From assembly GCA_963514005.1 (NCBI GenBank), contig OY740808.1, positions 22,258,001 to 22,322,000 of the forward strand: a stretch of 64,000 nucleotides of DNA, read 5' to 3'. The notes below the pieces were generated by a model. The model worked only from the letters and a program-made list of their open reading frames with translations, made no database searches and was not told the DNA's origin. Shown piece after piece: positions 1 through 64,000 of this stretch. Numbering within the stretch: position 1 is the first letter of the stretch; the number at the start of each line of letters is the position of its first letter. The DNA comes from Raja brachyura (taxonomy: Eukaryota). Made by a program: the position numbers and the translations under genes.

Positions 1-849
1 TTCATTGTTAATTATATAATTAATTATCATAATAATTGTTAAAATAATACTTAAGATCTTGAATAATTTCATATTCCATTATATTTTTCTCCAACTAAAT
101 ATTGGGTTTAAAAAAAAATTGCTTCCCTCCCCACCCCCGTTCCTTTTCTCCCCCTCCTCTCCCCACCCCTTCTCCCTCCACCAGCCCACCCCTGATCATT
201 AATCTGTTGCTGTCTCGCCTTAAGTCTGGTAGGGTTGGATTACTTGAGGTGAAACAAAGACTAATCGATGTTCCACAAAACAAAGCTAGTTTTGAAACAC
301 AAGTGTAAACTTGGAGATGTCGAAATTCTGGTGCACTGGTATTGGTTTATTCTTGTCACAGGTAACAAGATACAGTGAAAAGATTTTGTTTGCATGCTAT
401 CCAATCAAATCAAATAATACCATACACGAGTACAATAAAATATCTGAGTAGAGAAAAAAGAAAAATGCCAGAGTGCACAATAATGTTCTCGAGATGGAGA
501 AAGATGAGCGGCGAATTTAAAACGGCTGGAGAAAATATTTGCACTAAGTGTAACTGTTAGATACATCAGTAATTCTGTTGGGGTAAAGCTCGTACAAGTA
601 ATGGTGATCTGAAACTATCTGATCCTTTTGACAATTGTGTCCTTTTGGGGAAGTTAATTTATTGTTAAGCCGTATACCCAACCATGACTACAGATTGACT
701 CTTGATTGCTGTTTTGGACAGATAGACCAAATTCAATATAGTTTTTTATAATTACATTAATTCATGTAGTTTCTGCATTTGTCTTACTATATATATTTTT
801 TATTCCAATCATTCATCAACTGACTAGAGGGAACAATAGGAATTGCAAT

Positions 850-1345
850 GACATTTGGAGTCATACAGAAAATAAACAGGCTCTTCAGCACAACTTGATC
901 ATGTCGATCAAGACGCCCCATCCAAGCTAGTCCCATTTGACTGCGTTTGTCCACATGTCCCTCTAAACATTTCATATCCATAGACCTGTCCTAATGTCTT
1001 TTAAATACTTTGATAGTACCTTTCTCAAATCTAGCAGCTCGTTCCAAATATCGACAACCCACTGTGTGAAACAATTCCCCCTCCAGTTCCTATTGGAGCT
1101 TTCCCCTCTCACTTTAAATCTATTTCCTCGGGTTTTTGATTCTCCTGCCTGGCATAAAAGAATCTATGCATTCACCTGATCTACGCCCTTCATAATTTTA
1201 TACACTTCTATAAATTCACCCTAAGACTCCTGCACTCTAAGGAATTAAGTCCTGGCCTGCCCAAACTCTCCCTCTTACTCAGGCCATTGAGTCCTGGCAA
1301 CATCCTCATAAATCTTTTCTGAACCCTTTCCAATTTAATTCTGTT
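850..1345 (-). mobile_element. CR1 (HER1-like) LINE 3' fragment
   Basis: Translation LERVQKRFMRMLPGL..LS..E.L..LECRSLRVNL, the CR1 ORF2 C-terminus, plus typical 3' tail. Confidence 0.8.
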
Positions 1346-1351
1346 GATGTA

Positions 1352-1566
1352 GTTGAGCTGCCTTATCTGATGCAATAGATCAAATGGTCTCTGGATTACT
1401 AATACATTTGGATTGGTAATACATTTGTGCAAATGTGGCTCGTTAATCATTTAACTAAACCTTTGTGCAAGGTTGAGCCACCTTATCTGATGCAATAGTG
1501 GTCTCTGCATAGCAAATAAAAATGGATTACTAACACATTTGTGCAAGTTTGGATCAATAACCACTT
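1352..1566 (+). repeat. ~100-bp imperfect direct duplication (1352-1450 / 1472-1566)
   Basis: gttgagc..ccttatctgatgcaatag..tggtctctg..ggattactaa.acatttgtgcaa occurs twice. Confidence 0.8.
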
Positions 1567-1715
1567 GTCAAGCTTATGTATTGTCCTATTTTAGCCCATT
1601 CTCCTCTGATTACTATCTGGCATCAGGTTTCACTATGTTCCACCTGCAATTGTGTTTGAGAGTTCTGTTTATATCATGGATGTTGTTTGAAGAACTGGGT
1701 GAAAAAAAGCGCTAT

Positions 1716-1790
1716 AGGGTGGCATGAAGGCAGAGCAGTAGACCTGCCTTTTACAGCACCAGACACCCCGGTTCACTCCTGACTGCAGTC
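1716..1790 (+). mobile_element. HE1-like SINE, 5' half (split by the hAT-like insertion; continues at 4632-4715)
   Basis: tRNA-like head with B-box ggttcactcc; the V-domain resumes at 4640 (tgtcagtatggagtttgtacgttctc). Confidence 0.75.
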
Positions 1791-3414
1791 AGGGCTGCCA
1801 ACATTGGGTGAGAGTTGGGAGTGAGAAATTCTGTGAGATCAAGCCCAAGGGAGCGTAGCGACCGAGGGGGGGGGGGGGGGGGGGGAGGAATGGTGTGGTA
1901 CGAGCTTTTGCATTTTACAGCTTGAAATTGTACAATCTGGTGCATACTGTAGCGAGTCTTTTAACTTACACTTGAATCCAATATTTATGTTTTAAATTGG
2001 ATTAGTTATGAATAAGGTTAGGCTGAATTACATTCCACAGTAGAGCCAGGCTCTGATCAACAGGTGCAGCACACGAATGATCTTAGTGTATTCATGTATG
2101 GAAATCAGATTATAATCAAGCACTTGGCCCATGTTGACAAACCTGGGTCTCACTGCACACCTGATACTACTCCTACCCTGACTCCAGTTGCGTACCTTCT
2201 CTCATTCCTGACCCTGAGTCCAGCCTTACACCTGGCCCCCTATTCTACCCTGATCATGGCTACTTACCTGCTTAGGTTCTCAGTGCTGAACACTCCCATT
2301 GTCCCAGCTTTGACTGCACACCTAGTACTATTCCAGACCTTGAGTCTTGATGCACACTTGGCCTTGCTCCTAGCCCCTCTGCATTGACAATATATCTGGC
2401 CCACACATAAAGCCCCATATCTGACCCCCTGGACTTAACCTATTACGTTCAAGTCCACAGGTGCTTATCTAATGCGGTAATCTTTTGTGAGGCACTTCAC
2501 GGACCAAATTTTGTATAACAAAATTTGCTACATCCATTGGCTTCATTGTTATCTAAAATGCTAGTTATTTTGTCAAAGAAGTCATCAATTTGTTGAACAA
2601 AATTTCTCATCCATAAAATTATACTCACTCGGCGGTATAAATATTCTGTTACCATTTCCTTCATTTTCCTAACAATCAGTCCTGAAGTCATTTTTACCCC
2701 CAATATTTTCAGCATTTTGCTGTCTTCCTTTCAGCTGGGACTTTTCTGAAAATCAAAGTCATATATGCAAAGCAATAACAATATATATTTAAACAATAAT
2801 ATTCTATTTAATGTGATCTTGAGAGTACATAATATTTTCTGTGGTATTCATAACACAACAATGATGCATTGTTTTGATTGCACCCACCAACATGCATACA
2901 TTATTATATTACAGTTAATATGCACCGAGGGCAAATTTGTGCTCCAATGCTCCCCATTCCCAATTACTTTTACATTGAAATCCAAGTGAAGTTTAAATAG
3001 CATTAGAAAAATAAAACCTCCGGAATGGATGATATTCATTACGTGGTTGGTTGGGGTCAGTATCAGCACAATTACTATATTAAATGTTCTGGTTCAAGCT
3101 AAAACTAAAGACAAACAATAACCTCCTCACACATTCCCCTGCAAGTATCTCTGTCACTCCTTTAAAATATGTCCCTTCTTTGAAAAAGCTCTTAAACATC
3201 GCATCTGAATCAGTTTCCAACTGATTACACTCCTTGAGGATGTTCATCTACATGTTCAATTAATAAAACAACGAGATTGGGGACATTTCTATTCCACCTG
3301 TCAAAGGAATTTGTGGTGGGGGGGGGGGGGGGGGTTAGAAATAGTGTGGTAAACAAACACCATGCATGAATGCTGCAAAATCAAGTGGTTGAGTTTTTTT
3401 GCCATATACTCAAG

Positions 3415-3750
3415 CATAGAAAATAGGTGCAGGAATATGTAATTCAGCCCTTCGAGCCAGCACTGCCATTCAATATGATCATGACTGTTCATCTAAAATC
3501 AATACCTCTTTCCTGTTTTTTTTCCCATGTCCCTTGATTTCGTTAGCACCAAGAGCTAAATGTAACTCTCTCTTGAAAACATCCAGTGAATTGGCCTCCA
3601 CTGCCTTCTGTGGCAGAGAATTCCACAGATTCACCACTCTCTGGGTTAAAAAAGTTTGTCCTCATCTCAGTCCTAAATGGCCTACTCCTTATTCTAAAAA
3701 CTGTGATCCCTGGTTCTGAACTCCCCCAACATCGGGGACATTTTTCCTGC
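3415..3750 (-). mobile_element. CR1 LINE 3' end nested inside the hAT-like element
   Basis: Matches the young CR1 copies at 15893, 37272 and 57344, including the catagaaaataggtgcagga tail. Confidence 0.85.
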
Positions 3751-3856
3751 AGTTACAGTAAGAGAAAATCTATCAGGCATGCAGGATGCTTTCTCCAACC
3801 ACCCCCATTTGAAGGCCACTATCTTCCACTGCTTCTACCCAGTGCTTGGTACCTAC

Positions 3857-4011
3857 TTCCAGCAGCCATTGGTTGTCCTCCTGGAAGAACCGAGCTGCAG
3901 CCTGGTCTGGGATGGTCACCAGGGCGAATTGGGTGCAGAGACTCTCACGGCAGCAGCGCAACTCTTCCGAACCTCCGACGGCCCGGGACTCTTGCACTGA
4001 GGCTGCTCCAT
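3857..4011 (-). pseudogene. TDP2: TDP2-like exon-1 fragment (UBA-like domain) inside the transposon
   Basis: RESLCTQFALVTIPDQAAARFFQEDNQWLLE aligns ungapped with human TDP2 RRLLCVEFASVASCDAAVAQCFLAENDWEME as recalled (13/31 identical). Followed immediately by a phase-0 donor GAA|gtaggt. The Kozak ATG at 4011 is 1 nt out of frame, and no downstream TDP2 exons were recognised. Confidence 0.65.
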
Positions 4012-6075
4012 GGCCGGAGCTGCAGCGAGCGACTAGCCAGCCCCGGCTCCCCATCCGCATCTGCTTCTGCTTCCGTCCCTTCCTCCGCCCCGGCTCTCCA
4101 ACACCCACGACCAGGTTGCTCAGAGCACAGCAGCACCTCGTCCAAAGCCGGAGACATTGAAACATGTCTCGCCAAAAAAGTGCTCCTCCCCCCCAGCCCC
4201 CCCCCCCCCCGGCTCCGCGGCCCATTAACCTCTCTCCTTCCGCTCGCCGGCCTTGCTTATGTAAGCCGCTTCCTGCAAATCCTTACATTCCGACTGCTGC
4301 CAGGAGCAGGACATGGGCTCACTTGCTGCGCTGGGTGACACTCATCCACTGCCCAGTCCGTGTCTTTCAATGTAAATTTGCATGGGGACGGTTTTGGAGG
4401 TGTGTGACGGTTCGTGAGAATAATGAGAATAATCGTGAGAGTGAGAATAACAGAGAATAAGAATGCTGCTGTCTTGTCAACAGACACGCACACAAGCAAT
4501 TGATATTAGTTTTGAAATTCTCTTTGATCACAGAATTTCTCACCGCAGAGCATGCAAAATTCTGTGATCAGCGTGAGAATTGGGTGAAATGCGTGATTCT
4601 CACGCTCAATGCATGAGAGTTGGCAGCTCTGCTGCGGTCATTGTCAGTATGGAGTTTGTACGTTCTCTCTGTGGGCCGCATTGGTTTTATCTGGGTGCTC
4701 CTGTTTCCTCCCGCAAATATCAAACAAGGCCATAGCTTTAAAGTTAGAGGGATAAAGTTTAAAGGAGATGGCAGGGCAAGTTCTTTATACGGTGCAACAC
4801 GCTGTCAGGAGAGATTGTGGAAGCAGATACAATGGTGGTATTTCAGAGGCTTTTAGATGGGCACATGGATATGCAGGGAATGGAGGGATATTGATCATGT
4901 GAATGCAGCAGAGATTAGTTTAGCTTTTCATCCTGCCAACTAATGTACATCATGTTCCAAAGCACACATCAATGGTTCGATGGTGTTTTTAACGCACTGT
5001 GAAATTCCTTTCTTATGTACAGTCCAGTAAACCATTGCCATACCTAAACACATCCCCAATTAGCAAGGTGTACAGAAATAGTCTACTGAGCTTACATGCA
5101 AGAGGTGCCATGTTTTGGCATCGTTTTCAAAGTCCAGTCCGCGCTCCAGTTCGTACGAGCGGTGCCCGATCCAGGCGAGCCCCAGGCTGCTGTGTACCTC
5201 CAGCCATCGCCTTTCTTGGGCACGGCGTCCCTCTCCTCCCTCCGAAACAACATTTTCCCTTCTGTTATCAGGCTTCTGATAAGCTAGGGTACCTTCCGAT
5301 TCACCTCCACCCCAATGCGGACATTGGATTTTGTCTCTGGAACTGACGCACTACAATACTGAGAAATATATTCTGCACACTGTTCTGCACACTGTATTCT
5401 CCCCCTTTTGCTCCACCTATTCTACTTGAGTTTGATGATTGTATTTATGTATAATATTATATGTATGGATAGAATGCAAAAGGCAGCTTTTCACTGTGGC
5501 AATTTTCACGTGGGAATAATTAACCTAAACAGAAAGCTGCATTTGCTGTGAGAACAAAGATTGATGCAGCTTGCCCTGGAATGCAGTGATATTTAGTACC
5601 AAAAGAGTGACCGTTTGGTTTCCCATTAAGCCACACAATGCAAGGTGGCACTGATGTAAGCTGAGCAGAGTTTTATACCAGTGGTTGGCAAAAGCATTGT
5701 TTCAATTGGCCTGCTGATCTCTGGAAAATGCCCACAAGCGTCGGGGCTGTCCACTGCAGCGGACCTAATCTGCGAGTTTAGAAGAGTGTCTTCGACCTTC
5801 AAGCTCGCAGCATGGTCGACACATGGTCCTAGGAGGTCCTATGAGGTCACTGGAACTCTCCTTCATGCTCGAGGGAAGTTCCCGAATACTCGCGGCCTCA
5901 GCTGGGTCGCGGAAACATTTTCAGCATGTTGAAAACATTTTCCGCGAGTAAAGTTTGGTTGGCATGGTTCTTTATAACTCATAGTGCAGTGGAGTGGGCA
6001 TTTTGATTGGCTCATTGGAGTTTTCAAGACCAAGGGAAAACCGACCGGTAGGTAAAATGCCCGCTAAACTTTATA

Positions 6076-7343
6076 ATTTATATTACTAAAAGCCTGATCT
6101 TGACCACTTCCTGTTGTTTTGTATATTGATTTTAGAAACAACGCTGCCACTTACGGCTGTGATTTTTGGCCATCTCACTCAGAGTCCCCCTCCGCTGCGC
6201 AGGACAAGAGGATTTTTCCCATCGATTAAAAATAAAAGAGTTATTAGTGTTTAAAAAATGTTGAGATTCTCTCTCCTGAAGGCCAAGCCCCTTCCAGAGG
6301 GACTATAAAACCCGGAAGTGTTGAGTGCCTCAGTCAGTCGGTCTCTGCAAGATGGGGGAGCGAGAGGGTCATGTCTGTGCTGTGAATTACACTGAACATA
6401 TGTCTACTAAACTGTGAATCTGGTTTTACTGACCTTGAGTGCCCTCAATGTGGTTTGAAAATGAAAATGTAGTTGGTTTGAAAAAGCAAAGCAAATGGTT
6501 GGTGGTGGTTGGTTTGAAATAAAGTCTAAACTTGACAACCTCCTGTTTGCACTGTATATTGATTTTAGATAAAACGCTACCACTTGTGGCTGTGATTTTT
6601 GGCCATCTTACTCAGTCCCCCTCCGCTCATCAGGTGCAGAGGATTCTGCCCATCAATGAAAAATAAAAATGTTATTAGTGTTTAAAAAATGGTGAGATTC
6701 TCTCTCCTGTCAATCACACCATGAAGGCCACACCCCTTCCAGTGGGATGGGGATTATAAAACCCGGAAGTGTGGGTGTGNNNNNNNNNNNNNNNNNNNNN
6801 NNNNNNNNNNNNNNNNNNNNNNNNNNNNNNNNNNNNNNNNNNNNNNNNNNNNNNNNNNNNNNNNNNNNNNNNNNNNNNNNNNNNNNNNNNNNNNNNNNNN
6901 NNNNNNNNNNNNNNNNNNNNNNNNNNNNNNNNNNNNNNNNNNNNNNNNNNNNNNNNNNNNNNNNNNNNNNNNNNNNNNNNNNNNNNNNNNNTCAATTGAA
7001 CACACAATCTCCACTGAACTGTGAGTGTGGTGTTTTGTAGTGTTTTGTGTGGTTATAAGGTGGTTGTATGGTGGTTTCACCCTGCATGAAATGGTAGGAA
7101 ACTGTATTTGAATTTGGTGGCCTTGCACCCTGTATGAAATGGTATGAAACTGCATTTGAATTTTGTGGCCTTGCACCCTGTATGAAATGGTATGAAACTG
7201 CATTTGAATTTGGTGGCCTTGCACCCTGCTTGAAATGGTACGAAACTGAACTTGAATTTGGTGGCCTTGCACCTTGCTTGAAGTGGCATGAAACTGCACT
7301 TGAATTTGGTGGCCTTGCACCCTGCTTGAAAGTAACCTACTAG
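6076..7343 (+). mobile_element. Putative non-autonomous Helitron-like element with internal duplication and 48-bp tandem array
   Basis: Starts tatattactaaaag and ends CTAG (7340-7343). ~230-bp internal direct repeat (6098-6325 / 6530-6775); 5-6 copies of gcaccctgtatgaaatggtatgaaactgcatttgaatttggtggcctt at 7077-7330. Spans the gap; no 3' hairpin seen. Confidence 0.4.
6780..6991. other. Assembly gap (212 N)
   Basis: Run of n. Confidence 1.
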
Positions 7344-7509
7344 GATTCAGGAGGGTCCTGAATAGTAATAATCACCCCACCCCCATCCTCACTTGTATCC
7401 AACCATCACTCATCAGGCTTTGCCCAACCCCTATCTCTGTTTTCCAGCTTTCTCCTCTGTACTCCATCAGCCTGAAGAAGGATTCCAACCTAAAACATCG
7501 TCTGTCCCT

Positions 7510-7880
7510 CCACCGAGGCCCAACACAAATTGGAGGAGCAGCACCTCATATTTTGCTTGGGTTGCTTACACCCCAGCGGTATGAACATTAACTTCTCTAA
7601 CTTCACGTAGCCCTTGCTTTCCCTCTCTCTTCATTCCCTTCCCCTTCCCAGTTCTCCAGTCTTACCGTCTCCGACTACATTTTATCTCTGCACCGCCGAC
7701 TTCCAGTCTGAAGAAGGGTCTCGACCCGAAACGTCACCCATGCCTTCTCTCCAGAGATGCTGCCTGTCCCACTGAATTACTCCAACATTTTGTGTCCCTC
7801 CACAGATGCTGCCTGACCCGCTGAGTTTCTCCGGCGTTTTGTGTTTTGCTCAAGATTCCAGCGTCTGTAGTTCCTTGTGC
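7510..7880 (+). mobile_element. Penelope-like element 3' end (GIY-YIG tail plus pseudo-LTR with hammerhead motif)
   Basis: Encodes a KLEEQHLIFCLG..PSGMNINF-type tail; CTGAAGAAGGGTCTCGACCCGAAACGTC at 7708-7735. Confidence 0.7.
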
Positions 7881-8460
7881 CGTGAAATATCTCGCCTTTA
7901 CCAACACAAAATGTCAGCTGTCATCTCCTATCATGTCATTAACTATTTTTAATGTTTCTGCGTGCTATTATCAGAAGAGTGTATAATGTCCCTGCACATG
8001 TGATTGTCTAATCACCTATTTACTCTCCACCTCAAAAGCACCTGCCGAGAAGATTGAAACTATTTATAGACCTTCCTCATTTAGACCTTAAGTGCAAAAG
8101 TGCCAGGGATAATTAAGGCATTCATCGTCAGACTAATACATTACTCAGGTGGGGAAAACAAGGAGACCATTCCTGATGGGTTTTTTTTGTTTTTTTGCTC
8201 TGTATTTCTCACAATTTAAAAATACAGGAAGTATTCTTCAGAAAGTATGCAGGAAATATTCTTCAAAAACGCATGTAAATGACAATATTTTAATTAAGGT
8301 CCCATATACCATAAAATCAGACATCATGCAAACAGGCTCTTCGGCCCAACATGTCCATGCTGACCAAGATGCCCCATCTAATGCTAGTCCACCCTGCCCA
8401 CGTTTGACTAATATCCCTCTAAACTTTTCCTATCCATGCACATGTTTTAACGTCTTTTAA

Positions 8461-8730
8461 AGGGCAGCACAGTGACGCAGCAGTAGAGTTGACTACGGGT
8501 GCTGTCTGTACGGAGTTTGTACATTCTCCCTGTGACCACGTGGGATTTCTCCAGGTGCTCTGGTTGCCTCCCACTGCCCACACTACAGGTTTGAATAATA
8601 ATTGGCTTTGGAAAATTGTAAGTTGTCCCTAGAGTGTAGGATAGTGCTAGTGTACGGGATGATCGCTGGTCAGCATGGACTCAGTGGGCCGAAGGGCCTG
8701 TTTCCATGCTGCATCTCTAAAGTCTAAAGT
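8461..8730 (+). mobile_element. HE1-like V-SINE
   Basis: gggcagcacagtg head, V-domain (tgtacggagtttgtac..gtgctctggtt) and CR1-derived tail gggccgaagggcctgtttcc. Confidence 0.85.
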
Positions 8731-9391
8731 AAATGGTTTTAAAAATTGGTTGTCATCTTTTAAGACCATTTTGTTAACAATCTTATATGAAGTATTTTAC
8801 AGTTTTATACTGTACACCACTGAGGTTATAAATTACAAGATGCGTGATGTATGTTGATTTGGTGTTGTCATCTTTTGATGTGTCATACTATCACAATGCT
8901 CCATTGCTCTTTATGGTGTCATTACAGAATCGTTATAACAATCTCTTCATCCGTGTTAGCTGGCCTAACCCTGTGAAATCATCCGTTCTTATCAAGGTTC
9001 TGGCATCTGCCATTCCTTGTGCCTCCAAACTAAAGACTGTATTAGTTTCAATGCCACTCCCCAGTCACCTGTGAAACACATTGCAGGCATAACATGGTGG
9101 TAAATACCAGGATCACCTGGATCAGCCTGTCTACCACTGAGCCATTCTAACTGTTTCGCACAAAGGGTGGTGGATGCATGGACCATGCTGCCAGATGAGG
9201 TGGTTGAGGCTGGGACTATCCCAACATTTAATAAATAAACGGTCAGACAGGTGCATGGGTAGGACACGTTTGGAGGGATATGGACCAAGCGCAGGCAGGC
9301 AGGAAGGACTAGTGTAGCTGGGAAATATTGACCAGTGTGGGCAAGTTGGGCCAAAGGGCCAGTTTCGACACTGTATCACTCTATGACTCTA

Positions 9392-9870
9392 ACTCCCATT
9401 CTTATTCCCACGCTGACCTTTCTATCCTGGGCCTCCTCCATTGCCAGAGTGAATCCACATGCAAACTAGAGGAACGGCACCTTATATTTCCACTTTGGGA
9501 GCCTATAACCCGACATGAATGAACACTGAATTCTACAATTTTAGGTAACACCGACGCCCCCCCCCCCCCCCCCCCCAAATATTTTTCTGGCTTCACATTT
9601 CACTCTCCTTCTCTCACAGCCTTTTGTCTGTTGTTCATCTCTGGCCTTGGTCTGCCAAAAAAACCCTCCCCTTCATCCACCTATAGCTTAGTATAGAAAC
9701 AAAGAACTGCAGGTGCTGGTTTATACAAAGATAGACACAAAGTGCTGGATTAACACAGCGGGTTGGGCAGCATCTCTGGAGAAAAAGTATAGGTGACATT
9801 TCAGGTCAGGTTCCTTCTCTTCAGACTGCTGCCCGTCCCGCTGAGTTACACCAGCACTTTATCTCCACCT
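9392..9870 (+). mobile_element. Penelope-like element fragment
   Basis: ORF SHSYSHADLSILGLLHCQSESTCKLEERHLIF matches the C-terminus of a PLE GIY-YIG endonuclease; pseudo-LTR remnants follow. Confidence 0.7.
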
Positions 9871-10116
9871 ATTACTTACTGTATTCTGAAAATGATCTTG
9901 TATCTTCCCCTTTGCTCCACCTATTGTACTTGATTATATTTATGTATGGTCCATCTGATTGGTTTGGATAGGGTGCAAAACAAAGCTTTTCACTGTACCT
10001 CATTTCGCGTGACAACAATAAACCTAAACATAAATGAGACCAAACGCCCCCTGGTTCCATTCCTTATTGTCCTATGTTCAAAGGTTCTCTTCCTCACATT
10101 CTCTCATCTTTCCCGC

Positions 10117-10150
<34 letters not shown>

Positions 10151-13100
10151 ATGTCTGTCTATGCATGTAACTGCGTAAGAGAAATTGCATGTTTGTTTCT
10201 ATGCCTAAGCAATAAAATGTTGCCTGTCGAGGTCTCCTTGACATGTCCAAAAACATGCAGCTATTAACTGCCTCCATCTATTGACATAGACTGTTCCCTC
10301 CCATCCTGTACCTCGCTGCCCCTCACAGTAGCTCACTACCCTCTCCAGCCTCTCCCTCCTCTGATGTACTTCATTCTTCAATTTGAAACCCCTCAACCCT
10401 GTCTCACACCTTCTGCTTTAATCTCTGGCCTTTGTTCTAACCATCTGCCTATTTAAAAAAAAATCCTCACCTGTGTCTACTTCTTACCTGCCTCTCCCAT
10501 CTCCCAGCTTTCCTTTCCCCTTGGCCCCCTTCTACAATCAGTCTGAAGAAGTGTCTCGATCCGAAACGTCAGCTATCCATGTTCTCCACAGATGCTGCCC
10601 GACCTGCTGAGTTACTCCAGCACTTTGTGTCCTGTTCTGCACTTTAACCTGTGTAACTGTGATAAATCAGTATGATCCCCATTGGTACCAGCACAGAAGG
10701 AAGTAGAGGCCATGCCATTAACTAAGGAAGTAGTAGCCTCACCCAACCAGCATCTGCAGTTCCTTGTTATTGCAAGAAAGTAGAGGCGTTGATAGGCTTT
10801 CTTTATGATTGCATCGCACTGCTGGCCCCAGGCCTGTTCATCACAGATATGCACGCCCAGGAATTTGAAACTGTTGACTCTCTCCGCCTGAGACCTCGCC
10901 CACTAATTGGGCCGCTGTAGATTAACCCTCTTGTAAGTGGAAAGGAGATGCTGTAGGACACGAGGCCACAGGTGACCGGATTGTAGATGTTGCTCTAAGT
11001 GGCTTGTTCTGAAATGGCTTGGGTCTGATTGTCCATTGCATGCGTGTGCTCCGGTGTTGCAACTTCCCCAGTTTGCCGCACGATCCTGACCTCAAGTGTT
11101 GTTTGCGTGAAATTTGCAGCTTCTCCCTGTGACTTCTCCAGTTTCCTCCCGTGCGGCTTTGCAGGTTAGTTGGGCTCTGGAAATTGCCCTTAGTGAGCAG
11201 AGGGTGGATGCAAAAGTGGGATGACATAGAATTAGTGAAGGGGTGATCGATGGTCGGCATAGACTCATTGGGCCGAAGGTCCTGTTTCTGTGTTGTGTCT
11301 GAACCACGCTAAACTAAACAAATCTACACTAAACTAAATAAACTATACTATACTAACTAATCTAAACTAAAAAAAAACCTAAACAAACTAAACTAAAAGA
11401 ACTAAACTAAGTTAAAAAAAAATCTGAACTAATAGTCTGAAGAACCTGAAACATCACCCATCCATTTTCTCCAGAGATGCTGCTTGACCAGCTGAGTAAC
11501 TCCAACACTTTGTGTCCATCCTTGGTATAAACCAGCATCTGCAGTTCTTTATTTCAAAGCTAAACTACTGTTATCGAGCTTATCTACTAACTTCTGTCAT
11601 TGCCTTCCAACCCTTTCTGATTCTTATCTCCACAAAGACTCTATGCCTGGATGTCTGAGCTGACATTCCACACCACAGCAGCGATCTCATCCTTTATTAA
11701 CAGAGCTAACCCATCTCCTCTCCCTTTATGCCAATCCTTCCAAGGTGTCACGTTCCCCTGAGCATCATTTCCCAGCCCTGGTCACCTTGCAACCACTTCT
11801 ACGTCACGGTGGTCTGATCGTACTCACAACATTACTCCTGTGCTATCTATCTTATTATGATTGCTGCTTGCATTCAGATAAGCACCCTTTAACAAGAAAG
11901 GAAAATGCTCTTTTGTATCTCTGATTTAAGATTCCCCACCATCCAGTAGTTAATGTAATCTGCTGACCAATATGGTCGTGTGAAACGTGAGTTTCATTAT
12001 TGCATTTGAAACTTGACAGCTTGACCTTCTTAAGGTTACCCAGTGAAAGTGTCACATAGCGTTGTGTGGAAGGGAGTATTGACTGAACAAGGGTAAACAA
12101 AGCTTTTGTTTGCTCCTTTTTATATTGTGGTGTCTGAAGGACGTTCAACTTCACGATGTAGACACTGCATTTAATGATACTTTATTGTCTCATGTACCTA
12201 GATAGTCAAATGCTTTGTGTTTGCATACGACCCGGCAGACTTCACCTCCTCGGCAGAACACAAAGCTTCGCCATGTTCCTGGCTCCAACACATTTTCAAA
12301 AGTTCTTAGAACAGTCTTACCATCCTGTAGCGGCGAACCAGGCCTGCTGGGACCTTCTTAGTTCTCAGCCCCCCCCCCCCACCCCACCCCCCACCCCCCA
12401 TCAATAAACTTTGTTTATCGTTAATGTTAGGCAGAAACATGATGGGCTGCAGAGCCTATTCTTGTACTGTTCCATGTTCCATGTGGGCAACTTGTGTGGT
12501 TGCTCTGAAGACTGAATTTTAACATCCCACATCTAAGGCAGAAGGAGACTTGCAGCCACATAAACCCGTGTTAATGATTGAAACGCTGGTGCCTCTGGCC
12601 TTTAGCGGCTACTGTAAATTGCTCATAAAATAAACACAGAAACCAGAGCAAACCTCCCACAGTTTTCAATGATCACACTTTTCAAGCAGTTGGAAGGTGC
12701 GGGTAGCGGGCTACAGGGAACTCATCCACTAATTGTTTTATGCTTTTTTTTCTGCTGATTATTTTCAGCTGAATAAATCCCGACGCAAGAGCTTGGACAT
12801 CGGACCGTCGGCAGCGGCGAACTGCGGCGGGTTCTAAGGCCCATTCCACAGGTGAAGAAAGGAGGAAGATGACTGAACTTTAATGCCTTCCATCACAGTG
12901 AGGAACGTTGATTCCACTGTGGTGGATGTTTATGTTACATTTTATTCTATGTGGCTGCCTGTCTTGTTGCCTTTCACTTAGTGCGGCTGTATGCTAACTC
13001 AAATATCACTGTACCTTAATTGGTTAAGTGACAATAAATGCGGACTTGAACAAAGTTAGAAATGCACATCTTTAATAACAGAACACTTCACAGAGGTTTC

Positions 13101-13550
13101 ACCAAGATATTAAATATACACAGGATTTTGCTCCGGTGAAGACTGGAAGGGGAAAAATAAACCGGAATGATTTTCTTTAATCTCCTGTGTTGCCAATATC
13201 TCTAACATTTTTTTGTTCCTAACCTTATCTGGAAAGTGTACGCGAGGAAACATAATGTTAGGAACATATTCCATTGATTTATTGTGCCTATAACCATTTT
13301 TTTTTCATCTCTTAAGACTTTATGATAAAAATTCAGTTAAACGTGTCACAGGGTATTTTTGGTTTTATGGGAATATTTACTTTGGACTTTAAACATCAAG
13401 GTATGGAGTGAGAAACTCTGCCACTTTGTGCAATGCTTTACATGCTTGCGACCGAATTTTACCCAGAAAACTATCATTAGGTAGATACAAAATGCTGGAG
13501 TAGCTCAACGGATCAAGCAGCACCTCTGGGGAAAAGGGGTAGGTAATATT

Positions 13551-14080
13551 TTCCCTGACTGAGGTTTACTTCATGCGTGGTCCTATCGACCTCTCACACG
13601 TACTGTGATTCCCCACAAATGCAGACAGACAGATGGAAAAGCAATCCTCTGGGCACTTAGTCTGGGCCCAGAGCAGCTTGGGAGCAGCAGGACTGAAGTC
13701 AGAAGTGGTGGGTAATTAAGGGAGGGGGGGGGGGGGGGGGGGGAGAAGAAATCAGAGTGAAGCTTGTGATGTGAAAGACATCAGTCAGTGTGTGTGTGTG
13801 TGTGTGTGTGTGATTGCGTGTGGAAACACAAATGTTTTATTTGTGCATTGCCAGGGTCCCTCACCTTTTGGCAACATCATGGAACTCCAACGGCAGTCTG
13901 AAGAAGGGTCTCGACCCAAAACATTACCTATTCCTTTTCTCCAGAGATGCCGTCTGACCCACTGAGTTATTCCAGCTTTGTAGTGTCAGCATTCCAAGAC
14001 TTTTCTCACCAGTAGGACTAGAACAGTTCAGGAAGGCAACCCACCACTAAGTTTGCAAGGCCAATTCGATACGGGTAGTG
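13551..14080 (+). repeat. ~520-bp local duplication, copy 1 (copy 2 at 15541-15892 + ~16535-16665)
   Basis: Near-identical ttccctgactgaggtttacttcatgc...gggcacttagtc...(GT)n...ccagggtccctcaccttttggc...gtttgcaaggccaattcga. Confidence 0.9.
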
Positions 14081-15892
14081 GCAACGTTTTGGGTCGAGAC
14101 CCTTCTTCAGTCTTTGGACTTCTTCATGAGTCTGATGAAGGGTTCTGACCCGAAGCGTCACCTCCTCCTTTTCTCCAGATACACTGCCTGACCTGCTGAG
14201 TTACTCCAGCATTTTGTGTCTATCTTTGGTGTAAATCAGCATTCTATGCAGACGTATCATATGTAGGTGAGGAGGTGAGATAAGGCCAGAATAAATAAGG
14301 GCCGGCAGCAGATGACCTCAAGAAGGGTGGAGTCCATAATGGCCCATTTTTGGCTAGTGAAGGTGTGATAACACAAGTGATACAAGGATGCAATAAGTGG
14401 AACTGGTTGGATAACTAGAGGGGGGATGGGGGGGTGGAGGGGAGGGGTTGCAGGAGTTGTTTGAAATTAGAAAAATCAACATTAAGTGGGACCCACCCAT
14501 TGTCCTTTGAGGCGACATTGTGCGAGAAGTATCTAACCAAAATATTTACTTTGGCATTCATCCCTTCTATCTTGGATGGAAATGTCAAAGACTAGAGGGC
14601 TCAGATTTAAGGCGAGAGGGGCAAAGTTTATAGGAGATGTGCGTGACAAGGTTTTTACACAGAGGGTGGTGGGTGGCCTGGGACGTGCTGCCAGGGGTGG
14701 TGGTGGAGGCAGATACGATAGTGGTGTTTGGGAGGCTTTTAGATAGGCACAGGCAGGGAGTGACGGGATGTGTCCAATTTAGCAACACTCAGCGCCATCC
14801 CAGAGAAGTGGAGGAGATTAGTTTAACTTGGCATCGTATTTGACACAGACAATGCGGGCCAAAGGGCCTGTTCCAGTGCTGCATTTTTTTATGAAAGACA
14901 CAAAGTGCTGGATTAACTCAGCAGATCCGGCAGCATCTCTGGAGAAAAAGGGTGGGTGATATTTCAGGTCGGGACCCTGCAGTCTCAGCTTTGTTTCATC
15001 CTTTTTCTCCAGAGTACTGCCTGACCCTCTGAGTTACTCCAGCACTTTGTGTCTATCTTTGGTATTTACCAGCCTCTGCAGTTCTGTCCTACACTGTACT
15101 GCCCTATGTTCTACTCTACTCCTCTTCATTATGATCTCCCCCTGCACTCCCAGCAGCTCAACCCCTCTTGCTCAGTGATGTAGCCAACATTTCTCAGGTT
15201 CCCAGCCCAGTTGTGTGTCTGAGATCCCCCCCATGCCACCCCATTAAGCACACAATATCCATGGGATTCCTCCTGCACTCATGCTACCAGTTCCCCAGGG
15301 ACCCATTTCCCCATTGTCCCTAACCACCAACTCACCTCCCTATCTCATCCAAGTTCCCACCAGAGCCCAGCGCTCCCTGTAGCCACTCCCCATAATCTAT
15401 GGTACCCTCAGACTGTTTTCCTTCACTGGCGGAGGAGAAAAACCTTTGTTCAGGGACTACTGTGTAGCTCTGTTCTAAGACCATAACCAGGGATGCCTGA
15501 AGTGAGGATGTTTTAATCCGCCTTCCATGACGTGTCGTGGTTCCCTGACTGAGGTTTACTTCATGCATGGTCCTATGGGCCTCTCACACGTGCTGTGAAT
15601 CCCCACAAATGCAGACAGACAGATGGAAAAGCAATCCTCTGGGCACTTAGTCACCAGAGCAGCTTGGGAGCAGCAGGACTGAAGTCAGAAGTGGTGGGTA
15701 ATTGAGGGGGGAGGTAAATCAGAGTGAAGCTTGCGATGTGAAAGACATCAGTGTGTGTGTGTGTGTGTGTGTGTGTCATTGCATGTGGAAACACAAATGT
15801 TTTATTCATCAATTGCCAGGGTCCCTCACCTTTTGGCGACATTGGAGCCATCCTGGAACTCCAAGTCCAACAGCAGTCTGAAGAAGGGTCTC

Positions 15893-16420
15893 ATAGAAAC
15901 ATAGAAACATAGAAAATAGGTGCAGGAGTAGGCCATTCGGCCCTTCGAGCCTGCACCGCCATTCAATGTGATCATGGCTGATCATCCAACTCAGTATCCC
16001 GTACCTGCCTTCTCTCCATACCCCCTGATCCCTTTAGCCACAAGTGCCACATCTAACGCCCTCTTAAATATAGCCAATGAACTGGCCTCAACTACCTTCT
16101 GTGGCAGAGAATTCCAGAGACTCACCACTCTCTGTGTAAAGAATGTTTTCCTCATTTCGGTCCTAAAGGAATTCCCCCTTATCCTTAGACTGTGACCCCT
16201 TGTTCTGGACTCCCCCAACATCGGGAACAATCTTCCAGCATCTAGCTTGTCCAACCCCTTAAGAATTTTGTAGGTTTCTATAAGATCCCCCCTCAATCTT
16301 CTAAATTCCATCGAGTACAAACCGAGTCTATCCAATCTTTCCTCATATGAAAGTCCTGACATCCCAGGAATCAGTCTGGTGAATCTTCTCTGTACCCCCT
16401 CTATGGCAAGGATGTCTTTC
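15893..16420 (-). mobile_element. Young CR1 LINE 3' fragment
   Basis: [46 protein letters not shown]..; (CTATGTTT)n tail. Confidence 0.92.
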
Positions 16421-16854
16421 CAAGGATGTCGACCCGAAATGTCGCCTATCTCCTTCGCTCCTTAGATGCTGCTTTCTCCAGCTTTTTGTGTAACCCTCCA
16501 TTCTCCAGCATCTGCAGTTCCTTCTTTAACAACATGCTGTCTGGCCCGCTGAGTTACTCCAGCTTTTTAGTGTCAGCATTCCTAGACTATTCTCACCAGT
16601 AGGACTAAAATAGTTCAGGAAGGCAACCCATCACTAGGTTTGCAAGGCCAATTCGAGATGGGTAGTAGCAGCTTGATCATGAAAGTGAATATAAAAGTAA
16701 ACTTATGTACAAACAGACGGATGTCTACATGGAACATGCATCAACATATTACAACAAATAAGTCTACATGAAAACAAATTGTCAAACTAACATATTATAG
16801 GTTTCATGATTACCTTTCTGTGTGGCTATTGTAATGTAAGTGATGTTAGACGTT

Positions 16855-17135
16855 AGACATACAGCGCGGAGCCCCACTAAGTCTGCGTCGACCATTGATC
16901 ACCCTGTACACTAGCACTATCCTACACACTAGTGACAATTTATAATTTTCCCGAAGCCAATTATGCTACAAACCTGCTCATATTTGGAGTGTGGGAGGAA
17001 ACCAGAACACCCGGAAAAGAACCCATGTGTTTTCAGGGAGAACATACAAACCCCGTACAGATAGCATTCGTAGTCAGGATCGAACATGGATCCCTTTTGC
17101 TGTAACAGCAACTCTACCAGTATGTCACTGTGCCA
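16855..17135 (-). mobile_element. HE1-like V-SINE
   Basis: Reverse complement of SINE head, V-domain and tail. Confidence 0.8.
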
Positions 17136-19584
17136 ACCTGGCATAGAAAATCCAAAAAGTGATCTATTCATTTGGTACTTAATATTCACTGACGATTTCT
17201 CAGATGGAAACACCTGCACTTATACATTGTCTTCATCCCACGAACAATACTTTTTAAAATTCAGGCAATTTAAAATGATTGTCTTTCTGAAACACATTCA
17301 AAAGACCAGGAAACTCTCACTATTTATGCCTTCTGATAAACTGTTCCAAAGTAAATGTTTATTGAAGTGAATGTCAAAAGGTATTATCGATATATGAATA
17401 GGAAGGGTTTATTTAGAGGGCTATGAGCCAAATGCAGGCAACTGGATAGAACAGCCTGGTCAGCATGGACAAGATGGGCCAAAGGGCCTATTTCCATGCT
17501 GTATAGCTCCATGACTCTATAAAATGTCCATAGGACATTTTTACTGTCACCACAATTGTGACAATGTACCCTAGGCACCAAGTCTGGATTGGGCACTCCA
17601 CGATCAACTCTCAAATCATCAAAGAGGTCCTTTACCCCCAGCTAGGCAGCTTACAACCCAGCAATATGAATGTTGGTTTCTCTCATTTCAAGTAACCCCT
17701 GCATTCCCTCTCTCTCTCCAACCCTCCCCCGGACTGAGTTTAGCCCCGAAACGTCGCCTATTCCTTTTCTCCAGAGATGCTGCCAGATCTGCTGAGTTAC
17801 TCCAGCACCTTGTGTCTATTTTAGCTATGTTCAGAGCATGTTCAGATCCATAGCAGCGATGCATTTGTCTACAGTTTTATAGTCTCTGCTAACGGTGTGA
17901 ATATACAGATTAACAGAAACAGAACCCTAACAAAGTTTGTAAGCAAATTTCACAGTAAGAGGGCTAAAATAGAAAACTGCTCTATGACGTCAACAGTAGG
18001 TTTGGAGTGAATGGACCCAATTTGGTATTAGAGTGGCTAGACAAAGTGCTCTCTCATTCATGATAGAACAGTTCCAATGATAAGTTATGTACAAGCAGAA
18101 GGGGAATAGCTCTGGAGAAACCAATTCATTTATATTTTAATTAGAATAATGCTTTGTTAATTGCAACTCATTAAAGTCAATGACAGGCACATGGATGAAC
18201 AGAGAATGTAACAGCCTACACTTGTTATTATCATCGTTTAATTGGACTGATTATGTTCTGCAGATGTGTGTTCACCTTCCCCCATTACAAAATGTTGCAC
18301 CATCTGCACATGAAGACCAAAACAATTCTGGACTCCCTTTCCCTCCAGCACGCTGCCTCCAGCGAACATTCCCAGCGGTTGTGCCAACCTCCGCGGTTAT
18401 TTTTGCCCCGATATTGTTGGATTCATTTATTTGGTGCTTGGATTATTACAATTCATTAAGAAACAACCAGCTACCAGTTGCTCATGCAACCCCAGTTCGT
18501 AAGTCAAAGGAGCAGAATTTGGCCGTTCTATCCATCGAGTCTACTCTGCCATTCAATCATGGCTGATCTATCATTCCCACCCAAATCCATTTTCCTGCCT
18601 TCTCCCATTAACCCCATAACACAGAATGTTTCGAGTTTTGCACCTAATATTTCACTTGGGCAGCTTACAAGCAAGCAGTATGAACATTGATTGCTCTCAT
18701 TTCAAGTAACTCCTGCATTTACTCACCTACTCCTTTCCCCCCTTCGCCCACCCTAGTTGTCCTACCAGTTCCACTGTTGGCATCCTTGTATCCCTCCTGA
18801 TAGCACATCTTCCCCAGCCAACAATGGGCCATTATGGACTCCATCCTTCCTGAGGTCATCTGTTGCCGGACCTGATTCAATCTGGACTTTTTTTCACCCC
18901 CAGATCCCCTGTGAGGAACGGTTCCGACCTGAAACGTCACCTATTCTTTTTCTCCAGTGATGCTGCCTGACTCACTGTTATTCAGCTTTTTGTGTCTATC
19001 TTTGATATAAACCAGTATTTGCAGTTCCTTTCTACACATAGAATATTTCATTTTATGTCAAGAATCAAGAGTGTTTAATTGTCATATGTACTAACAACGG
19101 AGTAATGAAATTCTTGCTTGCAGCAGATTTACAGGCCTGTAAACACAATACACACAGATATATAACAAAAAAGTAATAAATCAATAACCCCAATACCAGT
19201 GCAAAAAAAAACAAGTCCTTAGTGCAACCACAGACAGTCCATAGATGTTCATAGTTATGGTTAGTGTTGTGCAGTGTTCAAGAGCCTGATGGTTGTCGGG
19301 AAGCTGCTCTTGAACCTGGAGATCATGGTTTTCAGGCTCCTGCAACTTCTTTCCGATGGCAGGGGTGAAATGAAACCGTGGACAGGGTGGTGTGGGTATT
19401 TGATGATATTGGCTGTCTTTTTGAGGTATCATCTCCACTGTGTAACAATCAAAATGTACATTGAGATAATTAGAGTTAGCAGAGGCAAGTAGTTTTAATG
19501 AATATATCAAGCTACCTGTAGAACACATTTTATGAGGTGGTTTAAAGGTGAGGGCAAGATTATGAAACAAAACTGGCAGGCAAC

Positions 19585-21390
19585 ATAAAAACTGATTGCA
19601 AAATCTTATATAGATATGTGAAGAGAAAAAGATTAGTTAAAACAAATGTAGGTCCCTTGCAGTCAGAAACAGGTGAATTGATCATGGGGAACAAGGACAT
19701 GGCAGACCAATTGAATAACTACTTTGGTTCTGTCTTCACTAAGGAAGACATAAATAATCTGCCGGAAATAGCAGGGGACCAGGGCACAAATGAGATGGAG
19801 GAAATGAGTGAAATCCAGGTTAATCGGGAAGTGGTGTTAGGTAAATTGAATGGATTAAAGGCTGATAAATCCCCAGGGCCAGATAGGCTGCATCCCAGAG
19901 TGCTTAAGGAAGTAGCCCCAGAAATAGTGGATACATTAGTGATAATTTTTCAAAATTCTTTAGATTCTGGAGTAGTTCCTGAGGTACCTAATGTAACCCC
20001 ACTTTTTTAAAAAGGGATGGAGAGAGAAAACTGGGAATTACAGACCAGTTAGTCTAATATCGGTAGTGGGGAAACTGCTAGTCAGTGTTTAAAGATGGGA
20101 TAGCAGCACATTTGGAAAGTGGTGAAATCATTGGACAAAGTCAGCATGGATTTATGAAAGGTAAATCATGTCTGACGAATCTTATAGAATTTTTCGAGGT
20201 TGTAACTAGTAGAGTGGATAAGGGAGAACCAGTGGATGTGTTATATCTGGACTTTCAGAAGGCTTTGGACAAGGTCCCACATAAGGGATTAATATGCAAA
20301 CTTAAAGCACATGGTATTGGGGGTTCAGTTTTGATGTGGATAGAGAACTGGCTGGCAGACAGGAAGCAAAGAGTAGGAGTAAACAGGTCCTTTTCAGAAT
20401 GGCAGGCAGTGACTAGTGGGGTACCGCTAGACTCAGTGCTGGGACCCCAGCTATTTACAATATATATTAATGATTTGGACGAGGGAATTGAATGCAACAT
20501 CTCCAAGTTTGCGGATGACATGAAGCTGGGGGGCAGTGTTAGCTGTGAGGAGGATGCTAGGAGGCTGCAAGGTGACTTGGATAGGTTGGGTGAGTGGGCA
20601 AATGCATGGCAGATGCAGTATAACATGGATAAATGTGAGGTTATCCATTTTGGTGGCAAGAACAGGAAAGTAGACTATTATCTGAATGGGGGCCGATTAG
20701 GAAGAGGGGAGATGCAACAAGACCTGGTGTCATGGTACACCAGTCATTGAAAGTAGGCATGCAGGTGCAGCAGGCAGTAAAGAAAGTGAATGGTATGTTA
20801 GCATTCATAGCAAAAGGTATAGGAGCAGGGAGGTTCTACTGCAGTTGTACAGGGTCTTGGTGAGGCCACACCTGGAGTATTGCGTACAGTTTTGGTCTCC
20901 ATATCTGAGGAAAGACATTCTTGCCATAGAGGGAGTACAGAGAAGGTTCACCAGACTGATTCCTGGGATGTCAGGACTTTCATATGAAGAAAGACTCGAC
21001 TTGTACTCGCTAGAATTTAGAAGATTGAGGGGGGAACTTATTGAAAAATTCTTAAGGGGTTGGACAGGCTAGATGCAGGAAGATTGTTCCCGATGTTGGG
21101 GAAGTCCAGAACAAGGGGTCACAGTTTAAGGATAAGGGGGCAGTCTTTTAGGACCGAGATGAGAAATTTGTTTTTCACACAGAGAGTGGCGAGTCTCTGG
21201 AATTATCTGCCACAGGCCAGTTCATTGGCTATATTTAAGAGGGAGTTAGATGGGGCCCTTGTGGCTAAAGGGATCAGGGGGTATGGAGAGAAGGCAGGTA
21301 CGGGACAGCCATGATCATATTGAATGGCGGTGCAGGTTTGAAGGGCCGAATGGCCTACCCCTGCACCTATATTCTATGTTTCTGTTTCTA
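19585..21390 (+). mobile_element. CR1 LINE, 5'-truncated and decayed ORF2 with reverse-transcriptase domain
   Basis: KSPGPDRLHPRVLKE, QHGFMKGKSCLTNL, YLDFQKALDKVPH, SVLGPQLF, KFADD and [13 protein letters not shown] motifs, broken by frameshifts and stops. Confidence 0.95.
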
Positions 21391-21391
21391 T

Positions 21392-21690
21392 TCTTGAATC
21401 TGGAGGTTATACTTTTTAGACTCCTACACCTTCTTCCCGATAGTAGGAGTGAAATGAGAGCGAGGCCAGGGGGTGGTGTGGATCCTTGCTGAGGCTGGCT
21501 GTGTTTTTGAGGCAGTGCCTCTCCTACAGTTCCCTTCAATGGTGGGAGGTCAATACTGGTGATGGACCGGGCACTGGGCACTGTGCACCAGTTGGTGTAA
21601 TCTCCTTTGTTCCTGTGCGTTCGAGCTGCCTAACTGGGCCATGATGCAACCAGTCAACATGCTCTCTACTGTACACCTGTAGAAGATCCT
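21392..21690 (-). mobile_element. Rex1/Babar-type LINE 3' fragment
   Basis: Translation ...LLLSGRRCRSLKSITSRFKN, typical of the Rex/Babar RT C-terminus. Confidence 0.7.
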
Positions 21691-21949
21691 TTGTCTCACT
21701 GAGTATATTCAACGATACTGCGCCCTCATGCCTTCTGTAGTGACACATGCAACTCATTACCAGTTTAAGCTCCAGTAAGCACTGATTAGTGAAGGCTAGT
21801 CTCCCAGGCTTATTGCAAATGATTCACAGCTGAGCCCAAGCACCAACCATTTTTCAACTTACCTTGACACTTGTTGATTTTCAGTTTAAATCTGCAGATA
21901 TTAATCAAGCGTTAAGAGTGGATAAGGTCTATGGAAACCTCCACCTTTT

Positions 21950-22167
21950 ATAGACAATAGACAATAGGTGCAGGAGTAGGCCATTCGGCCCTTTGAGCCA
22001 GCACCGCCATTCAATGTGATCATGGCTGATCATCCCCAATCAGTACCCCGTTCCTGCCTTCTCCTCAATTCCCCTTCCTCCACTATTTTTAAGAGCCCTA
22101 TCCAGCTCTCTCTTGAAAGCATCCAGAGAACCAGCCTCCACCGCCCTCTGAGGCAGAGAATTCCACA
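21950..22167 (-). mobile_element. CR1 LINE 3' end
   Basis: WNSLPQRAVEAGSLDAFKRELD; (CTATTGT)n tail. Confidence 0.88.
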
Positions 22168-22789
22168 TTAAAGTTGATACAAGGAGTTTCTGCCTTTGCC
22201 ACTCATTTAACATCACTCTTTGCCAGTCACACAACACTAATTGCTCGATTGTTTTCGTTTTTCGTTTTAGTTTTAGAGATGTAACACGGAAACGGGTCCG
22301 GCCCACCGAGACCACGCTGAACAGCGATACTAGCACTATCCTACACACTAGGGACAATTTACAATTTACAACCTAAAAACCTGTACGTCTTTGGAGTGTG
22401 GGAGGAATCTGGAGCACCCGTAGTGTTACGAATTTCTTCGAATCTATTGCTAATAGGAAGACAAAATAAAATGCGTTGCAATTGTGTGTGAAAGAGAAAC
22501 AATTAGAACTTAAGTATTTTGAGCCGAGACGTGAAATAAATATGAAACCATTGCCAAAGGACCGCGTACCGGGAGAGAGCCAGTGGGGACCTTGGACGTG
22601 AGGAGCAAGGGCCGGTGGGAGGGTGAACCGGGGTAATGCCTCCAGAGCCTTGCAGGTGGGCTGCAGGAGGTCTGGGGCGTACCTGGATCGGGAACTGCTC
22701 CAGTAGTCCGAGCGCACGGGCGGACCTGACCTGCGACTTAGAAACGGAGCCAAAACATTTCACTGTGCAGTTGCACATGTGACAAATAA

Positions 22790-22885
22790 AGGGCCTGTCC
22801 CACATACGTGTCCTTGGCATGCAAATTACGCGACCTCCTGGTTGCGTAATTTGCGTGCCAAGGGCACGCAAGTGGGACAGGCCCT
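22790..22885. mobile_element. PIF/Harbinger-type MITE (96 bp, almost fully palindromic)
   Basis: TIR AGGGCCTGTCCCAC / GTGGGACAGGCCCT; TAA TSD at 22787-22789 and 22886-22888. Confidence 0.85.
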
Positions 22886-23399
22886 TAAAGCACCACTGAA
22901 CCATCTCCACTTGACAAAGCAACTGGCAATAACTGGGTTACATGTGAAACCACAGGGTCAAAACTCATTCACCAGAGGGCATGCGGTTATTGAGGCAGCA
23001 CTCCCTTAATAAGTGAAGAAACATTGGCAACCTTTTTTATAAAGTAGTAAAATCTAACACTCTGCCACGGACAGGCCAGAATTGTTTTCTTGGATATGGG
23101 AAAACAGAGCAGCATTTACAAACAGGAAAGTAATCCAATATCTGCAGAAATTACTAAATCTCAATACAAACTGGATAATGTTACTATGTTCTTGGTTCAT
23201 CCATGTGTCTGCCTTTGAGGTTAATGAGTTGCAATTATGAAAATTAATTATGAAAAATAGATGAACAGGATTATCCAGTGTTATTTCCCTTCTTCTATAC
23301 TCAAACCATCAGTGGAAAATTTCAAAACATAATTGCAATACTACGTTGTGAAATGTGCAGCCACTATAAAGACTAAATTGGGTGAATTTCAAGTCGTCG

Positions 23400-24255
23400 A
23401 GTTTATCACCTTCTGCACAGGTACAGTGAGGTACAGGTACAATGAAAACCTTGCTTGCAGCAGATTCATAGGTGCATAGACTCAGATCACATAGAAAATA
23501 TTAATTATATGTAAATATGAGGCAATTAAAAGAAAAAGGCTGTGTAAGAACAAGACATTACTGCAAAACATAATCGAAAAACAAGTCCATGGTCGTGCAA
23601 GAGGTGGTTCATAGTGTTTCATTGCCGGGAATGGGTTTAGGGTGGTGCAGATCAGTTCAGACCATGATGTTTTCAAGAAAGTGGCTGTTCCTCAACCCGG
23701 TTGTCTAGGACGTCAGGCTTCTGCACTTCCTGCCCGGCGGTAGCAGCGGGAAGAGGGCGCAGCAAGATGGTGGGGATCTGTGATGGTAGATGCCACCTTC
23801 TTGAGGCTGCGCCTGGCGTAGATGTTTTGGATGGTGGGGAGGGTTGTGCCCATGAAGGACCGGGCTGAGTCCACCACTCACCGCAGCCTCTTGCATTCCG
23901 GTGCATTGGAATCGCTGTACCAGGTTATGATGCAACCAGTGAGATACTTGCAACTGTAGACTCTGTAGAAGTTTGTTAGAGGTGGTGGATTGCCTTCTTC
24001 GTGATTACATCTGTGTTGGGCCCAGGCCAGGTCTTTTGAGATCTCCTGTTAAGACCCAGGAATGTGTAGCTGCTAACTCTCTCCACTGCCGACCCATCAA
24101 TGAAACCTTCAACGTGGTCTCCTGATCTCACCTTACTGGAATCAATGATTAGATTCTTGGTTTTGCAGGCGTTGAGCGAGAGGTTTGTTGTTGTTGGGGC
24201 ACCACTCAACTAGGTGTCCAATCCCTCTCCTGTACGCTGACTCATCACTGCTTGT
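23400..24255 (-). mobile_element. Rex1/Babar-type LINE fragment
   Basis: DESAYRR.I..LVEWC..NLSLN..KTK.LIID..VERVSSY.FLG..LFPLLPPGRKCRSL motifs. Confidence 0.8.
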
Positions 24256-24719
24256 GTTTCGGTCATCTCTGGAGGACATGGATAGGTGACGTTTCGGGTC
24301 GGGACTCTTCTTCAGACACCAAGCCAGTATATTTATCCAAAGGCATTTTTCCAATGTCAATCCAAGAGCAGAATTCCATTTTATTAGCACCAATAAAGCA
24401 TCAATTAGCATAAAGACCCGAGAAAGCAAAAACCACGCAAGCATAGTTCCCTTCTGAGTTTAATATTTAAACTAATTTAGAAACCATTTACCTGCATAAG
24501 CGCGGCATGTTTAAGAGCTGCAAAGGGCCATAAAGATGCTGTCTAAGAAACATAAAAAGTCTGATCAGGTTTCTGCAAGAATAAATGGCCAAAAAATGAT
24601 AATTTAAAATACGAAAAATTATATAAATTATATAAAATATATAATTTTTAGATTTTTAAATTATCATTTTTGCAGGTCCTGCAAATCTGCCGAATGTCAA
24701 TGTTTTCCGACAGAAGATT

Positions 24720-24840
24720 GGAGGGGTGGAGGAATGGAGGGAGGGAGGGAGGGAGGGAGCGATGGATGTACGGATGGATGGATGATGAATGAATGATGAA
24801 TGGATCAACGAAGCAATGCATGGAGGAAGGATGAATGGAC
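24720..24840. repeat. (GGAG)n/(GGAT)n/(GAAT)n microsatellite
   Basis: Directly visible. Confidence 0.85.
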
Positions 24841-25074
24841 ATTTGTCAAAGATTGAATAGAGTTCGAGTGTTGCATTAAAGCATAATACCTTAAGGCCAC
24901 TGTTTTATTTTAGTCATATTATTTGTTTGCACACAGACTGCAGATAAAAATTCTAGGAAAACATAATTAGCTGTAATTGACCAGAAATGTATACATAGTC
25001 TAACGTACTTACATCCAGCAAGTGATGGATCAAGACTGTACAGTGTTCCAGGTCCAAAATCTATAAAGGGCCAC

Positions 25075-25325
25075 TGGCACAGTGGTGCGGCGGTAGAGTT
25101 GCTGCCTCACAGCGCAGGAGAGGCAGGTTCGACCCTGACTATGGGCGCTGTCTATACAGAGTTTGTACGCTCTCCCTGTGACCACATGGGTTATCTCCGG
25201 GTGCTCCGGTTTCCACCCAGACTCCAAAGACGTACAGGTTTGTAAGTTAATTGGCCTTGGTAAACTTGTAAATGGTCCCTAGTGTGTAGGCTGATGCTAG
25301 TGGATGGGGTTATTGCTGGTCAGTC
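25075..25325 (+). mobile_element. HE1-like V-SINE
   Basis: A-box/B-box head (ggttcgaccc) and V-domain. Confidence 0.85.
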
Positions 25326-26739
25326 TAAATTAAAGTCTAATGGGGTCTCATCAATGTCCTTTACCACTGAAATATAAGCTCCCTGCATCGTTTTCAATTC
25401 CCCCAGCATTGAACATCTGAAGAAGGGCCCCAACCCAAAACATTGTCTACCCATGTTCTCCTGTGATACTGCCTGACCAGCTGAGTTACTGCTGCACTTT
25501 GTGATTTTTTTGTCAACCATACTCTGCTGTTCCTTGTGTCTACATTAGCATCCTGATGGCTTTCCTGGACTCTTCTCCCCTCCATATCTGACAGCATGAC
25601 ATCCTTTTGTCTCCCTAACATTTGGTGCCTATCAGCTAATCACCCCCCCCCCCCCCCCCCACCCCTCCCCTCTCACTCTAGCCTGTATGTAACCCTTACT
25701 TGCTGCCTTGCTTTGTAAGCTGCCTTGTCCTGCTGACTTACTCCAGTCCTCTTTATGTCTTTTCCAGCTTTCTTACTTACTGGCTGTACACAGCCCTGTA
25801 AATTTGTAGTCATCCAGTAGACAACTGTTCTTGTCCCAGTTCACACCAAGTCCCACCAATAGGCTGAGAATGTTAAGCTGGAGGCATTTACCAGAAGTCC
25901 ATGCAGGGTCCAACCATTCTTCAAGTGATTGATCATTGCATTCTAGATCAAAAACCTATTAAGGGGACGGCACAGCGATGCCACGGTAGAGTTGCTGCCT
26001 TATAGCGCCAGAGATCCAGGTTCGATCCTGACTACGGGTGCTATCTGCACGGGGTTTGTTCGTCCTCCCTGTGACCACGTGGGTTTTTCTCCATGTGAGT
26101 CCGGTTGAGTTTAGTTTCTTGTCACGTGTACCAAGGTACAGTGAAAAGCTTTTGTTGTGTGCTAACCAGTCAGCCCAATCTACCGAGCCCCACCAAGGCA
26201 CATCAAACCCCACCAAGTCACCACCAATTCCCACCAGCTCACCACAAAGTCCCATCAGCACCCACCATCCCATGGGTGACCATCCCACCGACACTAAGTC
26301 ACCACCGTCACTACCAAGTCACCACGAAGCCCCTCCAAATCCCACCGAGTCGCACCAAGACCCACTCACCTGTGTTTACTTAACCACTTCACTCTGATGT
26401 TTACTGTTTTAAGTATACATTGTGCTTGGAGTCATGGAATAGCTAACTCTATCACACATATTCATGACCATGGTTCAATCATTAACACATCAAGTGAACG
26501 GTTTAATCACTGTGTGATTAAAGTTGCTGACTGTCAATTTAAGTTATTTAATTTACTTTCAAAAGTGCCACTATTTCGAAAGTTTTAACTTCCAACAGAA
26601 AGATATCCACTCCCACTCACAGCCGCAGATAACAACCCTTGGACTAAAAATGAGGTGAGCTTAAAGACACGAGAAGAAACACTTTTCAACTTGTATTTTA
26701 CCTGAGCCCCTCAGTGGCCTGCTAACCGCTCGAATTTAG

Positions 26740-26978
26740 TTTAGTTTAGCTTAGTTTACAGATACAGCACGGAAACAGGCCCACCGATGTACAAATTAGA
26801 GGCCAGTTAGCCTACAAATGGTACATCTTTGGAATGTTGGAGAAACCAGAGCATCCGGAGAAAACCCGTATGGTCACGGGGTGAATGTGCAAACTCTGTA
26901 CAGACAGCACCCGTAGTTAGGATCGAACTTGGGTCTTTAGAGCTGCAAGGCAGCAACTCTACTGCTGCGCCACTGTGC
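26740..26978 (-). mobile_element. HE1-like V-SINE
   Basis: Reverse-complement head and V-domain; (TAAAC)n tail. Confidence 0.85.
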
Positions 26979-27370
26979 CAGGTTATATATTCTCCATTCA
27001 CTACTGGCAAGGTCATTGTTATTGACTGCCCTTGCATGTCTTTCAGAAGGTGTTTCATTTTATTTGGGACATTTCCAACATTAGGGAGTGTGTGTCAGAA
27101 ATCGAACATAATGCAGGCGTGGGCAAGTTGCATTTGGCCACACAATGAAACATTCTCCTACAATGAAGACAGTAGCTAGCTTGCCCTTTGCAATCAATAG
27201 TGCAGTCTTTGGTGATCCATCGTCCTGAATCACGGCAGTCTATGTGGAAGGACCCGCGCAGTGTTGTTGGATGGGATGCATCAGAGTTCTTCCTTCAATG
27301 CTGAGGGAGAGATTGAGCTAGGTGGTTCATCACCCACACTCCCCGCTCCCAACTCCCACAGTACAGGTTT

Positions 27371-27632
27371 GGGGCAGCACAGTGGCACAGCAGTAGAGTT
27401 GCTGCCTTACAGCACTTGCAACTCTATCCATGTTCTCCCCATGACAGCGTGGGGTTTCTCCAAGATCTTCGGTTTCCTCCCACACTCCAAAGACGTACAG
27501 GTTTCCAGGTTAATCGGTTTAATATAAATGCGAATTGTGCCTACTGTGTGTAAGATAGTGGTAATGTGCGGGGATCGCTGGTCAGTGTGGATTCTGTGGG
27601 CTAGAGGGCCTGTTTCCACACTGTATCTCTAA
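27371..27632 (+). mobile_element. HE1-like V-SINE (internally deleted)
   Basis: Head, partial V-domain and tail. Confidence 0.8.
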
Positions 27633-28089
27633 AAGGAAATACAGTACCCCCCCCCCCCCAGCTGAACATGGAAAGGCGATGTTTTAGGTGAGGACCCTTT
27701 TTCAGAGCATGAAAAGACAAAAAGTGCTGGAGTCACTCAGCGGGTTAGGCAGCATCTCTGGAGAACGTTGAAAGGCAATGTTTCAGGTCGGGAGCCTTCT
27801 TCAGACAAATTGCAATGGTGTGAGGGGTGGGGGGGCTGGAAATAGGTGGGGCACGACAAACCGTGCACATGCTAGCTAGATACAGGGGAAGGGGTGGTTT
27901 GTTGGCATAGCTTTAGGGTGAGGGGTTCAAGGTTTACAGGAGAGGTGCCGGGCATGCTTTTTTCACAGAGGGTGGTGGATGCCTGGATCTTGCTGTCAGG
28001 GTCGTAGTGGAGGCAGATACTATATTGGCCTTTAAGAGACTTTTGGATAGGCAGGGAATGGAGGTATATGGATCATGTGTGGGCAGATT

Positions 28090-28520
28090 TGCAGAGAATT
28101 GTGGACGCAGCCCAGACTATCACACAAACCAACCTCCCTTCCATTGACTCCATCTACACTTCACGATGCCTCGACAAAGCCACCAGCATAATCAAGGATC
28201 TCTCATCCCGGCCATTCCCATCCGGTAAGAGGTATCCAAGTGTGAAAACACACACTTCCAGATTCAGGGATAATTTCTTCCCACTGTTATCAGGCAACCG
28301 AACCATCCTATCGCCAACTAGAGCTACCTGAACTGCTATCTATCTCATTTGAGACCATCGGACAATTTTTGATCGGACTTGACTGGCTTTATCTTGCACG
28401 AATCCTTATTATTCCCATTATCCCCTTGATCCTGTATCTGTACACTGTGGATGGCTCCACAACAAAAGGCTTTTTACTGTACCTCGGTACACGTGACAAT
28501 AAACTCAACTAAACCAAACA
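28090..28520 (+). mobile_element. Rex1/Babar-type LINE 3' end
   Basis: LQRIVDAAQTIT.TNLPSIDSIYTSRCL.KA.SIIKD..PSGKRY..TSRFRDNFFP. Confidence 0.8.
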
Positions 28521-28599
28521 GCTAAGGATCGGGTGGCATTATGTTGGCCACAGACAATGTGGGCTGAAGGCCCTGTTCTATGTTCTATGTCTATGAAAT

Positions 28600-29950
28600 C
28601 CCGAGGGTGATATTTAAGGCTCTCCAGAGATGACTGCTGTGGCTCCGGGGGAATACAGGCGCGGGGAGCTTTCTTTCATTGAATGGTGATGCGTGCACTG
28701 GTTAACGAGACAGCGAGTGGCACCAAGGGGAGGTCCCGCTTCGCTCGGAGATCTGGTGACTAGTTGTACCAGCTCTCATTAAACTTCGCCTCGGGATCCG
28801 CGCCTGAATTGGCTACGGGTTGGCCAATTTGAGGAGAGGAGTTTCACTGACTCTCGGGATGAGGAGTGTGTTGGCGGCGGCGATGGTCATGCTGCCAGCA
28901 ATTCACCGGTGAAGGGGTTGTAGGGGAAGACGCTACATCTTGGCTCCGGCGCTGTACACAAAGTCCAGCAGTCCGAGGGATCACAGCCACAACCCATGAA
29001 CGGGCACAGGTAAGGTTTCCCAGCGCTAGACTGCGCCCAGCCGCAGCTCACAAGTGACCTGGTTATTAGTTCATGATTAATTCAGGCCTTTGATATCAAT
29101 AAGTGTTTGCACCGAGGTTTCACCTCAATGCCGTTGTTACAGCGCTGAATGTTTCACAAAGCCGCGATTCTCTTCACTGGTTTAAAACAATGAATGTATG
29201 TTTTACGAGGCGCAGTTGCCGTGTCGGGAAGTGTATGGGGCTTGTGTGTGACTCCGTGGGGAAGTCATGTCCCTGTTGAAAGTGCGAGAGGCTGATGTGG
29301 GGGGTTTCAGTGCAGCGAGGCAGCGCCGCCGAGAGTGAGGTGGCGGCCAACAGAGGAACAGAGTGCTTGGGTCAATGTCCCACTGCCAAAGGAATGGACC
29401 GCAGAGGGGAACCGGGCTGTGAGTACACGGGGCGGGGAGGAGAGGAGGCCAGGAGCCGAAATATTGCAGAGATTATCGCTTCACGCTAGAGAAAGGAATA
29501 TTGGCGGCGAGGTCATTGTAAGGAGGTCCGAATGTATTTGGATGTACCAGCGCCCTCCACAGACGCTGCCCGACCCGATGAGTTACTCCCGCACTTTGTG
29601 TTTTACTTTGGGGAAAGATATTGGGTCTCAATGACGCCAAGAGCCAGCACAGACATTGACGGGCCAAACGGCCTCTTTTGCCCGCTCCTGTTTCTTTGCT
29701 GGCGTGAAACCCCTTTCCCCGAATAAGACCTGTTTGCATCGGTCGCCACGGGCAGTCTATAATGTGGATAGTCCTCAGGATTGATTGGGATATTCCGAAG
29801 GGTCTATCCCCATTCTGCTTTGAAGGTACGACTACCACGCTGGGTCGTTACAAACCGTGCGCTGATATCCCTCGCCCGCCACAAAGAATCGCAGATGAAT
29901 TGCAGAATATACTTAGTTCCCAGCCGATTCTATATGAGAACGCGCTAGTA
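28600..29950 (+). promoter_or_regulatory. CpG island / probable distal GAL3ST1 promoter with non-coding first exon (~28850-29009)
   Basis: CpG-dense and largely repeat-free. CCAAT boxes near 28808 (inverted) and 28824; strong donor CAG|gtaagg at 29010. Mammalian GAL3ST1 uses alternative non-coding first exons. Start site not determinable from sequence. Confidence 0.55.
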
Positions 29951-29974
29951 TTGTCAATTTATTTGTCTTATTTA

Positions 29975-30215
29975 TTGTCTATATAATATACATTATAATG
30001 TATTATATTATAATGTATATATAATTATGTATATATACTAATATAAGAATGTATGTATACATTATTTGTCTGGGTGTATATATATATACGCACACATAGA
30101 CAAATAATGTATATATTATAATATAATGTATATTATATATATATACAGACAAAAAATGTGTTATAAATCAATAGACAATGATAGTGCTTCAGTCCTATTA
30201 ATATAGATATATATG
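29975..30215. repeat. AT-rich (TA)n-type low-complexity tract
   Basis: Directly visible. Confidence 0.85.
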
Positions 30216-30800
30216 AACAAAAAAAAGTTCAGTATTGAACAGTATATGAACAAAAAATTCCAAGCACTCCCTGTGTTAAAAAAAACCCACTTGGCGTCAC
30301 GTTTGATTCATTCTTTTACCAATTTTATTTTATTCTCCATACTGAGCTTGCTGTTGTTCATTGTGGGGTTTACAGGGTACTGTGTCTAAATACATCTTGT
30401 GCTGCTGCAATTCGTGACAATAAAACACTCTTAACTCTTTAGTCTTTCAAATTATTTCCTTTTGAATACTTATCGGGTCACCTTCAGCACACTCCCCCAC
30501 AGCAAGGCATTCCAGTTGTCAGGCACTCCCTGTGTTAAAAAAAAAACACTTGGCGTCACGTTTGATTCTTTTTTTTACTAATTTTCTTTTATTTTCCTGT
30601 TTCTTGACTCTCTGCCAAAGGAAACGATTTGGCTCCCTGTCTTTCCAGGTCTTTGAGATAACCCTATCCCATCCACTCTCATAATGAGACACTGTCGCTA
30701 TGAGACAACCCTATCATATCACTATCTCATCCACTCTTGTGTTCCACGAACAATCCTCGCTTCTTCAGTAACACACGCCGCCTGACCCACTGAGTTCCTC

Positions 30801-31197
30801 GTTATTGTTAAAGAAGGAACTGCAGATGCTGGAGAATCGAGGGTTACACAAAAAGCTGGAGAAACTCAGCGGGTGCAGCAGCATCTAAGGAGCGAAGGAG
30901 ATAGGCGACGTTTCGGGTCGAGACCCTTCTTCAGACTGGTCAGGGATCAGGGAAACGAGAGATATAAACAGTGATGTGGAGAGATCAGGAACAATGAGTG
31001 AAAGATATGCAAAAAACTGCTTCCCTTATCACCAATACCTTTCTGCATATCTTTCACTCATTGTTCCTTATCTCTCCACATCACTGTTTCCCTGATCCCT
31101 GACCAGTCTGAAGAAGGGTCTCGACCCGAAACGTCGCCTATCTCCTTCGCTCCTTAGATGCTGCTGCACCCGCTGAGTTTCTCCAGCTTTTTGTGTA
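30801..31197. mobile_element. Young Penelope-like insertion forming a long inverted repeat
   Basis: Arms ~30841-31010 and ~31045-31201 are near-perfect reverse complements. Flanked by the 16-bp direct repeat acccactgagttcctc (30785-30800 / 31198-31213). Confidence 0.8.
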
Positions 31198-33169
31198 ACC
31201 CACTGAGTTCCTCCACCGCTTTGTGTTTTGACTCGGGATCCCAGTATCTACAGCCTCTCGTGTTCCTCCGCTTCTGACACAATTCACCATCTCTGCTTCA
31301 TTAAGGAGCATCACCACATCATTGTTTCTTGTATTAAACCTTACTACACCTATACTAATTGAGATAGTTTCTTCCCAGCAGTTATCAGGCAACCGAACCA
31401 TTCTATCATCAACTAGAGAGCAGTCCTGAGCGACCTCATTGGAGACCCTCGGACTACCTTTAATCACTCTTTACTGGTTTTTATCTTGCACTAAACGTTA
31501 TTCCCTTTCACCTCCATCTATACACAATGGACGACTTGATTGTAATCATGTAATCATGTATAGTCTTTCCGCTAAATGGATAGCACGCAACAAAAGCGCT
31601 TCACTTCACCTCGGTACACGTGAGAATAAACGGAATTGAACTAAAGTAGACAAAGAACTGCAGATGCCAGTTAATGTGCAAAAGGACACAACGTGCTGGA
31701 GTAACTTTGCAGCCTCTCAGGAGTATATGGAGAAAGAGCATGGATCATATTGTACAGAGATGCTGCCTGACCTGCTGAGTTCCTCGGCACCGTGTGTCGT
31801 TTTGTACACCTGTCTTAAATCTTGCTTTTTTTGTGTGTTAAGCTTTTATTTATAATGCCCACTGTTCTATGAGCATTTGGCCCAAATTCCTCGACCTAAC
31901 TTTGCCTTTTTCAACGAACTGTACACAATTCTAACTGTTGTATTATTTTTTAAAGTCATCCCCTCCAGCCGACTTGAATGGAATTGAAAGATGCAGCGTG
32001 GAAACAGGGCCTTCGGCCCACCAAATCCATGCCGGCCATCGATCACCCCTTGACACTAGTTCTATGTTATCCCACTTTCTCATCCACTCCCTGCACGCAC
32101 GGGGAAATTTACAGAGGCCAATTAACCTACAACCTACAAACCGGCACGTCTTTTGTCTTGTGTAATGTGGGAGGAAACCGAAGCACCGCGAAGTCACAGC
32201 GAAAACGTGCAAACTCCACACTGACAGCACCCGAAGTCAGGATCGAACCCGTGCCTCAGGTGTGCCGCCTCCAATTCTGAATGAGAGCCCCTCAGTTCAC
32301 ACTCAATCTGCCATTCTCCGACGGCCGTTGCTGAGTTCCCGACTGGGGCTGACACCAGCCCCCGTACCCATTGCATTGTCATCGTCTAATGTGGGATGTC
32401 CGACTCCTGCAACCAGCTGAACACAAAGTGCTGGTGGAACTCAGCTGGTGGGCCAGGCAGCGTCTGTGGAGGGAGTGTGCAGACCACGTTTAGGTCCGCG
32501 ACCCTTCCCCAGACAACATTAAAATACCCCTTCATAGACACCCGTTCCTTCTCTCCAGAGATGCTGCCTGTCCCGCTCGGTTACTCCAGTTTTTTTGTGT
32601 CTATCTTCGGTTTAAACCAGCATCCGCAGTTCCTTCCTACACATTAAAATACGCCTTGACAATCTTGACATTGAGCCGAAGGGAAGGTGTGCAGCTCAGG
32701 GGCGCAGTGGTCGCGGGTTCGACCCTGACTATGGGTGCGGTGTGTGTGGAGTTTGTACGTTTTCCCTGTGATCTGGGTGGGGTTTTCTCCGGGTGCTCCG
32801 GTTTCCTACTACATCCCAAAGATTAACTAGGTTAATTGGCTTTGGCAAATTGTGCCTAGTGTTAGTGTTCCTCGCGTTCCTAATGGCCTGTTTCCACGGT
32901 GTATCGCTAAACTAAACTAGTGTACGGGTGATTGTTGGTCGGACTAAACAAAACTAAACTAAGATCCCGTGAATGACGCCTCTCCCCCCTGGTTTCTGAG
33001 TGTTACACACAGCCGTGTGTCCTGTCCCTGAGACGAAATACATTTCCCATATCAGTCCATGACTTGGCTCCCGGGCAAATGTTGGAAATCTGAGACCACA
33101 GAAAACATAATTTGGCCCGCTGTCACCCACTAATAGATTCGTTTTAAAGACATGCAGCTGGCAAGGGCT

Positions 33170-33445
33170 GCTGCCTCACAGCGCGAGAGACCCGGGTTCA
33201 ATCCTGACCCCGGGTCCTGTCTGTGTGGAGTTTGCACGTTCTCCCTGTGACCTCGTCTGTTTTCTCCGATTTCCACCCACATCCCAAAGACGTGCGGGTC
33301 TGGAGGTTAATTGGACTCTGTAAATCGCCTCTAGTGTGTAGGGGGTGGATGTGAAAGTGGGGCAACTTAGAACTAGTGTGAACGGGTAATCGATGGTCAG
33401 CATGGACTGGTTGAGCCGAAGGGCCTGTTTTCATGCTGTATCTTT
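33170..33445 (+). mobile_element. HE1-like V-SINE
   Basis: B-box ggttcaatcc, V-domain and tail. Confidence 0.85.
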
Positions 33446-33967
33446 CAGTCAATTCAATAAATATTTGGGGATGCGCGCTCGCTTTCCCAACTCAACCATC
33501 ACACTGATGTCAACGATGTACTGGAAGCAGATCGCCATAGTTTGAGGAGACACGGGGGGGACTGCAGATGCTGGAATCTTGAGCAAAACACAATGTGGTG
33601 GAGGACCAGTTAGAAGGCTCCCGACCTGCAAGGTCGTCAGTTCATTTCCTCCACAGAGGATGTCTGACCCACTGAGTTCTTCCAGCACTTGTGTTTTGTT
33701 ACATTGAGGTCTGGCGTGGAGGAGGGGGGAGGGGGGGGGGGGAGGGTTTTAGTAGGATGTTTGTAGGGTACATACCAAATCTGGCAGCATAGCATGGATT
33801 ACAGGGGAGCTCCACTTGAAATCTGCAGACACCGGGAACTGCAGATGCTGGTTTATATGCATCCTTGGAGAGATACACCAGACCATCACACAAACCAACC
33901 TCCCTTCCATTGACTCCATCTAGACTTCACGCTGCCTCAGCAAGGCCACTAGCTTTATCAAGGACTT

Positions 33968-34312
33968 GAAACATATAAGATTGGTAAGGGTTTGGACACG
34001 CTAGAGGCAGGAAACATGTTCCAGAACCAGGGGCCACAGTTTAAGAATAAGGAGTAAGCCAGTTAGAACGGAGACGAGGAAACACTTTTTCTCACAGAGA
34101 GTGGTGAGTCTGTGGAATTATCTGTCTCAGAGGGCGGCGGAGGCAGGTTCTCTGGATGCTTTCAAGAGAGAGCTAGATAGGGCTCTTAAAAATAGCAGAG
34201 TCAGGGGATGGGAGGAACGGGGTACTGATTGGGGATGATCAGCCATGATCACATTGAATGGCGGTGCTGGCTCGAAGGGCCGAATGGCCTACTCCTGCAC
34301 CTATTGTCCACT
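33968..34312 (+). mobile_element. CR1 3' fragment nested in a Rex/Babar 3' end (33878-34680)
   Basis: CR1 tail sequence interrupts the Rex reading SFIKD...PGH. Confidence 0.8.
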
Positions 34313-35760
34313 GTTTTACCCTGGTCACTTCCTCTTCTCCCCACTCCCATTAAACAAGAGGTCTTGAAGTGTGAAAACGCACACCTCCAGATTCAGGGAC
34401 AGTTTCTTCCCAGCTGTTATCAGGCAACTAAACCATCCTCTCAACAACTGGAGAGTAGTCCTGATCTACCATCTACCTCATTTTAGACCCTCAGACTACC
34501 TTAAATCAGACTTTACCTTGCACTAATTGCCTTTATAATGTATAACGTATAATGTTATTCCCTTTATAATGTATCTGTACATTGTGGATGGCTCGATTGT
34601 AATCATGCACAGTCTTCCCGCTGAATGTTTGGCATGCAACAAAATCTTGTCATGGTACCTCGTTACGTGTGACAATAAACTGAAGAACATGGATAGGTGA
34701 CGTTTCGGATCCGGGATACTTCTTCAGGCTGATTATGTTGGGGGGTGGGAGAGCAGCTGGGGGCAGGACAAAATCTGACCATTGATAGGTGGATACAGAT
34801 GAGGGGAGGGGATGATAGGCAGATAGCTGGACATTGGCCAGAGATGATGAGGTAAAAGTGCAAGATAAGGAGAGAAGAGCTGTGAATTGTGAAGCCAGAG
34901 GAAAGAATGTAGATGGAATGGGATGGGGGGGGGGGGGGGGGTTGATAGATTTGAACCCCAGATAGTTTCCACACCGCCTCAGACAGTGAGCTTGCCTTCT
35001 GTCAAGTCAGGCTTCCATTCACTGGGAAGCCGCATCCAGGGACCAGAGTAGTTGCTGCCTGAACAGGCACATGTATACTCAGCTGAGTGAGCTGCTGCAT
35101 TGCAGTAGGCGGGAGAAAGCTGGAAGAGAGGTTGGGGTGGGTCAAAGTCTGGCGAGTGATAGGTGGATATAGGTGGGGGGGGGGGAGGGTTGATTGACAG
35201 ATGGGTGGACAAAGGCCATAAATGAAAAGACAAAAGATGTGATACAAGGAGAGAAGATGCAGGAATTCAGAAGCCAGATGATGGGATATAGGTGGAAGGG
35301 GATAGAGGGGAATGAGAAAGGCCTGTGGGATAGTGGAAGAATTGGGCCCTGAGCTGAAACATTGCCTATCCATGCTGCCTGAGCTGCTGAATTACTCCAG
35401 CACTTTGTGTTTTGCTCAAGATTGCAGCATCTGCAGTTCCTTGTGTCTCGGATATATCTGCTGCTCCTTGTCTAGTCTCAGAGGTACCCTGAATTCCATT
35501 GTCATCGGTACTTAGCTCAGCATCCACTTCTGAAGTAATTAACTAGGCTGAAAGCCAATCACTAAACATTTAAAATATATAAAACCTAATTGGAAACAGA
35601 GTTAAAGTCAGGTGTAGTTTTATTTTGCAATATGTATCAACAACTTGCCAATCTTCCCTTCCACATTCAATGCCCACCTGTTCCTGGACAAAGTCCAGAG
35701 ATGTGCTAATAATTACACTCATAATTAATAATTACATGAATAATTAATAATAAACAGTGT

Positions 35761-36030
35761 TTGGGTGGCTCAGCTGGTGTAGCTGCTGCCTCACAGCGCT
35801 CGAGACCCAGGTTACTTCCTGAGCTCAGGTGCTGTCTGTGTGGAGTTTGCAGGTTCTCCCTGTGACCACAGGGGTGCTTTGGGTTTCCCCCACATCCCAA
35901 AGAGGTGCAGGTTTTTAAAGTTAATTGGTCCTCATGTGTAGAGAGTGCACGCAAAAGTAGGATAACATTGTGAACGGGTGGTCGCCATGGACTCGGTGGG
36001 CCGAAGGGCCTGTTTCCAAGCTCTATCTTT
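35761..36030 (+). mobile_element. HE1-like V-SINE
   Basis: Head, V-domain and tail. Confidence 0.8.
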
Positions 36031-37271
36031 CCATCAATCATTGTGGGGATAGATTGATGATTAAGGGGTGGTAGTCAGTCTATAGTACATGTAGCTATTT
36101 GTGAACGTAGAAATTGGGCGTGTATCTTTTGTGGTATGTTGTTGCCTTGTTGACATATGTTTTATAACTTCAATATTCTGGTTAAACCTAGGGCTGTCAT
36201 GTGTAATCCAAATACTTTTCATTTACACTTTGGATCTTATAATTAATAGGTCTATTCCCTCTAATAAATGTCATTTCATCTCTCCTTTCTGTCCTGGCAA
36301 TTAACTCATTTATTTTCCATGACCAAGGTGGAATTTAACACTGGACCCCGTGAGGATATGTCGGCAGGGCATTGGATATCCATGCTGTGACTGCTACTTA
36401 AGGTAGGAAAAGTTTCTCCGTTTTTCACATCCTCAGTGTTGTTACTGCTTGGATCATAATAAACTGGAGAATGGAGCAGGAGGGGCGCAGCCTAGTTCCT
36501 TGCCTGCTCAAATATTCATCAAAATCATAGCTGATTCCATCGCAGCCTCAGCACCACCTTCCCGCTCTCTCCCCTTACCCATTGACTCTATGAGTACCAT
36601 GAGTCCTGTGATTATCTGTGAGTTCATATTGTGTGTATAGACCTGATGCAAGTAAGAATTCAATTATTCAATTACTCAACCCAATGATACTTTATTGTCA
36701 CGTGTGTTGGGTACAGTGAAATACTTTGTTATGTATACAACCCAGTAATATCATACAAGAGACCTCACCTCACCTGTGGGCACAAAAAGCTGGAGTAACT
36801 CAGCGGGTCAGACAGCATCTCTGGAGAAAAATAACAGGAGATGTTATTTTGGGGGCTGGGGATTCATTTGTTGCCCAAAACTGGAGAATTTAATGTTCAT
36901 ATCTTTGAGTTGTAAGCCACCCAAGTGGTCTAGGAGGTGTCCAACTTAATCTTGGCGATCATCGGGTGACCTCACCACAAACATTCCTTCATTCAATCCC
37001 TCTAGTTCATATCCATATTAAAAATTAAAGCATAAAACGCTGGAAACACTCAGCATGCCAGCCTGCATCTGTGGGAAGAGAAACAGAGTCCATGTTTCTG
37101 GTCAAAGACACTTCCAGTGGACGGGGAAGGGGAAAGATGAAGACACGAGACACTACAGGTACTGGAATCGCGAGCGAAACATAAAGTGCTGGAGGAACAG
37201 CGGGTTAGGCAACGCCTGTGGAGAAAATGGACAGGCGACCCTTTGGTTTGGGACCCTACTACAGTCTGGGA

Positions 37272-37997
37272 CATAGAAACATAGAAAATAGGTGCAGGAG
37301 TAGGCCATTCAGCCCTTCGAGCCTGCACGCCATTCAATATGATCATGGCTGATCATCCAACTAAGTATCCTGTACCTGCCTTCTCTCCATACCCCCTGAT
37401 CCCTTTAGCCACAAGGGCCACATCTAACTCCCTCTTAAATATAGCCAATGAGGTGGCCTCAACTACCTTCTGTGGCAGAGAATTCCACAGATTCACCACT
37501 CTCTGTGTGAAAAATGTTTTTCTCATCTCGGTCCTAAAAGATTTCCCCCTTATCCTTAAACTGTGACCCCTTATTCTGGACATCGGGAACAATCTTCCTG
37601 CATCCAGCTTGTCCAACCCCTTAAGAATTTTGTACGTTTCTATAAGATCCCCCCTCAATCTTCTAAATTCTAGTAAGTACAAGCCGAGTCTATCGAGTCC
37701 TTCTTCATATGAAAGTCCTGACATCCCAGGAATCAGTCTGGTGAACCTTCTCTGTACTCCCTCTATGGCAAGATTTGGAGACCAAAACTGTACGCAATAC
37801 TCCAGGTGTGGTCTCAACAAGACCCTGTACAACTGCAGTAGAACCTCCCTGCTCCTTTACTCAAATCCTTTTGCTATGATTGCTAACATACCAATCGCTT
37901 TCTTCACTGCCTGCTGCATTTGCATGCCTACTTTCAATGACTGGTGTACCATGACACCCAGGTCTTGTTGCATCTCCCCTTTTCCTAATCGGCCACC
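37272..37997 (-). mobile_element. Young CR1 LINE 3' fragment
   Basis: [38 protein letters not shown]. Confidence 0.92.
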
Positions 37998-38110
37998 CTT
38001 CAGTCTGAGGAAGGGTCCCGACCAGAATCATCGCCTGTCCATTCCCTCCACAGATGCTGCCTGACCCGCTGAGTGTTTCCAGCATTTTCCTGTTTTAAGT
38101 TTCAAGAAAT

Positions 38111-39019
38111 AGGGGGTGTGCACGTAAGGTCACTGGGTCATAGGGCTTGACGCATGGAGCCGCTCAATCCATCTGGAGGACATCCGTAACTTCCGATATA
38201 TGTTATTAATGCAAGAAACGTGTACTTTCCCACCTGTTAAAAACCGCCAAAATGTTGAATTTTTGTGCTGTAAAAAATTGTGGAAGTCGGGGTAAGCGTG
38301 AGAGACACGTACCCAACTTCAGAATTCCAAAAGTGAAGCGAAATGAAGGTAATGAGAAGCGAGAGCTGAAGGGACAACAACGGCTAAAGTGCTTGGCGAA
38401 CATTGGCCGTGCAGATATCGGAATTGAAAATATTGGGAATTGTCGCGTTTGCTCACTGCATTTCATCAACAGTAAGGGGCATTATTTGTGGTTCTTCTTG
38501 ATTCCTTTGATATCTAAAAAGTCTCAGAAGTGATAAATCTGGCTGTAAATTTTGCTGCAGAGGCGTTTTCTTTTTGTATGTAAAAACCCACTTGAGAACC
38601 ATGGGCGATTTTAAAATTTTACAGCCAGATTTATCACTTCTGAAACTTTTTAGATGCCAAAGGAATCAAGAAAAAACACAAATAATGCCTTACTGTTGAT
38701 GAAATGCAGTGAGCAAAGGGACAATGTTCGCCAAGCTCTTTGGCTATTGCTGTTGTTGTCCCTTCAGCTCTCGCTTCTATCTACCGTCATTTCTCCTCAC
38801 TTTTGGAATTCTAAAGTAGGCTAAATGTCTCTCACGCTTATCCCGATTTCCATAATTATTTACAGCGCAAAAATTGACAATTTGGGCGGGTTTTAACGGG
38901 CCGCTACGCTGGAAACATTGGGCAGTGCTTACCTGCAGTTCATCGCGTGTACTCCAGTTGGCGCAGTGTAGCAACAGTACAGGTCATGGGTCGTGACCCG
39001 ACTGCCGTGAAACCTCCCT
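38111..39019. mobile_element. ISL2EU-like (PIF/Harbinger-related) foldback element with two inverted THAP-domain arms
   Basis: Termini AT|AGGGGGTGTGCACG ... CGTGAAACCTCCCT|AT (2-bp AT TSD). + arm encodes CAVKNC..FRIPK..RVCSLHF (C2CH THAP); a diverged inverted copy lies at ~38612-38900. Confidence 0.7.
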
Positions 39020-39429
39020 ATTACACGGTATGTTTTACACGTCGGGAGAAGGTGGCACGGTAGTGCTGCTGCCTTGCAGCGCCAGAGTCTTGGGTTCGAT
39101 CCTGACCTCGGATGCTGTCCGTGTGGAGTTTGCACGTCCCCCCTGTGACTGAGTGGATCCCCCCCCGGATTTCCTGCCACATCCCAAAGAGGTGCGGGTT
39201 TTGTAGGTTAATTGGCCCTCTGTAAATTGCCCCTAGTGTGCAGGGAGTGGATGAGAACGTGGAATAACAGAGGGACGATGTGTCAGAAGGCATTGCAGAT
39301 GCTGGTTTAAACCGAAGACAGACACACAATGCTGGGGTAACTCAGCGGGACAAGCAGCATCTCTGGAGAGAAGGAATGGGTGACGTTTCGGGTCGAGACC
39401 CTTTGTTGTTTCCATGCTGTACCTCTAAA

Positions 39430-39812
39430 CTAAACCCCATTGGTTGTAAGTTACTAATGCAAAACCAGCGACTGCGGGTCGTTGGAGCGGAAAGCAAACG
39501 GCGCCCGGGTTGGATTGGTAGCAACTCCCAACTGCTTTAAGTGAGACAATTGGCAGCTAGGTGGAAACAAAAATAACACGAGAGGCCAGCTGCGCGCAGG
39601 GACTTTCTGCAGAGAGCTGGTGCGCTGCCACCACCGCTGGGCTGCTCGGCTTCTCCTGACCCGGGACGGGCAGAGTCATGGGTCGCCGACAGCTGTGCAA
39701 GCGGGAGGCAAGGTCCTCCTGCTCCCTGCTCCGTTTCAGCTGCATCGCGTCCAAGAAACTGACCTCTGGGGTCTCCTGTTTGCAGCGGCTGTGCGACGAG
39801 CGGCAGCGAACG
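39430..39812 (+). promoter_or_regulatory. CpG-rich proximal promoter / 5' region of GAL3ST1
   Basis: CpG-rich, with three inverted CCAAT (ATTGG) motifs at ~39439, 39514 and 39549 and Sox-type ACAAT/ACAAA words upstream of the first coding exon. Confidence 0.45.
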
Positions 39813-39937
39813 ATGTTGAAGCAAGCCATGCAATGGAAGTCCATGTGCAAGGGGCTGGTCCTGGGAACACTGCTCACCACCTGCATGATCCTGCTCTACT
39901 CCTTCGCCGCGCCGCCTCACCAGCTCAACCTCCAAGA
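39813..39937 (+). CDS. GAL3ST1: Galactose-3-O-sulfotransferase 1 (cerebroside sulfotransferase), coding exon 1: cytoplasmic tail and transmembrane anchor
   Basis: Translates as MLKQAMQWKSMCKGLVLGTLLTTCMILLYSFAAPP, matching the human N-terminus as recalled (MLPPQKKPWESMAKGLVLGALFTSFLLLVYSYAVPP). Acceptor ctcctgtttgcag| ends at 39785; donor GA|gtaagt at 39938 is phase 2. Confidence 0.93.
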
Positions 39938-40057
39938 GTAAGTCCTTATCTTTGTCTTAACCGCGGGTCTCTGTTGGGGTTAGATGTCTGGTGATGTGGG
40001 AAGCATTTGTAACAATATCTGGGTAATCCCTGATAAAGAACTGTAAATGTGAAGAGC

Positions 40058-40545
40058 AGGAACTGTAGATGTGGACACTGGGAATTGTAGATGTGGACAC
40101 TGGGAATTGTAGATGTGGACACTAGGAATTGTAGATGTGGACACTGGGAATTGTAGATGTGGACACTAGGAATTGTAGATGTGGACACTGGGAATTGTAG
40201 ATGTGGATAATGGGAATTGTAGATGTGGACATTGGGAATTGTAGATGTGGACACTGGGAATTGTAGATGTGGATAATGGGAATTGTAGATGTGGACATTG
40301 GGAATTGTAGATGTGGACATTGGGAATTGTAGATGTGGACACTGGGAATTGTAGATGTGGACATTGGGAATTGTAGATGTGGATAATGGGAATTGTAGAT
40401 GTGGACACTAGGAATTGTAGATGTGGACACTGGGAATTGTAGATGTGGACATTGGGAATTGTAGATGTGGACATTGGGAATTGTAGATGTGGACACTGGG
40501 AATTGTAGATGTGGACACTGGGAATTGTAGATGTGGACAATGGGA
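40058..40545. repeat. 22-bp minisatellite, ~22 copies (gggaattgtagatgtggacact)
   Basis: Contiguous tandem units with cact/catt/taat variants. Confidence 0.97.
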
Positions 40546-41197
40546 CGCGAGCATAACGGAATGCAAATGCGGATACACTGAACTGCGGTGTGCTGAAATC
40601 TGGAGCCAGGCACTACATTCTGGAGCAATTCAGCGGGTTGGGCAGCATCTGTCTGAAGAAGGGTCTCGACCCGAAACGTCGCCCATCTCCTTCGCTCCTT
40701 AGATGCTGCTGCACCCGCTGAGTTTCTCCACCTTTTTGTGTAACCATCAACCATCCATGTTCTCCAAGGATGCTACCTGACCCGCTGAGTTACTCCAGCA
40801 CGTTGTGTTATGCGCAAGGTACTGCAGATGCTGGAATGTGAAGTAAGCCGCACGGTTCTGGAGGAAGTTAACGGGTCAGGCAGCATTCTTGGAGAGAATG
40901 GACAGGCGACTTTTTTTAGCTTCCTCATCCCTCCCCGTTTCCCTGCTTCCTTCCTCCCGCCCCGATGCGTTCCCGTTTCTCCCACCATCTCCCACCAATC
41001 TAGTCACCCTGCACCTTGTTCCTCCTTACGCTCATCTCCCACCCCCAGTGCCCCCAATGTCCTTTACCCCTTCCCCCTTCCCCTTCTTTCCCCTCACCCT
41101 GCCCCCCCTCTACCCATTATCCCTCCCCCGACGTCACATTCACCTCTCCTCTACTTTCCTTATCTGACACCTTCTTGTCTCTTGACTTTTAGCCTTT

Positions 41198-42680
41198 GTC
41201 ACACTCCCATCTGCCTACCCCCCCCACACGCACCCATCTGCTTACCCCCCCCACACATACACACACACCCATCTGCCTACCCCCCCCCCACATACACACA
41301 CACCCATCTGCCTACCCCCCCCCCCACACACACACCCGCCTACCCCCCCCCCACACAACACACACACCCATCTGCCTACCCCCCCCCCCCCCACACACAC
41401 CCATCTGCCTACCCCCCCCCCACACACACACCCATCTGCCTACCCCCCCCCCCCCACACACACACACCCATCTGCCTACCCCCCCTCCCCCACACACACC
41501 CATCTGCCTACCCCCCCCACATACACACACACCCATCTGCCTACCCCCCCCCCCACACACACACACACACCCATCTGCCTACCCCCCCCCACACACACAC
41601 CCATCTGCCTACCCCCCCCCCTCACACACACACACCCATCTGCCTACCCCCCCCCACACACACCCATCTGCCTACCCCCCCCCCACACACACACACACCC
41701 ATCTGCCTACCCCCCCCCACACACACCCATCTGCCTACCCCCCCCCCACACACACCCATCTGCCTACCCCCCCCACACACACCCATCTGCCTACCCCCCC
41801 CACACACACACACACCCATCTGCCTACCCCCCCCCCACACACACCCATCTGCCTACCCCCCCCCACACACACCCATCTGCCTACCCCCCCCCCACACACA
41901 CACACCCATCTGCCTACCCCCCCCCCACACACACCCATCTGCCTAACCCCCCCCACACACACCCATCTGCCTACCCCCCCCCACACACACCCATCTGCCT
42001 ACCCCCCCCACACACACACACACCCATCTGCCTACCCCCCCCCACACACACCCATCTGCCTACCCCCCCCACACACACCCATCTGCCTACCCCCCCCCCC
42101 CACACACACACACCCATCTGCCTACCCCCCCCACACACACACCCATCTGCCTACCCCCCCCCCACACACACCCATCTGCCTACCCCCCCCCACACACACC
42201 CATCTGCCTACCCCCCCCCACACACACCCATCTGCCTACCCCCCCCCCACACACACACACCCATCTGCCTACCCCCCCCCCACACACACCCATCTGCCTA
42301 CCCCCCCCCACACACACCCATCTGCCTACCCCCCCCACACACACACACACCCATCTGCCTACCCCCCCCCCCCACACACACCCATCTGCCTACCCCCCCC
42401 CCCCCCACACACACCCATCTGCCTACCCCCCCCCACACACACCCATCTGCCTACCCCCCCCACACACACACACACCCATCTGCCTACCCCCCCCACACAC
42501 ACCCATCTGCCTACCCCCCCCCCCCCACACACACCCATCTGCCTACCCCCCCCCCACACACACACACCCATCTGCCTACCCCCCCCCACACACACCCATC
42601 TGCCTACCCCCCCCCCCCCCACACACACACACACCCATCTGCCTACCCCCCCCCCCCCCACCCACACACGCACACACACA
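41198..42680. repeat. C-rich compound minisatellite: CCCATCTGCCTA + C-run + (CA)n, roughly 45-50 units
   Basis: Directly visible; embedded in a Penelope-like pseudo-LTR remnant. Confidence 0.97.
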
Positions 42681-45600
42681 CGCACATCCACCTATAACTT
42701 GACAATCTTTCTTTTGCACCTCTCTCTCTCTCCCTTAATCCTGTCTGAAGAAGGGTCCCGACCCGAAAATAGACGTAAATTCCGCAACTCAGCGGGACGG
42801 GCAGCATGGCTGGAGAGAAGGAATGGGTGACGTTTCGGGTCGAGACCCTTCTATGTGTCCATCTCGGTGTAAACCAGCATCTGCAGTTCCTTTCCTGCAC
42901 ACCCCGACCCGAAAACATGGTCTGTCCATTCCCTCCACAGATGCTGCCTGACACGCTGAGCTCCCCCAAGCACTTCGTGTCTTGCTCTGAGTAATCAGTT
43001 GTGTTTCCTTTTGAATGGGGTCTCCAAACTGCGAGCGGCGTGTTGAAGTGTACACCTCACTATGTGTGTTTTTGTGGTGCCTCCGTGCACTAAATATCTT
43101 TCAAATTCATCCCAATTCCTCCCAACATTTCACATCTAGACCTTGAAGATCGCGGGTAGCGACCGACCCCTGCTGGCAGTAATACCGAAGTTCATTTGTT
43201 GCAAGAAATAAAACTAGGGAGGAAGTGCATCGGTCTCATTCTACCTTCCCTTCGAGGCGTTTCTTGCTAACATCCGATGTTTACGATTATTAAAAGCTTT
43301 AGACGGATGCATCAATTCAAAATGTTCGTAGATATACACAAAGTGCTGGAGTAACTGAGCGAGCCAGGCAGCGTCTCTGGACAAAAGCAAGAGGTGACGC
43401 TTCGGATGGCGACCCTTCATCATAGTAAATTTCCGTAATAATTTATAACACAATCCGTAACGATAATAAATAATACCCAAGCATTTAAAGCGATTTTATT
43501 GCTGTCTTATTTATTTGTAATTCCAGTTTTTTTTAACCCTAATTTACCCAGTCAGATTATCGACAAGTGCATTCTGTTACTTGTATCCACAGTATTTGGG
43601 TTTTTCCCCCACTAATATAAAGTGTTGCATTGTAATTTTATCTTTTAAAGTGAGCCTTTTTAAGAAGGCTGTTGGTGTTCAGCGGTAAAAATAAAAATTA
43701 AAAATAAATAAAAACATGCCCTATATGAACTTTGCCTGAATGTTAAACAAGAATTTGCTTGTTGGTTTGTGGATAAATTGTCTCGACTGGTGCTGGCCAC
43801 AGGATTTAAAAAAAAAATAAATTCATCTTTATTCCACCCCAATCATCAATTTTAAATTTGACACCTTCTTTACACAGGAGTAGCGCTCTAATAATTCTGT
43901 GTGTAAATGAGTCCAGTGGCAAGGCGTTGGGTTTCAAAACGTCATCGCACCGTTTAAGGAGACATTGAAGTGGATGTTCACGAAACGGGTTTTAAAGAGA
44001 ATGGCAAAAGAACTTTCAAACTGGGACAGAAACAAATGACGCCAGAATCCCTGGTTCGATCCTGACTGCAGGTGCTGTCTGTACGGAGTTTGCACGTTTA
44101 GAGGCGTTGGGGGTGGTAACTGTGTAAAAGTTTGCGGGCAGTTTGACGTCTGAGATCATATTTTATCACAGGATTGTGAACTGATGCACCAGTCAGTGCA
44201 CCCCACAGGCCTTTCTTCTGTTCATTTCCCTTCAGGTTCATTGGAATAATGGGAATAAAAGATAGCCAGAGTTGATTTATGCAATGTAGCTCAAATTTTG
44301 CACATCTGATCTGTAGCACAAACCATTGTAGAATGGAGACAGTTTCCCTCCGGGGATGGATAAAGTTCTATCGTATCGGAACCGCAGATGGTGGAATCTT
44401 GTGTGGAACACAAAGTGTTGGAGTAACATGGACAAACTGAAGAAGGGTTCCGACCCGAAACGTTGCCAGTCCATGTTACAATAAACTGAACTGAACTTAC
44501 TCCAACACGTCATCTATCCATGTCTTCCACCGATGCTGCCTGACCCACTAAGTTACTTTAGCCAGAGGGTGGTGAATCTATGGAATTCATTGCAACAGGC
44601 GGCTGTGGAGGCCAAGTCATTGGGTACTTTTAAAGAGGAGATTGATAGATTTTTGATCAGTATGGGCGTTAAAGGTTATGGAAAGAAGGCAGGAGAATGC
44701 GGCTGAGAGTGAAGAATCCACCAGCCATGATCTACCTAGCCATGATCAAATGGCGGACTAGACTTGATGGACCGAATGGCCTACCTTTTCCTATGTATTT
44801 TAATCTTATGGTCTTATTCCAGATTCTAAGTACTCTTTGGGTGAAAATAAAATCCTCCACACATCCCATCTAAGCTTCTAGCCCGATGCACTAAACCCAC
44901 CGGTCTCGTTTTAGACACCCTGCCGTGAGGGATCTATCCCACTCTTCATTTTGTTGAGCACCCTCCCCCACCCCAATCTCTCAATCCCCATGACCCTAGG
45001 AGAACAGACACAGCCAATCTAGTCTGTTCCAACTTGAAATGTTCCCATTTCAGGACATTGCCCCGATGAATCTCCTTGCATTTGGGCAGGTACATGGATT
45101 GGATAGGTTTAGATGGGTATGGACCAAATGCAGGCAGGTGGGACTAGTGTAGAAGGAGCATCTTGGTTAGCATTGGCAAGTTGGGCCGAAGGGCCTCTTT
45201 CCATGATGTATGACTCTATTACTCTAAGTTGCATGCCATTGTGCCACCAAACTCTGAGTTTCATTGCCAGTGCTGGTGAAAAGGAAGATAGTTGTGATGA
45301 GTGGGACGTTAAGCAAAATGTATCATCCCAATAGCATCACAGTGTCGGCTGGTTGACTGACTACTCCATGGATCACTACTGTACATCTCACACTCTGCCA
45401 TTCTGTGTATGATCCCAGGTGTTGAAATGGCTTTGAATGTTCACCATCTTCCTGGGAACTTGCAGTGACATATAGGTCAAACTGGGTCTTATTAGTAGAC
45501 TGACTTCCAGATCTTTCCGAAGGAAGTGAGGTGAACCACATGAACTTTATGGCAATCTAGTGGACTCACAGTCATCATGACTGATATTAGCTTTTTATAC

Positions 45601-47185
45601 CAAATGTTTTAATTGATTCCTAGCTGCTCCGGTAGAATTCAACTCTCCTCTCAGTCATTAATACAATCCAAGTCCAGCAACATAACCAATATACTATCCA
45701 TTCCTATTTCTGTATGAACAAGGGACTGTGGATGCTGGTTTACAAAACATGAGCAGAAGTGCAAGAGTAACTCAACTCAGGCAGCATCTCTGGAGAACAT
45801 GGATAGGTGACCTTTTGAGGAAGGGTTCCAACCCGAAACATCACCTCTCCATTTTCTCCAGAGATGCTGCCTGACCCATTGAGTTTAACCAGCACTTTGT
45901 GTCCAAATCTATTTCTTGTACAAATATACTTTCACAACTTAGTTAAAGAACATTTAAGCCACCATCTTTATCGTAAAATGGTATTAAAAGACAATTGGTT
46001 TGCCTAATCTTCTAACGTTGTCCTAAATATTACTTTGAGAGAATAAAACAAAATATTACAGGGCCCAAATTTAATTTCCATATTTTCTTTGTCATTTCTC
46101 ACTCGTATTCCATTTTTCAAAATTAAAATTCTTGTTTCCACGCTGTACTCTCGCTAAAACTCTTAATTCACTTCCTATGGTCTGTGCCTGGGACAATACA
46201 CTTGTTGTTCTATGCATATAAATACTAATACAGCTGTGTACACTTTATCTATTTATAAAGACAAATTTCCCAAGTGATTTTCAATCCTTCCCAGGAACAT
46301 CAGCGATTAGTCCACCAACACCCTGGGACTCTCCCTTCATGCGTTACTATTGAAATGGTTCCATTCTGTCTCCATTGCCTCTCAGTCTTCCTGTCAAAAC
46401 ACATTAGACAGCACTTTGTGGAAACAAGGAACTGCAGATGCTGGTTTACGCAAAAGGACACCATGCTGGAGTAACTCAGCAAGTCAGGCAGCATCTTTGG
46501 AGAACGTGGATAGGTGACCTTTCAGGTGGGGATGCTTCTTCAGACAGAATGATGAAGTGTCCCGACCCAAAATATCACCTGCGCATGTTCTCCGGGGATG
46601 CTGCCTGACCCGCTGAGGTACTCCAGCACTTTGTGTCCTTTAAACAGCACTTTGCTGTGTGTTCAACAGGCACGTGCGGTGAGGGATAAATGTTAATCAA
46701 CATTGTTGTAATTTCCATCTAACAATGACAGAAAAAGATCAATTAAAGTCAAAGGAATTTGTCAAAAGAAAATTGTGTGTAGTAATCACTCAGTGTTCGT
46801 GACTGAAACATTTTCTCCTCAATAAATGTACGGGCTTTGCATTGGCTGCCAATGATTGGCACCATTTATTGCTTTGTTAATCAATGTCTGGTTCAGTTGC
46901 CTGATAACACCCGGGAAGAAACTGCCCCTGACTCTGGAGGTGTGCGTTTTCACACTTCTATACCACTTGCCCGATGGGAGAGGGGAGAAGAAGGAGTGAC
47001 CGAGGTGAGACTCGTCCTTGATTACGCAGGAATATGTAGAATTGTGATGGAGGAGTGTACATTTTTATGGGAGGGGGGGTGTATAGAGAATTGTAAATGG
47101 TCTATTGTTGCCTGATGGCTGTTCCTATTTTATGCATGGTGTCAGGTGTTGTCTATTTCTGTTAATACGTTTTGTCTCTTAACAG

Positions 47186-48341
47186 AGTTCCCGTTCCTTA
47201 TTCCTGCTCCTACAAACCTGTGCATCCCAGGAATGTGCCCCAAATAAATAACACGTATTCGACGCTGGAGCAGAGCAAAGCCTGCACTCCCAAGGAGGAC
47301 ATCATGTTCATGAAGACCCACAAAACGGCCAGCAGCACTATCCTCAACATCCTCTTCCGTTTTGGTCAGAGGCACCGGCTGAAATTTGCTTTTCCCAATG
47401 GCCGGAACGACTTCTACTACCCATCCTTCTTTGACAGGAGCCAGGTGAAGGACTACAGGCCGGGCACTTGCTTCAACATCATCTGTAACCACATGAGGTT
47501 CCAGAGTGAAGAGGTCCACAAGTTGCTCCCTGAAGACACTGTCTACTTCAGCATCCTCAGGAACCCTGCTTATTTATTTGAATCGTCCTTCCACTACTTT
47601 GGTCGTGTGATCCCTTTGACCTGGAAGATCAGTGGGGAGGACAAACTCACCGAATTCCTCAGGGAACCTGACCGATACTATGATCCGAATGGCTTTAATT
47701 CCCATTACTTGAAGAACTTGTTGTTTTTTGACTTTGGTTATGACAATAACTTAGAGTTTGGTGACCCCAGAGTAGAGAAGTACATCAAAGCCATTGATGA
47801 ACGATTCCAGTTGGTGATGCTTCTTGAGTACTTTGACGAGTCGCTCATACTCCTGAAGGATGTGATGTGTTGGGATATGGACGACATCCTGTATTTTAAG
47901 TTGAATATAAGGAAGGATTCCACCATCTCAAGAATGAACGGAGAGCTATATGAAAAGGCGACGAGATGGAACCGGATAGACACCATGCTGTATGGATACT
48001 TCAATGCTACGTTCTGGAGAAAGGTGAGGCAGTATGGCTTCGAACGCATGCAGCGTGACGTGGAAGAACTGCGCCAGCGCAACGATCACATGCAATCCAT
48101 CTGCATCGACGGCGGGCGGCCGGTGGATGCAAATGCCATTCAGGAGGCGTCCTTGCAGCCGTGGCAACCTCTGGGGGAGCGCTCCATCATGGGCTACAAC
48201 CTGAAGAAGAACATTAGTCGAAAGCATAGAAAACTCTGCAGGAAAATGCTCACTCCAGAGCTACAATACTTGACTGAATTAGGGGTTAATCTATGGATAA
48301 CAAAGTTATGGTCCTACATCAGGGACCTGTTCAAATGGTAG
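47186..48341 (+). CDS. GAL3ST1: Galactose-3-O-sulfotransferase 1, coding exon 2: catalytic domain
   Basis: Acceptor tttgtctcttaacag| ends at 47185; GA+A restores Glu in frame. Contains the 5'-PSB motif FMKTHKTASSTILNILFRFG, FAFPNGRNDF, the 3'-PB region LRNPAYLFESSFHYFG and the C-terminus MLTPELQYL..LGVNLWITKLWSYIRDLFKW*, all collinear with human GAL3ST1. Total CDS 1281 nt = 426 aa. Confidence 0.97.
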
Positions 48342-48884
48342 CTTTGATGCTGGGCTTCCTATTCATGTGCCAACTATGCCACAGGCATGAGGAACAGCAC
48401 TAAGGAAGAAATCCATGGGCATTACATGGATGCCATTCCAGATTGCCAGTGATTGTAAGGCAATCATTCACGCATTTAATATATCGAGCACAACGTGATT
48501 ACAGTCAGTGTTTTACTTTATTTCCCTTAAGTTTTATTTGTAAAATTGTAATTCATCTGGAACCAAAAGCCCCACCATTCTATGCTCTGTAAAATATCCA
48601 TCTCTATTTACAGTCCTGACCATAACTTGTGAATGATCACAAATTAAATAATAACTGTGAATTAATAGTGTAATCAGAGAAATCAGAACTTCATACAATG
48701 TGATAAAAACTATGTGCTTAAAGATCTAATGCCAATGCTTCCATGGAGACTTATGAAAGGCCGCAACAAACCAACAACTTGATGCCTAACAAATCATGTC
48801 AGACTTGGGTAATGACTTGGTACATATTAATAAGGAAATTTCTACCAGCCCATGAAATCCAGTTTGGCTCAGAGAAACAGCTTG

Positions 48885-62260: not shown

Positions 62261-64000
62261 TGTTATTTAGGTTTAGTATAACATTGCTCTTTTTATACTC
62301 TATAGCTCTAATGATGCATCCCTGAATTTGGTATGTCATGTAATCACATTTTCAATTTGGAAACACAAGAGTTTTGGCAACTTGAGCAAAATGCAGTGCT
62401 GGAAGAACTCAATGGGTCAGGCAACATCTGTGGGAGGAATGGACAGGCAACATATCAGGTCGGGGGAAAGCCGGAAAAGAGAGGTGGGAGGAGGACAAAG
62501 CCTTGCAAGTGATAGGTGGATACCAGTGATGAGGGTTGTGTGATTGGCAGATGGATAGAATACATGAACTTGCACGGAAAGTGAGGGTTGTAAGGGCCAG
62601 GAGAACGCGATCCTTGTTCTGTTCTGGTGAAGGGGGAGCAAGAACAGAACTGTGGGAAAAAGACGAGATATGACCTTCCTTCCTCTGGCTTCACAATTCG
62701 CAACTCCTTACCTTATTTTCTCATATCATGTTTTTTTATAAATCACTGGCCTTTGTCCAAGAATCTGCCTATAAAACCCTCTCTCGCCTCTGTCCACCTA
62801 ATACCAGCCATGTTTTGTCCTGCCCCTCCACTCTTCCAGCTTTCTTTCCCGCCCTCCCAATAACCCACCAACCCTCACCCTCACTTGCAATGCTGCCTGA
62901 CCCACTGAGTTACTCCAGCACTTTATGTCTTTATAGAGGAGACACGAGTGTGCAAGAGAGCTCGATCAATGAGATCAAAATCTCCCATAAAGTAAATAAC
63001 AAACTGTGAAATGGCAGAGCCTGAGAATTTCCTGATTGGCCCGTGCCAAAGTAAAGATAAATCATGAGTAGTTTGGTTGCTCGGTCTTGGGCCAGGAGTG
63101 TTACATGGTCAACAGGCTGAAACTGGGTACAAAGTAAATAAATTATCCCACGTAGGAAACAGGAGAATATCTTGGGAGGAATAATGATTCATAACTACGA
63201 CCTTTTAATTAAGCTGTGTAAATCTTTTATGAATGACAGGATATTAATTGTTTCTGCTTTTACCATTGTGCTGACTTGGCTTCTGCACACTGGCTGAATT
63301 ACAACAACAATCAAGCAATAACAGAGTATTGACCTGAAAATTTAACCCTTCCCCTTTCCACCGAAGCTGTATCGCCTTCTGAGCACTACTTCCAGCATTT
63401 TGCATTATGTTTTCTATTACTTTCAATCTCGAGAGCTTTGCACAATTTTAGCATTCACTGGGTAATATCGGATGCCGGAGGTACATAAGCAAGTGAAGCA
63501 AGTACATAAGCATGAGAAATGGATGGAGCATCAGGGGCAAAATTCAAAGTGCTGGAGGAACTCAGTGGGTCAGGCAGCCTCTGTGGAGGAAAATGGGGTC
63601 GGGTCCCTTCTTCAGACCAAGGGAGGGGAGAAAGCTGGTAAAGAGAGGCGAGGGAAAAGGGTGGGGCAGAAGCTGGCAAGTGATGGGGGCGGGGGGGGGG
63701 GGGGGGGGTTGAGGAGAGGAGGGATGAATTGGAGATGGGTGGCAATAGTAACAAATGCTGGCGGTTGAGAACTATATTCTGCATTGTATCTTCTCCTTTG
63801 TTCTATCCATTGTACTTGAGTTTGTCATTATTGTATTTATGTATGGTATATGTGATCTGTTTGGACAGCATGCAAAACAACATTTTTCATTGTACCTCAA
63901 TACACATGACAATAATAAACCTAGTCCTTAACGTAAAGTTCTTGGCTATCGAGGGTCATCAAGCTCTTGAACACCACACAACACTAACATCGCAAACATG

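Follow-up and report, generated by a model that had tools for sequence, protein, structure and literature searches.

A decayed TDP2 5' fragment, likely a dead passenger of two nested inverted-repeat elements in the skate Raja brachyura

Results

The stretch of Raja brachyura DNA analysed here (the window, 64,000 nucleotides of contig OY740808.1) contains a decayed 5' fragment of the gene TDP2, which lies in a small inverted-repeat element that is itself nested in a larger one. I hold with high confidence that this fragment is a likely dead passenger that spread through cut-and-paste transposition, the transposases coming from elsewhere. A first-pass annotation of the sequence had described it as an orphan TDP2-like first exon, but it turns out to be one of about 1,236 transposon-borne copies.

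All parts of the captured piece are read on the minus strand. The coding remnant of TDP2 exon 1 (3857..4076) closes with a frame ending at 3857 (...RCCRESLCTQFALVTIPDQAAARFFQEDNQWLLE / ...ESLCTQFALVTIPDQAAARFFQEDNQWLLE), which bears out the LCxxFA-type pattern noted in the first-pass annotation and directly precedes the splice donor GTAGGT (3856-3851, feature 3851..3856), identical to that of the native gene. It is followed by intron 1 (3423..3850) with the 3' tail of a LINE at about 3750-3410; this tail, which I take to be CR1 by name, is also present in the native intron. On the other side lies a piece from upstream of the TDP2 ATG (4077..4160), likely 5' UTR and some 48 bp shorter than the native sequence. 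The native gene was found at C2:140,267,827-140,287,554 with seven exon matches in order, and a stretch of this locus, L049, was used as reference. Native exon 1 ends ...WLLE at the same GTAGGT donor, and the start of exon 2, preceded by AG, is in phase 0, so that the position of intron 1 agrees. The captured stretch is collinear with L049:4684-5807, including donor, intron 1 and its repeats; the window copy matches the native 5' end at 78% over 745 columns and 86% over 57, the latter being the upstream piece against L049:4684-4740, with matches resuming from L049:4789. As donor, intron and LINE tail came along, the capture was made from DNA, and the earlier view of a genomic rather than retro-processed copy stands.

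The identification as TDP2 is likewise upheld, the best PDB match of the window peptide being the human TDP2 UBA chain 6q00_B (E 0.027), with NSFL1C p47 ranking below it (E 0.93). Among longer sequences, a protein search with an open-frame copy returned two with a name, both TDP2, from Rhinoraja longicauda and Leucoraja erinacea, and the Leucoraja TDP2 protein is 83-98% identical to the genome's own TDP2 in five of six later-exon matches. The Pfam check gave a divided answer: the decayed window peptide matched no family, whereas native exon 1 aligns to positions 2-29 of the 43 in UBA_4, with an E of 4e-4 that falls under the cut-off. Intron 1 splits the UBA-like domain, and the copies therefore carry only this part of the profile; the exon 1 remnant in the window holds just the first two thirds of the domain.

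The window copy is decayed. The native first ATG has become ACG (4076-4074), and a gap of 25 nt relative to the native exon shifts the frame. The ATG at 4011 is indeed 1 nt out of frame; in-frame methionines further upstream do exist (4054, 4060 and 4165), but they are mere by-products of the frameshift. The proposed origin of RCCR by CpG decay of RRRR holds for one cysteine only, which arose by a CGC>TGC change, as the native sequence reads RRCR. At 18 of 155 sites the window copy is changed, more than most sampled copies. A TDP2 gene would need the whole UBA-like domain and the EEP catalytic domain, the two parts of TDP2 described in PMC11369425, and the window copy, with exon 1 only, its start lost and its frame shifted, was rejected as one.

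The first-pass annotation also noted GC-rich sequence upstream and took the divergent ATG at 4313 for a possible ACOT13 start, in which case a bidirectional TDP2/ACOT13 promoter would have been captured. Human TDP2 has ACOT13 upstream (PMC11369425), and a head-to-head arrangement was found at the native skate locus too: a reading of the native flank revealed an ACOT13-like exon 1 on the minus strand, with its start at L049:3653. The only PDB entry that it matches is 4ord_A, THEM2, with residues 1-28 aligned to 1-28 (E 0.061); a PF03061 profile search did not find ACOT13 and gave one match, on another contig. However, L049:4684 is where the captured sequence sets in, some 1,030 bp short of the ACOT13-like ATG and about 145 bp before that of TDP2, and window 4161-4400 has no match to L049:3300-6000. 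The GC-rich stretch above 4160 is transposon arm and unrelated repeat. The ATG at 4313 does read MGSLAAL, but it runs into a stop after 20 codons, is not similar to the native locus and sits in a separate multi-copy repeat piece within the outer arm (4228..4374, minus strand, 92% to consensus 244-390). This piece also contains the site where the inner element inserted, and 801 matches to its uninterrupted form were counted genome-wide (control 0). Capture of ACOT13 sequence is thus refuted, and I give the bidirectional promoter next to no credence.

The larger, composite element is non-autonomous, has terminal inverted repeats (TIRs) and occupies 1790..4631 on the minus strand (2,842 bp here, about 3.7 kb in intact copies). 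It is bounded by the outer left TIR CAGAGCTGCCAAC (4619..4631, minus strand), with TCTCAC/GTGAGA subterminal repeats inward to about 4420, and by the outer right TIR CAGGGCTGCCAAC (1790..1802, plus strand). The target-site duplication at the element's left end, CTGCGGT (4632..4638, plus strand), matches its other copy, CTGCAGT (1783..1789, plus strand), at six of seven positions, and the boundary at 4631 is common to 8 copies with unrelated flanks. The window composite shows 87% and 91% identity to a 14-copy consensus of 3,681 bp, in whose list of open reading frames no transposase-length frame was present; the outer right arm (1803..3358, minus strand), also without a transposase frame, is 85% identical to an empty host element (L282). 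At the junction 3358..3359 about 780 bp have been lost in the window copy alone; this deletion joins consensus 1288 to 2069 and took the rest of the captured intron together with the right end of the inner element.

Outer elements with both ends numbered 26 (15 TDP2 carriers and 11 sisters), and 20 of these show a duplication, of 6 bp in 11 cases, 7 bp in eight and 8 bp in one. The remaining six have none, three of them with a doubled left end. Two loci (L148, L149) were dropped, having been fetched at places without an end motif, and a left/right pairing of 3,272 bp at L180 on C3 was excluded from the duplication count, its right end being doubtful. Distinct target duplications were seen in 10 of the 15 TDP2-carrying composites with both ends. 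The outer left 34-mer has 278 exact matches in the genome; the TDP2 piece directly follows the left end in 5 of 30 such matches, and other cargo in the rest. Sister elements of 1.6-3.3 kb (L130-L145) have the same outer ends and other cargo, in which there are an internal motif resembling an end and, on the opposite strand, a site resembling a GT donor.

A 21-mer from the exon end gave 1,237 genome matches at up to one mismatch (control 0), one of which is the intact native TDP2 gene, on a different contig from the window; as this probe catches 34 of 40 copies in hand, the true copy number may be nearer 1,450. A DNA search with the exon region returned 3,197 candidates, 40 of which were scored, with 76-88% identity and on many contigs. 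The TDP2 protein matched later exons at one locus only (C2:140.27-140.29 Mb), and the remaining 110 of 113 scored matches correspond to the N-terminal exon-1 part. These numbers bear on the notion that the window holds a one-off genomic duplicate, the orphan first exon of a TDP2 paralogue, with which the genomic order of exon, donor and intron would agree. Against it stand the 1,237 matches, the absence of any matched later TDP2 exon near the window, and the TIRs and target duplication around the window copy, with flanks unrelated between copies. Dispersed copies with distinct duplications refute this notion, which I regard as having practically no chance of being correct; the window copy is one member of a transposon-borne family.

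The inner element is about 1.35 kb long (CATGGGCCGCGGAAC...GCTCCGCGGCCCCTG) and carries about 1.1 kb of TDP2: the upstream piece, exon 1, the donor and intron 1 with its LINE tail. Its left TIR and short arm, of the CATGGGCCGCGGAAC type, lie at 4161..4226 (minus strand), with the first base mutated in the window copy; the left end is thus at 4226, and the right end went with the deletion. A 5-bp duplication was present in 12 of 14 standalone family members with both ends (10 perfect) and in four of five standalone TDP2 carriers (L023, L029, L032 and L216, not L304). Exon 1 was present in 8 of 30 loci found by the inner left end, most of the others being sisters of 0.3-0.9 kb without TDP2.

In composites the right flank of the inner element is GTTCA. 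One copy (L027) has GTTCA on both sides, most composites lack the left one, and L282 is an outer element that lacks the insert and has GTTCA only once, that is, an empty host copy. Composites made up 26 of 30 copies in the exon-probe sample, the other four being without the outer arm. Of 9 standalone copies 2 still have the exon segment at its native length, compared to 0 of 47 composites. In standalone copies the match to the native sequence reaches as far as L049:5807, up to about 90 bases of intron more than in the composite consensus, where it ends at 5718. In a tree of the captured segment, 5 of 52 branches were starred and the native sequence fell among mainly standalone copies at 80/84; as this tree is poorly resolved, it lends the order of capture before nesting weak support. 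In some copies (L036, L056, L060) a 19-nt unit from the 5' part of the captured exon has expanded into long tandem arrays.

Sequence change was followed in 30 copies, exact probe matches on contig C1, a sample which leans young. The non-synonymous share was 0.678, compared to 0.705 +/- 0.025 in a neutral simulation with analyst-set transition rates, and 19.5% of CpG sites were changed vs 4.5% elsewhere. In this sample the copies changed neutrally with strong CpG loss, which would imply methylation. Within 156 nt before the donor 11 copies are broken and 19 unbroken; the GT of the donor is part of the probe, and its retention in all 30 is therefore no evidence. In 18 of the 30 (L199-L228) the donor reads GTAAGT instead of GTAGGT, mostly among members of a subfamily whose left end is short or doubled, which may be a founder effect.

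PolyA reads of another, related organism cover exon 1 on the native stretch at a depth of 12-18 per orientation and are not assignable to the window copy. They run through the donor without start pile-ups, and no splice joint at the donor was seen among the 15 shown of 82. The allele of the copies at L049:5110 is present in 8 of 12 and 10 of 15 reads of this polyA run. Over exon 1, contigs from another organism's run comprise 37-41 different pieces. Three protein records of near length, all unnamed, are read-through products of copies. Together, contig pieces and protein records make it likely that the TDP2-carrying family is common to other skates. Protein searches of longer and near-length sequences found no chimeric proteins, which is weak evidence.

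That the window copy itself was co-opted as a promoter, an enhancer or an alternative first exon could be argued from its GC content of 63%, its CpG observed/expected ratio of 0.64 and its kept donor. However, this ratio is below the native 0.90, the first ATG is gone, the frame is shifted and 18 of 155 sites are changed; the reads of the related organism, which cannot be tied to this copy, are thin, in both orientations and continuous through the donor. I consider co-option of this copy highly improbable and a dead passenger likely.

Discussion

The observations amount to a relay of two transposons. A short element making 5-bp duplications first took up about 1.1 kb of genomic TDP2; its product is present in the genome, and the route was likely the repair of a break or gap, or a template switch onto the TDP2 locus. 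Gap repair and template switching are both discussed in PMC8277862. The inner element moved alone, as the distinct 5-bp duplications of its standalone copies show, and one copy entered the GTTCA site of a larger non-autonomous element. The composite in turn spread with the distinct 6-7-bp duplications observed and gave rise to most copies, followed by the neutral change and strong CpG loss seen in the sample, the latter presumably through methylation. Both elements lack a transposase and would need the enzyme in trans. Because parent, standalone carrier, empty host and composite are all found in one genome, the order of capture and spread can be read from it, and what became of 1,200 copies of a splice-ready first exon is open to testing.

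Capture by end bypass from a neighbouring copy was rejected, as the 60 kb around native TDP2 contain no inner-element arm, and no outer terminus either; a donor copy could have excised. A degenerate motif resembling the outer end occurs in intron 1 of the ACOT13-like gene (L049:3325-3346, minus strand), 1.35 kb from the capture boundary; it was missed by sensitive BLAST and may be due to chance.

The names hAT5 and hAT6 stand for hAT families whose duplications measure 5 bp and 6 bp, respectively (Kapitonov and Jurka 2007, as cited in PMC12730594). The inner element is very probably hAT-type and the outer element probably so; by duplication length (5 bp in 12 of 14 for the inner, mostly 6 bp for the outer) they are likely hAT5-like and hAT6-like. 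Unlike the families described in PMC12730594, the outer element also makes 7 bp and once 8 bp, and neither end pair is tied to a transposase. Membership in hAT5 and hAT6 is only likely, since 69 of the 150 listed hAT-domain loci were checked and in none of them did either end pair (CAGGGCTGCCAAC for the outer element, and CAKGGGCCGCGGA) enclose a transposase. A young hAT family with frames up to 793 aa (L248, C32:24,778,626-24,781,718), ends CAGGCACGTGCC and 8-bp duplications has near-identical copies and was possibly active recently; it is not the partner.

P elements have CAG...CTG ends and make 7-8-bp duplications. The outer element has such ends and some duplications of this length, P-type transposase genes are present in the genome, several of them with an outer-type end that lies 1-1.5 kb upstream of the domain, so that a P-type rather than a hAT-type transposase might have moved the outer element. 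On the other hand, 11 of the 20 duplications measure 6 bp, and among 29 P-type (PF21787) loci, 15 of them extended, no gene was bracketed by either end pair. In the P loci the outer-type end lacks a partner beyond the gene and its flank does not differ from copy to copy, and it therefore looks like an old insert in a P element. I regard a P-type source as rather unlikely and prefer the hAT-type assignment. Among P-type loci, a decayed family (L154, L161, L169, L174) contains, upstream of the catalytic domain, a solitary outer-type end with GA-rich sequence after it; a similar piece with a short frame, which I take to be THAP-like by its motif, lies inside a TDP2 element (L027:4717-5270). L180 (C3:19,710,281 onward) has an unbroken P-type transposase frame of 700 aa (PF21787) and may be a domesticated gene; a standalone TDP2 carrier lies about 0.9 kb upstream of this frame in opposite orientation, with no shared ends.

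Helitrons have no TIRs and make no target duplication; as both are present here, gene capture by a Helitron was ruled out. A counterpart in scale is such an element, HelibatN3 of Myotis lucifugus, which holds NUBPL's promoter together with its 5' UTR, exon 1 and part of intron 1 in about a thousand copies (Thomas et al. 2014, PMC4224331). Cargo kind, scale and a vertebrate host are shared with this rolling-circle element, from which the skate carriers differ by their TIRs and target duplications.

In kind, the family corresponds to the multicopy Pack-TIRs of Tan et al. 2021, and it shows the four features by which these are recognised: ends around host sequence, a parent found outside such ends, a kept intron and distinct duplications. 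Like them, it is a non-autonomous TIR element with the GC-rich 5' part of a host gene and an unlinked parent (PMC8277862). That survey of 100 animal genomes describes multicopy gene capture by cut-and-paste elements as rare, and low-copy in vertebrates, with four multicopy cases (1.4%), among them Pack-hAT-N8_XT, a carrier of the CAPSL 5' UTR on three chromosomes; the words 'shark' and 'cartilaginous' are absent from its main text. The skate family differs from these cases by some 1,200 copies, two stages and two nested elements with different duplication lengths. Rice Pack-MULEs, as described there, share the DNA-level capture of GC-rich 5' ends with introns and the sisters with the same ends and other cargo, and differ by long TIRs and 9-10-bp duplications from the short TIRs, 5-7-bp duplications and vertebrate host seen here. 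In the journal literature searched, I found no report of a TDP2-carrying skate family. Gene capture at such scale by cut-and-paste elements seems rare in vertebrates; the multicopy Pack-TIR kind is already known, and what sets this family apart is the copy scale, which matches that of the bat Helitrons, and the relay of two elements.

A more far-reaching idea is that this relay scattered some 1,200 ready-made cassettes of 5' UTR, ATG, half a ubiquitin-binding domain and a splice donor through skate genomes, and that some copies, not the one in the window, now serve host genes as alternative first exons or promoters. The unbroken 156 nt in 19 of 30 copies and the GTAAGT donor in 18 of 30 bear on this idea, which I put forward tentatively, as a possibility I would not bet on. 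If true, exon shuffling by TIR elements would truly supply a vertebrate with new transcripts. In practical terms, both gene annotation and the mapping of reads at TDP2 will be led astray by the copies.

Elsewhere in the window, a 391-codon open frame (47166-48338, plus strand) matches galactose-3-O-sulfotransferase (PF06990, E 6e-148) and is the sole host gene exon seen among the window's long frames, and a 48-nt tandem array of five copies and a direct repeat spaced about 430 bp occur at 7027-7331 and 6120-6747.
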